Assembly: GCA_044229975.1 (NCBI GenBank)
Contig: JBGARZ010000002.1
Location: forward strand, 128,001 to 192,000
Origin: Polyangiales bacterium
GTDB lineage: Bacteria > Myxococcota_A > Polyangia > Polyangiales > Ga0077539
DNA length: 64,000 nt
Direction of reading: 5' to 3'
Part shown: positions 1-64,000 of the stretch, one piece after another
How the letters are laid out: each line of letters begins with the position of its first letter
Position numbering within the stretch: the stretch's first letter is position 1
The notes under the pieces: model-generated
Database searches by the model: none
Told to the model about the DNA's origin: nothing
What the model saw: the letters and a program-made list of their open reading frames with translations, nothing else
Program-made: the position numbers and the translations under genes

Positions 1-29
1 AACTCCCTCCACTGTGACGCCTTGCTCAT
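1..29 (-). CDS. 5' end of a CDS running off the window (MSKASQWRE...), possibly cytochrome b following the Rieske gene
   Basis: ATG at 27-29 (minus strand), 4 nt after the Rieske stop, preceded by GGAGGAAGG; product inferred only from the usual Rieske-cyt b synteny. Confidence 0.35.
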
Positions 30-33
30 GGTG

Positions 34-567
34 TCAGCCTTCCTCCCGGACACGCTCGGTGGTGCCCAGGCGATAGCGGGCCCACCGCACCTCTACCCTT
101 CCGTCGCTCACCCTGGACTCGATGGGGTCCATCGCGCGCGGCGACGGACCGCGCTGCGGAGCGCCGGCCGGGTCGAAGTCGCTCACGTGGCAGGGGCACA
201 CGAAGCCGCCCTCGCGGCGTTCGATGAGGCAGCCGAGGTGAGGGCAGATCGCCGAGAGCGCGCGCAGCGTCTCGGGTCCGTCACCGCCGCGCAGGAGCCA
301 GACGGTGCCGAGGCGGCGGTCGGGGGTGACGCTCCAGGCGTCGACCTCGGCGCCCATCACGTGCGCTTGGAGAGGCGTTCCCGCGACGAGGTCGTCCCAG
401 CGCGCGACCGCGCGCCAGCCGTCGTCACCGCCCGCACGCCGCCCGGGCAGGTGGGGTGCGTCGGCCGATGCGATCACCACCGCCGCCGCCGGGAGCACGC
501 CGACGCCGACCGCCGCCGCGCCCGCGCCCGCCGCCACGACCTTCAATGCCTTCCGCCGATCGACCAT
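34..567 (-). CDS. Rieske [2Fe-2S] protein with Tat-type signal/anchor (bc-complex ISP-like)
   Basis: CPHLGC and CPCH Rieske boxes, GPSPR motif, N-terminal DRRKALK twin-arginine plus hydrophobic helix; start placed at MVDRR. Confidence 0.9.
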   Translation of the reverse strand: MVDRRKALKVVAAGAGAAAVGVGVLPAAAVVIASADAPHLPGRRAGGDDGWRAVARWDDLVAGTPLQAHVMGAEVDAWSVTPDRRLGTVWLLRGGDGPETLRALSAICPHLGCLIERREGGFVCPCHVSDFDPAGAPQRGPSPRAMDPIESRVSDGRVEVRWARYRLGTTERVREEG

Positions 568-641
568 CGTCCGGTGCCTCCACGCTCGCGCCGCATCTGA
601 CCGCTGCCAGTCCGGCAGGGCCTGCATTATGTTCCAGCTAG

Positions 642-2954
642 ATGTCCGGCCTCCGTCGAATCCTTTTCTTCATCCTCGCGGCGGCGGTCCTTTTGACGGG
701 GTGCCCCGCGCGCTTCATCGCGGGCCGCACCGTCGTCTCGCAGGTCAACTTCACCGGTGTGCAAAACGTCGACTCGGGGGACGTTCGCACCCGCATCGCG
801 ACGCGAGAGACGCCGTTGTGGCCCTCCAACCGTCCGCGCCTCCTCCGTTGGTGGCGCTGGTGGTGGGTCGACCCCGAGTACCTCGACCAGGCCGCCCTCA
901 CCCGCGACCAGGCGCGTGTGCAGCGCTTCTACCAGGCCCGTGGCTACTACGACACGCACGTCTCGCCGCCGCGCGTGACCGACCTCGGCAACAACCGCGC
1001 GCGCGTGGACATCGCCGTCAACGAAGGTCCGCCCACGCTCGTCGAAGACCTGCGCCTGCGCGGCTGCGAACCCGGCGACCCCGACCCGCTGCCCGCGCGC
1101 ATCTGCACCAGCATCCAGGCGGGCCTCACCATCACCCGCGGTGGCCTCTTCGACGAGGACCGCTTCCACTTCGACCGCAGCTTCATCTTCGACTCGCTGC
1201 GCGAGGGCGGCTACGCGACGCCCACCGTGGTGCCCCACGCGGCCGTCGACCCGGTGAGCCACCGCGCGTGGGTCGAGTACACCGCGCGCTCGGGGCCGCG
1301 CAGCACCTTCGGCGTCGTGCGCCTGCAGCTGTCACCCAGCACCGATGCCTTCACCGCGGACAGCCTGCCCAATGGGCTCCCGGTCTCGGTCATCCGCTCG
1401 GCGCTCAACATCGATCCCGGCAACCGCTACTCGCGCCGCGCGCTCGTCGACGGCCAGCAGGCGCTCTTCGACCTCGGCGTCTTCGGCATCGCGCGCATCG
1501 AGGAGGCGCCCCGCCCCGGCGGCGTCGTCGACCTCAACGTCACCGTATCCACCGCGCGCCTCTGGAAGTTCCGACTGGGCGGCGGCCTCGAGTACGACAG
1601 CGTCCGATCGAACGTTCACCTCACCGCATCCTTCGAGCACCGCAACTTCCTCGGGGGCTTCCGCCGCTTTCGCATCGAGGCCCGCCCCCTCCTGTACTTC
1701 GTCAACCTCGGTAGCGTCTTCAACGGCGATCAGTCCCTGCCGGGGGTGGTGCCCGGCGCCTCGGTCGTCGCCGAGCTCGCGCGCCCGGAGATGTTTCGCC
1801 GCACCCAGGGTTTGCTCTCGGTGCAGTACGAGCTCGCGCCCGACCCGCTCATCCCCAACGTCGCGTTTCGTCAGCTCGCGCGGGTCACCGTCGGCCTGGA
1901 GCGCGCGTTCACCCGGCGCCTCCATGGTGCGTTCTACCTGCGCTTCACCGACGTGCAGTACCGCCCCAACGAGATCACCGTCCAGAACGACATGATGCGG
2001 TCCAACGCCGACCTGCTGCAGAACGACCCCCTCTACAGCAGCCTCTTCTACGACCAGCGCTACCTGCACCTGGAGCAGTCGATCACCTACGACAGCCGCG
2101 ACGACCGAGCCCGCCCGTCGCGCGGCTGGTTTCTCGCCGCCGGCCTGATGGAGTCGGTGCGTATCCCGTACGTCTCGGACTTCACCTTCGTCCGTGCGCA
2201 GGCCGAGGCGCGCACCTACGTCTCGCCGTTCCGCAACGTCGTCCTGGCCTTCCGCGCCATGGTCGGCGGAACGGTCGGCGACTCCTACGAGGTCAACGGT
2301 CGACGCTACTGGCCGCTGCCCACCGACCTCCGCTTCGTCTCGGGCGGCTCGCAGTCCAATCGCGGATACCCCTACGGGCGCGTCGGCGCGCTCGGCGCTG
2401 TGCCCCTCGCAGGCGTACGCAACTCCGGCATCGACGACGCGCGCACCACCGCGATCGGCGGCACCGGCATCTTCGAGGCGTCCTTCGAGACCCGCTGGCA
2501 GCCGAGCAACTTCGGCATGGTCGCCTTCATCGACCTCTCCAACGTCGTGGGCATGGACCCGACGCCCTTCGTCAACCCGCAGGGGACCACCACCGGCTGC
2601 CAGCCCACCGCGGGCAACGCCGTGCCCGACGGGGACGACTGCGCGGGCAGCCGCAACAACCTCCCGCCGCCCCGCAGCTTCAACCTCGACACGGTCGCCG
2701 CGCTCTTCAGCGACCTGCACCCCTCGGTGGGCATCGGGTTCCGCTACCGCACGCCGATCGGTCCGCTGCGCGCCGACGTCGCCGTGCGCCTCAACGACCT
2801 CCTGTGTCGGCGCTTCGACGCCGACGTCGCCGCGCAGAACCGCGCCACCAACAACGGCTGGGCGACCTACTACGTCGTCACCTCGCCCCGCTGCGACTTC
2901 TTCGGCGCCGACATCCCGGTGGCGGTCCAGCTCTCGCTCGGCGAGGCCTTCTGA
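642..2954 (+). CDS. tamA: Omp85/BamA-TamA family outer membrane protein (POTRA repeats + beta-barrel), probably lipidated
   Basis: POTRA-like YQARGYY motif, GGSQSNRGY (VRGY-like) motif, GFRYRTPIGPLRAD, C-terminal SLGEAF; lipobox-like LLTGC; directly upstream of a TamB-like gene. Confidence 0.85.
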   Translation: MSGLRRILFFILAAAVLLTGCPARFIAGRTVVSQVNFTGVQNVDSGDVRTRIATRETPLWPSNRPRLLRWWRWWWVDPEYLDQAALTRDQARVQRFYQARGYYDTHVSPPRVTDLGNNRARVDIAVNEGPPTLVEDLRLRGCEPGDPDPLPARICTSIQAGLTITRGGLFDEDRFHFDRSFIFDSLREGGYATPTVVPHAAVDPVSHRAWVEYTARSGPRSTFGVVRLQLSPSTDAFTADSLPNGLPVSVIRSALNIDPGNRYSRRALVDGQQALFDLGVFGIARIEEAPRPGGVVDLNVTVSTARLWKFRLGGGLEYDSVRSNVHLTASFEHRNFLGGFRRFRIEARPLLYFVNLGSVFNGDQSLPGVVPGASVVAELARPEMFRRTQGLLSVQYELAPDPLIPNVAFRQLARVTVGLERAFTRRLHGAFYLRFTDVQYRPNEITVQNDMMRSNADLLQNDPLYSSLFYDQRYLHLEQSITYDSRDDRARPSRGWFLAAGLMESVRIPYVSDFTFVRAQAEARTYVSPFRNVVLAFRAMVGGTVGDSYEVNGRRYWPLPTDLRFVSGGSQSNRGYPYGRVGALGAVPLAGVRNSGIDDARTTAIGGTGIFEASFETRWQPSNFGMVAFIDLSNVVGMDPTPFVNPQGTTTGCQPTAGNAVPDGDDCAGSRNNLPPPRSFNLDTVAALFSDLHPSVGIGFRYRTPIGPLRADVAVRLNDLLCRRFDADVAAQNRATNNGWATYYVVTSPRCDFFGADIPVAVQLSLGEAF

Positions 2955-5900
2955 TGGGCACCCCGCGCCGCATCCTCGGTCAACTGCTGCGCCTCACGGT
3001 GCTGCCGCTGCTCTTCGTCGTCTCGCTCGTCCTCCACCTCCCCGGCGTCATCGGCCGCTCCGCCGTCCGCGACATCGCGCGCGCCGCCGTGGCCGACCTC
3101 GCCCCCGGCCACCTCACGCTCCGCCGCATCACCCGCCTCAACCTCAGCGGCATCACCGTCGAGGGCCTCCACTGGCGCGACCTCGACGACAAGCTCCTCC
3201 TCGAAGACGCGACGCTCAACGTCACCTCGCTGCCCGCGCTCATCGCGGCGGCGGTCGGTGGTGCCCCGTGGCCTGCGCTCTCCCTCGACGCCCGCCGGGT
3301 CAACGGCTTCGTCCCGCGCCTCACCCAACCCGCGGCCGTCGCCGGTCCGCCGGAGCCACCCTCGCCGCTGCCGTCGATGCGCTTCCCCAACCTGCGGGTG
3401 CACGTCCGAACGCTGCACAACACCGTCGGCTACCCCATCGACGCTCGCGACGTACGCATTGCCGGCGGCGTGCGGCTCAGCCCCACCGGCATGAGCTTCA
3501 ACCTCCGCAGCCTCGCGCTCGACACGCAGACCACGCCGCTCTCGCCCGTCAACGTGCAGGCCCACGCGCGCGTTCGCACCTACCCCGCGCTCAGCGTCGA
3601 CGGCGGCATCGCGCTCGCGGGCGCCCCGCTGCGCTGCTCCATCAACGCGGTGCCGCAGTCCAACGGCGAGATGATGTTCTCGGTCGACAACTGCTTCGTG
3701 CCGGGCACGACGCTCCAGCAGCTCGCGGCGCTCGACCCCGCGCAGACCGTGCCCGACGTCAGCATTCCCCACCTCGGCGCCCACGGCCGCCCTGGCACGA
3801 GCTGGGTCGTCGACGGGCGCGTCGGCGTGGGCCGCGCGAGCTTCACCGTGTCCGCCTACGTCGGCGCCAATGATCAGAACGCGACCCTGCGCTTCGACCA
3901 CGTCGTGCTGCGCGACGCGCTCACCGCCCTCCCCGAAGGACAGGTCCACGGCACCATCGCCCTCTCCGCGCAGAACCTCGGCGACCGCCTGCGCCTCACC
4001 GTCAACGCTGGGGAGTTCGAGGCCAACGTCGCGGGCAACGAGGTGCCGCCCTTCTTCGCGGTGGTCGAGTATCGCGACGGCTTCCCGCTGCGGGTCGAGC
4101 GCTTCGACGTCCCGATGCTCCTGCTGCACACCGAAGGCACCGTCGGGCTCGCCGTTCCCAACCAGCTCGACCTCCGCGCCACCTTCGAACCGCCGCCCAT
4201 CCAGACGCTCCCGTGGACCCGCACGCTCGGCTCGGGTCGCGTCCACGGCGACGCCCACATCACGGGCACGCCCGCGCGGCTCAACGTCGACGCCCACGTC
4301 GTCGGCGACGCCATCGCCGTGGGTCCCGCGCGGGTTCGCCACGCCGAGGTGCGTGGCAACGTCGTGGTCGCCGGGGCGACGCCCATCATCGACGTGGTGG
4401 CCAACCTCCAGGGCGCCTCGGTGCGTGGCTCGGTCGGCCCATCGGACGCGACCCTCCACGCGGTGGGCAACCCATCCGGGGTGCTGCGCGTCGACGCCGC
4501 CGCGGAAGGTTCGGGCCTTCTCGCCGCGCTCGGAGCGCCACCCGCGGGCCGACCCAACAACGCGAGCGTGCGCCTGTCCGCGACCATCGATCGATCGGAC
4601 CCGAACTACCTCGCCACCCGCGTCACCGACCTGCGCGTCAACGTCCGCGGCGCGACCGCTCGCATCCACGGCGCGCTCTCGCTGCGACCCGCTCGCCCTT
4701 CCACCTCTCTCCGCGGAAGCGTCGCCATCGACGCGGGCGCTGCGGGTTCCATCGCCGTGACGCTCGCGCCTGGAACCGTGTCCGTCAACGCGCGCCAGTT
4801 CGACCTCGCGTGGGCCGCCCCCATCGCTCCGGCGGGCCAGCGCCTCGCCGGTCGCATCGACGGCAACCTCCTGCTCGACCGCGACAATATCGCTCGCAGC
4901 CGCGGCGAGCTCACCCTCCGCGGGCTGACCATCCCCGACGTCGGAACGGTGACCGCCGACCTCACGCTCGCCCGCCGGGAAGAGGACCTCGTCGCCCACC
5001 TCGCCGCGAGCCTCGTGCCGCCGCAGGGCGCGCCCGTCGGCACCGCCGTGTTCGACGTCGTGACCCCGCCGGTGAGGGACCCGTCCGATCCGATGGCCTG
5101 GCTGCGCGTCGTGCGCGAGGTCTCCGGGCGCGTCGAAGTCAACGACCTCGAGCGCTTCCCGCTGAGCGGGCTCGGCGTGCCGCGTGCGCTGCGGATGCAG
5201 GGGCGCCTCGTCGCGACGGTGACCAGCTCCCGACCGACGCCGGGCGGTCCGCTCGCTGCGACGGTCGGCCTCGAAGCGCGCTCGCTGGTCGCGGGCGTCG
5301 GCGTGCCGAGCCTGCTCAGCCGCGACGTGCGGATCATCCCCGCGGTGCACCCGCTGTGGGTGCGCGGTGCGCTCTGCGCGTCGCTCGGATCGCTCTCCCT
5401 CGACGCGATCACGCCTCGGTTGAGGCTCGCGGTCGGTCGCGAATACAACGAGACCTCGGCGGGCCCGCCGACGGTCTGCGACGACCAGCCGCTCATGTCG
5501 CGCACCCTCCTCGCCACCGATGGGACGCTCGCCGGACCGTGGCTCAGCGCCGCTCGCGCCGCGTCGGTGGTGCTGGAGAACCGCGGCACGACGGTGTCGG
5601 CTGCCGACCGCGCGCTGCTCACCGCGTCGAACGTCGACTGGCGCTTCTCGGTGGGGCCGTTTCTGCGCAGCGAGTGGCCGCTGCGGACGGTGGCCATCCC
5701 GCAGGAAGACGGGCCGCCGATCTTCGTCCGACCGCCCGATGTTCCGCCCGGGACCATGGTGCACGTGGAGGCCCGCGCGCGGGGCAACCTCCTGGCGCCG
5801 ACCGTCGACGTCGAGGTCGAGGGGAGTGCGCCGACGCTGAACCTCGTCGGCCTGAACGAGCCCGTGCGCGCGGAGGTCTTCGCGTCCATCGCCCCGCGCG

Positions 5901-7798
5901 AGGGCGGCACCATCCTCGACTCCTGGGCCGTCACCCTCGGCGTGCAGGCGCAGAGCTCGCCCAACGCGCCGCGTGAGATCCAGGCACGCGTCGCGGCCGA
6001 CGTCCGCCTCTCCACGACCATCGCCAACCTGCGCGCCCACGGCAGCGGCGGCGTGGCCTATGAGCGCTTCGACGTCGACTCGGAGAACCTCCACCTGGAG
6101 CGCTTCGCCTGGGCGCGCGATCGCGGCCTGGAGGGCAGGGTCGCCGTGCGCATCCTGGCGACGGACAACCAGCGCGAACCCGTCAACGCGACCGTCACCG
6201 TGGAGGACTTCCGCGCGCGTCTGCCCGAAGGGCTCCAGAGCGGCGGTTACGTCGCGCCGGCCGCGCGCGCCCGGGTCCACGCCGCCGTGCGAAACGAAAA
6301 CGGCGGGCTGATGGTGCGCTCATGCCTGATCGCGACCACGGCCGCGTCGACGCCCGACTGCTCCCCCGACGCGCCGGTGCCGACCGACGACTCGACGACC
6401 GAGTCGATCCTCGTGGTGGGCGCGGTACCGATGGTCGGAACGCTCCCTCAGGTGCGCCCCAACCTCGACGGCGCCAGCGTCGACATGGTGGCCGCGGGCT
6501 ATCCCCTCGACACCCTCTCGCGCTTCATCCCCGACGACACCGCGACCAACCTGGGCGGCACCCTGCAAGCGCGCGTTCACTGGGACGGCCAGCACCCCAA
6601 CTCGCCCACCGGGCAGATCGCGATCCGCAACGGTCGCGCGACGGTCACCGCGCTGGGCGAGCCGATGCGCGAGCTCGACCTCCTTCTCGTCGCCCGCGAC
6701 TCGACGCTGCGCTTCGAGCGAATGAACTTCGCGCTCGGGCGCGGACGGATGGAGGTCGACGGCGCGGCCACCATCGCCGATGACCACGTCTCTCTCAACC
6801 TCCACGGCACCACCCGCACCGTCCCCGCGGTGCTCTCCGGCTACACCTGGGCGTGGCTGGACGGCAGCGTGCGCCTCAACATGGAGTTCCGGGCCGACGG
6901 GGCGCGGGGCGCCGTGGAGGTCGAGCGCCTCTCGGCCCTCGTGCAAGATCAGCCGTCGAGCGACATCCAGCCCATCGGCGAGGACTCCAACATCTTCATC
7001 GTCGGGCGCACGCGGCTCGCCCGCGCGGGCGACGCCGCGACGTACGGCATCGAGCTCGCGATCCACTCGCAGACCCCGGTTTGGGTCCGCCGCTCCGACT
7101 TCGCCATCGCGCTTCGCACGGACATCCGCATCCGCCGTGACCGCGCGGGCCTCGCCCTCGCCGGCTCCATCACCCAGGCCAGCAACCAGTCCTGGTACTC
7201 CATCTTCGGCAAGCAGTTCGACCTCGACCGCGTGCGCGTCACCTTCGACGGCGGCCTCGCGCTCAACCCCGAGCTCGACGTCGTCGCGCACCACACCTCG
7301 CCCACCGCGGGTCGCATCACCGTCACCGTCACGGGGCGCCTCGATCACCCCTCCATCGTCCTCGCCGCCGACGGCGCACCTACCGCCAGCCAGGCGGAGA
7401 TCCTCGCCATGATCGTGCTGGGCCGACGCTCGCCCGCCGCGAGCTCGTCGGGCACCGACTTCGCCGCGCAGTTCGCGCAGGCCATCGTCTCGCTCGTGTC
7501 GAGCATCGTCGCGAGCGGCATCTCGCGGGAGTTCTCGTTCTTGCCGACGATCATCGCCGAGCCCACCACCACGGGCGCGGGCGCCCGCTACGGCGCCGGG
7601 GTCAACCTCTCGTCGCGCCTCTACGTGCAGGCGACCTACTCCGCCGGCGGCGGATCGGGCTCCACCGCCAGCGGCACCAGCAGCCTCGCGGCGGAGTTTC
7701 GTCTGCTCGCCGAGTACGCCATCAGCGAGGCCATCACCTTCGCGGCGAGCTTCAGCAGCCGCGGCGCGGGCGGCGCCGACGTCTACTGGTCACCGTGA
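2954..7798 (+). CDS. tamB: Translocation/assembly module TamB-like (AsmA/DUF490) protein
   Basis: ATG overlaps tamA stop (TGATG); N-terminal TM anchor, long beta-rich body, C-terminal DUF490-like region (FGKQFDL...NPELDVVA...QAEILAMIVLG). Confidence 0.8.
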   Translation: MGTPRRILGQLLRLTVLPLLFVVSLVLHLPGVIGRSAVRDIARAAVADLAPGHLTLRRITRLNLSGITVEGLHWRDLDDKLLLEDATLNVTSLPALIAAAVGGAPWPALSLDARRVNGFVPRLTQPAAVAGPPEPPSPLPSMRFPNLRVHVRTLHNTVGYPIDARDVRIAGGVRLSPTGMSFNLRSLALDTQTTPLSPVNVQAHARVRTYPALSVDGGIALAGAPLRCSINAVPQSNGEMMFSVDNCFVPGTTLQQLAALDPAQTVPDVSIPHLGAHGRPGTSWVVDGRVGVGRASFTVSAYVGANDQNATLRFDHVVLRDALTALPEGQVHGTIALSAQNLGDRLRLTVNAGEFEANVAGNEVPPFFAVVEYRDGFPLRVERFDVPMLLLHTEGTVGLAVPNQLDLRATFEPPPIQTLPWTRTLGSGRVHGDAHITGTPARLNVDAHVVGDAIAVGPARVRHAEVRGNVVVAGATPIIDVVANLQGASVRGSVGPSDATLHAVGNPSGVLRVDAAAEGSGLLAALGAPPAGRPNNASVRLSATIDRSDPNYLATRVTDLRVNVRGATARIHGALSLRPARPSTSLRGSVAIDAGAAGSIAVTLAPGTVSVNARQFDLAWAAPIAPAGQRLAGRIDGNLLLDRDNIARSRGELTLRGLTIPDVGTVTADLTLARREEDLVAHLAASLVPPQGAPVGTAVFDVVTPPVRDPSDPMAWLRVVREVSGRVEVNDLERFPLSGLGVPRALRMQGRLVATVTSSRPTPGGPLAATVGLEARSLVAGVGVPSLLSRDVRIIPAVHPLWVRGALCASLGSLSLDAITPRLRLAVGREYNETSAGPPTVCDDQPLMSRTLLATDGTLAGPWLSAARAASVVLENRGTTVSAADRALLTASNVDWRFSVGPFLRSEWPLRTVAIPQEDGPPIFVRPPDVPPGTMVHVEARARGNLLAPTVDVEVEGSAPTLNLVGLNEPVRAEVFASIAPREGGTILDSWAVTLGVQAQSSPNAPREIQARVAADVRLSTTIANLRAHGSGGVAYERFDVDSENLHLERFAWARDRGLEGRVAVRILATDNQREPVNATVTVEDFRARLPEGLQSGGYVAPAARARVHAAVRNENGGLMVRSCLIATTAASTPDCSPDAPVPTDDSTTESILVVGAVPMVGTLPQVRPNLDGASVDMVAAGYPLDTLSRFIPDDTATNLGGTLQARVHWDGQHPNSPTGQIAIRNGRATVTALGEPMRELDLLLVARDSTLRFERMNFALGRGRMEVDGAATIADDHVSLNLHGTTRTVPAVLSGYTWAWLDGSVRLNMEFRADGARGAVEVERLSALVQDQPSSDIQPIGEDSNIFIVGRTRLARAGDAATYGIELAIHSQTPVWVRRSDFAIALRTDIRIRRDRAGLALAGSITQASNQSWYSIFGKQFDLDRVRVTFDGGLALNPELDVVAHHTSPTAGRITVTVTGRLDHPSIVLAADGAPTASQAEILAMIVLGRRSPAASSSGTDFAAQFAQAIVSLVSSIVASGISREFSFLPTIIAEPTTTGAGARYGAGVNLSSRLYVQATYSAGGGSGSTASGTSSLAAEFRLLAEYAISEAITFAASFSSRGAGGADVYWSP

Positions 7799-8772
7799 GC
7801 GGGCGGGCGCGGTCGCGTACGACACGCCCACGGCGTCGAGCGTGCGCCGCAGCCCGATGAGCAGCAGCAGGTTGCGCACGTTGTATCCGTAGCGGAGCCC
7901 CTCGGCGCTGAACACCGCCGCGCGCGTATCGCCGTTGGACACGTACACGGAGGGATGAACGTTGTCGTCCGAGACGCCCTCGGACGGCAGCGCCGCCATC
8001 GCCGCGTGGTAGTCGATGAGCGGGAGGTGACGCTCGGTCACGATCGCGTGGATGCGCTCGTTGATGGCGTCCGCCGCCGCGTGCGCCGTCGGGTTGCCGC
8101 GGTGCGAGGGGATGGTGCTCACCATCGCGACGACGTTGCGCCGCTCGACCCGGTCGAGGATCTCCCCGAGGTGCGTCGCGAGCACCGCCGGGCTCGCCCG
8201 CTCGGCGTCGTTGGTGCCGATCATCAACACCGCGAAGGCTGCGCGCGTCGCCTGGAGCTCACGCTCGACGGGGCTGCGGTCGCCTCCTTCGAGGAGCTGC
8301 CTCGACTCCCACCCGGCGGTCGCGCAGGCGCTCGCGCGGGTGAACGCGTTGTCCTCCCGCCCTCCGAGCGAGCGCCGACGAAACCAGCGCACCACGGGTT
8401 CGAGTTGCGTGAAGGCGCCGAGCTCGTACCAACCGTGGCCGATGTCCTGCGCGAAGCTGCCCGACTCGGTGATGCTGTCACCGAGCTTGCTGAACACGTC
8501 GCTGCGCAGCCCCGCCGCTGCGCCGCGCGCAAACACCGCGCGCACATGGGCCACCGTCGGAGCGTCGAGCTCGGGGACGAAGCGCTCCCACGGCGTCGCC
8601 ACGGGCGGTGTCGGCGGCACGTCAACGGGCGGGGCGACTTCCGGCGTGGGCGTGGGCGTGGGCGCCACCACCGGGAGGACCGTGCGCTCGGGCGGCGGCT
8701 CGGTACGCGCGGGCCGCGTGCAGCTCGCCACGATGCCCGTCGCCAGAGCGAGCCACGTCGGCGCGCGCGTGC

Positions 8773-8776
<4 letters not shown>
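7790..8776 (-). CDS. SGNH/GDSL hydrolase family lipoprotein
   Basis: GDSIT, MIGTND and DNVHPS motifs; lipobox IVASC and Pro-rich linker; TTG start overlapping glmM stop (TTGA). Confidence 0.8.
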
Positions 8777-10185
<1,409 letters not shown>

Positions 10186-10233
10186 GGGGGGACGCACCTT
10201 ACCAAAGGGACCCGCCGGGCGGGTGAGTGCTCG

Positions 10234-11184
10234 CTACGGCACCAGCAGCACCTCGGCGGGCTCCACCACCACCGTGATTCCCTCGCGCAGGGGCATCACC
10301 TGCACCCGCGCCTCGGTCGCCACCCGGAGCGGTCCCTCGTCGGGCGCCGTCACCGTCGGAACGACCTGCGACGGCACCAGCTCCGCCAGCAGCTCGGGGT
10401 CGCCGCTGACCACCACCGCGACCACGGGCGGCCTCGCCTCCAGGCGTTGGGCGCCCCGCGGTGCGCCGCGGACGGTGACCGGGATGCGCTCGAAGCGACG
10501 CTCGCCGTGCAGCGCGGTGACGTCGAAGGTGACGCGCACCTGCGTGGGGCCATAGTCGATACCGTTGCGGGGCGCCTCCAGCAGCACGCGGCGTTCGTAG
10601 CGCCCGGGCGCGAGGCCCGAGGCGTCGACGGCCACGGTGTGCACCACCTCCTGCGCTTCGAGCGCGAGCGCCGGGCCGCGCGCACGCACGCGCTCGGGCT
10701 CGACGGTGATGGTCCCGATGCGGGTGCGGGGCGCGGTGCTGCCGACGACGCTCGCGCGCACGTCGAGCACGCGGGTGAGCAGCGTGTCCCAGCGGAGGTC
10801 GAGGCTCGACGGGCTGAAGCTGACGAAGTCCGCGCCGGCCGGGAGCTGCACGAGCGAGGGGTCGAGGTCGACGCGGCGTCGTCGGCCGTCGCGCAGGTCG
10901 ATCTCCACCGGGCCGATCTCGTCGCCGCGCAGCGGGGCGACCACGGACGGCGTCCCGCGAACGGTGAGGCGCACGCGCTCGGGCAGCGGCGTGACCAGCA
11001 GCGGGCCGCCCGGGACGGCGGCAGGGAGCCTCGCCGTGATGGGAACGTCCACGCTGCGCTGCACCGCTCCGGCGCCGCGAAACACCATGAAGAGTCCGAG
11101 CGAGATGGCGAGCGACGCGACCTTGTAGGGGAGGTTCTCCCGCACCAGGGCGAACAGGGCTCCGAGGCGCGAAGGGAGGTTCAC
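10234..11184 (-). CDS. cdaR: CdaR/YbbR-family regulator of diadenylate cyclase
   Basis: N-terminal TM (ENLPYKVASLAISL), repeated YbbR-like modules (PERVRLTVRG, VEPERVRARGP); lies between cdaA and glmM. Confidence 0.8.
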   Translation of the reverse strand: MNLPSRLGALFALVRENLPYKVASLAISLGLFMVFRGAGAVQRSVDVPITARLPAAVPGGPLLVTPLPERVRLTVRGTPSVVAPLRGDEIGPVEIDLRDGRRRRVDLDPSLVQLPAGADFVSFSPSSLDLRWDTLLTRVLDVRASVVGSTAPRTRIGTITVEPERVRARGPALALEAQEVVHTVAVDASGLAPGRYERRVLLEAPRNGIDYGPTQVRVTFDVTALHGERRFERIPVTVRGAPRGAQRLEARPPVVAVVVSGDPELLAELVPSQVVPTVTAPDEGPLRVATEARVQVMPLREGITVVVEPAEVLLVP

Positions 11185-12113
11185 GACTCGTCTCCGCTGG
11201 CGCGCGTCGGTGGTTCGGCGTCATCCGTCGGCACCGGCCGGACGCCCGAGCGCGGTGGTGGTGGCAGGCGAGACGACCGCCCGTCGCGATCGCCCTGCTC
11301 GGCCTCGCGCATGAGCGCCGCCACCTGTCGCTTGGAGTAGAGCACCCCGTAGAGCGCCTGGCGGGTGGTCTGCGCGTCGAGGCCCCGCACGATGTTGCCG
11401 TTGAAGCAGAGCGAGATCTCGCCGCGCTCTTCGCTCACGACGACCACGGCGGCGTCGGTCTCTTCGGAGATGCCCAGGGCCGCGCGGTGGCGGGTGCCGA
11501 GCTGCCGGTCGAGGGCGCCGCTGTTGGTGAGAGGGAGCACCGCGCCCGCCGCCGCGATGCGCCCGTTGCGGATGATGACCGCGCCGTCGTGCAGGGGGTT
11601 GTCCTGGCTCGGGAGGAAGAGCGTGAAGAGCAGCTCGGTGGAGATCTCCGCGTCGAGGTGGGTGCACTGCGTGACGAAGTCGTCGACGCTGGCCTCGCGC
11701 TCGAAGACGAAGAGGGCGCCCACGCGTCGCTGCGCGAGGTCTTCGGCCGCGGCGATGACCTCCTCCATCGCGGGCGCGTCGACGGGCTTGCGCCAGCGGG
11801 AGAGAAATGGCCGGTCGCCCACCCGCATCAGCGCGCGCCGGATGTCGGCCTGGAAGATCACCACCACGAACACCAGAAACGACGTGAGCGAACGGTCGAG
11901 CAGCGTGAAGGTCGTGGTGAGGTGGAGCCACTGCGAGATGGCGTAGACGACGGCGAGGAGCACCAGCCCCTGCCCCACCTGCGCCGCGCGCGTGCCGCGC
12001 ACGAGCAGCAGGATGCGGTAGATGGCGTAGGCCACCACCAGGATGTCGACGGCGTCGCGCAGCAGCTCCTGTGGCGGCCGACGAAGGATCACCCGCAGCC
12101 AGTCAGAGTGCAC
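11181..12113 (-). CDS. cdaA: Diadenylate cyclase CdaA/DacA
   Basis: 3 TM helices, PLHDGAVII and GTRHRAALG DAC motifs, VVVVSEERG. Confidence 0.93.
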   Translation of the reverse strand: MHSDWLRVILRRPPQELLRDAVDILVVAYAIYRILLLVRGTRAAQVGQGLVLLAVVYAISQWLHLTTTFTLLDRSLTSFLVFVVVIFQADIRRALMRVGDRPFLSRWRKPVDAPAMEEVIAAAEDLAQRRVGALFVFEREASVDDFVTQCTHLDAEISTELLFTLFLPSQDNPLHDGAVIIRNGRIAAAGAVLPLTNSGALDRQLGTRHRAALGISEETDAAVVVVSEERGEISLCFNGNIVRGLDAQTTRQALYGVLYSKRQVAALMREAEQGDRDGRSSRLPPPPRSGVRPVPTDDAEPPTRASGDES

Positions 12114-12990
12114 GGTCGCCCCCTCCCGCGAGGCGCAGCGCGTGGGCCACCCTCGCCGCCTGGGCCATCACGGCGACGTCGTGCACGCGCACCATCTCCG
12201 CCCCCTGGAGCACCGCGAGCGCGACGGATGCGGCCGTCCCTCCGACGCGCTCGGCCGCGGCGGCGGAGTCCTGCGCCCACCCCGGCGGGTGTGCCTCGTC
12301 GGAGACGAGGAAGCTCTTGCGAGATGGTCCCACGCAGAGAGGGTAGGTCAGCGATCGCAGCGCCGCGAGGTTTGCCAGGAGCGCCAACGAATGGGCGCCC
12401 GTCTTGGCGAAGCCGAGTCCCGGATCGAGCACCACGCGATGGGCCGCGACGCCCGCCGCGATGAGACGCTCGGCCGTCTGGGCGAGCTCGGCGCGCACGT
12501 CGGACACCACGTCACCGTAGCGGGCGAGTGAGCGCATGGTCGCAGGCGTCCCACGGGCGTGCATCGCGAGATACACGGCACCGTATTCCGCCGCGACCAC
12601 CCCGAGCGCCTCGGGGGCCTCGCCGGTGCCGACGTCGTTGAGGAGGGACGCACCCGCGGCGAGGGCCGAGCGCGCGACGGCGGCCTTGGTGGTGTCGATG
12701 GAGATGGGCGTCGGGAAGCGAGCTGTCAGCGCGTCGATGACGGGCACGACGCGCCCGAGCTCCTCCGCCTCGGAGACCACGGCGGCTCCGGGGCGGGTGC
12801 TCTCCCCGCCGACGTCGATGGCGTCTGCGCCTTCGGCAATCATCGCGGCGGCGCGGTCGACCGCGGCGTCGACCCGGACGAAGCGACCGCCGTCCGAGAA
12901 CGAGTCGGGCGTGACGTTGAGCACGCCCAGGACATAGGGTCGGGACCAATCCCAGGTGACGGTTCGGAGCTGGAGGGGGAGGCGCGGCAT
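12103..12990 (-). CDS. folP: Dihydropteroate synthase
   Basis: GVLNVTPDSFSDGG, GGESTRPG, DPGLGFAK, SRKSF, RVHDV. Confidence 0.95.
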   Translation of the reverse strand: MPRLPLQLRTVTWDWSRPYVLGVLNVTPDSFSDGGRFVRVDAAVDRAAAMIAEGADAIDVGGESTRPGAAVVSEAEELGRVVPVIDALTARFPTPISIDTTKAAVARSALAAGASLLNDVGTGEAPEALGVVAAEYGAVYLAMHARGTPATMRSLARYGDVVSDVRAELAQTAERLIAAGVAAHRVVLDPGLGFAKTGAHSLALLANLAALRSLTYPLCVGPSRKSFLVSDEAHPPGWAQDSAAAAERVGGTAASVALAVLQGAEMVRVHDVAVMAQAARVAHALRLAGGGDRAL

Positions 12991-13034
12991 ACAGAACTCG
13001 GTAAGCCGCGAGGGCGAGCGCGAACGGACGCCGA

Positions 13035-14981
<1,947 letters not shown>

Positions 14982-15067
14982 CTCTTCGAGAGTTTGCGCA
15001 GGTTACCTCGCAACCGTGCCAGCGCTAACCCCTCGCGCAGGATTTTTGCAGATTGGGGAGATCGGTC

Positions 15068-16063
15068 TCAGCCCCGTGCGACGCGTCGCCGGAGCAGCAC
15101 CCGACCCGAACGCCGGTCGAGCGTCACCGTCGCGCCGTGCAGCACCAGAGCCTCGGCGCGAGAGAGGTCGCGCGGGGTGAGCGCCGCGTGGGCGAGCGCG
15201 CGGGCGTCGTGCCGGAGGTGCACCGCATCGGCCGACGGGCACACCGCCCTCACCGCGGCCCGCGCGACCCATGGCCCGCGCAGCCCGCGGAGCGCCTCCA
15301 CGTCGAGCTCCAATGCCTCACCCACCGCGCCGCCTCGCACCAACGCTTCGGCGTCGTGCGCGAGCATCCGCTGCACCCGACGCGACTCCCGCCCGAGCTT
15401 CGCGAGCGCCGCCGACGAGCCGGGCGCGACGGCCCTCAACCGCGGCAGGATCATCGTCTCCAGCGCCGGGAGCAGCCGGTCGCGCGAGGGCTTCTGGTCG
15501 GGCGGGGGCAGCGGCACCTCGACGCCCAGCAGCGACGCGAGCGACGCGGCCTCGGAGCCCTCCAGGGTCAACAGCGGACGCACCACGCCTCCGCGCAGCT
15601 TCGGCGCGAGACCGCGGATGGAGGTCATGCCGCGCCCACGCAGCAGTTCGAGCAGCACCCGCGACGCGTCGTCGTCCCGCGTCGGCGCGAGGGCAATGCG
15701 GGTGTGCCCCTGGTCGGTCGCGAGCCGTCGCAGCTCGTCGATCACGCGCACCCGCCCGGCCGTCGCCGACGGTCGCACGCCGTGGAAGGTCAGCCCGAGC
15801 TGCCGCGCAAGGCGACCGAGGTCGGCCACCTGCTCGGCGTCGTCGGACTCCTCGTCGAGCCGACACTCCACCGCGGCGACCGCAACGTCCGCGAGGCCCA
15901 GCGCAGCTCGCGCGTGGATGAGAAGGCCCAGGAGACCGAGGCTCGACGCGTCGGCGCCGAGACCTACCAGTACGCGGTCGCCCGGCTGAAAGAGCCGCTG
16001 GCGCTGCGCGAACGCGACGGCCCTGCGCAGCACCTGCTCGACCCCCGAGGCGTGCTGACTCAC
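15068..16063 (-). CDS. TilS (tRNA-Ile lysidine synthetase)-like protein with degenerate catalytic motifs
   Basis: TilS scaffold (PGDRVLV, LLRGRG, VVRPLL) and canonical position upstream of ftsH, but the PP-loop SGGxDS reads GLGADASS. Confidence 0.75.
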   Translation of the reverse strand: MSQHASGVEQVLRRAVAFAQRQRLFQPGDRVLVGLGADASSLGLLGLLIHARAALGLADVAVAAVECRLDEESDDAEQVADLGRLARQLGLTFHGVRPSATAGRVRVIDELRRLATDQGHTRIALAPTRDDDASRVLLELLRGRGMTSIRGLAPKLRGGVVRPLLTLEGSEAASLASLLGVEVPLPPPDQKPSRDRLLPALETMILPRLRAVAPGSSAALAKLGRESRRVQRMLAHDAEALVRGGAVGEALELDVEALRGLRGPWVARAAVRAVCPSADAVHLRHDARALAHAALTPRDLSRAEALVLHGATVTLDRRSGRVLLRRRVARG

Positions 16064-16260
16064 AGGAGCTCGAACTCCTTGCAGAAGGTTCCGTCGCGCG
16101 ACCCTTCGCCCTCGAAGGCCGCGCGTCGGTGCATCGCGTTGGGGTAGCCGTTGGCGCAGCGCCCGCCCTCCGCCACGAAGAACACGCAGTCCTCGCAGGC
16201 GTGCCTCAGCACGAAGCGCTCACGCTCGGCGATGAACTCCCGATCGACGACGCTACGCAC
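16060..16260 (-). CDS. Small 4-Cys hypothetical protein (CxxC-x9-C...C)
   Basis: 66 aa ORF overlapping both neighbours; ACEDC, RC, FCKEF. Confidence 0.65.
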   Translation of the reverse strand: MRSVVDREFIAERERFVLRHACEDCVFFVAEGGRCANGYPNAMHRRAAFEGEGSRDGTFCKEFELL

Positions 16261-17503
16261 GCCCCGCTCCCTTCGTGGCCACGAGCGTCGCGACGACCTC
16301 CACCAGCGGCGTCTGTGGAAACATCTCGAAGGCCGCCAGGCGCTGCAACGTGTACTTCGCCGAGAGCGCCTGGAGGTCGCGACCGAGGTGCTCCGGGTCG
16401 CACGAGACGTAGACCACGCGCCGCACCGGTGCGCTCACCAGCACCGCGCACGCCTCGCGCGCGCCCGTCCGCGGCGGGTCGAGCACCACCACGTCGGCCT
16501 TCCACGGCCGCGTCCGCACCTCCACGGCCTCCTCGTGAACGCTGACGTTCGTGATGCCGCGGTTGGTCAGGTTGACGCGCAGCGCCTCCGTCGCGTCGCG
16601 GTCGGACTCCACCGCCGTCACCTTCGCGGCGCTCTTCGCGAGGCACACCGTGAGGTTGCCCGCGCCCGCGTACAGCTCGACCACCGAGCGACCCGCGGCC
16701 TGGGCTTCGCTGTCGACGTACGCCGCGAGCGTCGGGTTGAGCGAGCCGTTGGCCTGACCAAATCCCCCGATGCCCGCGCGCAACGGCAGTCCGTCGCCGC
16801 CCACCTGCACCGGGCACGGGTCTCCCTCGATGGCAGGCGCGCTCACACCCGGTGTCCACAGTGCGACCCCGGCGAAGCCCCGGGTCAACAACTGGCGACC
16901 GACCGCGTAGCCCCGCTCGTCGAGCGGTCGCTGCGGTCGCAGGCTCGCCACCGGCCGACCGCCTTCGCCGAGCGCGATGGCCGCCTCGCCGCGACCGCCC
17001 AGCGCCGCGATCGCCTCGCGCAACGCGGGCAACGCCGCCTCCAACGCGGGCACGAGCACCGGGCACGACGGGAGGTCGACGATGGTGCTGGAGCGACGTT
17101 CGAGGAAGCCCAGGAGCACGCGCGGACCCGACAGGGTCCAGTGCAGTCGGGCGCGGGTGCGGTAGCCGTACGGGGCGTCGCTCGCGACGTACGTGACGGG
17201 CGTCGTGCGGAGTGCGGGGGGGAGCGCGCGCTGGAGGCGTTCGAGGCGGGCGGCCTGCTGGGCCGACGGCGAAGCGTGCTGCCAGGTGCAGCCGCCGCAG
17301 CGACCGAACACCGCGCACGGCGCCTCGACGCGCGCGTCGGACGACTCTTCGCGGGCCACGGTCGCCCAGCCGTTGCCCTCGCGGCGGACGCGCCAGCGCT
17401 CACCGGGGAGCGTGTCTTCGAGGCGCACGACGGTGCCGTTGAGGCGGGCGATGCCCTCCCCCGACGCGGCGAGGGACTCGATGGTGACGACGGACTCCTT
17501 CAC
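16253..17503 (-). CDS. rlmD: 23S rRNA m5U methyltransferase RlmD/TrmA family
   Basis: TRAM-like N-terminus, CAVFGRCGGC Fe-S motif, GYRTRARL, ELYAGAG, LDPPRTG, YVSCDP, EMFPQT; GTG start overlapping upstream stop. Confidence 0.88.
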   Translation of the reverse strand: MKESVVTIESLAASGEGIARLNGTVVRLEDTLPGERWRVRREGNGWATVAREESSDARVEAPCAVFGRCGGCTWQHASPSAQQAARLERLQRALPPALRTTPVTYVASDAPYGYRTRARLHWTLSGPRVLLGFLERRSSTIVDLPSCPVLVPALEAALPALREAIAALGGRGEAAIALGEGGRPVASLRPQRPLDERGYAVGRQLLTRGFAGVALWTPGVSAPAIEGDPCPVQVGGDGLPLRAGIGGFGQANGSLNPTLAAYVDSEAQAAGRSVVELYAGAGNLTVCLAKSAAKVTAVESDRDATEALRVNLTNRGITNVSVHEEAVEVRTRPWKADVVVLDPPRTGAREACAVLVSAPVRRVVYVSCDPEHLGRDLQALSAKYTLQRLAAFEMFPQTPLVEVVATLVATKGAGRA

Positions 17504-18138
17504 TGGAACCGCTGCGCCGGCCGACCGCGCACGAAGTAGAAGCGGAACCACCCCTCCAGCTCGCCGACGCTGTCCGAGAGCACCCGCGGCTCGCGTGCGG
17601 CGGGGCCGGTCGGGGCGCGCGAGGGGTCGGTGTCGCGCACCTCGCGGGGGTCGCGCAGCGAGATCGAGAACTGGGTCACCTCGGTGAGGCGCTGCGTCGC
17701 GTCGGCGTTGGGGTCGCCGCGATAGATGGAGCTGAACACCACGTAGCCGTGCGTCGCTTCGAGGGCGACGGTGGGCGAGTAGGCGGTGAGCTCGCGGCGT
17801 CCGCACGTGTAGTTGGGGCGGAAGACCGCCTGCACCGGCGCGACACCGGGGAGGCCCACCGGGATGCGCTCGTTGAGGTGCGCCGCGACGTAGGCCGTGT
17901 CGTTGACGCGCCACACGAACTCGTCGCTGAACTCCGCGGTCTCGCCGCCCTGCGCCACGCGGATGATGAGCGTGCCGTCGTGGAAGTCGCCGCCGAAGAA
18001 CACCGGCTTCAGGTCGAACAGCTCCGTCGACACCCCGCACACCTCGAGGTGCAACGGTCCGCGAACATCACCGCTCCCCTCGCCCACGCTGCACCCCGCG
18101 AGGAGCACCAGACCCAGTCCTCGCCAACGACCGCTCAC
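17500..18138 (-). CDS. Hypothetical lipoprotein
   Basis: Lipobox LLAGC after a hydrophobic signal; coupled overlaps with both neighbours. Confidence 0.75.
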   Translation of the reverse strand: MSGRWRGLGLVLLAGCSVGEGSGDVRGPLHLEVCGVSTELFDLKPVFFGGDFHDGTLIIRVAQGGETAEFSDEFVWRVNDTAYVAAHLNERIPVGLPGVAPVQAVFRPNYTCGRRELTAYSPTVALEATHGYVVFSSIYRGDPNADATQRLTEVTQFSISLRDPREVRDTDPSRAPTGPAAREPRVLSDSVGELEGWFRFYFVRGRPAQRFQ

Positions 18139-19196
18139 GATGGAAGCTCCGTGATCCAGGCGCCACCGACGACGCGATCGCCCGCATAGAGCACCGCCGC
18201 CTGCCCGGGCGCAACCCCTCGCTGCGGCTCCGCGAATCGCAGCGTCGCCCGGCCCTCACCGAGGTCTTCCACCGTCGCCTCGACGCCCGTGTGCCGGTAA
18301 CGGATGCGCGCCCGCACCTGCGTCGGCCGGGTGTCGCTCAACCAGCGGAAACCCTCCAGGGCCGCGACGCTCGTGCGCGTCTCTTCGTCGTCGCCCACGA
18401 CGACGGCCGCCCGCTCGGGGACGATCTTCAGCACGTAGCGCGGGCTCCCGGCGGCGCCGATGCCCCGGCGCTGTCCCGGCGTGAAGGCGTGCACCCCGTC
18501 GTGCTGCCCCACCACCTCGCCGCGGAGTGTCTCGATGGGACCGGGGCGCGCCGCTCCGCCGCCGTGACGCTCGACGAAGCCTGCATACGGTTGACCTTCG
18601 AGGAAGCAAAGGTCGACCGAGTCCGGCTTCTGCGCGTTGGGCAGCCCCGCCTCCGCGGCGAGCGCCCTCACCGCGGGCTTCTCCAGCCCGCCGAGCGGGA
18701 GGTGCAGCCGTCGCAGCGCCTCGACCGGCGAAGCCCAGAGAAAGTACGACTGGTCCTTGCTGGCGTCGGCGGCGGCGCGGAGGTCGACGCCGTCACCATC
18801 GAGCGAGACCCGCGCGTAGTGCCCGGTGGCGATGGCGTCGGCCCCGAGGCGCGTGGCGATGTCCCACAACGGCCCGAGCTTCACCGACTCGTTGCAGCGC
18901 ACGCAGGGGCTCGGTGTGCGCCCTGCGGCATAGTCCTCGACGAAGCGGTCGACGACCTTCTCGCGAAACAGCGAGCGGCGGTCGAAGGTGTAGTGCGCCA
19001 CGCCGAGCAGCTCGCAGACCCGCGCGGCGTCGTACTGATCTTCAGGCGAGCAGCACCGACCGGCGTGCCCCTCGCGGACGTAGTCCCACAGGTGCAGGGT
19101 GACGCCGATGACCTCCCAGCCCTCGCGGTGCAGCACCGCCGCGGCCGCGGACGAGTCCACCCCGCCGCTCATTCCCACCACGATTCGCCGCGCCAC
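18135..19196 (-). CDS. mnmA: tRNA 2-thiouridine(34) synthase MnmA
   Basis: GMSGGVDS PP-loop, GRTPSPCVRCN, ATGHYAR, KDQSYFL, DSVDLCF, PGQAAVLY. Confidence 0.95.
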   Translation of the reverse strand: MARRIVVGMSGGVDSSAAAAVLHREGWEVIGVTLHLWDYVREGHAGRCCSPEDQYDAARVCELLGVAHYTFDRRSLFREKVVDRFVEDYAAGRTPSPCVRCNESVKLGPLWDIATRLGADAIATGHYARVSLDGDGVDLRAAADASKDQSYFLWASPVEALRRLHLPLGGLEKPAVRALAAEAGLPNAQKPDSVDLCFLEGQPYAGFVERHGGGAARPGPIETLRGEVVGQHDGVHAFTPGQRRGIGAAGSPRYVLKIVPERAAVVVGDDEETRTSVAALEGFRWLSDTRPTQVRARIRYRHTGVEATVEDLGEGRATLRFAEPQRGVAPGQAAVLYAGDRVVGGAWITELPS

Positions 19197-19210
19197 GAGT
19201 GCAGGTCCTC

Positions 19211-19426
19211 TCAGAACCCCAGGAAGGTCTGCGCGGCACCGTCGACCAGCGCGGACCACTGGCCGATGGTGAACACCGTCGCCACGACGACCAGCACCAT
19301 GCAGCCGTCGATGGCGAACACGGCCCAGCCCGGGGCGCAGGCGTCACACGGAGCAGGCGCGCGGGCGGGCGAGCGGTAGGGGCTCACCGCCACGGGCGCG
19401 CAGGTCGATGGGGTTGAATCGATCAT
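19211..19426 (-). CDS. Small hypothetical membrane protein
   Basis: 71 aa with SPYR motif and hydrophobic C-terminal helix; fills the gap between the epimerase and mnmA. Confidence 0.45.
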   Translation of the reverse strand: MIDSTPSTCAPVAVSPYRSPARAPAPCDACAPGWAVFAIDGCMVLVVVATVFTIGQWSALVDGAAQTFLGF

Positions 19427-19475
19427 GCCCGCCGATGATGCCGCACCACGGCGCCCGGCGCGAGCACGAGCGTCA

Positions 19476-20408
19476 TCAGGCCGACGCGAGGCACGCGCGC
19501 AGGCCCTCTTCGAGCGAGACCTTCGGCGCAAATCCGAGGCCCTCCACGATGCGGCCGATGGAGGCGAGGCTGTGCCGGATGTCTCCCGCGCGCTCGGGGG
19601 CGTGCACGATCTTCGACCGGCTCCCGGTCACGGTCACGATGGACCGCGCGAGGTCGTTGATGGTGATGCGCCCGCCCTGGGCGACGTTGAAGACCTCTCC
19701 CTTGCCCGCGCGATCGGAGGTCGCCGCGAGCACGTTGGCGGCCACCACGTCGCCCACGAAGACGAAGTCGCGGGTCTGCTCGCCGTCGCCGAAGATGCTG
19801 ATGTCCACCCCGCGCTGGGCGCGCTCGATGAAGATCGGAACGGCCGCCGCGTAGGCGCCCTTCGGGTCCTGCCGCGGGCCGAAGACGTTGAAGTACCGCA
19901 GGCTGACGGTGGGCACGCCGTGGGCCTCGGCATACATCTTCAGGTAAAATTCCCCGTCCAGCTTGGTGATGCCGTAGGGGGACTTCGGGGCCGGGGTCAT
20001 GTCCTCGGTCTTCGGGCTGCGCGGGTCGTCGCCGTACACCGCCGCGCTGCTGGAGAACACCACGCGCGACACGCCCGCGGCCTTCGCCGCGTCGAGGACG
20101 TTGAGCGTCCCGTGGATGTTGATGTCCACGCACTCCAGCGGTCGCTCCATGGACTCGGGGACGCTCACCTGCGCCGCGAGGTGGTGCACCACCGAGCAAC
20201 CGTCCATCGCCCGCTTCACCGTCGCGGCATCGGTGATGCTGCCCTCGATGAACGTGAGCCCGCCGTCGTCGGGGATGCGCGCGACGTTGTCCCGCTTGCC
20301 CGTCCGCAGGCTGTCGAGCACCACCACGTGCGCCCCGCGCCGACGCCACTCCGTCGCCACGTGATGCCCGATGAACCCCGCCCCTCCGGTGACCAGAACC
20401 TTCTTCAT
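19476..20408 (-). CDS. NAD-dependent epimerase/dehydratase (UDP-sugar 4-epimerase-like SDR)
   Basis: TGGAGFIG, SSSAAVYG, YGITK (YxxxK), LRYFNVFGPRQDP. Confidence 0.92.
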   Translation of the reverse strand: MKKVLVTGGAGFIGHHVATEWRRRGAHVVVLDSLRTGKRDNVARIPDDGGLTFIEGSITDAATVKRAMDGCSVVHHLAAQVSVPESMERPLECVDINIHGTLNVLDAAKAAGVSRVVFSSSAAVYGDDPRSPKTEDMTPAPKSPYGITKLDGEFYLKMYAEAHGVPTVSLRYFNVFGPRQDPKGAYAAAVPIFIERAQRGVDISIFGDGEQTRDFVFVGDVVAANVLAATSDRAGKGEVFNVAQGGRITINDLARSIVTVTGSRSKIVHAPERAGDIRHSLASIGRIVEGLGFAPKVSLEEGLRACLASA

Positions 20409-20487
20409 GCCGCGCATTCCGCCCTCCGTCGCGCGCCGGGTCAAGGCTTCCGCGCGGGAAGTCACCGCGACCGGTAGAGTTCGCGCC

Positions 20488-21221
20488 ATGAACGGCTCGA
20501 CCCTGGTCATCGGCGCCGGCACCAACCTCGGCGGGCGCTGGTCCATCCTCCGCGCCGCGCGTGACCTCGTCGCCTCGCGCTTCGGCACCTCCGACCTCCG
20601 CGTCGCGCCCGTGTGGGAGACCGCGCCGCTCGGTCCACCGCAGCCCGACTACCTCAACACCGCGTTTGCGCTCCCCTTCGATCGCACCCTCGGCGAAGCG
20701 CTGGAGATCTGCCGCTCCATCGAGCGCGACCTCGGCCGCGAACGCCGCGATCGCTGGGGGCCGCGCACCCTCGACCTCGACCTGCTCTGGCACGCCTCGC
20801 AGCGATCGAACACCGACACCCTCACCGTCCCGCACCCCGGGCTGCGACAGCGCACCTTCGCGCTCGACCCGCTGTTGGCGCTCGTCCCCGACGCGGTCGA
20901 TCCGACGGAAGGCGCGCCGCTCGCGGATGTGCGAGCGCGGCTCCCCGCTTCGATGCCGGGAAGCGATCTCGCGAAGGGGCCCGCGACACGCGATTTCGCC
21001 GATGAGCTCGCCTTCGCGGCCGAAGCCGGGATCGCCGAGGGCGTCCTGCGAGGCCGACCAGGAACGTTCGAGCTGTTGGTGGAAGGGCCGACCGATCCCG
21101 CTCACTTTGCCAGGGCGGTGCGGGCACACCTGCGCGGTCGCCCGGTGGCTCTTGTACGGGTCGCGGTGCTGGAGCACACGCCCGAGCGCACCCGCGCCGT
21201 GCTGACACTCGTCACGCGGCG

Positions 21222-21225
<4 letters not shown>
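20488..21225 (+). CDS. folK: HPPK (FolK) with ~90 aa C-terminal extension
   Basis: IGAGTNLG, PQPDYLN, RWGPRTLDLDLL, VPHP motifs. Confidence 0.9.
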
Positions 21226-22187
<962 letters not shown>

Positions 22188-22189
22188 CG

Positions 22190-22849
22190 ATGCCCGTCTT
22201 CGTGGCCGTGGTCGGCGTCGGCGGTCTCGGCTGCCCCGCGGCGCTCGCGCTCGCCGAGGCGGGCGTCGCGCTGCGGCTCATCGACGAGGACACCGTCGAC
22301 CGCTCCAACCTCCATCGCCAGGTGCTCTTCACGGAGGCCGATGTCGGTCGACGGAAGGTCGATGCGGCGCGCGATGCGCTCGCGAAGATGGCGCCCGGGA
22401 TGGTGGTGGAGACGCGCCCCGAGCACCTCGCGCCGGAGAGCGCGGAGTCCCTGCTGCGCGGCGCGGCGGTGATCGTCGAGGGGAGCGACAACCTCCCGAC
22501 GAAGTTTTTGACGGCGGACGTGGCGCGGGCGTTGGGGGCGCCGGTGGTGCACGGCGCGTGCGTCGGCTGGGGCGGCACGGTGCTGCCCGTGAAGTGGGGC
22601 GACGGCGCCTGCTACCGCTGCGTCTTCGAGGACGTGCCCGACGAGGAGGCGACGACCTGCGCCATCGCCGGGGTCTACGGGCCGATCACCTCCGTCATCG
22701 GCGCGATGATGGCGCGCGACGCCTTGAGGCTGCTGCACGGTGACCGCAGCACCGTCGGCAGCCTTGCGCGATACGACGGCTGGAACCAGACGTTCCGCTC
22801 GTCGTGCTTCGCGCGGCGCGGCGATTGTCCGCTGTGCGGTCGCGGCTGA
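22190..22849 (+). CDS. ThiF/MoeB/HesA family E1-like adenylyltransferase lacking the N-terminal Arg-finger segment
   Basis: GVGGLG, DTVDRSNLHRQ, SDN, CYRC and CPLC Zn sites, TTCAIAGV; begins directly at the first beta strand. Confidence 0.9.
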   Translation: MPVFVAVVGVGGLGCPAALALAEAGVALRLIDEDTVDRSNLHRQVLFTEADVGRRKVDAARDALAKMAPGMVVETRPEHLAPESAESLLRGAAVIVEGSDNLPTKFLTADVARALGAPVVHGACVGWGGTVLPVKWGDGACYRCVFEDVPDEEATTCAIAGVYGPITSVIGAMMARDALRLLHGDRSTVGSLARYDGWNQTFRSSCFARRGDCPLCGRG

Positions 22850-22873
22850 GGTTCCAGTGGACCCAGCGACGGT

Positions 22874-22887
22874 TTCAGTTTACTGAA
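22874..22887. promoter_or_regulatory. AT-rich palindrome TTCAGT-TT-ACTGAA upstream of the sulfur-carrier gene
   Basis: 6-bp inverted repeat in an intergenic AT-rich patch; AGGAGG RBS at 22908-22913. Confidence 0.35.
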
Positions 22888-22919
22888 TGCGCGAACAATC
22901 GCTCCCAAGGAGGCTCTCG

Positions 22920-23192
22920 ATGGCGATCACGGTGCGGGTTCCGACGCAGCTTCGGACCCTGACGGCGGGCAAGGAAGAGGTCAGTGGCACGGGCGCGACG
23001 GTGGGCGAGCTCATCGACCAGCTCGAAGGCGCGCACCCCGGCCTCAAGGATCGGCTGCTCGATGCCAAGGGCATCCGCCGCTTCGTGAACCTCTACCTCA
23101 ACGAAGAGGACGTCCGCTTCCTCGAAGGGCTCGCCACTCCGCTGAAGGACAACGACACCCTCACCATCGTCCCGGCGATCGCGGGCGGATGA
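22920..23192 (+). CDS. MoaD/ThiS/CysO family ubiquitin-like sulfur carrier
   Basis: VRVPTQLR, RRFVNLYLNEEDVRFL, C-terminal PAIAGG; strong RBS. Confidence 0.92.
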   Translation: MAITVRVPTQLRTLTAGKEEVSGTGATVGELIDQLEGAHPGLKDRLLDAKGIRRFVNLYLNEEDVRFLEGLATPLKDNDTLTIVPAIAGG

Positions 23193-23491
23193 GCGACCGG
23201 CCGCTCGACCACGCGCGCTACGGGCGGCAGATCGCGCTGCCCGAACTCGGCGTGGCAGGTCAGCGGTCGCTGGCAGAGGTCGCGGTGCGCTTCCATCCCG
23301 ACAATCCCCTCGCGCGAGAGGCGCACGAGCGTGCTGGTGGCACCGTCTCGGACTATGCCTCCGTCGTCATCGAGCTGCCGGTGGGCGGACGGGGTGTTGC
23401 CGCGTGGGCGAGCGTCGAGGCGGCGCGTCGGGTGCTGGGTCAGCCTGCGAAGGCGCTGCCGCCAGGGCTGGCGGCGCGGTTGGGTGAGTGA
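23189..23491 (+). CDS. Minimal ThiF/MoeB-like protein (N-terminal RYxRQ segment plus remnant helices)
   Basis: ARYGRQIALPELGVAGQRSL matches the MoeB/ThiF N-terminus; no GxGxxG; 4-nt overlaps with both neighbours. Confidence 0.75.
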   Translation: MSDRPLDHARYGRQIALPELGVAGQRSLAEVAVRFHPDNPLAREAHERAGGTVSDYASVVIELPVGGRGVAAWASVEAARRVLGQPAKALPPGLAARLGE

Positions 23492-24429
23492 TGCTGCGAC
23501 CGAAGCGATTGGACTCCATCCTCGACGCAGTGGGCAACACGCCGCTGCTGCGACTGCGAACGCTAGAGCGCGACACACCGGGCGTGGAGATCTACGCCAA
23601 GCTGGAGTTTCAAAACCCCGGCGGCTCGGTGAAGGACCGCGCGGCGCGGCAGATCTTCACCGACGCGCTCCGCCGCGGTGACCTCACCCGCGATCGCGTG
23701 CTCATCGACTCGACCTCGGGCAACACGGGCGTCGCCTACTCGCTCGTGGGCGCGGCGCTCGGCTACCGCGTCGCGCTGGTGATGCCGTCCAACGTGTCGC
23801 AGGCGCGCAAGGACATCACCCGCGCCTTCGGCACCGAGATCATCTACTCCGACCCGCTGGAGGGCAGCGACGGCGCGATTCGCCTTGCCCGCAAGCTCGT
23901 CGCCGAGCGGCCCGACCACTACTACTACCCCGACCAGTACTCCAACGAGAGCAACCCGCTGGGGCACTACCTCACGACGGGGCCGGAGATATTGGCCGAC
24001 GTGGGCGACCGCATCACGCACTTCGTCACGGGCCTCGGCACTACCGGCACCATGATGGGCACCACGCGCCGCTTGAAGGAGCACCACCGCCCCATTCGCT
24101 GCGTGGCGGTGCAGCCCGCCGACGCGCTGCACGGCCTGGAGGGCCTCAAGCATCTGCCGAGCTCGCTGGTGCCGCCCATCTACAGCGACGCCGTGCCCGA
24201 CGAGACCATGTGGATCAACACCGAGGACGGCTGGGACATGACCGACCGGCTCTGGGAGCAGGAGTCGGTTCACGTCGGTCACTCGGCCGGGGCCAATGTG
24301 TTTGCCGCGTACACCATCGCGCGTGACCTCGCTTCGCGGGGCGAGCCCGGCTGCGTCGTGACGATCCTTTGTGACCGCGGCGACCGATACTTCCTCCCGA
24401 TGAAGTGGGAGCGTCTCTACACCTGGTGA
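23488..24429 (+). CDS. cysM: Cysteine synthase B / CysM-type PLP enzyme
   Basis: NPGGSVKDR, STSGNTG, GLGTTGT, LHGLEGLK, DRGDRY; context with sulfur carrier and JAB protease. Confidence 0.85.
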   Translation: MMLRPKRLDSILDAVGNTPLLRLRTLERDTPGVEIYAKLEFQNPGGSVKDRAARQIFTDALRRGDLTRDRVLIDSTSGNTGVAYSLVGAALGYRVALVMPSNVSQARKDITRAFGTEIIYSDPLEGSDGAIRLARKLVAERPDHYYYPDQYSNESNPLGHYLTTGPEILADVGDRITHFVTGLGTTGTMMGTTRRLKEHHRPIRCVAVQPADALHGLEGLKHLPSSLVPPIYSDAVPDETMWINTEDGWDMTDRLWEQESVHVGHSAGANVFAAYTIARDLASRGEPGCVVTILCDRGDRYFLPMKWERLYTW

Positions 24430-24443
24430 GAGGGAGTCCGACG

Positions 24444-24953
24444 ATGCGTACCCGACCGTGGCTACAGGGCAATCTCGTGATTCCGCAGGACGTCCTCGAC
24501 GACGTCGACGCGCACGCCCGCGAGGCGTACCCCGGCGAGTCGTGCGGGCTGCTCCTCGGCCCCGCGGGTGACCCGCGCGTCATCACGTCGGGGCGGCGCG
24601 TGCCCAACCTCGCCGACCGCTATCACAAGCTCGACCCCGAGACGTACCCGCGCACCTCGAAGAACGCCTACATCATCGACGGCATGCTCATGCAGCGCGC
24701 CCTCGCGGACGGCGACGCGGGCGGCGTTCCGGTGAAGGTGATCTATCACTCGCACTGCGACGTCGGCGCGTACTTCTCCACCGAGGACAAGATCGTCGCG
24801 TCCCCGGAGGGAACGCCCGTGCTGCCCGTCGTGTATCTCGTCACGAGCGTGCGCGAGGGCGGCGTGGTCGACGACCACAAGCTCTTCATCTTCAAGGATG
24901 GCGACTGGGACGAGGCGCCGTACACCATCGGGCCGCGTCCCTCGATGGTGTAG
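24444..24953 (+). CDS. JAB/MPN (M67) metallopeptidase, Mec-like
   Basis: YPGESCGLLLG and YHSH...FSTED JAMM motif. Confidence 0.9.
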   Translation: MRTRPWLQGNLVIPQDVLDDVDAHAREAYPGESCGLLLGPAGDPRVITSGRRVPNLADRYHKLDPETYPRTSKNAYIIDGMLMQRALADGDAGGVPVKVIYHSHCDVGAYFSTEDKIVASPEGTPVLPVVYLVTSVREGGVVDDHKLFIFKDGDWDEAPYTIGPRPSMV

Positions 24954-24959
24954 CGGGCG

Positions 24960-25696
<737 letters not shown>

Positions 25697-25700
<4 letters not shown>

Positions 25701-27169
25701 GACCGCGCCAGCCTCGATTCAAGCCTGCGAGCCACCACCGACAAGGGGTAGCTCATGAGGAAGTACATCAGCGCGCACAGCGCACCGGGCCACGCCCACC
25801 CGCGGATGTCGACGGCCGTGATGGTCATCTGCTTGGTGAGCTCGACCACCGTGATGACCGACACCAGCGAGCTGTCCTTGAGCAGCGCGATGAAGTCGTT
25901 GGTCACCGACGGCAGCGCCAGACGAAAGGCCTGCGGCAGGATGATGCGCCGCAGCGACAGCCCGAGCGGCATGCCCAGCGACAGCGCCGCCTCCATCTGC
26001 CCACGCGGAACCGCCTGGATGCCCGCGCGGTACACCTCGGCCTCGTAGGCGGCGTAGTTCATCCCGAGGCCGATGATCGCTGCCGGGAAGGCGCTGATCT
26101 TCACGATGGGCGCGAGCCCGTAATACAGGACGTACAACTGGAGCAGTACCGGCGTGCCCCGGTAGAGCTCGACGTAGGCGCCCGCGAGCCGCGCGAGGGG
26201 CTTCGGGCCGAAGAGGCGCAGCACCGCGAGGCCGAGCCCGAGCGGGATGGCCAGCGCCATCGCGAGCGCCGAGAGCAGCAGCGTGACGAGCGCGCCCTTG
26301 AGGAAGAGCACCACGTGCGAGCGGGAGAAGTGTTGCGCTGCGGCGGCCGTGCCGAGCATGCGCCGCTGGTCTTCGTCGGACCATGTGGCGAGGCGGCGTT
26401 CGCGGTCGTTCCAGATGTTGCCGTGGCGCAGGATGCGCTCCATCTCGCCGCTCGCGGTGATGCGCGCCAGGGCCTGGTCGACGGCCTGCTGGAGGTCGGC
26501 TTCGGCCGGTCGCGTGGCGATGGAGTAGTAGCCGTCGGCGAGGTCGCCCACGACGCGCAGCTCGGGCTTCGTCTCGCCGTACCGGGCCGCGATGATGTCG
26601 TCGAGCAGCACCGCGTCGGTGCGGCTCTGCACGAGGTCGATGTACGGCTCCTCGACGCCTTCGTAGGGGACGACCTCCGCGACGTTGCGGAGCAGCTCGT
26701 AGGAGAAGCTGTTCGCGAGCGTTCCGACGCGACGACCGCGCAGCGAGGTGAGCGACGGTTGGATGCGCTGGTCGTCACGGCGGGCCATGAGACGCGCGCC
26801 GAAGATGTAGTAGGGCCGAGTGAAGCGGACGCGGCCGACGCGCTGGGGAGTGACCTCCAGGCCGTTCATCGCGATGTCGAAGGTGCCGCGCTCCAGCGAG
26901 GGGATGAGGGCGCTCCAGTCGTTCTGCACGAACTGCGCGCGCACCCCGAGCTCGCGCGCGATGGCGTTGGCGATCTCGACCTCGAAGCCCGTGAGGCGAC
27001 CGCCGTGCTCGGCGTCCTCGTAGACGTACGGCTCGCCGCCCTGGATGTCCCCGCCCCACCGCAACACACCGGCCGCGCGCACCCTCGCGAGCCCGCCCCC
27101 CGGCGGCGCCGCGCGGTGACACGAGAGCAGCGCCGCTGCGAGCACCACGACCCACCACAGTCGATTCAC
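25697..27169 (-). CDS. Amino acid ABC transporter, fused substrate-binding protein + permease
   Basis: SBP family 3 domain (GFEVEIA) then HisM-type permease (RGTPVLLQL, AYEAEVYRAG, LLKDSSL). Confidence 0.92.
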
Positions 27170-27224
27170 CCCGCGACGCTACCGCAGGGCAAACGCGACT
27201 GACCAGCGCTACGAGCGAGCCCGC

Positions 27225-27533
27225 TCAGGCCGTGAGAACGCGCTCCAGGTAGCGCTTCGCGCCGCGTCGGGCGAGCTCGGTGGCGGCGTAGCCACCGAGG
27301 TTCCAGATGAGGAAGCGCGCGACGCGGGAGCTGGCGACGACGCCGATGGTGATGCCCACGCCCACGGCTACGGCGAGCGTGCGGTAGGGGCGCTCGCGGA
27401 GCTCGGTCTGTACGCGGTCGGGAATCGCCAGCACGGTGTCGACGATCTCGTCTGGGGCGATGTGCTTGATGGCCTCGACCGGCGAGTGGAGCATGTCCTT
27501 CACGGACATCGATTCGTGGTGGTGGGTGGTCAT
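27225..27533 (-). CDS. Small membrane-anchored hypothetical protein (ElaB/YqjD-like C-terminus)
   Basis: LRERPYRTLAVAVGVGITIG resembles the DUF883 anchor; GAGG RBS. Confidence 0.6.
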   Translation of the reverse strand: MTTHHHESMSVKDMLHSPVEAIKHIAPDEIVDTVLAIPDRVQTELRERPYRTLAVAVGVGITIGVVASSRVARFLIWNLGGYAATELARRGAKRYLERVLTA

Positions 27534-27606
27534 GGAGGCACCTCGTGGGAGCGTCGGTTCTCCCTACTGCGTGATGCCCGGCCGCCGAACGGCAAGCCTG
27601 CGCTCT

Positions 27607-28620
27607 TCAGACCTCTCCCGCCCAGCACTCCGCGAAGGCTCGCCGCGCCGTCTCCCGTCGCCGACCCTCGTCCGCCCGACCGAGCGCCAGCATCAGCTTC
27701 GCCACGGCCGCCTCGGCGGTCATCGCGCCTGCTCCGATGGCGCCCTCGCCCAGGGCCGCGGCGCCACCCTCGTAGCGCGTGAGGTCGACCGCCCCGCGCG
27801 CGCACTGGCTCACGATCACCACCGGGACGTCACGCGCCACGGCGTCGCGCACGACAGGGACGAGGGAGTTTTCGAGGCGCGGGATGTTGCCCGAACCGAA
27901 GCCCTCCAGCAGGAGACCCCGCACGCCCGATCGCAGCGCGCCCAGCAGCAGCTTCGGGTCGAGCCCCGGAAACAACCGCACCGCGAGCACCTTCGCCTCG
28001 ATGCGCGCGTCGAACTCGGCGCGGGCTCGCGGCGGGAGGATGTGGGTGCCTCGCTCGACGGTGACGCCCAGCGTGACGAGCGGCGCGCACGAGGGCGACG
28101 CGAAGGCGTCGAGCGCCCAGGCGTCCATCTTGATGGCGCGGCAGCCGCGCAGGAGCCGCGCGTTGAAGGCGATGGCGACCTCGGGGAGATCCATCGTGGC
28201 AAGGTGGCAGGCGTCGACGAGGTTGGAGCGCGCGTCGGTGCGCACCTCGGCGAGCGGGCGCTGCGCTCCGGTGAGCACCACCGGTCGGTCGAGCCCGGGA
28301 AGAAGAAACGCCAGCGCGCTCGCGGTGTAGGCCATGGTGTCGGTGCCATGGAGGACCACCACGCCGTCGAAGGAGCGCGAGCCGTCGGGGAGGCGCTCGT
28401 CGAGCGCGCCGTGGATGGCGGCGCCGAGCTCGACCCAGTGGTGCGGTTGCAGGTCGCTGGAGTCGTAGTTGAAGAGGATGCGCGTCTCGATGTCCGCGAT
28501 GCGGTTGAGCACCGGGAGCTCGGCGAGCAGATCGCTCGTGTAGACGTCGGGCTTGAGAGGCGTCGGATCGCCTCCATGCATCATCAGGGTTCCGCCGGTG
28601 TGGAGGATGAGGAGTCGCAC
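27607..28620 (-). CDS. ansA: L-asparaginase type I
   Basis: HTGGTL, HGTDTMAY, LTGAQRP, GFGSGN, SQC motifs; no signal peptide. Confidence 0.92.
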   Translation of the reverse strand: MRLLILHTGGTLMMHGGDPTPLKPDVYTSDLLAELPVLNRIADIETRILFNYDSSDLQPHHWVELGAAIHGALDERLPDGSRSFDGVVVLHGTDTMAYTASALAFLLPGLDRPVVLTGAQRPLAEVRTDARSNLVDACHLATMDLPEVAIAFNARLLRGCRAIKMDAWALDAFASPSCAPLVTLGVTVERGTHILPPRARAEFDARIEAKVLAVRLFPGLDPKLLLGALRSGVRGLLLEGFGSGNIPRLENSLVPVVRDAVARDVPVVIVSQCARGAVDLTRYEGGAAALGEGAIGAGAMTAEAAVAKLMLALGRADEGRRRETARRAFAECWAGEV

Positions 28621-28717
28621 GGCGCGGCACCGTATCACGGTCGGGATATGTCCCCCGCGGATTGGCGAGCGCGCGACGGATGAGGCACACCGACGAGCGG
28701 GTTGAGGAGCGGTGACG

Positions 28718-29158
28718 ATGCAGCGATTGACGAGGCCCGAGGTGGTGCGGCTGACGGAGCGGGTGCCCGACATCCTGAAGGTGCTGGAGACGGTGCTGGG
28801 TTCGGTGTTCGACGAGCAGGGGTCGCGGTGGAGCGAGTGCAAGCTGCGGGTGGGCGCGGCGATGAGCGCGGTCGAGCTCGCGTCCAACAGCCGGCTGGAG
28901 AAGCGACGGGCGCTCTGGCACGCGTCGATGGTGCTGATGACCCTGAAGGATGTCGAAGGCGACCCCGACACGGCGCGCCTGCTCGATGAGGTGGCGGGCG
29001 TCTCGCACACGCTCTCGCTGGCTGCCATCGCGTGCGACAGCGAGGTGGCCTCGGCGGAGGTCATCGGTCAGGCGCAGCGCTTCATCGAGGCGCTCGGCAT
29101 CGGCCCGGTGACCTGGGAGGTGCTCGCGAAGGCCCACCGCGCCGTGGACGACCGGTAG
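28718..29158 (+). CDS. Hypothetical all-alpha protein
   Basis: Strong GAGGAG RBS, coding-like codon bias. Confidence 0.65.
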   Translation: MQRLTRPEVVRLTERVPDILKVLETVLGSVFDEQGSRWSECKLRVGAAMSAVELASNSRLEKRRALWHASMVLMTLKDVEGDPDTARLLDEVAGVSHTLSLAAIACDSEVASAEVIGQAQRFIEALGIGPVTWEVLAKAHRAVDDR

Positions 29159-30094
29159 TCAGTCGCGGTCGACGGAGAAGTCGAAGTTCGAGACGAAGTG
29201 ATCGGCGAGGCCGGCCTGCGCGATGGTCGGCAGGCTGTCGAGCAGTCCAGCGCTCGCCGGGAGCGAGAGCCGAACGCTGATGCGAGGCGTGTCGCCGCGC
29301 ATGGTGGTGGTGCAGCGCAGGCGCACACGGTTGTCGTCGAGGATGGCCGTGACGTTGGCGCGCACGCGGTCACGATCGCCGCTGGCGAAGCGAAACGTCC
29401 CGCCGGTGAAGCGCATGCGGATGGGAATCGGGGTGTCGAGGTGGGCGCTGCCGGTCAGCGACTCAAGCGTGAGGAGCGGTCGACCACCGGGCTCGCGCAC
29501 GTCGATGGCGAGCACGGTGCTGATGTCCGAGACCCGCGCGTCGGGCACGTCGGGCACGGCCGTGATCAGCGTGATGTCGGACACCTCGATGCGCTCGAAG
29601 ACGACGTTGGACGGCCGCGGTCCGGGCGGTGGCGGCCGGGAGGGCTCGCCTTGCGGGCGGGGCCGACCCTGGAAGGTGGTGTCGATGGAGAGGGTTCCGC
29701 TGCGCTGGTGGAGCACGACGCGGCCGCCGTGGGCTCGCGTGCGCGGCGACACGAAGTGGCCGCGAAGCGCGGCGCTCCAGCGAACCTCCAGGTCGACGTC
29801 TCGCACGACGATCACCTGCTCACCTCCAGGCGCGCGAAAGCGGACGTCGCGGGCGACGACGCCGCGACGGGTGAGCTTCGTGATCTCGGCGATGCTGATG
29901 CGCCCCTTGATCTCGCCGTTGATCAACGACTCGACCTTGCGCGCCAGGAAGCGACGGCCCGCCTCACCGTGCAGCCACACGACGAAGACTCCCGTCGAGG
30001 CGACGAGGAGCACGATCAGCGCGAGCAACGACCACAGGACGCGACGCAGCCACGGGTGACGCGTGCCCTTGGGCGCGTCAGGAGGTGCCGTCAT
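29159..30094 (-). CDS. Short AsmA/TamB-N-terminus-like membrane-anchored protein
   Basis: N-terminal TM followed by beta-rich segment resembling the TamB N-terminus in this window. Confidence 0.6.
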   Translation of the reverse strand: MTAPPDAPKGTRHPWLRRVLWSLLALIVLLVASTGVFVVWLHGEAGRRFLARKVESLINGEIKGRISIAEITKLTRRGVVARDVRFRAPGGEQVIVVRDVDLEVRWSAALRGHFVSPRTRAHGGRVVLHQRSGTLSIDTTFQGRPRPQGEPSRPPPPGPRPSNVVFERIEVSDITLITAVPDVPDARVSDISTVLAIDVREPGGRPLLTLESLTGSAHLDTPIPIRMRFTGGTFRFASGDRDRVRANVTAILDDNRVRLRCTTTMRGDTPRISVRLSLPASAGLLDSLPTIAQAGLADHFVSNFDFSVDRD

Positions 30095-30157
30095 CGAGGG
30101 GTGCTCCGCGGGTTCACGTCTCCACCGCATGGAGCCGTCGGCCGCGGACGTCGAGGT

Positions 30158-30949
30158 TCAGAACGTCGCGCCGAAGGAGAGGTGCCCTTGCGCACCGACG
30201 CGGACGTCACTGCTGAGCCGGTACTGGATGGCGGACAGACCGCCGCCGGCGCTCAGCACGAAGCGGTCGATGGAGAGCGTCGCCTCGGGGCCCGCGACCA
30301 CGTCCCAGTCGGGCTCGTTTTCGGGCTCGTCGGCGTCGCGTTCGAGGTCGAGGCGCGCGCGCGAATCGAGCCCGAGGCGAAAGGTCGGCGTGACCCTGAC
30401 GAGCGCCGCGAGGCGGGCCTCGCCGAAGTGCTCGCCCTGATCCAGCCCGTAGCCGTAGCCCACGTTGGCGAGGAGGTTGAGCCGACCAAACGAGCGACCC
30501 ATCGCGACCAGCACATTGGCCGCCGGAACGGTGTTGAACCCCTGCCCCTGGTAGCCCGCATAGACGGCGAGGTCGATGCCGTGTCGCTCCTGCCGGAGCG
30601 CGTCGACGCTGAGGGAGACGCTGGGTCGGACCGTTCCGTCGGGGCCCACGTAGCCGACGCCGGCGCGGAGGGAGACGGGGCCGATGAGCGACGCCTGCGC
30701 CGTGCTGTCGAAGACGAAGCCGCCGTGCGCGCTGTCATAGCCGCCTTGAACCCAGGCGTAGGCCCGCTGGGTGTCGCCCCGCGCAGGGGCCGTCAACGGC
30801 AAGAACGCGCCAGCCTGGACGGCCGCCGACGAGGGAGGAGGCGCGGGCTGCTCATCGCCGTCGCTGCCCGCGGGCGGGTCGGCGAAGACCGGAGTCGCCG
30901 CGAGGGTGAGCGAGAGCGCGAAGGACACGAAGCGGTGGGACGGAAGCAT
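30158..30949 (-). CDS. Hypothetical outer membrane beta-barrel protein
   Basis: Signal peptide, alternating beta strands, C-terminal Phe (SFGATF). Confidence 0.7.
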   Translation of the reverse strand: MLPSHRFVSFALSLTLAATPVFADPPAGSDGDEQPAPPPSSAAVQAGAFLPLTAPARGDTQRAYAWVQGGYDSAHGGFVFDSTAQASLIGPVSLRAGVGYVGPDGTVRPSVSLSVDALRQERHGIDLAVYAGYQGQGFNTVPAANVLVAMGRSFGRLNLLANVGYGYGLDQGEHFGEARLAALVRVTPTFRLGLDSRARLDLERDADEPENEPDWDVVAGPEATLSIDRFVLSAGGGLSAIQYRLSSDVRVGAQGHLSFGATF

Positions 30950-31039
30950 TGGACGACGAGACCTCCTCACGACGGACCCCCGCTCGCATACGACGACCGC
31001 GCTCGTGAGAATAGTGGCCACCCGGCCACGATCACCGGA

Positions 31040-31636
31040 TCAGCACGGCGTCCCGAGGGCGCGCTCCAGCTCACCGAAGGGGTCGACCACCGCCCGCACG
31101 ATGCCCCGCGCCACCCGCGGGAGCCCGGCCGCCATCTCCCAGGTCACGAAGCGCAGCTCGCCGATGAGCGCGCCGCCGAGCGGTGTCCAGACGAGGTCGT
31201 TGGCGGAGGGGCGGCTGTTCCAGACCTCGACGCCGTACTCCCAGACGATGGAGCTCACGGCCGTAAACGCGAGCGACGCCGCGAACCCGTGCTGGCACTG
31301 CCGCGCCCGCAGGTACAGCTCGCTGCCCATCAGGCCGTGGCCGAAGAAGTTGATCTCCCAGCGGTCGCCGTCCCACTCGAAGAGCCGCCGCGACGGGTCG
31401 AACACCGGCGGTTGTGTGTACGCCGCGCGCAGGTGGGCGAGGTTGCGATCGCCGTCCTCGAGCGAGAACGCGTGCTGCCAGAGCAGCATCGCCGCCGCGC
31501 GCTGACCCAGGAGCAGCCCCGTGCCGTGGAGCGCGGGGACGAGCCACGACGAGGCGTGCGGTCGCTCGACGGGCTGGGCGCTGACCTCCATGGAGAGGGC
31601 CAGCGCCGCGAACCCGGCGAGCGCCGCGGAGCGCAC
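31040..31636 (-). CDS. DUF3943-like secreted/membrane protein
   Basis: DGDRWEINFFGHGLMGSELY, WEYGVE, PSANDLVWTPLGGALIGE. Confidence 0.75.
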   Translation of the reverse strand: MRSAALAGFAALALSMEVSAQPVERPHASSWLVPALHGTGLLLGQRAAAMLLWQHAFSLEDGDRNLAHLRAAYTQPPVFDPSRRLFEWDGDRWEINFFGHGLMGSELYLRARQCQHGFAASLAFTAVSSIVWEYGVEVWNSRPSANDLVWTPLGGALIGELRFVTWEMAAGLPRVARGIVRAVVDPFGELERALGTPC

Positions 31637-31637
31637 G

Positions 31638-34600
31638 TCAGCTCTTCGCGTTGCGCGCGAGGTAGGTGCCCCAGTCGAGGGGCTTGAGGTCGCTCACCTT
31701 GTACTTGTGCATGGCCTCCACCGCGGCGCGCGCGAGCTGGAGGTTGGTGAGCAGCGGCACGTTGACGTCCACCGCGCGGCGGCGGATGCGGTAGCCGTCG
31801 GGCAGGCCCTGGTTGTCGTACGAGCGCGGGATGTTGATCACCAGGTCGATGTGCCCGCTGTTGAGCAGCGACACCGCGCTCGGCGACTTCTCGTCGCTGT
31901 CCTTGTAGGCCACCTCGCAGGCGATCCCCTGCTCCTTGAGCACGTCCGCGGTGCCGGGCGTCGCATAGATGGTGAGTCCCATCTCGGTGAGCCACTGCGC
32001 CTCGCGCTCGAAGCGGTACTTGTCCGCCACGGGGCCGAGCGAGAGCAGCACGCCGCGCTTCGGGACCTTGAAGCCCGTCGCGATGAGCGCCTTGAGCAGC
32101 GCCTCGGAGAGGTCGTCGCCGAGGCAACCGACCTCACCCGTGGACGCCATCTCGACGCCCAGCGTCGGGTCGGCGCCGGCGAGGCGCGAGAAGGAGAACT
32201 GCGCCGCCTTCACCGCGACGTAGTCGAGGTCGAGCGCTTCGACGGAGGTCGGCGTGGCGACCCCGAGCATGCGGCGCGCGGCCTCGCGGATGAAGTTGGT
32301 TCCGGTCACCTTCGACACGAAGGGGAAGGAGCGCGACGCCCGCAGGTTGCACTCGATGACCTTCACCACGTTGTCCTTCGCGAGGAACTGCATGTTGAAG
32401 GGCCCGGTGATCTGGAGGGCCCGCGCCACGTCGCGCGCGATGCGCTTGATGCGGCGGATGGTCTCCACGTAGAGCTTCTGCGGCGGAAGCACGAGCGTCG
32501 CGTCCCCGGAGTGGACGCCGGCGTTTTCGACGTGCTCGCTGATGGCCGAGAGCACCACCTCGCCGCGGTCGGCGACGGCGTCGATCTCGATCTCCTTGGC
32601 GTGCGTCTCGAACTTGGTGATGACCACCGGGTGCTCCGGCGACACGGCCGTCGCGCGGTGCAGGTAGTTACGCAGGTGGTGCTGCTCGTGGGCGACGGTC
32701 ATCGCCGCGCCGGAGAGCACGTACGACGGGCGCACCAGCAGGGGGAAGCCACCGAGCTCTTCGGTGAGCTTCGTGAGGTGCTCATCGCTCACGTCCGTCG
32801 TGGTGGTCCACTTCGGCTGGTCGATCTGGAGCTGGTCGAGGAGGTCACCGAACTTCTGGCGGTCTTCCGCGCGGTCGACCGACTCGGGGCTGGTGCCGAG
32901 CACCCGCACGCCCGCTTTGTGGAGCTTGAGCGCGAGGTTGTTGGAGACCTGTCCGCCCATGGAGACGATGACCCCGTAGGGCTGCTCTCGCTCGTAGAGG
33001 TCGAGCACCGTCTCCAGGCTGATCTCGTCGAAGACCAGCTTGTCGCAGACGTCGTAGTCGGTGGAGACCGTCTCCGGGTTGTAGTTGAGCAGGATGGTCT
33101 CGTAGCCGAGCTCCTGCGCCGCGCGCACGGTGTTCACGCTGCACCAGTCGAACTCCACGCTCGACCCGATGCGGTACGCGCCCGACCCGAGCACGATGAC
33201 CTTCTTGCGCCACGAGGCGGCCACGTCGTCGGCCGACGCGTGGTAGGTCATGTAGAGGTAGTTGGTCTCCGCGGGGTACTCGGCGGCCAACGTGTCGATC
33301 TGGCAGAGGTGCGGACGGATGCCGTGTCGCAGGCGCTCGGAGCGAACCTCGGGCTCGCTGTTCTTGCGGATGCGCGCGATGGCCTTGTCCGAGAAGCCTC
33401 GCTGCTTGGCCTCGCGGAGTAGCGGCGCGGGGACGGTTCCGGTGCCCTCCTTCAACGACCGCCGGGTGCGGACGATGGACTCGATCTCGTTGAGGAACCA
33501 ACGGTCGATGCCCGAGAGCCGGTTGATCTCGTCGATGGTCATCCCCTGCTCCATCGCGCGGGCGACGGCGAGGATGCGGCGGGGCGACGGGTTGCGAATC
33601 TCGTTGGCGAGGTCTTCACCCGTGAAGGCGTCGGGGTCGAGCCCGTCGACGCCGATCTCGATCATCCGCAGCGCCTTCTGGAGCACCTCGGGGAAGCTCC
33701 GGCCGATGGCCATCACCTCGCCCACGCTCTTCATCTCGCTGCCGATGCGCGTGTCGACCTGGTTGAACTTCTGGAGGTCCCACCGCGGAAACTTGCAGAC
33801 GATGTAGTCGAGCGCCGGCTCGAAGAACGAGCTGGTGCGCCGCGTGATGGCGTTGGGCAGGTCGGGCAGCGTGTAGCCGAGGGCGATCTTCGCGGCGACG
33901 TACGCGAGCGGATATCCAGTGGCCTTCGACGCGAGCGCGCTCGATCGGCTGAGCCGCGCGTTGACCTCGATGACCCGGTAGTCGTTGCTCTTGGGGTCGA
34001 GCGCGTACTGGATGTTGCACTCACCCACCACGCCGAGGTGGCGGATGGTGCGGATCGCGATGCTGCGGAGGAGCTGGTACTCCTCGTCGTTGAGCGTCTG
34101 CGAAGGACACACCACGATCGACTCCCCGGTGTGGATGCCGAGGGGATCGAGGTTCTCCATGTTGCAGACGGTGATGCAGTTGTCGCGCGCGTCGCGGACG
34201 ACCTCGTACTCGATCTCCTTCCACCCGCGCAGCGACTCTTCGACGAGCACCTGCGCCGTGCCGCCGCCGAAGGCCCGCAAGAGCGCCGCCTCCAGCTGCT
34301 GATCGGTCTCGCAGATGGCCGACCCCTTGCCGCCGAGCGAGTACGCTGCGCGCAGGATCACCGGCAGCCCGAGCATCTTCACCGCCGCGCGCACCTCGTC
34401 GGCGCTGTTGCAGGCGGCCGAGCGCGCGGTCTTCACGCCGATCTCGTCGAGGCGCTGTTTGAAGCGCAGGCGGTCTTCGGTGTCGCGCACCGTCTCGACG
34501 GGGGTGCCGAGCACGCGCACGCCGTACTTGGCGAGGATGCCGGACTCGTCGAGGGCGACGCCGCAGTTGAGCGCGGTCTGCCCACCGAAGGAGATGGTGA

Positions 34601-34865
34601 TCGCGTCGACCTCTTCGCGGACGATGACCTCCTCGACGAAGTGTGGGTCGACCGGGAGGAAGTAGACCTTGTCGGCCATCTCCTCGCTGGTCTGGATGGT
34701 GGCGATGTTGGGGTTGACCAGGACGGTCTGGATCCCCTCTTCGCGGATGGCCTTGATGGCCTGCGAGCCGGAGTAGTCGAACTCGCCGGCCTCGCCGATC
34801 TTGAGGGCGCCGGACCCGAGGATGAGGACGCGGCGGGGCTTCTTGGGGAGGTACTGTCCGAACAT
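31638..34865 (-). CDS. carB: Carbamoyl-phosphate synthase large subunit
   Basis: Duplicated ATP-grasp halves, GEFDYSGSQA, HTGESIV, NPETVSTDYD, C-terminal MGS domain. Confidence 0.97.
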   Translation of the reverse strand: MFGQYLPKKPRRVLILGSGALKIGEAGEFDYSGSQAIKAIREEGIQTVLVNPNIATIQTSEEMADKVYFLPVDPHFVEEVIVREEVDAITISFGGQTALNCGVALDESGILAKYGVRVLGTPVETVRDTEDRLRFKQRLDEIGVKTARSAACNSADEVRAAVKMLGLPVILRAAYSLGGKGSAICETDQQLEAALLRAFGGGTAQVLVEESLRGWKEIEYEVVRDARDNCITVCNMENLDPLGIHTGESIVVCPSQTLNDEEYQLLRSIAIRTIRHLGVVGECNIQYALDPKSNDYRVIEVNARLSRSSALASKATGYPLAYVAAKIALGYTLPDLPNAITRRTSSFFEPALDYIVCKFPRWDLQKFNQVDTRIGSEMKSVGEVMAIGRSFPEVLQKALRMIEIGVDGLDPDAFTGEDLANEIRNPSPRRILAVARAMEQGMTIDEINRLSGIDRWFLNEIESIVRTRRSLKEGTGTVPAPLLREAKQRGFSDKAIARIRKNSEPEVRSERLRHGIRPHLCQIDTLAAEYPAETNYLYMTYHASADDVAASWRKKVIVLGSGAYRIGSSVEFDWCSVNTVRAAQELGYETILLNYNPETVSTDYDVCDKLVFDEISLETVLDLYEREQPYGVIVSMGGQVSNNLALKLHKAGVRVLGTSPESVDRAEDRQKFGDLLDQLQIDQPKWTTTTDVSDEHLTKLTEELGGFPLLVRPSYVLSGAAMTVAHEQHHLRNYLHRATAVSPEHPVVITKFETHAKEIEIDAVADRGEVVLSAISEHVENAGVHSGDATLVLPPQKLYVETIRRIKRIARDVARALQITGPFNMQFLAKDNVVKVIECNLRASRSFPFVSKVTGTNFIREAARRMLGVATPTSVEALDLDYVAVKAAQFSFSRLAGADPTLGVEMASTGEVGCLGDDLSEALLKALIATGFKVPKRGVLLSLGPVADKYRFEREAQWLTEMGLTIYATPGTADVLKEQGIACEVAYKDSDEKSPSAVSLLNSGHIDLVINIPRSYDNQGLPDGYRIRRRAVDVNVPLLTNLQLARAAVEAMHKYKVSDLKPLDWGTYLARNAKS

Positions 34866-34867
34866 TG

Positions 34868-43337: not shown

Positions 43338-45498
43338 CCGCGAGACCCTTGAGGGTCATCGGGTTGCGCATGTAGCGGGCGCCCTCCTCGACCGTCACCT
43401 GCCCCGCCTTCACGAGCTCGAAGACCGCGCGGTCCATCGTCACCATGCCGTCGCGCAGGCCCGTCTCCATGGTGCTGAGGAGCTGGTGCGTCTTGCCCTC
43501 GCGGATGATCGAACGCACCGCCGCCGTGGCCACCATCACCTCGAAGGCTGCCACGCGCCCCTTGCCGTCGGCGCGCGCCAGGAGCCGCTGCGACACCACG
43601 GCCTGGAGCGCCGCGGAGAGCTGCACGCGCGCCTGCGACTGCTGGTGCGGCGGGAAGACGTCCACCATGCGATCGACGGTCTGCGGCGCGTCGTTGGTGT
43701 GCAGCGTGGCGAGGACGAGGTGACCGGTCTCGGCCGCGGTGAGGGCCGCGGAGATGGTCTCGATGTCGCGCAGCTCGCCGATGAGGATGACGTCCGGGTC
43801 CTGCCGCAGGATGAACTTCAGCGCCGCCGCGAAGCTGCGGGTGTCGGGGCCTACCTCGCGCTGCTCCACCGTCGCCATGCGGTTGTAGTGAACGAACTCG
43901 ATCGGGTCTTCGATGGTGATGATGTGGCAGCTGCGCGACGAGTTGACCTGGTCGATGATGGTCGCGAGCGTGGTGCTCTTGCCCGCCCCCGTGGGCCCCG
44001 TGACGAGCACGAGCCCGTGGGGCCGCGTGGCGAACTCGCGCACCACCGGAGGCAGCCCGAGGGTGGCGGCGTCGGGGATGCTGTTGGGGATGAGTCGCAG
44101 CGCCACGGCCACGGTGCCGCGCTGGAAGTGGGCGTTGACGCGGAAGCGGTGCTTGCCGGTGACGGTGAGGGCGAAGTCGAGCTCGCGGTCGATCTCGAAG
44201 CTCTCGCGCTGGCCATGGGAGAGCAGCGAGAAGAGCAGGCGCCGCACGTCGCCCGGCGAGAGCGAGTCGACCTCCAGGCGCCGCAGCTTGCCGTGGATGC
44301 GGAAGATGGGAGCGGAGCCCGTCACGAGGTGGATGTCGCTCGCCCCGTAGCGCAGCGCGATGTTGAGCAGCGTGCGCATGTCGACGCTGCCGACGGCGGG
44401 CAGGGCGTCGTGCTCGGCCACGAAGGCCGCCGAGCCGCGCTCCATGCCCTGCGCGTTCATGCGGAACTCATCCGGGTTGCTCGCGTACGCCGCGCCCGTC
44501 TCGTAGGTCACGACGCCCTTCTCGTAGAGCTGCACGAGCGAGCGGTTGAAGGTCTGCATGCCGTCGCCGGCCTGCACCATGAGGTCTTCGATCTCGTCGA
44601 CGCGCTGCTCGCGGATGAGCTTCTTCACCGGCGGCGTGCCGACCATGACCTCCACCGCGGCCACGCGCCCTTCGCCCTCCGCGCGCGGCACGAGCCGCTG
44701 CGACACGATGCCCTGGAGGCAGATGGAGAGGTCCATCGCGACCTGCTCGCGCAGGTGCTCGGGGTAATAGCCGAGGATGCGCTGGAGCGTCTGGAGCGAG
44801 TCGATGGTGTGCACGCTGCTCAGCACGAGGTGACCCGTGAGCGCCGCGGAGAGCGCGACGTTCATGGTCTCCGCGTCGCGCATCTCGCCGATGAGGATGA
44901 CGTCGGGGCTCTCGCGCACCACGTGGCGGAGCGCGAGCGTGAAGTCGCGCGTGTCGCTGCCCACCTCGCGCTGCGTGACCACCGCCTTCATGTCCTCGTG
45001 CACGAACTCGATGGGGTCTTCGAGCGTCACGATGTGCCGCGCGTAGCGGGCGTTGATGTGGTGCACCATCGCCGCCAGCGTCGTGCTCTTGCCCGACCCG
45101 GTGCTCCCGGTGACGAGCACGAGCCCACGCGTGCACTCGGCCAGCGTCCCGCACACCGCCGGCAGGCCGAGCACCTCGAAGTCGAGCTGCCCGCCGGGCA
45201 CGAGGCGGATGACGGCGCCGAGCAACCCCCGCTGGAGATGGAAGTGCGCGCGAAAGCGACCGAGGCCCGGTCGGCTCAGGCCCACGTCGACGTCGCCGAG
45301 ACGATCGAAGGCATCGCGCTGCGTCGGCCGCAGCACCACGCCCATGAAGTCCTTCAGGATCTCGTGTTCGAGCGGCGGCATCTTCAGCGCGACGAGCGCG
45401 CCGTTGACGCGCATCGCAGGCGCGCGACCTTCCGCGAGGAAGAGGTCAGAGGCCCGGTCGTCCACCATCCGCCTGAGGAGATCTTCTACGTCGGCCAT
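43330..45498 (-). CDS. pilT: Tandem (double-domain) PilT/PilU type IV pilus retraction ATPase
   Basis: Two full PilT units: ASDLFL/ASDIHL, GSTGSGKST/GPTGAGKST, EDPIEF, PDVILIGE, His boxes. Confidence 0.9.
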   Translation of the reverse strand: MADVEDLLRRMVDDRASDLFLAEGRAPAMRVNGALVALKMPPLEHEILKDFMGVVLRPTQRDAFDRLGDVDVGLSRPGLGRFRAHFHLQRGLLGAVIRLVPGGQLDFEVLGLPAVCGTLAECTRGLVLVTGSTGSGKSTTLAAMVHHINARYARHIVTLEDPIEFVHEDMKAVVTQREVGSDTRDFTLALRHVVRESPDVILIGEMRDAETMNVALSAALTGHLVLSSVHTIDSLQTLQRILGYYPEHLREQVAMDLSICLQGIVSQRLVPRAEGEGRVAAVEVMVGTPPVKKLIREQRVDEIEDLMVQAGDGMQTFNRSLVQLYEKGVVTYETGAAYASNPDEFRMNAQGMERGSAAFVAEHDALPAVGSVDMRTLLNIALRYGASDIHLVTGSAPIFRIHGKLRRLEVDSLSPGDVRRLLFSLLSHGQRESFEIDRELDFALTVTGKHRFRVNAHFQRGTVAVALRLIPNSIPDAATLGLPPVVREFATRPHGLVLVTGPTGAGKSTTLATIIDQVNSSRSCHIITIEDPIEFVHYNRMATVEQREVGPDTRSFAAALKFILRQDPDVILIGELRDIETISAALTAAETGHLVLATLHTNDAPQTVDRMVDVFPPHQQSQARVQLSAALQAVVSQRLLARADGKGRVAAFEVMVATAAVRSIIREGKTHQLLSTMETGLRDGMVTMDRAVFELVKAGQVTVEEGARYMRNPMTLKGLADG

Positions 45499-45532
45499 CG
45501 CACAGCGACGATGCCCGTTTCGCCCCGCAGCA

Positions 45533-46900
45533 TCAACGATTGCGTAGGCCGAGCTGCTCGGCGAGGTTCATCGGGCCGAACTTCTCCCGCAGCTCCTTGA
45601 GCGACGCGTGCGTGGGGTCGAGCCGCATCACCGCTTCGATGGACGCGCGCGCGCTCGCCTTCAGCCCCGCCTTCAAGAACACCGTCGCCAGCAGCACGTG
45701 CGCCTTCACGTTGTTGGGCTCGGCCATCACCACGCGCTGCGCGAGGTCGGTCGCCCGCTTGTGCTCGCGCGTGTACTTGCCCACCACCTCGGCCGCGTTG
45801 AGGAGGAGCTGGAAGTCCGTCGGCCTTCCCTCCCACGCGCGCTCCCAGTGCTGCGCCGCGACCTGCGCCTGACCCTCGCGCATCGCGTCGCGCGCCTGGT
45901 TGATGTGCGTGTCGACCTGCTGCGTCACGACGAGCTTGCGCATCGCCTCGTAGCGGAGGCGCAGCGCCTCGTCGTCCTTCTTCATCGCGAGGGCGCTCTT
46001 CAGCGCCTCGGCCGCCGCGGTGAAGTCGCCCTTCTTCTGCGCCTCTTCGGCGGTGGCGATGAACTGCGCGACCGACGCGGCGCGATCGACCTGCGCCACC
46101 TGCCCATGCGACCCGGGCGGCCCGGGCATGTGAACCTGGTTGGGGGACGACGGTCGGGGCGCGGGCCCGCCGGGCGGTCGCGGACCACCGGGCATCGCCG
46201 AGCTCAGGCGTCGGGCCATGGACTCCCGTGCGCGCCGCAGCGTCTCGGGGTCGAGCGGCTGGAGCGGGAGCGCCGGGGTCATCTTGGCCGACGGGTTTGG
46301 TGCGGCGACTGGTGCCGCAACCGGTGCGACGGGCGCGTGAGGCACCACCGCGCTGCCCAGCGGCGGCATCACGGGGCGCGGGGCGGTACGCATCGGCGGT
46401 GGCGGGTTGGGCGCGGGCGGCGCAGAGCTCACGTGAGGTGCGGGCGGCGTGCTGAGCGTGACCACCGAGCGGATACGCGGGGCGCCGTCGACCGTCGGGA
46501 CGTTGGGCTGCGTGGCGGCGGCCCTGCGGGCCGCGGTCGCGAGGATGTCCTGCACCTCAGGCACCGCCGGCGGCGGGCGCGACGGCGACTCCAGCGAGGC
46601 GATGTGGAGGTCGTACCCGGCGCGCTGCCTGGCGTTGCCGAGCACGTCGTAGGCGCGGGTGAGCACGCGGAAGAGCTCGTCGATGCGGGCGCGATACGGC
46701 CCGAGGGAGCGCTTGAAGAACACGTCGGGGTGGAAGCGCTGCGACAGGGCGAAGTAGGCGTCGCGGATGGTGCGCCGGTCGGCGTCGCGGGCCACGCCGA
46801 GGATCTCGTAGTGAGTCGAGGTCAACCGACGCTCGTAGATGGCGTCGATGGTCTGACGCTCCTCTTCGCTCAACTCGACCAGGTCGCCTGCGTCGCTCAT
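45533..46900 (-). CDS. J-domain protein with Pro-rich linker and C-terminal TPRs
   Basis: THYEILGV...FHPD J domain; TPR-like C-terminus. Confidence 0.85.
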   Translation of the reverse strand: MSDAGDLVELSEEERQTIDAIYERRLTSTHYEILGVARDADRRTIRDAYFALSQRFHPDVFFKRSLGPYRARIDELFRVLTRAYDVLGNARQRAGYDLHIASLESPSRPPPAVPEVQDILATAARRAAATQPNVPTVDGAPRIRSVVTLSTPPAPHVSSAPPAPNPPPPMRTAPRPVMPPLGSAVVPHAPVAPVAAPVAAPNPSAKMTPALPLQPLDPETLRRARESMARRLSSAMPGGPRPPGGPAPRPSSPNQVHMPGPPGSHGQVAQVDRAASVAQFIATAEEAQKKGDFTAAAEALKSALAMKKDDEALRLRYEAMRKLVVTQQVDTHINQARDAMREGQAQVAAQHWERAWEGRPTDFQLLLNAAEVVGKYTREHKRATDLAQRVVMAEPNNVKAHVLLATVFLKAGLKASARASIEAVMRLDPTHASLKELREKFGPMNLAEQLGLRNR

Positions 46901-47020
46901 GGGCTCCGTTGTACCTCACGCGGGGGAATTGGGATCTGCGGCCCCCGACGATATCCGACCGCTCCGTCCGGTGCACGGTCACCCGCACCATCAGGTGGGT
47001 TGGCGGTACAACCTCCGCCG

Positions 47021-48205
47021 ATGCGCATCGCCCACCTCGCCGACCTCCACATCGGGCGGGTCTTCCACGGCCAGTCGCTCATCCCCGACCAGCGCCACAT
47101 CCTGGAGCAGATCACCGCCCGGCTGCGCGCCGCCGAGGTCGATGTGCTCGTGCTCGCGGGCGATCTCTACGACCGCGCGCTGCCGAGCCGCGACGCGGTG
47201 CGCCTCGTCGATGACTTCCTCCACGAGGCCCGCGCGAGCCTGGGGCTTCCTGTCATCGCGATCGCTGGAAATCACGACAGCGGCGAGCACCTCGGCTTCG
47301 GTGCCTGGATGTTCGCGCAGGGCGACCTGCACCTCCGCGGTCGCATCGACGGACCCCTGCGCCCCGTCACCCTCGAAGACCGCCACGGCGAGGTGACGTT
47401 TTACCCGGTTCCGTATGTCGAGCCCGAGGGCGCCGCCGCGCTCTTCGTTCCTCCCGGGGCCGAGGCGCCCGTCATCGGCGGCACGCTCACCCACGGCGAG
47501 ACCGTCGAAGCGCTGCTCGCGCCCGCGCACGAGCACCGCGTGGCGCACGGCGTCCGCCGCTCGGTGGTCATCGCCCACGCCTTCGTGCGGGGCGCCGTGG
47601 CACCGATCGAGTCGCCGCGCTCGGAGCGGAGCCTCTACCTGGGCAACGTGGGCGCGGTGCCCGCGTCGCACTTCGACGGGTTCTCCTACGTGGCCCTCGG
47701 GCACCTGCACCGCCCGCAGTGGATCGGCGACGACCGAAGGCTGCGCTACGCGGGCGCTCCCCTGCGCTACGCCTTCGAGGAGACCGACGACCCGCGCACC
47801 CTCTCGGTGGTGACCGTCGACGCGGACGGTGCGTGCACGCTCGAAGAAGAGACGCTCTCCCCGCGACGCGCGCTCGGTCGGGTGCGCGGTGACCTCGCGA
47901 CCCTGCTCGGCGACCCGGCGCTGGAGCCATACACGACCCGGTATGTGCAGGCCGTGCTGACGGACCCGTTGGTCCCACAGCAAGCGATGGACCGACTGCG
48001 CGAGCGCTTTCCACACCTGCTCGAACTTCGCCGCGCACCCTCGCCTGGCGAGCCGCTGGTCGTCGCGGCGCAAGGCACCACGGAGCACCGCGGCCCGGCG
48101 GAGGTCTTCGAGGACTTCTTCCGGCGGCATGGCTCGGGAGAAGTGACCGCCGCCGACCGTGCGGTCTTCGCCGAAGCGCTTCGGGCCACCGAGGAACCCG
48201 CGTGA
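47021..48205 (+). CDS. sbcD: Exonuclease SbcCD subunit D (Mre11 homolog)
   Basis: DLHIG, GDLYD, GNHDS, AHAF, LGHLH phosphoesterase motifs. Confidence 0.93.
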   Translation: MRIAHLADLHIGRVFHGQSLIPDQRHILEQITARLRAAEVDVLVLAGDLYDRALPSRDAVRLVDDFLHEARASLGLPVIAIAGNHDSGEHLGFGAWMFAQGDLHLRGRIDGPLRPVTLEDRHGEVTFYPVPYVEPEGAAALFVPPGAEAPVIGGTLTHGETVEALLAPAHEHRVAHGVRRSVVIAHAFVRGAVAPIESPRSERSLYLGNVGAVPASHFDGFSYVALGHLHRPQWIGDDRRLRYAGAPLRYAFEETDDPRTLSVVTVDADGACTLEEETLSPRRALGRVRGDLATLLGDPALEPYTTRYVQAVLTDPLVPQQAMDRLRERFPHLLELRRAPSPGEPLVVAAQGTTEHRGPAEVFEDFFRRHGSGEVTAADRAVFAEALRATEEPA

Positions 48206-51200
48206 AGCCCCACTCCCTCACGCTGCGGCAGTTTGGTCCCTACGCCGACCACACCGTCGACATCGAACCCTTCCACGGCGCCGGGCTCTTCCTCATCCAC
48301 GGCGACACGGGCTCGGGCAAGAGCACGCTGCTCGACGCCATGTCGTGGGCGCTCTATGGCCGCGGCCTCGGCGACCGCACCACCGACGAGATGATCCGCA
48401 ACGTCGGCGCACCGCCCGAGCTCCCCACCGAGGCGTCGCTGGAGTTCTCGCTCGGCCCGCGTCGCTACCGGGTCACGCGCACGCTGGAGCCCGAGCGCAC
48501 CTCCCGCCGCGGAACCGTCAAGCGCGCCCGCACCACCGCCTCGCTCCAGTGCCTCGCGGGCGATCCGCAGTTCGCGGTGGTGGGCGGAGCGAAGGAGGTC
48601 ACCCAGGCGATCGCCAACCTATTGCAGCTCCCGCACGAGCAGTTCTCGCGGGTGATCGTGCTCCCGCAGGGTGAGTTTCGCGACCTGCTCCTGGCGTCGG
48701 CGAAGCAGCGCGAGCAGCTGCTGGAGCACCTCTTCGGCACCGAGCGCTACGCCCGCATCGAGGAGCACCTCCGCACGCTCGATCAGGCCGCGCGCGCCAC
48801 CCTCGACCGCGCCGACGCCGCCATCGCGGCGGTCTTCGCTGCGGTCGGAGCCGTCGACCTTCCCGACCTCGACGCCAAGGCCGCCGACGCCCGCCGACGC
48901 CTCGCCGAGGGAGACATCGCCATCGCCGAGGCGCGCGCCGCGGCCGACGCCACCCTCGCGGCGAAGTCGTCCGCGCGCGAGCAGGAGCGCCGCAACGAGC
49001 GCCGCCGCGCTCACCTCGCCGCGCTGCGCGAGATCTCCGACGCCGAAGCGACGATCGGGCAGGTCCGCGCGCGCCTCGACCGGGCCGTCGCTGCGGGCCG
49101 TTGTCTCGACCACGTCACTCGTTGGCGTGCCGCAACGGCCGCCCGCGAGCGACGACGCATGCAGCTCGACGAGGCCCGCGCGGCGTGCAGGCGCCTCGGG
49201 GTCGAGCTCACTGCGGACGAGTTCGACCCCGCCGGCCTCGAAGCGCGGGAGGCGTCGCTGCGGGACAACGCGGGTCGGGCCGCTGCGATGCGGGTGTTGG
49301 CCGACGACGCACTCCGCATCGCCGCCCTGGAGCGCGACATTCGAGAGGGCCACGACACCATCGAACGCCTCGTGGCCTCGCTCGCATCGCGCGAGCTGGC
49401 TGTCGCCGACGCGGCCGCGCGGCGGGACGAACTCGACGCCCTGGTGGCCGCCCACGACGCCGCGCTCTCCGACGAAGCTTCCCTGCGCGCTCGCCTCGAC
49501 AACCTCGTCGCGCGGCTGCAGCGCGCCGTCGATCGACGGTCGCAGGAGGACGCCTTGCGTGGGCTCGAGCGCGCGCTCCGCAACGCTCGCTCGCTCGAAC
49601 GCGACGCCGACGAGGCCTGGCGCGAGGCGTCGGCCGCCGACGAGCGCACCCGACGAGCGCACCTGCACGCGGAGGCCGTGAGCCTGGCCGCGAGGCTCGT
49701 CGCGGGAGAGCCGTGCGTGGTCTGCGGTTCGCGCGAGCATCCCGCTCCCGCGGTCGCTCTGGAAGTACCGCCGTCCGCTCCCGCGGGTGATGCCGCTCGG
49801 GTGGAGGAGCTGGCGGCGAAGCGCGAGAAGGCTCGGCGTGAGGTGCTGACGCTGGAGGTGCGAGTCGAGGAGGCGACCGCGGCGCTGCGCTCGGGCGGAG
49901 ACGCGGAACCCACGGACGAGGAGGCACTGACCGCGGAGGTGGCGTTGGGTCGCGACGCGCTCGCGACGCTGAGGCGCCGACGCCTCGACCTGGACGCCCT
50001 GCGACGGAAGCGGTCGACGCTGGTCGAGGAGTACGACCGCAACTCCGCTGCGATCGGCCCCGAACGCGCGAACCTCATCGGCCTGCGAGCGCGCGTGGCG
50101 ACGATGGAGGAGACGGCGGCCCGTGGCCGAGCGCGCCTGTCCGACGCAGGAGTGGACCCGGCGCGCCTCGAAGAGACGCTCACGGCGCTCGACGATGCCA
50201 TCGCGCGGGAGACCGAGTCGCTCCGCGCGGCGAAGTCGCGTCGTGACGATGCGACCCGACGGCTCGCGGCGGCGGAAGGAGCGACGCCAGCGTTGGAGGC
50301 CGCGCTCGACCGCGCGTCGGCCCTGGTGGATGAGGCACAGGAGCACCTTCGCGTGGCGATGCGGGAGGGAGCCTTCGACGATGAAGCCGCGGTGGAGTCG
50401 GCGGTGCTCACGGCCGAGGAGAGCGCCCGGCTGCGCCACCAGGTGGAGTCTCACGTCCGGTCCGGGGCGATGCATCGCGAGGCGATCGACGTGTTGGGGC
50501 CCGAGGAGTCCGACGCTTCGGCGCTGGTGCGCTCCCTCGCGGAGGCTGAAGCGGGGCAACGGACGCGGCTCGACGCGCTCCAACGCGAGGCGGGCGTCGC
50601 GCAGTCGCTGCTCGCAGCCCTCGAACGCCATCGGCATACGCTCGCGACGGCGAGCGCGGCGAGGGAGACGGCGGCGGCCCGCTCCCGCGAGGTGCGCCGC
50701 GTGTCCGAGGCGGCCAACGGCAAGGGTCCGACGAAGGTACGCCTTAGCCGCTATGTGCTGCTCGACCTCTTCGACCGCGTGGTCGCGAGCGCCAGCGCGA
50801 GCCTGGAGGCGGTGAGCGATGGGCGATATCGCCTCCGTCGGCAGGAGCGCGCGTTGACGGGTCACGAGTTCGATCTGGTCGTCGACGATGCGTACGTCGG
50901 CGGAGCGCCGCGACCGGCGGCGAGCCTCTCGGGGGGCGAGGTGTTTCTCGCGTCGTTGGCGATGGCGCTCGGGCTGGGCGAGGTGCTCCAGGCGTGGTCG
51001 GGCGGCATCCGCGTGGAGTCGCTCTTCGTCGACGAGGGCTTCGGCGCGCTCGACGAGGACACCATCGAGCGCGCCATCGAGCTGCTCGAACGCCTCCCCT
51101 GCGGCGCCCGTATGGTGGGCGTCGTGTCGCACGTGCCCGAGCTCCGCAAGCGCATCCCCGCGCGTCTGGAGGTGCTCCGTGGCGACCGCGGTACGCACAC

Positions 51201-51234
51201 CCGGTGTTCACTGCGTCATCGCGGTGGCCGTTGA
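48202..51234 (+). CDS. sbcC: SbcC SMC-like ATPase (Rad50 homolog)
   Basis: GDTGSGKST, LPQGEF Q-loop, CVVCGSREHP zinc hook, LSGGE, LFVDEGFGALD, SHV. Confidence 0.93.
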   Translation: MKPHSLTLRQFGPYADHTVDIEPFHGAGLFLIHGDTGSGKSTLLDAMSWALYGRGLGDRTTDEMIRNVGAPPELPTEASLEFSLGPRRYRVTRTLEPERTSRRGTVKRARTTASLQCLAGDPQFAVVGGAKEVTQAIANLLQLPHEQFSRVIVLPQGEFRDLLLASAKQREQLLEHLFGTERYARIEEHLRTLDQAARATLDRADAAIAAVFAAVGAVDLPDLDAKAADARRRLAEGDIAIAEARAAADATLAAKSSAREQERRNERRRAHLAALREISDAEATIGQVRARLDRAVAAGRCLDHVTRWRAATAARERRRMQLDEARAACRRLGVELTADEFDPAGLEAREASLRDNAGRAAAMRVLADDALRIAALERDIREGHDTIERLVASLASRELAVADAAARRDELDALVAAHDAALSDEASLRARLDNLVARLQRAVDRRSQEDALRGLERALRNARSLERDADEAWREASAADERTRRAHLHAEAVSLAARLVAGEPCVVCGSREHPAPAVALEVPPSAPAGDAARVEELAAKREKARREVLTLEVRVEEATAALRSGGDAEPTDEEALTAEVALGRDALATLRRRRLDLDALRRKRSTLVEEYDRNSAAIGPERANLIGLRARVATMEETAARGRARLSDAGVDPARLEETLTALDDAIARETESLRAAKSRRDDATRRLAAAEGATPALEAALDRASALVDEAQEHLRVAMREGAFDDEAAVESAVLTAEESARLRHQVESHVRSGAMHREAIDVLGPEESDASALVRSLAEAEAGQRTRLDALQREAGVAQSLLAALERHRHTLATASAARETAAARSREVRRVSEAANGKGPTKVRLSRYVLLDLFDRVVASASASLEAVSDGRYRLRRQERALTGHEFDLVVDDAYVGGAPRPAASLSGGEVFLASLAMALGLGEVLQAWSGGIRVESLFVDEGFGALDEDTIERAIELLERLPCGARMVGVVSHVPELRKRIPARLEVLRGDRGTHTRCSLRHRGGR

Positions 51235-51266
51235 CGGATCGACCTTCCTCAAGCAGACCGCTGGGC

Positions 51267-52268
51267 ATGCGTCGAACCGCGATCCTGGGTGTTGGTCACT
51301 ACGTTCCGACCCGCGTCGTCACCAACGACGACCTGGCGAAGCTCTTCAACACGAGCGACGAATGGATCGTGCAGCGCTCCGGCATCCGCGAGCGCCGCTA
51401 CATCGAGGGCGACGGCGTGTTCGCCAGCGACCTCGCGGTGCCCGCGTGCAAGATGGCCTGCGAGCGGGCCGGCGTGGCGCTCTCCGAGATCGACGCGATC
51501 ATCTTCGCGACGCTCTCGCCCGACGCCTTCTTCCCAGGCACCGGGTGCTTCCTGCAAGCGAAGCTCGGCCTGCCGGGCATCCCCGCGCTCGACATCCGCA
51601 ACCAGTGCTCTGGCTTCCTCTACGGGCTCTCCATCGCGGATGCGTGGATCCGTGCTGGTGTCTACCGCCGCGTCCTCCTCGTGGGCGCCGAGGTGCACTC
51701 CACCGGACTCGACTTCTCCGACGCGGGCCGCGATGTGACCGTGCTCTTCGGCGACGGCGCCGGCGCCGTGGTGCTCGGTCCGACCGAGGAGGAGGGCCGT
51801 GGCCTGTTGAGCCTCACCCTCGGCGCCGACGGCCGCGGCGCCACCGACCTCTGGATCGAGGCGCCCTCCTCGGGCCGCTCGCCCGACCGCATCACCAAGG
51901 AGATGATCGACGAGCGCCGCCACTTCACCCGGATGAACGGCAAGCAGGTCTTCCGCTGGGCCACCGAGAAGATGCCCGAGGCGTCGCGCGCGGTGCTCGC
52001 CGAGGCGGGGCAGACCACCGCCGACATCGACCTCTTCGTCCCGCACCAGGCCAACCTCCGCATCAACGAGCTCGTCGCCCGCAAGCTCGAACTCCCCATG
52101 GACAAGGTCGTCACGACCATCGACCGCTACGGCAACACGACGGCCGCCTCGATCCCGCTGTCGCTCTCCGAGGCGCTCATCGCCAACCGCGCGGGTCCCG
52201 GCTCGCTCGTGCTCTTCGCCGCCTTCGGCAGCGGCTACACCTGGGGCGCCGGTATCGTCCGACTCTGA
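51267..52268 (+). CDS. fabH: Beta-ketoacyl-ACP synthase III family
   Basis: NQCSGF, FGDGAGA, PHQAN, GNTTAAS catalytic triad. Confidence 0.92.
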   Translation: MRRTAILGVGHYVPTRVVTNDDLAKLFNTSDEWIVQRSGIRERRYIEGDGVFASDLAVPACKMACERAGVALSEIDAIIFATLSPDAFFPGTGCFLQAKLGLPGIPALDIRNQCSGFLYGLSIADAWIRAGVYRRVLLVGAEVHSTGLDFSDAGRDVTVLFGDGAGAVVLGPTEEEGRGLLSLTLGADGRGATDLWIEAPSSGRSPDRITKEMIDERRHFTRMNGKQVFRWATEKMPEASRAVLAEAGQTTADIDLFVPHQANLRINELVARKLELPMDKVVTTIDRYGNTTAASIPLSLSEALIANRAGPGSLVLFAAFGSGYTWGAGIVRL

Positions 52269-52269
52269 G

Positions 52270-53379
52270 CTACTGACGCCGTGTCGACGGTTGCACGACG
52301 TGCGTCACGCCGAAGCGCCCCTGGGTGCGGCGCACGGCGTAGCGACCGTCGGGCGGGGCCTTCGACACCGGGCACAGCGCCGCCGCATTGAAGGGGCACG
52401 CCCGGCACTTGCCGCGCGCCACGGTGCCTTCGGGGGAGCGCTCGCCGGTCCAGTACGAGGTCGCCCAGTGGAGGTCGCGCTCGACCCGCTGGCGCGAGTG
52501 GCGGAAGACCCACAGCCCGTACGCCTCGTCGTCGACGCGCCGCACCGTCAGCCCTGAGAGCGGGTCAGGCAATCCGCTCGGGGGTCGCGCGTCGGTGGCG
52601 CTCAAGCCCGCGCGCGCCACCTCGAAGGCCGCTTCGGCGATGGTGTGTGCGAGCGCGTCGTTGACCCGTCGACCGCGCGGCAGCACCGCCACTCCGTAGA
52701 GCAGTCGATCGGTCTGGAACCCCATGGACTCCAGCATCCGGCCGTACGCCTCGACCTGCACCACGTGCGACGGAAACAGCTCGCGTCGCCCCGAGAATTT
52801 GAACTCCAGCACCAGCCGCGCGCGCCGCCCTTCGAGGTGGATGCGGTCGGCCCGACCCACGAGGCGCACCCCGTGTATCTCCGCCGTCACGGGCATCTCT
52901 ACCAGCTCCAGCGGCTCGCCCGCGGTGATGGCTTCGCTGATCTCCTGCTGCGAGATCTCCTCGGCCTCGGCCTCGAAGGCAGCGTGCCCGGCGGCGCCCG
53001 CTGCGAGCTCGGCGCTCTCGGTGCGAAGCGTGTGCGTCCGCGCGAGGTGCACCTGCATCTCGCAATAGAACTGGTTGGCCAGCGTGCTCACCGACACCCG
53101 GGGAGGGCCCGCCATGCGCGGCCCTTCGACGAAGCGACGAATCGCGGGCAGGCGCTCGGCGGTGAAGAGCGCGTCGAGGGTGGTCTCCATCCCGAAGCGG
53201 CGGAGCGAGGCGTAGTAGCGACCGACGGGTTCGGGGAAGATCCCCGCGCCGTGCAGGGCCTCCCACACGGCCCGAGGCGACCCGAGCGCGCCGACGATCT
53301 CGTAGAACCGCGGCGCGAGCGTGGCCCGCGCGTGTGCGATTTCGAGGAGATGGGGCAGGTCGAGGAGCGGGGGGTTCAT
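52270..53379 (-). CDS. Cas4/Exo5-like PD-(D/E)XK nuclease with Fe-S cysteine staple
   Basis: SVSTLANQFYCE, G..GH, GRAD, EFK, QVEAY, C-terminal CRAC-x7-C. Confidence 0.85.
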   Translation of the reverse strand: MNPPLLDLPHLLEIAHARATLAPRFYEIVGALGSPRAVWEALHGAGIFPEPVGRYYASLRRFGMETTLDALFTAERLPAIRRFVEGPRMAGPPRVSVSTLANQFYCEMQVHLARTHTLRTESAELAAGAAGHAAFEAEAEEISQQEISEAITAGEPLELVEMPVTAEIHGVRLVGRADRIHLEGRRARLVLEFKFSGRRELFPSHVVQVEAYGRMLESMGFQTDRLLYGVAVLPRGRRVNDALAHTIAEAAFEVARAGLSATDARPPSGLPDPLSGLTVRRVDDEAYGLWVFRHSRQRVERDLHWATSYWTGERSPEGTVARGKCRACPFNAAALCPVSKAPPDGRYAVRRTQGRFGVTHVVQPSTRRQ

Positions 53380-53451
53380 CGTCGAGGGAGGACGGGCGCA
53401 GTGTATCCCGACTCCCCCGACGGGAGCGCCGAACATCCCGAGGTCGGGCGT

Positions 53452-54354
53452 TCAGGCAGCTTGCGAGTCGGCGGCACCGTTGGTGCTACCGCGCCGCGTG
53501 TCTTCCTCGGCGATGGCCTTCTTGAGCCACACCTTGGCGTTCTTCATGCGGCCTACTTCCTCGGTTCGCTTGCAGAGCGCCCGCCACGCGGCCTCGCGGT
53601 CAGCCACCGGCAGGGGTGCCAGCTCGGCGCGGAACTTCATCCACACCGCCACCGACTCCCCGGGCAACTCGATCTCGTTGAGCCGCGCGTAGAAGCCACC
53701 GAGCGCCGGGTGGGCCGTCGTGGGGTCGGGCGTCGGGTCGTTGGCCGGCGTCTCGTCCGCGGCTTCGGCCAGAGGGTTGACCTGGCTGAAGTCCACGCGC
53801 CCACCGGGCTCCTGCGCGCCCGCCGGGATGGTCTCGATCTCCATCTCGTCGAGCACCCCGAGGCCCAGGATGGACAACGTCGCGCGCCGCTTGGCCTTAG
53901 TTTCAGCCTTCATCAGCATGTTGACCGGGTCGATGACCGGCAGCGTCGCCGTCGCCGTCTCGACGCGCCCGTTGGGCAGCGACGCCTCGCACACCGCGTA
54001 GACCAGCTTGGTGCCCGCGAGGTCGATGACCTTCGGGCCGTCGATGATCCGGCGCGTGACCCGGTGCATCGCCGCGAGCTGATCGGTCGCGCCGCGCGTC
54101 GCGTAGAGAACCTCCTTCCCGTTGAGCCGCAGAAACGCGAAGGGCTGCGCATGGGGGTTGAGCCCGAGGCCCTCGCACATCTGCACGTAGAAGCGCGTCC
54201 GCTCCGCCGGCCCCAGGCCCGACAGGTCGCCGCGCAGCACGATGGAGTCGATGACCTTCGCACCCGTGCGCTCGTCCACCGCGTAGTCCACGCGCTCGGG
54301 CGTCGCGGTCGCCTTCGTCGCCTTGCTCTTTGTCTCGTTCTTTTCAGTAGTCAT
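53452..54354 (-). CDS. Phage-type single-strand annealing protein (Bet/RecT-like)
   Basis: GDLSGL..AER..FY...C..LGLNP...PF..L.LNGK.VLY and MKAETKAKRRATL motifs typical of phage annealase-like proteins; adjacent exonuclease. Confidence 0.7.
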   Translation of the reverse strand: MTTEKNETKSKATKATATPERVDYAVDERTGAKVIDSIVLRGDLSGLGPAERTRFYVQMCEGLGLNPHAQPFAFLRLNGKEVLYATRGATDQLAAMHRVTRRIIDGPKVIDLAGTKLVYAVCEASLPNGRVETATATLPVIDPVNMLMKAETKAKRRATLSILGLGVLDEMEIETIPAGAQEPGGRVDFSQVNPLAEAADETPANDPTPDPTTAHPALGGFYARLNEIELPGESVAVWMKFRAELAPLPVADREAAWRALCKRTEEVGRMKNAKVWLKKAIAEEDTRRGSTNGAADSQAA

Positions 54355-54372
54355 GGCTCGTCCTCTTCCCTT

Positions 54373-54768
54373 TCACTCCACATCCGTCGCGGGGTCGAAA
54401 CCCGCCTCATCCGCGGTCTCAGCGTCGGGCTCGTCCATCGTCTCCAGCGCGGCGACGAAGGCCTCCGAGCGCTCATTGCAAAACGCCTCGAACTCCATGT
54501 CGCCCGCCAGCGCCGCCTCCGGGTCGGCGGGCAGCACGTCGTTGGCGGGCAGCAGCTCCGACCAGAACAGCGCCTCCACCGCCGGAACCCCCCAGCGCCG
54601 TTGGGCCTCGCGCAGCACCCGCTCCTTCTTGAAGCGGGGGTGGGCCTTCCAGTCGGCGTAGCTGAGCTCGGCCCGCAGGCGCACCAGCTCGTCGAGCTCA
54701 TGCTGCGACTCCACCCGCCGCTCGTCGTAGATCGGGGTCGTGGGGTGGCGGTCTGCAATATTGCTCAT
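54373..54768 (-). CDS. Acidic small hypothetical protein (131 aa)
   Basis: RBS GAAGGGA upstream of ATG; about 31 Asp/Glu vs 14 Lys/Arg; first gene of the annealase/nuclease operon. Confidence 0.7.
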   Translation of the reverse strand: MSNIADRHPTTPIYDERRVESQHELDELVRLRAELSYADWKAHPRFKKERVLREAQRRWGVPAVEALFWSELLPANDVLPADPEAALAGDMEFEAFCNERSEAFVAALETMDEPDAETADEAGFDPATDVE

Positions 54769-54902
54769 GGTCGTCGTCCCTTCGTTGGGGATGGTCGCCG
54801 CGGGGGTCGGAGCGCCATTGCCTGCGCGCTTGCTTCGCTCGTCCATCACGAGGAACAAGATAGGTCGACCCCCTCCCCCGCGCCGCACCACGCAAGGGTC
54901 GT

Positions 54903-54992
54903 GTGACGTAGTCTGTCCTCGTTACGGATGCGCGGGAAAGCCAGAGCTCTCAACCGATACGAGCACCGAGGGTCGTGACAGATTACGTCACG
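54903..54992. promoter_or_regulatory. Pair of inverted operator-like sites GTGAC-N7-GTC(AC)
   Basis: 54903-54917 GTGACGTAGTCTGTC and 54977-54991 GACAGATTACGTCAC are reverse complements with 1 mismatch; 54974-54992 is itself CGTGAC-N7-GTCACG. Confidence 0.55.
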
Positions 54993-55613
54993 TCAGGGTT
55001 GCGGGACGACCTTCGGGCGCGTGGTCGCACCGACCGGTCGCAGCACGCCCGGGCGGTCGGCCCGACGTGGCGTGGCGAGGGCGCGGTCGTACCACTCGAC
55101 CAGCGTCCCCCGCTCGTGGGCGCTCTGGGCTCCGACCGCCAGGCGCAGCCACTCGCCCGTCGCCCGTTCGCCCGCCGCGCGCGCCACCGCTCGCAGCGCG
55201 ACGGCCACCGCGTGGTCGGGACGCAACGCCTCCAAGGCCTCTTCCAGCGCGTCGTCCCCGTCTCGGTTGACCTTGGCGGTGGGCTGCGTCGTCGCCGCCC
55301 TCCGACCACCGCCCACCAGGTCTGGGACGGCCCCCACCACCGCCCTCGCGAAGGGCCGCGGGTCGGGCTTCGCCGGTGCGTCGAAATAGTCCGCGGGCAG
55401 CCCGTACGCCTGCACCACCGCCATCATCACGTCGCCGCCGAGCGCACGGTGCCCGCCCAGGATGGCTGCCACGGTGCCCTGCTCGCGGCCGATGGACGCC
55501 GCGAAGGCCCGCTGCGTGAGCTTCGTCCCGCGCGCCGCCCCCAGCGCGTCGAACAGCTCCGCGAGCCGCTCGCGCCTCCTGCGGCTGAGCTCCTTCGACA
55601 CCGGACGCGGCAC
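54993..55613 (-). CDS. XRE/CI-like helix-turn-helix regulator (start uncertain, 55601-55649)
   Basis: LTQRAFAASIGREQGTVAAILGGHR...VQAYGLPADYF HTH_3 pattern; no LexA-type peptidase domain. Confidence 0.8.
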   Translation of the reverse strand: MPRPVSKELSRRRRERLAELFDALGAARGTKLTQRAFAASIGREQGTVAAILGGHRALGGDVMMAVVQAYGLPADYFDAPAKPDPRPFARAVVGAVPDLVGGGRRAATTQPTAKVNRDGDDALEEALEALRPDHAVAVALRAVARAAGERATGEWLRLAVGAQSAHERGTLVEWYDRALATPRRADRPGVLRPVGATTRPKVVPQP

Positions 55614-55644
55614 GCCATCGGATCTACCAGGAACTCCAGCGTTT

Positions 55645-55682
55645 AGCAATCATTGCTTGACTGCTGTTGATATCTTGCGCAA
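55645..55682. promoter_or_regulatory. AT-rich divergent control region with palindromes
   Basis: AGCAAT-C-ATTGCT (55645-55657), GATATC, TTGCGCAA (55675-55682) between divergent genes. Confidence 0.45.
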
Positions 55683-55693
55683 TACATCGGGGC

Positions 55694-56041
55694 ATGAATG
55701 GCGATGCTCCCAACCCGCTGCGACCGCGGCTCCAGGTGCTCGACGGCGGGGCCCAGGGCCGTCGGCGCAAGCCCGTTCGGCTGACGCTCCTGCGCGACCC
55801 GGCTCGCGCCCACGCCGTCGACACGGACGACCTGCCCAACCCCGGTGAGCCCATGACGCACCTCGAGCACGCCATCGCGGCGCTGCGCGAGGCCGCCCAG
55901 GCCGAGACCGTCACCGGCCGCAGCGACGGGGTCATCGACGCGCTCGATCACCTCACCCGCGAGCTGAGCGTGCTCTTCGACGACGAGGTCGCTCGCACCG
56001 CCCTGCTCCGCATCTCCGGCCAGCTCCGCCGCCCACGCTGA
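55694..56041 (+). CDS. Small hypothetical protein divergent from the XRE gene
   Basis: 115 aa ORF with coding bias; LQVLDGG motif, helical C-terminus. Confidence 0.6.
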   Translation: MNGDAPNPLRPRLQVLDGGAQGRRRKPVRLTLLRDPARAHAVDTDDLPNPGEPMTHLEHAIAALREAAQAETVTGRSDGVIDALDHLTRELSVLFDDEVARTALLRISGQLRRPR

Positions 56042-56093
56042 ACGTCACCTGTTCTTGCGCAAGCCGCGGGGCCGACGGTACACCGCGCGCCCA

Positions 56094-57242
56094 ATGGTTG
56101 CCGCCAAGCGCTCGAAGCCCCCTCCCCCGCTCACCCTCACGACGCCGACCCCGGTGCTCCGCCGGGCGCACTTCCTGATGCGCCTGTCGCGCGCCTGGGA
56201 CTGGCGCTTCGAGGCCATGGCCCGCGTCGGCCGCATCGGCCGCTGGTACAGCGCCGTCGGCAACGAGTGCACCACCGTGGGCACCGCCGTCGCGCTCGGC
56301 GCCAACGACGCGCTCTCGACGGTGCACCGCGACCTCGGCGCCGTGCTCACCACGTACCTCGACCCGACGCGCCTCGCGCCGTCCCTCTTCGAGGCCGCCG
56401 ATCGCACCGAGTGGGACGCGCTGCGTCCTCCGCCGCAGGCGCTGCTCGATCAGCTCGCGAGCCAGGTGTTCGGCCGTCGCGGCGGGTTCACCCGCGGGGT
56501 CGATCGCTCGTTTCACTACGGCCTGGTGAAGCCCGGGTGGGGCATCCGGCACGTCGGGATGATCTCGCACCTGGGGTCGATGATCCCGGTCGCCGCGGGG
56601 CTCGCGCTCGCCAACGTGCAGGACGGCAACGACCGCGCGGTGCTCGGCTTCATCGGCGAGGGAGCCACGTCACAGGGCGACTTCCACGAGGCGCTCAACC
56701 TCGCGGGCGTCATGAAGCTGCCGCTCATCCTGGTGGTGGAGAACAACCGCTACGCCTTCAGCACGCCGCTCTCGGAGCAGTTCGCGTGCGAGAAGCTCAG
56801 CGATCGCGCGGTGGGCTACGGCATCGCGGGCGAGACCATCGACGGCCTCGACTTCGACGCCGTCCACGGGGCGATGGAGCGCGCGATGAAGAGGGCGCGC
56901 TCGGGCGAAGGGGCGACGCTGCTGGAGTGCATGCTGCCGCGGATGCGAGGGCACGCAGAGGGCGACGGGAGCTATGAGCTCATCCCGCAGGCCGAGCGCG
57001 AGGACTACCTGAAGCAGGACCCGCTGGTGCGCTTCGAGGCGTCGCTCATCGCACGCGGCGCCGCCACCGAGGAGCGCGTGAAGGAGGTCACCGAGGTCAC
57101 GCGCGCCATCATCGAAGATGCGGTGGAGCGGGCCATGGCGACGGAGGAGCCCGAGCTGTCCGAGGCGACGCGTCCGGTGTTTGCGGCGGGTGAGGTCGCG
57201 ACGGCGTTTGCGCGCCAGTCGACGGAGGTGACCGGTGGCTGA
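56094..57242 (+). CDS. TPP-dependent 2-oxoacid dehydrogenase E1 alpha subunit
   Basis: GEGATSQGDFHEALN...ENNRYAFS TPP motif, RMRGH. Confidence 0.9.
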   Translation: MVAAKRSKPPPPLTLTTPTPVLRRAHFLMRLSRAWDWRFEAMARVGRIGRWYSAVGNECTTVGTAVALGANDALSTVHRDLGAVLTTYLDPTRLAPSLFEAADRTEWDALRPPPQALLDQLASQVFGRRGGFTRGVDRSFHYGLVKPGWGIRHVGMISHLGSMIPVAAGLALANVQDGNDRAVLGFIGEGATSQGDFHEALNLAGVMKLPLILVVENNRYAFSTPLSEQFACEKLSDRAVGYGIAGETIDGLDFDAVHGAMERAMKRARSGEGATLLECMLPRMRGHAEGDGSYELIPQAEREDYLKQDPLVRFEASLIARGAATEERVKEVTEVTRAIIEDAVERAMATEEPELSEATRPVFAAGEVATAFARQSTEVTGG

Positions 57243-58209
57243 TACGACGTACATCGACGCGATCCGACGGGGTCTGGGCGAGGAGATGGAGCGCGACGGC
57301 AACGTGTTCCTGATGGGGCAGGACATCGCGGCGTTTGGCGGGGCCTTCCGCGCCTCCAAGGGGCTCTTCGAGAAGTACGGTCGGCTGCGGGTCATCAACA
57401 CGCCGCTGATGGAGTCCGGCGCCATCGGGGCGGCCCTGGGCGCGGCGCTCTCGGGCAAGCGCCCGGTGCTGGAGATGCAGTTCGCGGACTTCGTGTCCTG
57501 CGGCTTCAACCAGATCGTCAACAACGTCGCCAAGACCTACTACCGCTGGGAGGCGCCCGTTCCGATGGTCATCCGCCTGCCCTTCGGCGGCGGCGCGGGC
57601 GCCGGGCCCTTCCACTCGCAGTCACCCGAAGCGTGGTTCGCCCACACCCCGGGGCTGTGCGTCATCGCGCCGTCCACTCCGCGAGATGCGCTCGGGATGC
57701 TCAAGGCCGCGATCCGTGATCCCAACCCGGTGATCTACCTGGAGCATCGCTTCCTCTACCGCCGCGAGAAGGAAGACCTCCCCGACGGCGATCTCCTCAC
57801 GCCGCTCGGCAAGGCGCGCGTCGCCCGCGAGGGAAAGAACATCACCGTGCTCTCCTGGTCGTGGACGATGCACGAGTCGCTCGCCGCCGCCGAGGAGCTC
57901 GCCAAGGAGGGAGTCTCCGTCGAGGTCATCGACCTGCGAACCCTCTCGCCGCTCGACGAGGAGACCATCTTCGCGTCGGTGAAGAAGACCTCGAAGGTGC
58001 TCATCGTGCACGAGGCCACGCTCACCGCGGGCTTCGGCGCCGAGCTCGCAGCGCGGGTCGCCGATCGCTGCTTCGAGTGGCTCGACGGCCCCGTCCGTCG
58101 CGTCGCCTACGCCGACCGCCCGTCGCCCTACAACAAGAAGCTCGAACTGAGCCTGCTCCCAGGGCGCGAGCGCATCGTCGCCGAGCTGCGTCGCCTCGCG
58201 AAGTACTGA
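57235..58209 (+). CDS. 2-oxoacid dehydrogenase E1 beta subunit
   Basis: GQDIAAFGG, NTPLME, EMQFADF, FHSQSPE, IDLRTLSPLD. Confidence 0.93.
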   Translation: MADTTYIDAIRRGLGEEMERDGNVFLMGQDIAAFGGAFRASKGLFEKYGRLRVINTPLMESGAIGAALGAALSGKRPVLEMQFADFVSCGFNQIVNNVAKTYYRWEAPVPMVIRLPFGGGAGAGPFHSQSPEAWFAHTPGLCVIAPSTPRDALGMLKAAIRDPNPVIYLEHRFLYRREKEDLPDGDLLTPLGKARVAREGKNITVLSWSWTMHESLAAAEELAKEGVSVEVIDLRTLSPLDEETIFASVKKTSKVLIVHEATLTAGFGAELAARVADRCFEWLDGPVRRVAYADRPSPYNKKLELSLLPGRERIVAELRRLAKY

Positions 58210-58250
58210 CCCCCTTGCGCTCGGGCCCGTCCCGGCCCGACGCTCGGCGG

Positions 58251-59465
58251 ATGCGAAGACTCATCATCCCGACCGTCGCCACGCTCTCGCTCACCCTCTT
58301 CGACTGTGGAGTGACCCCGGAGTCGCTGCGCGATCCGACCTGTTCGACCACGACCTTCAACGTCGAAGGCGGAACCTTCACCACCTTCGGCACCTCCGCC
58401 GACGCCCGGAAGGTCGACGCCTTCCTCCGCGCGACGCTCGATCTCAACTCTGCGACCAACGAAATCGCCGAGGGCCTGCGCGCGACCTGCGCCGCCATCG
58501 GCACCGACCTCGGCCTCGCCGCGTCGACCTACCAGCCCGCGACCGCGGGTGAGCTCCCGGTGGTCTACACCTGTCGGCGCGTCGGTCAGGAGATCCGCAC
58601 CATCCTCCAGGCGGGCCTCTCGGCCAACGGGCGCCTCACCCTCGACCTCACCCCGCCTCGCTGCGAGATCGACATCAACGTCGCCGCGCAGTGTGCCGCG
58701 CAGTGTTCGGGGTCGGCGATGGTGCAGGTTCCGACCTGTCGCGGTGAGGTGATCGCTGACTGCTCGGCGAGCTGTACGGGCTCCTGCTCGGGCTCCTGCT
58801 CGGCGGCCTGTACGGGCACGTGCCGCGGGCAGTGCAGCGGCCAGGCGAACGGCATCTGTAACGGCACCTGCACCGGAACGTGCAGCGCCATGGACTCCAT
58901 GGGCCGCTGTGTCGGCACCTGCGAAGGAACGTGCACCGGCACCTTCTCGGGCACCTGCATGGGCTCGTGCATGGGCACCTGCGAGGCGGGCTGCACGGGC
59001 ACCTGCACCGGTCAGTGCCGCGGCATGTGCACGGGAGGCGTCAACGTCCGCTGCGAGGGCGAATACGACGTCCAGGCCGACGTGCAGTGCACGGCCGCCT
59101 GCCGCGCGCAGGCGAGTGCTCGCGCGACCTGCACCGACCCGCGGCTCGCCATCACCGTCACGGGCAACGTCACCGCTGCCCAGCGCGCGCGCGTCGAGGC
59201 GCTCATCGCCTCGCTCCAGCGCAACTATCCGCGGTTCCAGGCCAACGCCAACCGCATCCAGCGCGTCGTCCAGATGACCGCGCCCAACTTCGTGTCGAGC
59301 CTCAACGGCCTCGGCAGCGCCGCGACCAACGTCGGCCTGAGCGCCAGCGCCTGCGTCGTGCGCGCGGGCGTCGTTGCCGCCGACATCACCAACCGCGTGC
59401 AGGCGTCGGCCACCGTGACCGTGGAGTTCTCCGCGTCGGTCAACGTCATGGGTACCGCCCAGTAG
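58251..59465 (+). CDS. Cysteine-rich exported (lipo)protein with CxGxC repeats
   Basis: Signal peptide ending in Cys; long run of C-x-G-x-C units. Confidence 0.8.
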   Translation: MRRLIIPTVATLSLTLFDCGVTPESLRDPTCSTTTFNVEGGTFTTFGTSADARKVDAFLRATLDLNSATNEIAEGLRATCAAIGTDLGLAASTYQPATAGELPVVYTCRRVGQEIRTILQAGLSANGRLTLDLTPPRCEIDINVAAQCAAQCSGSAMVQVPTCRGEVIADCSASCTGSCSGSCSAACTGTCRGQCSGQANGICNGTCTGTCSAMDSMGRCVGTCEGTCTGTFSGTCMGSCMGTCEAGCTGTCTGQCRGMCTGGVNVRCEGEYDVQADVQCTAACRAQASARATCTDPRLAITVTGNVTAAQRARVEALIASLQRNYPRFQANANRIQRVVQMTAPNFVSSLNGLGSAATNVGLSASACVVRAGVVAADITNRVQASATVTVEFSASVNVMGTAQ

Positions 59466-59538
59466 GTCAGGGTCCCCCCAACGTCGCGCCGGGGATGGGT
59501 CTTTACCCAGACGCCCCACTGGCCTAAACCCCGGCGCG

Positions 59539-60129
59539 ATGTACCTCAAGACCTTCCTCGAACCGAAAGTCGACCTCGAACGCCTGGCCGCGATGCTCGA
59601 CACCTGCGGCCACTGGGCGCGGGTCAACGCCGTGCGCTCGCTCTCCAACGCGCAGATGAAGGTCCTCTTCGAGGCTTGTGCTGAGACGGGCGCCCTCACG
59701 CTCGACTACATGGTTCCGACGACCGAGCCGCTCGTGGAGGTGATCCATCACGGGAAAAACGGCCTGCCCGCGTTCAACCATTTCCAGAAGCGGTTCTGTC
59801 GGCCCGACGGGGAAGACTCGGCCGACCAGCTCTGGGGCTACAACCACAACCCCGACTTCCAGATGGCCGTGACGGGCCCCGGCTACTACGTGTCGACGCT
59901 CACCGAGAAGAGCGAGGTGCTCGTCGACTACGCGCGCATCCCGCCCCGCAAGCCCGCCGCCTGGCCCGCCATCATGGGCCCCAAGGCGCGCGCTGGATTC
60001 CTCGTGTGGGACGGGATGACCGACGTGCTGCGCAAGGTTTCCGAGCACGTCACCATCGGCGCCGCCTCCAAGAACGGCAAGCTCATGGGGCAGTACTTCG
60101 CCCTCTGCCGCGAAGACCCGAAGGCCTGA
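59539..60129 (+). CDS. Hypothetical protein
   Basis: Strong coding bias; HGKNGLPAF..FQKRFCR motif. Confidence 0.75.
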   Translation: MYLKTFLEPKVDLERLAAMLDTCGHWARVNAVRSLSNAQMKVLFEACAETGALTLDYMVPTTEPLVEVIHHGKNGLPAFNHFQKRFCRPDGEDSADQLWGYNHNPDFQMAVTGPGYYVSTLTEKSEVLVDYARIPPRKPAAWPAIMGPKARAGFLVWDGMTDVLRKVSEHVTIGAASKNGKLMGQYFALCREDPKA

Positions 60130-60159
60130 CCTGCGCGGCACTGGCGTCGCGCCTCGCTC

Positions 60160-62256
60160 TTGCGTAGCGTCGGCGGCGTGGTGGCTGATCCGAACGACCC
60201 AGGAGACCTGTCTGCGGGCGCCGAGCTGCCCGGCGCGTACACCATCGAGCTGCCGCTGCTCCAAGGCCGCACGCGGGTGATCTACAGCGCCCGCTCGCAG
60301 GACGGCACCCGCGTGGCGGTGCACCTCCTCGACCCGGGTCTCGACGAAGGTCTCGGCGAGTGGTTTCTCCAGGGAGCCCGCGGTCGCGAAGAGGTGGAGA
60401 TCCAGGGGCTCCCGCGCACCATGGAGTCCGGTCGACTCGACGACGGTCGACCCTTCGAGGTCACCGAACTCCTCGAAGGCACCTCCATGCGCGAGGCGCT
60501 CGACACCTCGCCCGAGGGCCTCGACCCGCTCGCCGTCGTGCACGTCATCAACGAGGTCGCCGCGGTGCTCGACGCGCTCCACCAGCGCAAGCCGCCGATC
60601 ATCCACCGCACCGTCTGCCCCGAGCACATGGTGGTCCTGCGCGACACCCACGAGGTGCGCCTGCTGGGGCTCTTCTACGCCGACCGGCCGCAGTTCGAGA
60701 GCGTGCGCCCCGGCTACCGCTCGCCCGAAGAGCTCGCGGGCGTCACCTCGCTCGGGCCGCGCGCGGACGTGTTCAGCCTCGCGACCGTTGCCTACGAGCT
60801 CCTCACCGGGCGCATGGCCTGGCAGCACGTCCCAGAGCTCGCGCTCGACAACATGCGGGTGGGCGTTCGCGACCGGGTGAGCGTGCTCAAGCCGACGCTT
60901 CCGACGGCGCTCGACGCCGTCTTCGAGCGGGCCTGGTCGCTCTCGCCCGACGCGCGACACTCCTCCGCGGGGAGCTTCGCGCGCGCGCTCCGTAAGGCCA
61001 TCGACCCGCTCGACCTCGCGACCGCCATGGCCTCCAACGTCTTCGACGATCGGCCCACCGCGCAGGTCCCGGAGCTGTCCTCGCGCCCGCGCCACAACAC
61101 CCTGCTCAACGCGGGCGCGGTCGCCCAGGCGATCGTTCCGCGGGCGATGCTGGGCGTGCCGCGTGCGTCGAGCGACGAGGGCGTGTCCTCTCGGCCGCCG
61201 CCCCCGCGCAAGCTGCGCGCGCCCGCCCCCACGGGCATCCGACCGACGCGCGAAAACGAGCCCGAGACCACGCCGAAGATCGCGGTGCCGCGACCCGAGG
61301 ACATCCTCGGGCCGGCCGAAACGCCCGACGAGGACGAGCCCAGGAAGACCCCCGACGCGGCCGCCCTCATGACGGCCGAGACGCCCGCGGGCACGGCGCT
61401 GCTCACGCCGGAGGTGACCGCACCCAACGATGTCGCGGCGCTGGTCGAGACCCCCACCAACGACACGGACTTCGACCGCGCCCTGCCCACGCCGACGGCT
61501 CTCTCGTCCGTCGCGCCTCCCTCGATGGAGGCCGAGACACCCGCGGCGACGGCGCAGCCGCCCGACGAGCCCACGCCGCTCGCGACGAGCGTGGCCGCCC
61601 CGGAGCCCGAGGCCGCGTCGGCCCTCGACACCGTCGTCGAACGCCCAGAGACGCCTCCCGCGCAGCCCTCGTATCGACAGAACTTCCACGACCTCCCGCC
61701 GCTCGACGAACCCACGCCGCTGCCCAACGCGCCGTCGTCGTTTCTGCCGGTGCCGTTCGCGCCGGTGGTGCCCGCGGCCCCTCCCTACGCTGCTCCGACT
61801 CCGCCGCCCGCCGAGGTCGTCGCGCCTCCTCCCCAAGTCGTTGCGCCTCCTCCCCAGGTCGTCGCGCCGGTCGCACCCGCCGAGCCTCCGATCGAGCCGC
61901 GGCCCCAGGCGTACGACCAGCGGATGCTCGCCGCGGAGCCCACGGTGGTCATCAACACTCCGCGGCCCGAGGCCGTCCCGTGGGTGCGTTCGCCCGTCGC
62001 GCTCGCGGGGCTCTTCATCGCCCATGCGCTGCTCGTCGTCGGCATCGCCCACGCGATCGCCTACGCCATGGTTCATCGGCAATCGCCGACGATCGTCACC
62101 GTCCCGGTGCCGCCGCCGGTGTGCGCTCCGTGTGCGGCCTGCGCGGTGTCGGCCGTTGCTACTCCAGCGCCACCGGTGGCTCCCCCCGTACGGGTGGCGC
62201 CTCCTGCCCGTCCGGCAGCGCGGCCTCAGATCATTCGGCGGCCGCCGCAGTTCTGA
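60160..62256 (+). CDS. Ser/Thr pseudokinase with Pro-rich linker and TM helix
   Basis: Kinase fold remnants VAVHLL, IIHRTVCPEH, GYRSPEE, ADVFSLA; catalytic K, D and DFG replaced. Confidence 0.8.
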   Translation: MRSVGGVVADPNDPGDLSAGAELPGAYTIELPLLQGRTRVIYSARSQDGTRVAVHLLDPGLDEGLGEWFLQGARGREEVEIQGLPRTMESGRLDDGRPFEVTELLEGTSMREALDTSPEGLDPLAVVHVINEVAAVLDALHQRKPPIIHRTVCPEHMVVLRDTHEVRLLGLFYADRPQFESVRPGYRSPEELAGVTSLGPRADVFSLATVAYELLTGRMAWQHVPELALDNMRVGVRDRVSVLKPTLPTALDAVFERAWSLSPDARHSSAGSFARALRKAIDPLDLATAMASNVFDDRPTAQVPELSSRPRHNTLLNAGAVAQAIVPRAMLGVPRASSDEGVSSRPPPPRKLRAPAPTGIRPTRENEPETTPKIAVPRPEDILGPAETPDEDEPRKTPDAAALMTAETPAGTALLTPEVTAPNDVAALVETPTNDTDFDRALPTPTALSSVAPPSMEAETPAATAQPPDEPTPLATSVAAPEPEAASALDTVVERPETPPAQPSYRQNFHDLPPLDEPTPLPNAPSSFLPVPFAPVVPAAPPYAAPTPPPAEVVAPPPQVVAPPPQVVAPVAPAEPPIEPRPQAYDQRMLAAEPTVVINTPRPEAVPWVRSPVALAGLFIAHALLVVGIAHAIAYAMVHRQSPTIVTVPVPPPVCAPCAACAVSAVATPAPPVAPPVRVAPPARPAARPQIIRRPPQF
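61816..61868 (+). repeat. 21-bp coding tandem repeat (VVAPPPQ, about 2.5 copies)
   Basis: gtcgtcgcgcctcctccccaa / gtcgttgcgcctcctccccag / gtcgtcgcgcc. Confidence 0.8.
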
Positions 62257-63655
62257 CCGGCGCGGCGGCGGGCGGAAGCACGTCGAGCACGATGCGGTTG
62301 GCGGGCAGCAGGTACTGCGCGGCCACGCGGCGCACGTCTGCCAGGGTCACGGCCTCGTAGCGGGCGAGCTCACCGTTCACGACCGACGCGTCACCATCGT
62401 AGAGCTCGGACATCCCGAGAAACTCCGCGCGCTCCAGTGGTCGTTGGAGTCCGAAGACGAAGGCCGCGCGGATGTTGTTGCGGGCCTTCTCCAGCTCGCG
62501 CGCGGTGATGCCGCGGGCGACCACGTCGCGCACGATGACGTCGAAGGCGCGGCGCACCTCGGCGGGCGTGTGCCCCTGCGAGCAGATGGCCCACACCGCG
62601 AACAGATCGGGCCCGCGTCGGTCTTCGGTGTCGACGGAGATCTCGGACAGGAGCTCCCGGTCATGGACGAGCGTTCGGTAGAAGCGCGAGGACTGGCCAC
62701 CGCCCAGGACGGTCGCGAGCACTTCGAGCGCGTAGTGGTCGGGCGTGCGCCGCGGCGGGATGTGCCACGCGACGTGGAAGCCGGGCACCTCGGCGTGCGG
62801 GTCGGTCATGGACTCGGTCCGCTCGCCCGGACGTGGTTGGAAGCCAGGGTCCTGCCAGGGCTCTCCGCGGCGCGTGTGGATGTCGCCGAAGTGCCGCTGC
62901 ACCAGCGCGAGCGCCTCGGCCGGCTCGAAGTCCCCGGCGATGGCGATGACCGCGTTGTCGGGGGCGTAGAAGCGCGTATGGAAGGCGCGCACGCGGGCGA
63001 TCTGTTCGGCGGGCGCGACGCCGGGCATCTCCAGGTCGCGGACGTCGCCGATGGTGCTGTGCGAGTAGGGGAAATAGCCGTCGTAGAAGAGCTCGTCGCG
63101 CCGCAAGAACGACAGCATGTACGGGCGGTTTTCGTAGGACTGGCGACGCTCCTCCATCACCGTGAGGCGCTGGTTTTCGAAGGCCTCGGAGGTGATGGCG
63201 AGCGCGCGCATGCGGTCGGCTTCGAGCCACAACCCGAGCTCGAGCGCGTGCGCCGGGAGCTGCTCGAAGTAGTTGGTGCGGTCTTCGGACGTGGTGGCGT
63301 TGGAGTCGGCACCGACACGGGACAGGAGCCGGTCGAACTCTCCCTTGGGCAGTCCTTCGGTACCCTCGAACATCAGGTGCTCGAAGAGGTGCGCGAAGCC
63401 CGTCTGCCCCTGTGGCTCCACCCGCGCGCCGACGTCGTAGTAGAGCGCGATCGCCACGGTGGGCACCGAGTGGTCGGGCGACAGCACCACCCGCAAGCCG
63501 TTGTCGAGGCGCTCGCGCTGCACCGGGATCTGCAACGCCGCCGGCGCGGCGGGCGTCGGAGTCGTCGCGGGCGCCTGCTGGGACACCGCTGCCCCCGTGA
63601 GCAACGAACACACCGCGAACACCACAGCCCCCAGCCGACGCGCCGAACGATTCAT
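62231..63655 (-). CDS. M16 family (pitrilysin-like) zinc peptidase, exported
   Basis: LDNGLRV, GFAHLFEHLMFEG (HxxEH), NATTSEDRTNY, FYAPDNA. Confidence 0.92.
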   Translation of the reverse strand: MNRSARRLGAVVFAVCSLLTGAAVSQQAPATTPTPAAPAALQIPVQRERLDNGLRVVLSPDHSVPTVAIALYYDVGARVEPQGQTGFAHLFEHLMFEGTEGLPKGEFDRLLSRVGADSNATTSEDRTNYFEQLPAHALELGLWLEADRMRALAITSEAFENQRLTVMEERRQSYENRPYMLSFLRRDELFYDGYFPYSHSTIGDVRDLEMPGVAPAEQIARVRAFHTRFYAPDNAVIAIAGDFEPAEALALVQRHFGDIHTRRGEPWQDPGFQPRPGERTESMTDPHAEVPGFHVAWHIPPRRTPDHYALEVLATVLGGGQSSRFYRTLVHDRELLSEISVDTEDRRGPDLFAVWAICSQGHTPAEVRRAFDVIVRDVVARGITARELEKARNNIRAAFVFGLQRPLERAEFLGMSELYDGDASVVNGELARYEAVTLADVRRVAAQYLLPANRIVLDVLPPAAAPVRTAAAAE

Positions 63656-63732
63656 CGCGCGCGAAGGTACGGCAGCCTCGGCCCGCCGCCAACGCCTCCG
63701 CAGCGGCGAGCGAGCGTGGTAGTCCAGCCGAG

Positions 63733-64000
63733 GTGAAGCCCTCGCGCCGCCTTGCCCTCCTGCCGGTCGCCCTCATCACGGCGTGCGTCTCGCCAGGGCC
63801 TTCGCAGCCCGCGCGCGCTCACGACGCAGCGCCGCCCGCCCGCGCCGCCGAGAGGCCGACCCTGCCGCAGATGGTGCCCGATGACCCTGCCGCCCATGCC
63901 TGTTTCCCCGCGGACTTCGCGACCACCCGGGCCCGTGTTCGCGGCGACTACCTGGAGCTTTGCGGGCTCACCCGCGGTCGTCCCCGCTGCTACTCCGTCG
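63733..64000 (+). CDS. Putative lipoprotein, truncated by window end
   Basis: GTG start, MKPSRRLALLPVALITAC lipobox, frame open to the end of the window. Confidence 0.6.
   Translation, partial: MKPSRRLALLPVALITACVSPGPSQPARAHDAAPPARAAERPTLPQMVPDDPAAHACFPADFATTRARVRGDYLELCGLTRGRPRCYSV

Follow-up and report, generated by a model that had tools for sequence, protein, structure and literature searches.

The window analysed here, a 64,000-nucleotide stretch of a draft genome of a Polyangiales bacterium, encodes a 331-residue protein of the TilS fold (15068..16063, minus strand; defined by its ORF, profiles, an AlphaFold2 model, and a family alignment) in which all catalytic motifs are degenerate, and which is kept under strong purifying selection across a family of myxobacteria whose AUA-reading tRNA gene has switched its anticodon from CAU to UAU. 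TilS, the lysidine synthetase, is normally an essential enzyme. The overall account that we consider reasonably probable comprises an in-place switch to UAU, the loss of TilS catalysis, and the survival of the protein as a non-catalytic, partner-binding dimer, most likely acting on the FtsH system.

The ORF contains zero internal stops, begins with a GTG codon overlapping the stop of the upstream ORF, and has ftsH directly downstream. Its product scores 28.6 bits against PF01171 (cut-off 27) and 25.7 against TIGR02432 (cut-off 93.6), the latter below the TilS threshold. The AlphaFold2 model (pLDDT 89.7) has Aquifex TilS as its best structural match over the whole length (Foldseek E 1.8e-16; Z 24.6, rmsd 3.7, 302 aligned), with lower values for TtuA/NcsA (Z 20-21). 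TilS was top-ranked as well when solved structures were searched by profile, ESM Atlas matches were TilS clusters only, and a scan of named genomes with the window protein found no relative. Both the TilS fold and the orthologous position before ftsH are present, and, judged by sequence and model together, the protein is a TilS descendant and not a member of another PP-loop family. The original prediction of a full-length TilS scaffold at the tilS-ftsH locus thus held, and the possibility set against it, a different PP-loop family with intact motifs, is not the case, TilS being the best fold match and the motifs being lost. A thiolase of the TtcA/TtuA/NcsA type was also considered and rejected: the protein has no intact PP-loop with CxxC cluster ligands and contains a single Cys, and the TtcA of this genome is a separate gene. 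In current annotation, such family genes are named active TilS or are missed. Examination of the gene's neighbourhood for repeats and RNA families gave nothing above chance; in RNA runs, fewer than 1/10 of the words were present, and the coverage was traced to ftsH homologs of other organisms.

Every motif reading made in the original prediction proved correct on re-reading. The PP-loop (residues 34-41; 15941..15964, minus strand) reads GLGADASS in place of SGGxDS, so that Ser and Asp are lost and the last Ser (S41) is kept (sequence and column profiles). The former DHGLR loop (residues 64-70; 15854..15874, minus strand), now AVECRLD, forms the start of an acidic loop and is among the fastest sites in the family (profiles and site rates). 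At the former HxxDDQAET motif (residues 127-135; 15659..15685, minus strand), PTRDDDASR keeps T128 and D131 and has lost Q, E, and T (sequence and profiles), and the DxSN lysine loop and RxRxR motif (residues 186-202; 15458..15508, minus strand) are gone (family alignment and site rates), residues 186-196 reading PPPDQKPSRDR at the place of DxSN...RNxxR. The AR..RY motif is absent, with a short deletion. The names of these motifs are in part those of general usage. Across 47 family sequences, SGGxDS, DHxLR, HxxxDQAE, and DxSN were found in none, whereas the same motifs occur in 52, 53, 42, and 50, respectively, of 53 TilS sequences from sister families; motifs other than SGGxDS were defined here by invariance in these 53 outgroup sequences. 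Regular-expression matches to AR..RY and RxRxR (3 and 6 in the family) were unsupported by the aligned columns, which show loss at each. Since none of the 47 sequences retains the motifs and nearly all sister TilS do, the loss is not due to chance or assembly error, and the protein is almost certainly dead for lysidine catalysis as far as its sequence can tell. The SGGXDS motif itself is confirmed in PMC12069591 (available in part).

How AUA is decoded in this organism was examined in the genome to which the window belongs (G000; a 10.0 Mb draft, 93% complete). AUA is in use: the original prediction had pointed to a cysM codon, and ATA indeed lies in frame at 23989..23991 (plus strand) within ORF 23488-24429. 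It is rare: among the 1.94 million codons of 5,286 long ORFs passed by a crude gene filter, 387 are AUA, and 345 of these ORFs have one. A check of AUA as Ile covered 8 codons only: Ile is invariant in the columns of 2, the columns of another 5 are mixed with Leu, Val, or Ala most frequent, and 1 falls in a Met/Val column of doubtful alignment. The same part of the window (21222-24953) carries cysK-like, thiF/moeB-like, ubiquitin-like sulfur carrier, cysM-like, and JAB-like ORFs, a cluster that from its sequence looks like a sulfur-carrier cysteine pathway.

Two ways out of the decoding puzzle had been proposed, namely a second active tilS or the reading of AUA by another route such as a tRNA-Ile with UAU. 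The first failed: profile searches found no second TilS in G000, whose two PF01171 matches are the degenerate tilS and a TtcA with two CxxC motifs, nor an active one in 31 genomes of the family. The second fits, as ARAGORN found a tRNA-Ile(UAU) gene outside the window (G000:C20:281741-281814) and no tRNA-Ile2(CAU); profile, pattern, and relaxed ARAGORN searches of this draft assembly did not find one either. Of the two CAT tRNA genes found by ARAGORN, one is an initiator and the other an elongator Met with C3-G70, a pair used as a criterion for elongator Met in PMC1635315 (available in part). The TAT gene has G3-C70, C4-G69, and C5-G68, as in Ile2 genes, and is the sole match in G000 to an outgroup Ile2 profile. 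Hidden CAT or GAT tRNAs were sought and discarded, since no candidate apart from the TAT gene and the two Met genes looked real; tRNA-Ile(GAU) is absent from the assembly by profile, pattern, and relaxed ARAGORN searches, and TiaS was found in none of five family genomes. Judged from these genes, AUA is very probably read by the UAU tRNA without lysidine, which at gene level settles how the codon is decoded. On G000 contigs C2, C4, C16, C19, C32, C33, and C36, the standard set is accompanied by many clusters of atypical second-copy tRNA genes (for example, C19:132218-132612 and C32:448987-449441), and a tRNA-Sec gene lies on C31.

The switch is a family trait. We compared 31 family genomes from 10 genera, all drafts of uncultured myxobacteria, with 170 genomes from 23 sister families. 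With a tRNA pattern fitting both anticodons, 28 of the 31 family genomes were matched, all TAT, and neither form was found in the other three; in the sister families, 120 of 170 were matched, all CAT, the 50 without a match including all 15 of one family, of which the one member checked with a looser pattern has CAT. TilS over cut-off was found in 0/31 family genomes versus 162/170 sister genomes, the best 30 family matches in the TilS search being all TtcA; these two counts include G137, which is flagged unpublished and whose omission shifts each by at most one. The gene adjoining the TAT tRNA has the CAT tRNA beside it at 10 of 12 outgroup loci, and therefore the anticodon changed in place. 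At gene level, this shows a C34-to-T switch at the ancestral Ile2 locus with no CAU substrate or active TilS left in the genes found; as the members are related by descent, it counts as one evolutionary event. An active TilS and a tRNA-Ile2(CAU) might instead lie in unassembled DNA, with the degenerate gene a diverged paralog, given that all genomes are drafts and that the G000 assembly, at its level of completeness, is without tRNA-Ile(GAU); with TilS missing from every family genome and present in nearly all sister genomes, and with the dead copy occupying the tilS locus and the TAT gene the Ile2 locus, we regard this as extremely improbable.

Outside the family, a strict pattern that may miss others found TAT in one gene among 397 other genomes of the phylum. 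It belongs to an accessory array of 18 tRNAs (L262:601-2764; G473:C114) as an Ile1-like tRNA-Ile(TAT), and G473 retains intact TilS and Ile2(CAT). One outgroup genome, G036, has two TilS over cut-off (G036:C23:17455-18018 and G036:C575:908-1441), the second of which (L239) clusters with distant TilS, so that transfer or bin contamination is indicated. Several family members have two TtcA-like paralogs, among them G017 (L038, L065), G012, G016, G022, G024, G043, G044, and G046.

Recognition of a UAU anticodon depends on isoleucyl-tRNA synthetase in the known case of Mycoplasma mobile, where Arg at the zinc-finger site (R865) confers it (PMC3575796, available in part). The residue after the second zinc-finger Cys of family IleRS1 is Arg (CxxCR) in 5 of 18 sequences, from genera g3, g9, and g10; the other 13, G000 included, retain Trp, which in E. 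coli disfavours UAU and which 3/3 outgroup IleRS1 also have; this speaks against the overall account. Four further family members have type 2 IleRS (4/4 checked). An insertion of about 25 residues before the IleRS1 zinc finger was present in 18/18 family and 0/3 outgroup sequences; IleRS1 of genera g1, g7, and g8 has an extra insertion of about 55 residues after a degenerate KMSKS-like motif, and IleRS switches between type 1 and type 2 within the family (L097:307-3528, the G000 ileS; L120-L138). As to the wobble uridine, mnmG was found in 0/61 genomes of the order from 24 families (sole weak match, G000:C38:774811-775113), and mnmE over cut-off and elp3 in 0/5 genomes each, so that, judged by gene content, wobble uridines in the order seem not to receive their usual C5 modification. 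With mnmG missing from the whole sample of the order, a family-specific loss coupled to the switch is rejected. Lacking MnmEG, the order may easily leave U34 unmodified. An unmodified U34 suffices in M. mobile (PMC3575796) and in B. subtilis, where it prefers AUA (PMC3919564; both sources available in part).

Although the enzyme's task appears to be gone, the gene is not. A family profile found dead tilS in 28 of 31 genomes, or in 19 of 20 at a completeness of 90% or more, and in all 28 loci it sits between a small cysteine gene and ftsH. Among the 28 copies, 14 are full length, 13 lack the C-terminal domain (stop after about 210-240 residues), and one, in G021, is frameshifted. Metagenome searches added about 20 clusters at 50% identity, all motif-less, followed by a gap to ordinary TilS, and in a quick tree of 109 rows, from which fragments and near-duplicates were excluded, the 36 dead rows formed one side of a long branch (SH-aLRT 100). 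For the N-terminal domain, dN/dS among orthologs was 0.07 on the grid and 0.061 by free fit in genus g1 (7 sequences), 0.13 in g5 (7 sequences), and 0.17 in g9 (4 sequences, wide interval), that is, 0.06-0.17 overall and similar to the 0.10 of the active TilS N-terminal domain in one outgroup genus (12 sequences); references were 0.10-0.13 for rlmD and 0.03-0.05 for ftsH. The codon-model grid was preferred, NG86 being biased at 71% GC; close-pair values agree with the codon models, and dN/dS = 1 was rejected (2dL 145-639). These codon comparisons show purifying selection on the N-terminal domain despite loss of the ATP-, lysine-, and anticodon-binding motifs, and together with the presence of the gene in most family genomes they agree with the earlier idea of a retained pseudoenzyme.

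Could the protein nevertheless be a slowly decaying relic, kept as a harmless fold or as a spacer for the operon or the ftsH promoter? The frameshifted copy, the repeated loss of the C-terminal domain, and the long branches within the family would fit such decay. So would a promoter-like element before ftsH, TTGA(A/T)-N14-TGCTA, whose -35-like TTGA in many genomes shares bases with the stop codon of tilS; it is common to the family and the outgroups, differs in g1, g8, and g9 (by eye), and is kept even where the C-terminal domain has been deleted. This overlap, however, touches the last codons only, dN/dS is as low as that of active TilS and RlmD, R87 is invariant in 67 sequences where covered, and the frame is open in 27/28 copies over about 22 substitutions per site of tree length, so that we consider a relic very unlikely.

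What selection preserves is not what it preserves in the enzyme. Site rates of 55 dead and 53 active sequences were only weakly correlated (Spearman 0.31). Positions 76, 77, 80, 83, 84, 87, and 95 are fast in active TilS and among the slowest in the dead family (A80, G83, R87, R84, and E77 with rates of 0.18-0.30 versus 1.8-3.2), whereas the equivalents of H67, R70, R104, and N189, invariant in active TilS, are among the fastest in the dead family. Most of the gained sites lie on helix 74-87 (15803..15844, minus strand; model, profiles, and rates), of which residues 75-88 form a single helix in the AlphaFold2 model and whose newly conserved face comprises D/E74, A76, E/D77, A80, D/E81, G/A83, R84, and R87. 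Weighted profiles gave D/E74 98%, E/D77 100%, A80 89%, D/E81 100%, G/A83 100%, R84 96%, and R87 100% and, elsewhere in the protein, K/R155 100%, R150 84%, and 87% for both R208 and R210. By helical periodicity, small residues flanked by charges would lie on one side of the helix and may form a docking groove, and we treat it as a predicted binding site. That conservation has moved to other sites suggests a new role in binding, in line with the new role that the original prediction had proposed.

A conserved surface need not be the only thing under selection, and S41, T128, D131, R162, and P163 are kept in both the dead and the active groups. A remodelled pocket, with new chemistry or with nucleotide or phosphate sensing through S41, T128, D131, R162, and a partly kept H127, would draw on the low rates of these residues, which rank with the slowest in either group, and on a glycine-rich loop that is still present in most members. 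Yet the PP-loop has lost its Ser and Asp, DHxLR its His and Arg, and QAET its Glu, the lid is acidic and variable, and the kept residues may be structural, all of which makes such a pocket distinctly doubtful. That the N-terminal domain is kept for binding a protein or nucleic-acid partner, as opposed to ligand sensing or decay, is quite likely.

The protein may also bind itself. A model of two copies of residues 1-236 gave an ipSAE of 0.46 (best of 3 controls, 0.00) with at least 97% contact agreement between runs and a pLDDT of 81; among solved pairs, 20 of 30 reached the mark of this complex test, as did 1 of 23 single chains, figures that are only roughly valid with the alignment used. The predicted interface consists of residues 140-146 and 197-230, the latter helices (15374..15475, minus strand; complex model and profiles) bearing the family-specific R208, R210, and D/E217, and it leaves helix 74-87 free. 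An antiparallel self-dimer through helix 74-87 was considered and dropped, the model having used other helices instead. Aquifex TilS is a homodimer. The dimer pass may echo likeness to solved PP-loop dimers, of which NcsA is one (PMC10067955, available in part).

Genes around the locus offer candidate partners. ftsH (13035..14981, minus strand; TIGR01241, 857 bits) is the downstream neighbour in 28/28 family loci and is followed by folP, cdaA, and glmM. The adjacency of tilS and ftsH is ancestral (8 of 9 outgroup loci), and therefore it is no evidence for a special link; by eye, no family-wide operator was seen in the DNA that precedes ftsH at the family and outgroup loci, and hpt lies on a separate contig of G000 (C25), so there is no tilS-hprT adjacency. 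On the other side, a 66-residue four-cysteine protein of no Pfam or NCBIfam family (16060..16260, minus strand), whose stop overlaps the start of the degenerate tilS, is encoded upstream in 28/28 family loci by locus comparison. It carries CxxC...C...C and a conserved FCK[ED]F end, is likely metal-binding by this sequence pattern, and is widespread in Myxococcota, its ESM Atlas matches being Myxococcota clusters. It is not a family invention, since 12 of 16 outgroup genomes carry it elsewhere, in many cases behind fabF-rpiB and in one case close to rlmD. Further upstream lie rlmD (16253..17620, minus strand, start approximate; profile), part of the block upstream of the gene in the family, and mnmA, the U34 thiolase (18135..19259, minus strand, start approximate; profile), three genes away. 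From the gene orders compared, the 66-residue gene reached the degenerate tilS together with rlmD through one rearrangement that brought an mnmA-rlmD block. As a partner, it is the next candidate after FtsH, though a fairly unlikely one.

The position of mnmA, which recurs in record L096 with the gene order of the window, raises the possibility that the dead TilS serves tRNA-Ile(UAU) itself, either as a chaperone or as a Ctu2-like subunit that brings the MnmA or TtcA thiolase to U34 and so restricts reading to AUA. Wherever both were observed, the anticodon switch goes together with the loss of catalysis, the newly conserved arginines (84, 87, 150, 155, 208, and 210) would suit such a task, and Ctu2 is a precedent for a diverged, non-catalytic subunit of the PP-loop family (PMC10067955, available in part). 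The arginines of AR..RY and RxRxR are gone, however, and the C-terminal domain, which in TilS reads the anticodon stem (PMC11947777, available in part), is absent in 13 of 28 members; canonical tRNA binding as the kept function is unlikely because the anticodon arginines have been lost and the domain reading the anticodon stem is dispensable. Moreover, the matching helices of family TtcA are without clear change relative to 6 outgroup copies (by eye), so that co-divergence of TtcA with the dead TilS was set aside, M. mobile and B. subtilis manage with an unmodified U34, and arrival of the mnmA-rlmD block by one rearrangement makes its position a single event. A role on tRNA-Ile(UAU) is hence unlikely, and a third bacterial way of separating AUA from AUG, in which a former lysidine synthetase, now a non-catalytic subunit, docks a partner on its new helix face and controls the chemistry or handling of U34 of tRNA-Ile(UAU) in parallel with Ctu2, is quite improbable.

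We thus return to a non-catalytic partner of the FtsH system. At gene level, C34 of Ile2 has changed to T in place, neither a CAU substrate nor an active TilS remaining. By comparison with M. mobile and B. subtilis, U34 would be unmodified, aided by the lack of MnmEG, and would prefer A over G, and IleRS would accept UAU through the Trp-to-Arg change, a type 2 enzyme, or some other change. Since the UAU gene probably reads AUA directly, TilS is likely no longer needed; the ATP-, lysine-, and anticodon-binding motifs have been lost, yet the N-terminal domain stays under purifying selection. The selected function may be binding through helix 74-87, and a new partner would fit the new conserved surface better than an old moonlighting role. 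That the target is FtsH or the ftsH promoter, with the protein as regulator or adaptor, is a tentative guess by analogy with TilS-HprT of B. subtilis.

The family offers a natural experiment in which an 'essential' enzyme is without its only known job family-wide and yet has not been discarded, and in which whatever the TilS scaffold is selected for becomes accessible to study independently of lysidine. It bears on why tilS adjoins ftsH in many bacteria and on how pseudoenzymes originate without gene duplication, extends the few known lysidine-free AUA decoders by a lineage with large, GC-rich genomes, and, with three IleRS states (Trp, Arg, and type 2) in one family, provides a ready test of UAU recognition.

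Several known systems resemble parts of this case. With type II TilS of Aquifex aeolicus (PDB 1WY5/2E21/2E89; TIGR02432), the degenerate protein shares fold, whole-length domain order, place before ftsH, and descent; it differs in its lost catalytic and anticodon motifs, a score far below cut-off, a genome without CAU substrate, a newly conserved helix face, and a dispensable C-terminal domain. Lysidine-free UAU decoding is known from M. mobile, Bifidobacterium, and Neorickettsia (PMC3575796, Table S1) and from a B. subtilis suppressor (PMC3919564). The M. mobile kind is alike in having one TAT and two CAT tRNA genes and no active TilS and alike in part in IleRS, 5 members showing the Trp-to-Arg change in the zinc finger and at least 4 having an IleRS of type 2. 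It differs in that no tilS homolog exists there (in M. mobile the tilS DNA is gone; PMC1635315, available in part), whereas here a degenerate one is kept in 28/31 genomes and selected; in that the UAU gene here derives from Ile2 in place and not from Ile1; and in that the family genomes are large (assemblies of 4.7-12.2 Mb), GC-rich, and not reduced. Within the available part of Table S1 of PMC3575796, nine bacteria have TAT, two CAT genes, and no tilS, eleven have TAT, extra CAT genes, and tilS, and none has TAT and two CAT genes with a tilS homolog. A tilS homolog coexists with TAT, as here, in Lactobacillus casei, Planctomycetes, and others of that table and in G473, but the L. casei-type bacteria keep at least three CAT genes and G473 an intact TilS, while the present family has a degenerate TilS and has lost Ile2(CAU). 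In B. subtilis, TilS-HprT activates ftsH (review PMC8152036 on Lin et al. 2014, available in part), a non-catalytic TilS role tied to ftsH like the one proposed here by analogy; there TilS is active and hprT adjacent, whereas here hpt lies apart from tilS and a shared operator was not observed. Likewise, Ctu2/Ncs2, a non-catalytic subunit of the eukaryotic U34 thiolase (PMC10067955, available in part), is a diverged PP-loop-family protein without catalytic residues that is kept by selection, but it is a duplication product paired with an active paralog, and no active TilS paralog is present here. A literature search for a retained dead TilS in UAU switchers, with most subscription papers outside its reach, found no case, and the available parts of PMC12514573, PMC13752280, PMC11938285, and bioRxiv 2022.10.28.514323 contain none. 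Within the literature searched, lysidine-free UAU decoding is known, and what is new is a family-wide case together with a TilS pseudoenzyme that has been retained, selected, and resurfaced.

Follow-up and report, generated by a model that had tools for sequence, protein, structure and literature searches.

A truncated ThiF/MoeB-type E1 and a 100-residue arginine-arm protein as a probable active/inactive pair in Myxococcota

In the window, a 64,000-nucleotide stretch of a Polyangiales genome, an operon encodes a ThiF/MoeB-family E1 that lacks its N-terminal arm and, two genes downstream, a 100-residue protein (mini-E1, or mini) carrying such an arm, and the two likely form an asymmetric active/inactive pair like that of eukaryotic E1s. 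This pairing is well supported, because of the conservation of the two genes, their co-deletion, the complementary loss of residues, natural fusions and the structural model of one fusion. We also lean, although with less assurance, towards the more complete proposal of a 1:1 asymmetric enzyme with a single active site that would adenylate ThiS for thiamine synthesis.

Results

The truncated E1 and its operon

The genes of the operon are listed in Table 1. The stop codon of cysK is found 2 nt before the ATG of the E1 gene, the ATG of the mini overlaps the stop codon of the carrier gene, and the mini stop codon overlaps the start of the cysM-like gene.

Table 1. Features of the E1 operon in the window
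Feature	Position	Strand	Basis or remark
folK		+	In the window
cysK, cysteine synthase A	21222-22187	+	TIGR01139, 360.8 bits, over the cut-off of 350.95; start codon uncertain
N-terminally truncated ThiF/MoeB-family adenylyltransferase (catalytic, AAD-like subunit), 219 aa	22190-22849	+	Pfam, NCBIfam, alignment to solved relatives, 85 orthologues
ThiS/MoaD-family (CysO-like) sulfur carrier with Gly-Gly end, between both E1 genes	22920-23192	+	Pfam PF02597, E 1.9e-18
Mini-E1, putative degenerate second copy of the adenylation domain (IAD-like), 100 aa	23189-23491	+	
Codon of mini Arg13 (candidate arginine finger; position of ThiF Arg11 and MoeB Arg14)	23225-23227	+	Alignment to the N-terminus of E. 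coli ThiF
Second PLP cysteine synthase (CysM-like)	23488-24429	+	Best match TIGR01138, 324 bits, under the cut-off of 394
JAMM/JAB peptidase (Mec-like)	24444-24953	+	Pfam PF14464, E 7.3e-15

The E1 begins with MPVFVAVVGVGGLG, and its residues 5-214 match the Pfam ThiF family (PF00899) with 198.6 bits, from position 23 of the 238 profile positions, the match to E. coli ThiF beginning at ThiF residue 31. A hidden N-terminal arm encoded 5' of the gene in another frame was ruled out, since the motif R[YFH]xR[QH] is absent from all six frames of the 990 bases upstream (21201-22190), and the arm with the arginine finger is not on the same chain as the catalytic core. The missing arm accounts in part for the low score of this protein on TIGR02356 (ThiF), 174.8 bits, below the cut-off of 275.25. 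The glycine loop (G9-G14), D32, N40/R43, K56, D100, C157 and the zinc cysteines C141/C144/C213/C216 are all kept. Among 85 orthologous E1s without the N-terminal arm (armless E1s), G9, G11, G12, D32, N40, R43, K56 and D100 are found in every sequence, as are the zinc cysteines C141, C144 and C213, while the crossover-loop C157 is kept in 83 and C216 in 74. The protein aligns to ThiF/MoeB across residues 5-217, with no CYS/SCCH insertion.

No E2 gene was found among the genes of the operon by Pfam/NCBIfam annotation, and a rhodanese domain is absent from the operon E1. Elsewhere in the same genome (C38:282137-283501) lies the gene of a full-length E1 (MoeB) extended at its N-terminus by a part that, from its sequence pattern, we take to be rhodanese-like. 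The genome encodes two sulfur-carrier-type E1s and three ThiS-family proteins, the latter being ThiS (C38:271692-271880), the operon carrier and a third protein on C11. The contigs of one RNA run, in which 6% of the sampled words were found, come from relatives and are uninformative on expression in this organism.

The 100-residue mini as a reduced copy of an E1

The mini contains ARYGRQIALPELGVAGQ, followed by remnants that include LAREAHERAGG and GVAAWASVEAARRVLG. The arm pattern R[YFH]xR[QH]xxLx[ED]xGxxGQ has two occurrences in the 20.05 million six-frame residues of this ~10-Mb genome, one in the mini ORF and the other in the full-length rhodanese-MoeB. The mini matches positions 125-150 of the NCBIfam MoeB model NF006444 (E 0.037) and the operon E1 begins at position 150 of the same profile. 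When compared with 44 full-length E1s by HHalign, the N-terminal half of the mini, comprising the arm, strand 1 and helix B, aligned with a probability of 98.5, and the long C-terminal helix taken alone gave a weak match to the E1 'QATEAIK' helix (E 0.0023, probability 12); longer relatives of the mini align end to end with full-length E1s (probability 99.4). Together these alignments indicate that the mini is a shrunken second copy of an E1, which keeps the arginine arm, strand 1, helix B and the C-terminal dimer helix and from which the nucleotide-binding middle was deleted. In fact, NLxRQ is absent from all 96 minis that were aligned, and the eight loose matches to the glycine pattern found among them sit at residues 53-111, not after strand 1. 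The first-pass annotation had described an E1 starting at the first strand, without its arm, and a small ORF made of that arm plus remnants of the dimer helices with no nucleotide loop. The former agrees with the Pfam match from position 23 and the empty upstream region, the latter with the profile-profile alignment and the lack of NLxRQ, with the C-terminal helix weak by itself.

The aligned minis vary from 89 to 156 residues; 62 of the 96 match NF006444 at E 0.01, and 93 have no Pfam match at that threshold. Outside the order Polyangiales minis are longer, about 125-210 residues, and retain 'YLAAAGVG' and 'LNPD', and some mini-related clusters of 176-214 residues, obtained in a representative search, still end in cysteine pairs. 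A model of the mini built from the 96 sequences (pLDDT 94.4, pTM 0.85) opens with two N-terminal helices, continues with a strand, another helix and short strands, and closes with a long helix and a tail. ThiF, Uba4 and MoeB head the Foldseek rows for this model, the best with an E of 0.047 and none at or below 0.001, and the matches in the ESM Atlas are unnamed Myxococcota clusters, one of them with ThiF on 10% of its members.

The finger position, Arg13 in the mini of the window, is occupied by arginine in 93 and by lysine in 3 of the 96 minis, and Arg10 is kept in 82. In 21 pairs from seven genomes of the genus the dN/dS of the mini was 0.14-0.60, below 1 in all 21 and highest (0.35-0.60) in the pairs that include the mini of the window, compared with 0.14-0.34 for the E1 in the same genomes. 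At the level of codons, purifying selection is therefore seen to act on the mini.

Conservation and joint loss of the two genes

The first-pass annotation had considered that the small ORF might be neither conserved nor co-occurring with the truncated E1, and the counts obtained here speak otherwise. A mini was matched in 26 of 30 genomes of the same family, and the neighboring upstream E1 lacks the arm in all 28 loci examined, with two weak matches left out (L029 and L030, with no E1 or mini by tblastn). In 10 of these 28 there is no room for an arm, because an in-frame stop codon lies within 22 codons of the glycine loop. In the other families of the order, 65 of 66 loci, selected for the length of their match to the mini profile, contain a mini, 62 with an armless E1 upstream and 3 cut by a contig edge. 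Another 20 loci comprise 17 with a mini and an armless E1, 14 of which are outside the order, and three with full-length E1s. Four matches (L134, L180, L181 and L185) were left out as N-termini of full-length E1s, the regular-expression hits in L082 and L182 were spurious, arising from an overlapping upstream frame, and a tally of 245/251 was left unused, as it mixed minis with such N-termini. That tally also took in an unpublished genome (G129), from which nothing is concluded here. The mini is thus conserved across Polyangia and other Myxococcota, and wherever the locus was complete an armless E1 adjoined it; minis without one were found in three cases only, all at contig edges (G159, G214 and G222).

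The test was then reversed, with the E1s of 80 genomes outside the order as its starting point, and 70 of 97 matches were examined. An arm was present, with no mini nearby, in 45 of the 70, and the 25 armless E1s comprised 16 with a separate mini (14 clear and 2 weak), 6 single-chain fusions and 3 with no mini nearby. For one of these three (G269) a mini was found elsewhere in the genome, and for the other two (G433 and G472) none was detected with the long-mini profile. Within the order, the armless type was found in 56 of 80 genomes, which are related, hand-picked and rich in apparent absences; 50 of these also have a mini, 1 is cut, and in 5 of the 55 evaluable (G071, G118, G126, G137 and G144) no mini was found. 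All seven genomes with an armless E1 and no detected mini, the five of the order plus G433 and G472, possess thiG.

The loss of the pair is also informative. In 12 of 15 carrier loci from genomes that lack it, cysK, carrier, cysM and JAMM follow one another directly, so that the E1 and the mini were both lost from opposite sides of a retained carrier, which argues for a mutual dependence of the two and not for a dependence on the carrier. In a FastTree tree the armless E1s lie on one side of a branch with support 91, except for two fusions (L190 and L208) placed among full-length E1s, and the armless E1s without a mini nest within the armless group at a minimum of three places.

Natural fusions and complementary residues

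In six genomes of two families the mini and the armless E1 are joined, in this order, in one chain of 341-396 residues, and about 20 more protein clusters have a fusion-like length and N-terminal similarity. Of 18 such fusion-like clusters aligned, 17 have the mini-E1 order and one reads E1-TusA-mini (TusA by PF01206). The model of one fusion, L206 (pLDDT 89.4, pTM 0.90), can be superposed, starting at its residue 6, on both adenylation domains of BilD and Uba1: 311-314 residues are aligned with BilD (8tyz, 8tz0; Z 28.6-28.8, rmsd 2.9-3.2, identity 16-17%) and about 305-318 with Uba1/Uba6 (Z about 27, rmsd 2.5-3.1; for Uba1, 311 residues, Z 27.7 and rmsd 2.7), against 215-224 with single MoeB/ThiF chains. 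From this difference the mini part would occupy, in the model, the place of the inactive adenylation domain, although L206 is a distant relative of the pair in the window and AlphaFold may echo solved pseudo-dimers. The register of Arg15 of the fusion against BilD Arg9 and Uba1 Arg22 was not used, as it agrees with the ends of the aligned ranges for 8tz0 and 4ii2 and not with those for 8tyz.

Residues lost from the armless E1s tend to be kept in the minis. Among the 44 full-length E1s, the helix B tyrosine is found in 39, the asparagine of 'LNP' in 44 and the glutamate of 'EAIK' in 43, and all three are mostly absent from the 85 armless E1s. Of the 96 minis, 62 keep the tyrosine and 65 the glutamate, and 30 of the 36 rows of the long-mini alignment have an LNP-like motif. 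We infer from this pattern that these three residues may hold the arm in cis, and would be needed only on the chain that bears it.

ThiS or the neighboring carrier as substrate

The presence of the pair, scored as armless E1 and/or mini in the 80 hand-picked genomes of the order, was compared with that of candidate partner genes; as the genomes are kin and most are incomplete bins, the counts overstate their independence. The pair is present in 58 of 67 thiG-positive and 1 of 13 thiG-negative genomes, so that thiG is found in 58 of the 59 genomes that have the pair. The corresponding figures are 45/60 and 14/20 for the carrier, 40/52 and 19/28 for cysM, and 48/60 and 11/20 for moaE. Outside the order, thiG was found in 25 of 25 genomes with an armless E1 versus 35 of 55 others. 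Nine families are represented among the 12 genomes without thiG and without the pair, and the carrier is retained in 11 of these genomes. A general reduction of the genomes as the origin of this link is weakened by the carrier and cysM being kept in 12 and 11, respectively, of the 13 thiG-negative genomes, and also by the pair being kept in 11 of the 20 without moaE. ThiS is the likelier substrate, since the pair tracks thiG and not the neighboring carrier or cysM, and we consider it probable that ThiS is its main one. The adjacent CysO-like carrier is then probably not the main substrate, and the pair likely works in vitamin B1 synthesis, not for the cysteine genes that surround it.

The link with thiG is not one of gene order. 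In most loci the pair sits in the cysK-carrier-cysM-JAMM operon and not beside thiS; in the genome of the window thiS-thiG lies on the same contig, about 120 kb from the E1 operon, hence the pair is not encoded with thiS/thiG, and no thiF or other E1 gene is present in that locus within the 6.7 kb read. The pair is absent from 9 of the 67 thiG-positive genomes of the order, in one of which (G088) a full-length E1 is encoded beside thiG, and one genome, 91% complete, has the pair with no thiG found (G104).

It is unlikely that the same heterodimer acts mainly on the CysO-like carrier, in cysteine synthesis, or equally on several carriers. The order E1-carrier-mini, with cysK, cysM and JAMM around it, recurs through Polyangiales, the mini start overlaps the carrier stop, and E1s with several substrates exist, mycobacterial MoeZR being described as serving both CysO and MoaD (PMC3227635). 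Against this, the carrier is kept in 12 of the 13 thiG-negative genomes and the pair is missing from 12 of the 13, and 11 genomes keep an armless E1 (10 of them with a mini) with no match to the carrier or cysM, all 11 being thiG-positive.

Discussion

We hypothesize that a MoeB/ThiF gene was duplicated, that one copy lost the arm together with the residues holding it in cis, and that the other decayed stepwise to the part capping the dimer face. The arm of the mini would be laid across the ATP site of its partner, with Arg13 on the gamma-phosphate of ATP, and the E1 would adenylate the Gly-Gly end of ThiS for thiocarboxylate formation, whereas the rhodanese-MoeB of the genome would serve the CysO-like carrier and MoaD. 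The main role of the mini may be structural, its arginine raising activity rather than enabling it. According to PMC12596934, Arg11 of ThiF is supplied by the other monomer, and the finger is reported as non-essential in both MoeB and ThiF (PMC13139853). For this reason, and because seven genomes have an armless E1 and no detected mini, the mini may support and boost the E1 as a structural partner without being strictly required.

The active/inactive heterodimer proposed in the first-pass annotation is supported in part, and three points call for correction. The pairing of the two proteins is sustained by conservation, co-deletion, the fusions and the fusion model. The architecture itself has a bacterial precedent in BilD, a strict need for the arginine and the mini is uncertain, and the main substrate is probably a protein other than the adjacent carrier.

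An improbable reading is that the armless E1 needs no mini and acts as a homodimer or together with the rhodanese-MoeB, the mini being an accessory stabilizer or regulator that binds the E1 or competes for the dimer face. It would explain the mini-less genomes, scattered over three or more places of the tree, and is in accordance with the dispensable finger of MoeB/ThiF and with yeast Tcd1 being needed mainly for the stability of Tcd2 (PMC13139853), but it does not fit the basic residue at the finger position of 96/96 minis, the permanent fusions, which fix a 1:1 ratio, or the lack of any mini without an armless E1 on an intact stretch. Moreover, the R21A substitution in SAE1 is reported to abolish adenylation in the SUMO E1 (cited in PMC6681703). 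That the mini is a decaying pseudogene left by the duplication, or a chance ORF, is very improbable, and largely refuted by conservation, since, even though it lost all catalytic motifs, varies in length and mostly escapes Pfam, its frame is open in many families, its dN/dS is below 1 in 21/21 pairs, its fold is confidently modelled, and it is both fused to and co-deleted with the E1.

The asymmetric pair, the reading that we prefer, can be set against several known systems. The best solved relatives of the operon E1 are E. coli ThiF-ThiS and MoeB-MoaD (PDB 1zud, 1zfn and 1jw9; E 1e-39 and 3e-33), with which it shares the catalytic residues, the equivalent of Cys184/187, the zinc site and, in the pairing proposed here, an arginine finger that comes from the other subunit, as described for ThiF/MoeB in PMC12596934. 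ThiF and MoeB are, however, symmetric homodimers with two sites and an arm on each chain, whereas in the mini-E1 pair one gene encodes the catalytic core and another the arm, on a chain of about 100 residues. BilD, of the Type II BilABCD antiviral system (PDB 8tyz and 8tz0), is described as a bacterial E1 with inactive (IAD) and active (AAD) adenylation domains and Arg9 supplied by the IAD (bioRxiv 2023.09.26.559546); the other known bacterial E1-like proteins are homodimers according to the same preprint. BilD is a single chain with an inserted CYS domain and an E2 partner, and conjugates its Ubl to proteins, in contrast to the present system, usually of two genes, which lacks the CYS insertion, has no E2 gene in its locus and stands in a context of sulfur metabolism. 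In eukaryotes, SAE1/SAE2 and NAE1/UBA3, with two chains, and Uba1/Uba6, with one, have one active site, to which the inactive domain contributes its N-terminal arginine (PMC6681703, PMC12355090). Among eukaryotic E1s, as in the mini-E1 family, some are encoded by two genes and others as a single fused chain. The mini-E1 family differs from them by having no FCCH, SCCH or UFD, no known E2/E3 cascade and a far smaller inactive subunit, and the mini-E1 pair likely arose independently of them.

Two traits of canonical IAD/AAD E1s appear to be shared by the mini: the homology of the dead domain to the active one, as seen in the HHalign results for the core and for the long minis, and the N-terminal basic residue. 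By analogy, we regard the pair as working like the IAD/AAD of SAE1/SAE2, NAE1/UBA3, Uba1 and BilD, while not being a member of the canonical E1s, because the E1 lacks a CYS insertion and the locus encodes no E2. A similar division of labor was described in yeast, where Tcd1-Tcd2 is a heterodimer of the ThiF fold in which the inactive paralogue gives a non-essential arginine finger and stabilizes the active one (PMC13139853), although that system is eukaryotic, both subunits are full length and it acts on tRNA t6A and not on a protein carrier. The mycobacterial CysO-CysM-Mec-MoeZR set and operon type 4c of Iyer et al. 2006 (PMC1779556) bring together a carrier, a cysteine synthase, a JAB peptidase and an E1-like enzyme, as here; the E1 is in that case a full-length rhodanese fusion, and neither an armless E1 nor a mini is mentioned in the available portion of that source. 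In a literature search, mostly of open-access papers, no report of a two-gene active/inactive bacterial ThiF/MoeB of metabolic type was found. What appears to be new is the two-gene metabolic bacterial version, the single-chain bacterial IAD-AAD E1 being already known from BilD.

By the current view, canonical E1s go back to a homodimeric MoeB/ThiF that was duplicated and inactivated in one copy, and intermediates are scarce. The mini-E1 family displays together the loss of the arm from one copy, the decay of the other to a small cap, the disappearance of this cap from some lineages and the joining of both parts in one chain. As a broader proposal, for which we see the balance as even, Myxococcota may have evolved in vitamin B1 metabolism, independently of eukaryotes and of BilD and starting from a duplicated ThiF/MoeB, the whole set of architectures seen in canonical E1s, with an obligate two-gene heterodimer, a graded set of inactive subunits between about 200 and about 90 residues in size, and fusions in the order of Uba1. 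If so, the 100-residue mini would be close to a minimal inactive adenylation domain and the family a living model of the transition from homodimeric MoeB to an IAD-AAD E1. Both proteins are small and presumably soluble, which lets the minimum of an IAD and the need for an arginine finger be tested directly. The pair also offers a function for an unannotated protein family of Myxococcota, and is a candidate for the thiF that is missing beside thiS-thiG in these genomes.

Fusions and variants of the E1 components

In the single-chain proteins listed in the Table, the mini, a degenerate second E1 copy that keeps the Arg arm and measures 100 aa in the window, is fused to the N-less E1 in the domain order of eukaryotic Uba1 and bacterial BilD. 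Since the fusions at L190 and L208 are placed in the tree apart from the remaining N-less E1s, fusion or duplication may have occurred in two separate events. In family f36 the mini forms the N-terminal part of proteins of 300-380 aa, which run on into a JAMM-like peptidase. In P0055, a 177-aa protein, the Gly-Gly of the carrier is directly joined to the mini, and this protein is either a genuine carrier-mini fusion, potentially cleavable by a JAMM peptidase, or an artefact of assembly or gene calling.

In genus g45, which is devoid of the mini, three of the four N-less E1s have an Arg in place of the Asn that follows the Mg-binding Asp, and this residue possibly supplies a substitute positive charge in cis. 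The N-less E1 of cluster P0196 carries a TusA-like extension (PF01206 match), and those of L169, L173, L174 and L188 presumably do so as well, judging by the motif in these loci. These extensions suggest that TusA, rather than rhodanese, would act as the sulfur relay.

Genomic context

Immediately upstream of the E1 locus, and on the same strand, lies folK (Pfam HPPK); the neighboring genes include an NAD-dependent epimerase and ORFs that we take to resemble folP, ftsH, tilS, mnmA and carB. Elsewhere in the genome (G000), a full-length E1 has a presumably rhodanese-like N-terminal part, thiS-thiG is followed by an apparently thiE-like ORF, and a weak E1-family match presumably resembles TcdA. 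In the loci L300 (genome G215) and L292 (G066) the cysM-like match is split in two, reflecting either a frameshift or an assembly error.

Table. Location of E1-related features and neighboring genes
Feature	Location	Strand
Single-chain mini-E1 fusion	L190:1504-2661	
Single-chain mini-E1 fusion	L200:1195-2226	
Single-chain mini-E1 fusion	L206:1441-2502	
Single-chain mini-E1 fusion	L208:1498-2685	
Single-chain mini-E1 fusion	L219:2438-3484	
Single-chain mini-E1 fusion	L225:2477-3499	
Mini + JAMM-like peptidase, f36	L223, L226, L227, L229, L231, L234, L236, L238, L245, L250, L254, L287	
N-less E1 with Arg after Mg-binding Asp, g45	L274, L275, L276	
Housekeeping genes near E1 locus	window 11181-21225 and 31638-34865	
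Full-length E1	G000 C38:282137-283501	-
thiS-thiG	G000 C38 about 271600-273500	+
Weak E1-family match	G000 C36 about 136046-136402

Follow-up and report, generated by a model that had tools for sequence, protein, structure and literature searches.

A phage-derived predicted annealase gene preceded by a putative damage-regulon box in the chromosomes of an uncultured myxobacterial family

What are predicted recombination genes, one of them of phage type, doing among the housekeeping genes of a myxobacterial chromosome? The earlier note on this DNA read the block between fabH and the E1 alpha gene as a stand-alone lambda-Red-like cassette (repressor, operators, acidic protein, Bet/RecT-like annealase and Cas4/Exo5-like nuclease) that had been domesticated as an inducible recombination module. 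The features of the block and its flanks are listed below; the window is the whole stretch of DNA that was analysed, 64,000 nucleotides long.

51267..52268, + strand: fabH (flank)
52270..53379, - strand: nuclease gene, EXO5/Cas4-type PD-(D/E)xK, 369 aa
53400..53409, - strand: -10-like element immediately ahead of the nuclease start, similar in most orthologous loci as judged by eye
53452..54354, - strand: annealase gene, predicted single-strand annealing protein, 300 aa
54373..54846, - strand: acidic protein gene, 157 aa, pI 4.5
54755..54764: putative operator GCAATATTGC within the acidic gene, the sole exact copy of this 10-mer in the 10-Mb genome
54857..54864, - strand: putative -10-like hexamer for transcription of the acidic and annealase genes, with the proximal box 40 nt away
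54903..54919: proximal 17-bp box of the GTGACA-N5-TGTCAC type, predicted WYL-activator site
54975..54991: distal 17-bp box, GTGACA-N5-TGTCAC type
54993..55613, - strand: XRE-type HTH regulator gene, 206 aa
55646..55685: putative operators, GCAATCATTGC at 55646-55656 and a degenerate copy at 55677-55685, overlapping predicted divergent promoter elements
55694..56041, + strand: small divergent ORF, 115 aa, matching no family
56094..57242, + strand: E1 alpha gene, 2-oxoacid dehydrogenase (flank)

The five ORFs are uninterrupted and have the order, orientation and position between fabH and E1 alpha that had been described, with two starts refined. The start of the XRE gene was placed at 55613, giving a 206-aa protein with a helical C-domain. 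The acidic ORF probably begins at 54846 (157 aa) rather than at the in-frame internal start at 54768 (131 aa); in its orthologues, the equivalent ATG or GTG lies 7-9 nt after a -10-like hexamer. Each of the five genes is single-copy in the genome, the GC content of the block equals that of its flanks, and sbcD-sbcC are located immediately ahead of fabH. The absence of prophage genes nearby was also borne out, since none of 25 flanking proteins (27.6-63.6 kb) has an integrase, virion or replication PHROG match at E<=1e-10. The window contains no tRNA or tmRNA genes and no cas genes.

The 300-aa protein is predicted, from its modelled structure, to be a single-strand annealing protein of an uncatalogued family. 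In the AF2 model (pLDDT 88.7), an N-terminal domain of the Rad52/RecT fold (aa 28-163) is followed by a linker, a helical C-domain (aa 216-295) and a C-terminal -AA, and the N-terminal features of the superfamily, i.e., beta-hairpin, helix, three-stranded sheet and crossing helix, are present (strands 72-77, 80-85 and 100-139, helices 87-96 and 146-163). The annealase fold claimed for 53452-54354 was recovered by Foldseek as a moderate match: RAD52 is the best PDB match (E 6.8e-4) and the only one at E<=0.001, with Mgm101, RecT, Sak, Bet, Erf and Sak3 also matched. A wide structural search likewise gave moderate matches to the annealase superfamily (Z 6.2-6.7; RAD52 Z 6.4, Red-beta N-domain Z 6.2 over 128 residues), with partial uS5 and helical-bundle matches outranking RAD52 and Red-beta (Z 7-8.3). 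Membership in the Bet/RecT family proper did not hold, as none of 133 family members matches the Pfam models for the known annealing proteins, RecT/Bet (PF03837), Rad52_Rad22 (PF04098), Erf and Sak3, at E<=0.05. The protein itself has no sequence match in Pfam, PHROGs, NCBIfam, PADLOC or PDB sequences, its hhalign comparison with small Bet and Rad52 alignments from relatives was not significant, and one viral member of the family gives a weak bet_lambda match (E 0.006). The family is large (6,471 clusters), unannotated and of phage type. Its basic and aromatic residues reach 87% conservation or more; its phage members adjoin RecE-like or Cas4 exonucleases, SSB, Mu Gam and NinB, and the helical C-domain is also fused to RecT, Rad52 and AAA_24/Sak4-like N-domains, mostly in prophage-like loci of relatives. 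The C-terminal -AA occurs in 76 of 120 homologues, compared to 1.8% of the proteins of the genome; it is absent from 5 of 20 chromosomal annealases and present in 53 of 144 more distant homologues. Neither the annealase family nor the cassette or the regulon is described in the literature searched. In PMC11783212, the supplement has no Myxococcota names and its table lists only accession and superkingdom, but the unannotated-protein screen of that work may include members.

The product of the neighbouring gene was rightly taken for a Cas4/Exo5-like nuclease. It matches Pfam Exo5 with 33.6 bits (cut-off 25), has human EXO5 as its best Foldseek match (E 4.9e-6), and combines the catalytic motif D178...E192-F-K194 and a QxxxY motif (Q208-Y212) with four predicted 4Fe-4S ligands, one N-terminal cysteine (C106) and three C-terminal ones (C325, C328, C336); these cysteines and motif residues are invariant in 36 of 36 homologues. 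It is thus an Exo5/PDDEXK_1-type protein with four cysteines and not of the lambda-Exo (YqaJ) type, and it carries a helical N-terminal extension of about 90 aa. Matches to Cas4 models of NCBIfam and PADLOC are weak (27.2 bits for TIGR00372, below the cut-off of 65), and the neighbours are housekeeping genes. A species-genome scan found the nuclease at 28 loci, only in this family; a pattern-based search covering close relatives only did not find it in viral contigs. The -10-like element directly upstream of its start suggests that the nuclease is transcribed from its own promoter; there is no WYL-type box upstream of the gene and no terminator-like site on the - strand.

How the block is inherited was examined in 30 genomes of the uncultured myxobacterial family and 30 other genomes of the order. 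The annealase is present in 27 and the nuclease in 28 of the 30 family genomes, syntenic among housekeeping genes, and both are absent from all 30 others; the cassette was found in this one uncultured family and not across Myxococcota, for which the earlier note had suggested a native recombineering system. The nuclease gene has the annealase gene directly upstream of it in 20 of 21 loci, and the two stay together at several different sites in the chromosome; retention is about 90% over 9 genera. Family-wide synteny and purifying selection on both genes (dN/dS 0.04-0.22, not the value near 1 that would signal decay) uphold domestication, with dN/dS higher (0.13-0.58) in the acidic, XRE and small genes. 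The dS of the module resembles that of fabH and E1, and patristic distances correlate with those of the WYL gene discussed below (r 0.91 and 0.84). The chromosomal annealases do not form a single clade, and prophage copies are nested among them; the N-module of the acidic protein occurs alone in a prophage-like locus and its C-module in a viral contig. We regard the annealase gene as phage-derived and domesticated. The module is dispensable, given that it is missing from an otherwise intact locus in G006 and that in G008 the annealase is lost and the acidic gene broken while the nuclease is kept. RecA, RecO and RecJ are kept in 5 of 5 genomes searched, and G000 has an AddAB-like pair; Ku was not found in 5 of 5 genomes, which are 90-96% complete.

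The palindromic sites reported earlier do exist but fall into two classes, GCAAT(N)ATTGC operators and GTGACA-N5-TGTCAC boxes, and the two boxes ahead of the acidic and annealase genes, absent from the earlier account, appear to be the main control element. The box always accompanies the annealase, whereas the XRE gene does not: 21 of 21 chromosomal annealase loci have the box, and most prophage-like copies lack it. The box likewise stands before recA, ssb, gyrA, gyrB, ruvB, recN, radA, priA, recQ, topB, top6B, yoaA/dinG, the defence-type genes cas3, DISARM drmA and a DNA methylase, and a WYL gene (the names of box-preceded genes were verified); it is absent upstream of recJ, recO and addAB. 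Independently of the matrix training set, it was found upstream of recA in 9 of 9 family loci and 0 of 21 others, and upstream of the WYL gene in 26 of 29 cases. In a genome that is 85% coding, 32 of 33 sites scoring at least 16 are intergenic; 12 shuffled matrices gave 0-14 sites each, of which 0-5 were intergenic. The boxes lie ahead of the predicted -35 region, in a position used by activators, and the distance from box to -10 element in orthologues is 22, 30-31 or 39-41 nt. All -10 and -35 assignments were made by eye from alignments because a strict sigma-70 scan found no promoter.

Which protein binds the box? LexA was rejected, as none of six lexA upstream regions contains the box (they share a different, GTTCA-containing element), and so was the adjacent XRE protein, since the boxes persist in six XRE-less loci and no XRE homologue was found in G016 or G017. 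The candidate is an HTH_11-WYL-WCX protein (Pfam; G000, C38:976008-977012) whose best PDB match is DriD (E 1.3e-18). Its gene, which has the box at its start and the same distribution as the box, occurs in 29 of 30 family genomes, and none of the 30 others has a close orthologue; it is one of five WYL genes in G000 and was assigned by co-occurrence and analogy. In PMC12392091, the DriD motif is given as CGAC-N7-GTCG and the DdaA motif as CGWCA-N5-TGWCG, lying some 50 bp ahead of the start site. The annealase is probably under the control of a DriD/DdaA-like, LexA-independent damage activator.

The XRE protein (HTH_3 E 0.027; PHROG regulators E 3e-4; 65 homologues) has no match to the S24 self-cleavage peptidase, HTH_3 being its only match at E<=0.1. 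GCAAT-type operators are found in 15 of 15 loci with XRE and 0 of 6 without, the downstream one lying inside the acidic gene in 9 of the 15, and the GCAATATTGC operator is likely bound by XRE. Six of 21 nuclease loci lack the gene, and it remains with E1 alpha where the annealase-nuclease module has moved (G019) or was lost (G006). The likeness to the lambdoid early-left region thus stands for the XRE/divergent-ORF unit with operators on both sides, and is not supported for a cI-type main switch. We propose that this pair stands apart as what is left of a lambdoid immunity region and regulates itself; in some genera it may add a second, repressing input via the operator in the acidic gene. The C-terminal part of the small ORF product is helical and conserved; its homology to the XRE C-domain was rejected (hhalign probability 0.2%).

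Because the annealase operon shares its box with recA, ssb and gyrase genes, it is likely a damage-inducible host repair tool and not a leftover virus. Our preferred reading (rough probability 0.62) is that a phage-derived predicted annealase gene is vertically inherited and likely damage-induced via a DriD/DdaA-like WYL activator. Single-stranded DNA arising from damage would activate the HTH-WYL-WCX protein, which would bind the boxes upstream of the promoter and turn on acidic-annealase mRNA while repressing its own gene, where the box is at the start. The annealase would bind single-stranded DNA through its basic N-domain, engage SSB or another host factor through its C-domain, and anneal or protect complementary ends beside RecA/AddAB. 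The Fe-S nuclease would be expressed from a promoter of its own and trim or generate single-stranded ends, and the -AA tail would let ClpXP clear the annealase afterwards.

The block's gene order is similar to that of the lambdoid early-left region, gam-bet-exo, and would suit a Red-like machine in which the nuclease resects double-stranded ends for the annealase, host AddAB is inhibited by the acidic protein and the main switch is the neighbouring XRE. Adjacency of annealase and nuclease at several chromosomal sites and operators flanking XRE like OR/OL agree with this, the one in the acidic gene recurring in 9 of 15 XRE loci, but we find it unlikely: XRE is separable, absent from 6 of 21 loci and without a match to a self-cleavage domain, and the nuclease is EXO5-type, could not be found in viral contigs by the pattern-based search, carries a -10-like element of its own, was kept without the annealase in G008 and has no copy beside prophage annealases with the same C-domain. 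The acidic protein, for which a Gam-like role was implied by the gene order, showed no Gam likeness in profile and atlas searches and has no family, atlas, Pfam, PHROG or NCBIfam match. It is also quite unlikely that the regulon is real but its box is bound by a different regulator, e.g., a DdrO-type cleavable repressor, with the WYL gene merely a target. The gene set does resemble the Deinococcus RDR regulon (PMC8533742), some relatives have pairs of XRE and HExxH proteins, and the 22-41 nt range of box-to-(-10) distances differs from the fixed distance of DriD sites given in PMC13004042; against this, the boxes occupy an activator position upstream of the predicted -35, the motif resembles DriD and DdaA sites, and WYL orthologues are distributed as the box is.

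A role in anti-phage defence or foreign-DNA uptake, such as phage-end processing or a decoy for phage annealases, would fit the boxes before cas3, drmA and the methylase gene (as in the DdaA regulon), the weak Cas4 matches and the sequence shared between prophage and host annealases. It is improbable given a locus fixed among housekeeping genes and not in a defence island, a Cas4 score below cut-off and four other block proteins without a PADLOC match. Least credible is a decaying prophage remnant without host function: the losses in G006 and G008 and the dN/dS of 0.13-0.58 in three of the genes point that way, but the distribution over 9 genera, the low dN/dS of annealase and nuclease and a host box in every chromosomal locus, lacking in most prophage-like copies, largely refute it.

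If the reading of a captured, damage-induced annealase is true, a large unannotated family of predicted annealases would offer fresh recombineering enzymes for high-GC bacteria, Myxococcota would have a LexA-independent damage regulon whose box is defined and whose candidate activator and targets are listed, the DriD/DdaA model would extend to another phylum, and the locus would show clearly how host repair can take over a recombination gene from phage, in convergence with Deinococcus DdrA. Although the host is uncultured, the parts could be assayed in vitro, in E. coli or in M. xanthus. More tentatively, and at somewhat less than even odds, the protein may be the founding member of a sixth Rad52-superfamily annealase family (>6,000 clusters, mostly phage), and the core gene, ssDNA-sensing WYL regulon and bacterial EXO5 partner may amount to RecA-independent resection-annealing repair paralleling eukaryotic EXO5/RAD52, with the gene still exchanging sequence with prophages.

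Lambda Red, Rac RecET, a captured prophage pathway (PMC8987985), and MxRecET (PMC13454183) share with the present system a Rad52/RecT-fold annealase with a helical C-domain, an adjoining PD-(D/E)xK exonuclease and phage origin. Here, however, the RecT/Bet Pfam does not take in the annealase, the nuclease belongs to the EXO5/Cas4 type and has four cysteines, and there is no surrounding prophage but family-wide vertical inheritance and a host damage-regulon box. MxRecET was found in Myxococcus by PSI-BLAST with E. coli RecT (>30% identity; PMC13454183), and such a search is unlikely to return the present family. Deinococcus DdrA, of the IrrE/DdrO (RDRM) regulon (PMC515370, PMC8533742), is likewise encoded in the chromosome, belongs to the Rad52 superfamily and is controlled together with recA, ssb, gyrA, gyrB and ruvB via a 17-bp palindrome outside LexA control. 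Annealase family and motif differ, however, a predicted WYL activator stands in place of a cleaved XRE repressor, and here the annealase is linked to an EXO5-type nuclease and has close phage relatives that still circulate. DriD of Caulobacter and DdaA of Moraxellaceae (PMC13004042, PMC12392091) are HTH-WYL-WCX proteins with the same box geometry (GAC-N7-GTC) and with repair, CRISPR and restriction-type genes as targets; the present regulon is in another phylum, has other flanking bases (GTGACA-N5-TGTCAC) and includes a captured phage annealase, none being named in the passages on DriD and DdaA. Human EXO5, Cas4 (SSO0001) and the AdnA and AddB nuclease domains likewise hold a four-cysteine Fe-S cluster around a RecB-like active site, whereas the present nuclease is bacterial, found only in this family, located in a window without cas genes and distinguished by its N-terminal helical extension.

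The block between fabH and the E1 alpha gene is real and conserved, and its integration into the host exceeds what was proposed in the earlier note, where it was presented as a stand-alone lambda-Red-like cassette switched by an XRE repressor. A gene caller trained on the codon usage of the genome recovered all five of its ORFs, which are intact, as had been claimed, and single-copy. The cassette comprises the following features.

52270..53379, minus strand, EXO5/Cas4-type nuclease, 369 aa
53452..54354, minus strand, predicted annealase, 300 aa
54373..54846, minus strand, acidic protein, 157 aa
54903..54919 and 54975..54991, 17-bp boxes GTGACA-N5-TGTCAC, predicted sites of a WYL activator
54993..55613, minus strand, XRE HTH regulator
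55694..56041, plus strand, small divergent ORF

The GC content of the cassette is close to that of its flanks, and a PHROG comparison of the 25 flanking proteins (27.6-63.6 kb) gave no integrase, virion or replication hit at E<=1e-10, in line with the earlier observation that phage genes are absent nearby. The close homologues, all metagenome-assembled, carry the source labels Polyangiales, Myxococcales or Deltaproteobacteria bacterium. In the window fabH is preceded by sbcD-sbcC (47021-51234); in several genera one gene separates this pair from the cassette, and in the genome G011 it adjoins the nuclease directly. In the genome of the window (G000, where the window is C38:128001-192000) the sbcD upstream region showed no box, and the dN/dS of sbcC is relatively high (0.11-0.48).

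The 300-aa protein has no match in Pfam, PHROG, NCBIfam or PDB sequences, and none of 133 aligned family members matches a known annealase Pfam. Its AlphaFold model (pLDDT 88.7) consists of a hairpin, a helix, a three-stranded sheet and a crossing helix, which is the Rad52 superfamily motif as given in PMC11783212. Foldseek placed human RAD52 first (E 6.8e-4, the sole match at E<=0.001), with Mgm101, RecT and Sak next, and the structural matches among viral models were Bet, RecT, Erf and Sak3. A wide structural search was weaker, with RAD52 (Z 6.4), yeast Rad52 (Z 6.7) and the Red-beta N-domain (Z 6.2 over 128 residues), and all three were outranked by partial matches (55-75 residues) to uS5 and to helical bundles. 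The annealase fold is supported by viral gene context: 135 immediate neighbours from 76 viral loci of the family include 6 exonucleases (RecE-like, Cas4-type or other), 2 SSB, 2 NinB, 1 Mu Gam and several replication initiators, the majority being without a match. The protein is likely an annealase of an uncatalogued family, and the fold expected by the earlier note for 53452-54354 is upheld at that strength. Searches with the N-domain reached 6,471 cluster representatives with E<=0.001 (5,608 with 1e-10), at least 458 confirmed viral stretches and three GenBank phages, in each of which the annotation is "hypothetical".

The helical C-domain is also fused to N-domains of the RecT (loci L081, L089), Rad52_Rad22 (L079, L085) and AAA_24 (L078) types, mostly in prophage-like loci of relatives. 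Such domain shuffling was described for Firmicutes annealases (PMC8093625), and the partners of the Red-beta C-domain are Exo and SSB (PMC11611040). The RecT/Bet-family gene of L089 (G011:C134), which bears the C-domain of the cassette annealase, adjoins NIF3 and SLT genes, and its surroundings are apparently non-phage, as are those of L073 (G014:C4), where the new-family annealase occurs in a second copy. Of the 76 viral members, 12 (L112, L114, L121, L122, L124 and L133 among the loci) have an SSB-like tail whose last residue is Phe.

The Cas4/Exo5-like identity assigned to 52270-53379 holds: the nuclease scores 33.6 bits against Pfam Exo5 (cut-off 25), and for its model (pLDDT 78.1) the closest structural match is human EXO5 (E 4.9e-6), with Cas4 and AdnA next. 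Across 36 sequences there is no variation at C106, C325, C328, C336, D178, E192, K194, Q208 and Y212. A scan of species genomes gave 28 loci labelled Polyangiales, Myxococcales, Deltaproteobacteria or "Proteobacteria bacterium" and the viral scan gave none, so a phage origin stays unsupported for the nuclease. A conserved -10-like element and no box lie upstream of it, and transcription by read-through from upstream is possible.

The annealase is present in 27 and the nuclease in 28 of the 30 genomes of the uncultured bacterial family of G000; neither occurs in any of 30 further genomes from the order. In a phylum sample, where only 8 candidates were scored per genome, the annealase profile matched 2 of 249 genomes outside the family, one of them over the C-terminal part only. 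At 20 of 21 nuclease loci (that of the window and 20 fetched ones) the annealase gene lies immediately upstream, and at 12 of the 21 fabH and/or E1 alpha are nearby. Pairwise dN/dS (12 pairs) runs from 0.04 to 0.19 in the nuclease gene and from 0.07 to 0.22 in the annealase gene; in the acidic, XRE and small genes it runs from 0.05 to 0.58. The dS of cassette genes is about that of fabH and E1. Trees of 19 genomes largely recover the genera, with some deep conflicts, and their distances correlate with those of the WYL gene discussed below (r 0.91 and 0.84). Losses occur as well: in G006 fabH stands directly beside XRE on one contig, and G008 has lost the annealase and carries a broken acidic gene while keeping the nuclease. 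In the N-domain tree the chromosomal annealases are not one clade, and three prophage-like copies fall within their own host's lineage, which suggests continuing sequence exchange between host and prophage annealases. Second chromosomal cassettes are found among housekeeping genes at L080, L082, L087 and L088 (G015, G021, G014, G020) and at L084 and L086 (G019, G030); they hold an XRE gene, usually an HExxH protein (ImmA/IrrE-like by eye) and a divergent member of the annealase family (hhalign 99.9%), the WYL-type box is present in 4 of the 6, and they look like repeated domestication.

The box occurs once or twice in each of 21 cassette loci, a count that is circular since the matrix was built from those same loci; the remaining tests are independent. 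In G000, which is 85% coding, 32 of 33 sites scoring >=16 are intergenic, and 12 shuffled palindromic matrices gave 0-14 sites each. A site scoring >=14 lies upstream of 52 of 7,944 called genes. The box precedes recA, ssb, gyrA, gyrB, ruvB, recN, radA, priA, topB, top6B, yoaA/dinG, recQ, cas3, DISARM drmA, a DNA methylase and several unknown genes; none was found upstream of recJ, recO, addAB or the second recA, nor in six lexA upstream regions. Among 30 recA loci fetched from 61 genomes, it is present in 9/9 of the family vs 0/21 of the others. Paralogous loci lack it in 13 of 20 cases, most prophage-like loci being among these. Of five WYL genes, one (G000 C38:976008-977012; L193:2009-3013) bears the box at its start, as do 26 of the 29 orthologues whose upstream sequence is available. 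Its product, of HTH-WYL-WCX architecture, is best matched in the PDB by DriD (E 1.3e-18), and the gene is present in 29 of 30 family genomes, matches elsewhere being of <=38% identity. From the end of the proximal cassette box to a -10-like hexamer there are 22 nt at 3 loci, 30-31 nt at 12 and 39-41 nt at 5, with one locus unmatched; this spacing is that of a predicted activator position.

With about 50 predicted upstream sites genome-wide, the DriD-like regulator and its predicted regulon are worth study in their own right. The sites also concern two SWIM-type genes, unknown genes of which one (C23:547902-548459) has an SSB-like acidic tail and, besides gyrase and topoisomerase III, topoisomerase VI subunit B (top6B, G000 C38:241759-243792). 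A GTTCA-containing element, likely the LexA box of the family, is common to the lexA, recA and top6B upstream regions of G000; recA and top6B carry both this element and the WYL-type box.

Aligning the upstream regions of cassette loci yielded two motifs. The one besides the box, GCAAT(N)ATTGC-type sites, is found in 15/15 loci with XRE vs 0/6 without (0.007 expected per region) and overlaps predicted divergent promoters; at 9 loci a further site lies within the acidic gene. The cassette can split into two units, box-acidic-annealase-nuclease and XRE-small ORF: G019 has them on separate contigs, and each has its own motif there.

The searched genomes encode RecA, RecO and RecJ, an AddAB-like pair occurs in G000, and a search of five genomes for Ku found none; the module is therefore accessory. 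We propose, with a probability of roughly 0.6 and with every functional step inferred, that single-stranded DNA arising from damage would activate the WYL protein, which would switch on the annealase gene along with those for RecA, SSB and topoisomerases; the annealase would then anneal or protect single-stranded ends, helped by the EXO5-type nuclease. An -AA C-terminus, which may be a ClpXP signal, is present in 76 of 120 close annealase homologues vs 1.8% of G000 proteins, and in 0/37 nucleases and 0/65 XREs; the tmRNA tag of the genome likewise ends in -AA and an SspB-like gene is present. Our literature search gave no paper dealing directly with this tail as a ClpXP signal. The acidic proteins (54373-54846 in the window), many annealase linkers (53452-54354) and small upstream genes of genus g9 (L065-L069) share a short conserved (P/A/V)ND motif, which looks like the beginning of the genome's tmRNA tag and is a possible SspB-type adaptor site.

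In inferred function the cassette works in parts like Red/RecET. It is no member of lambda Red, to which the earlier note likened it: its exonuclease is of the EXO5 type, and no cI-like cleavable repressor was recognised at the cassette. In logic the cassette is alike to Deinococcus DdrA, described as a radiation-induced Rad52 homologue that binds and protects 3' ends (PMC515370), in a regulon with a 17-bp palindrome that includes recA, ssb, gyrA and gyrB (PMC8533742). PMC12392091 gives the DdaA motif as CGWCA-N5-TGWCG, about 50 bp before the start site in repair, CRISPR and RM promoters, and the DriD motif as CGAC-N7-GTCG; the DriD site is at a fixed distance according to PMC13004042, whereas that of the cassette boxes is variable. 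Phage annealase capture is known, but PMC8987985 describes it as sporadic, with phage genes at the flanks. In our search, which took in only a minority of subscription papers, no description of the annealase family or of the regulon was found. For M. xanthus a recombineering pair is already at hand (PMC13454183), which lowers the value of the cassette as a tool, though a RecT-type protein is concerned there. Cultured Campylobacter phages encode a family member of 43% identity, annotated as hypothetical (L096; PP935708.1, 14164-14901), which is an accessible protein for in vitro annealing assays.
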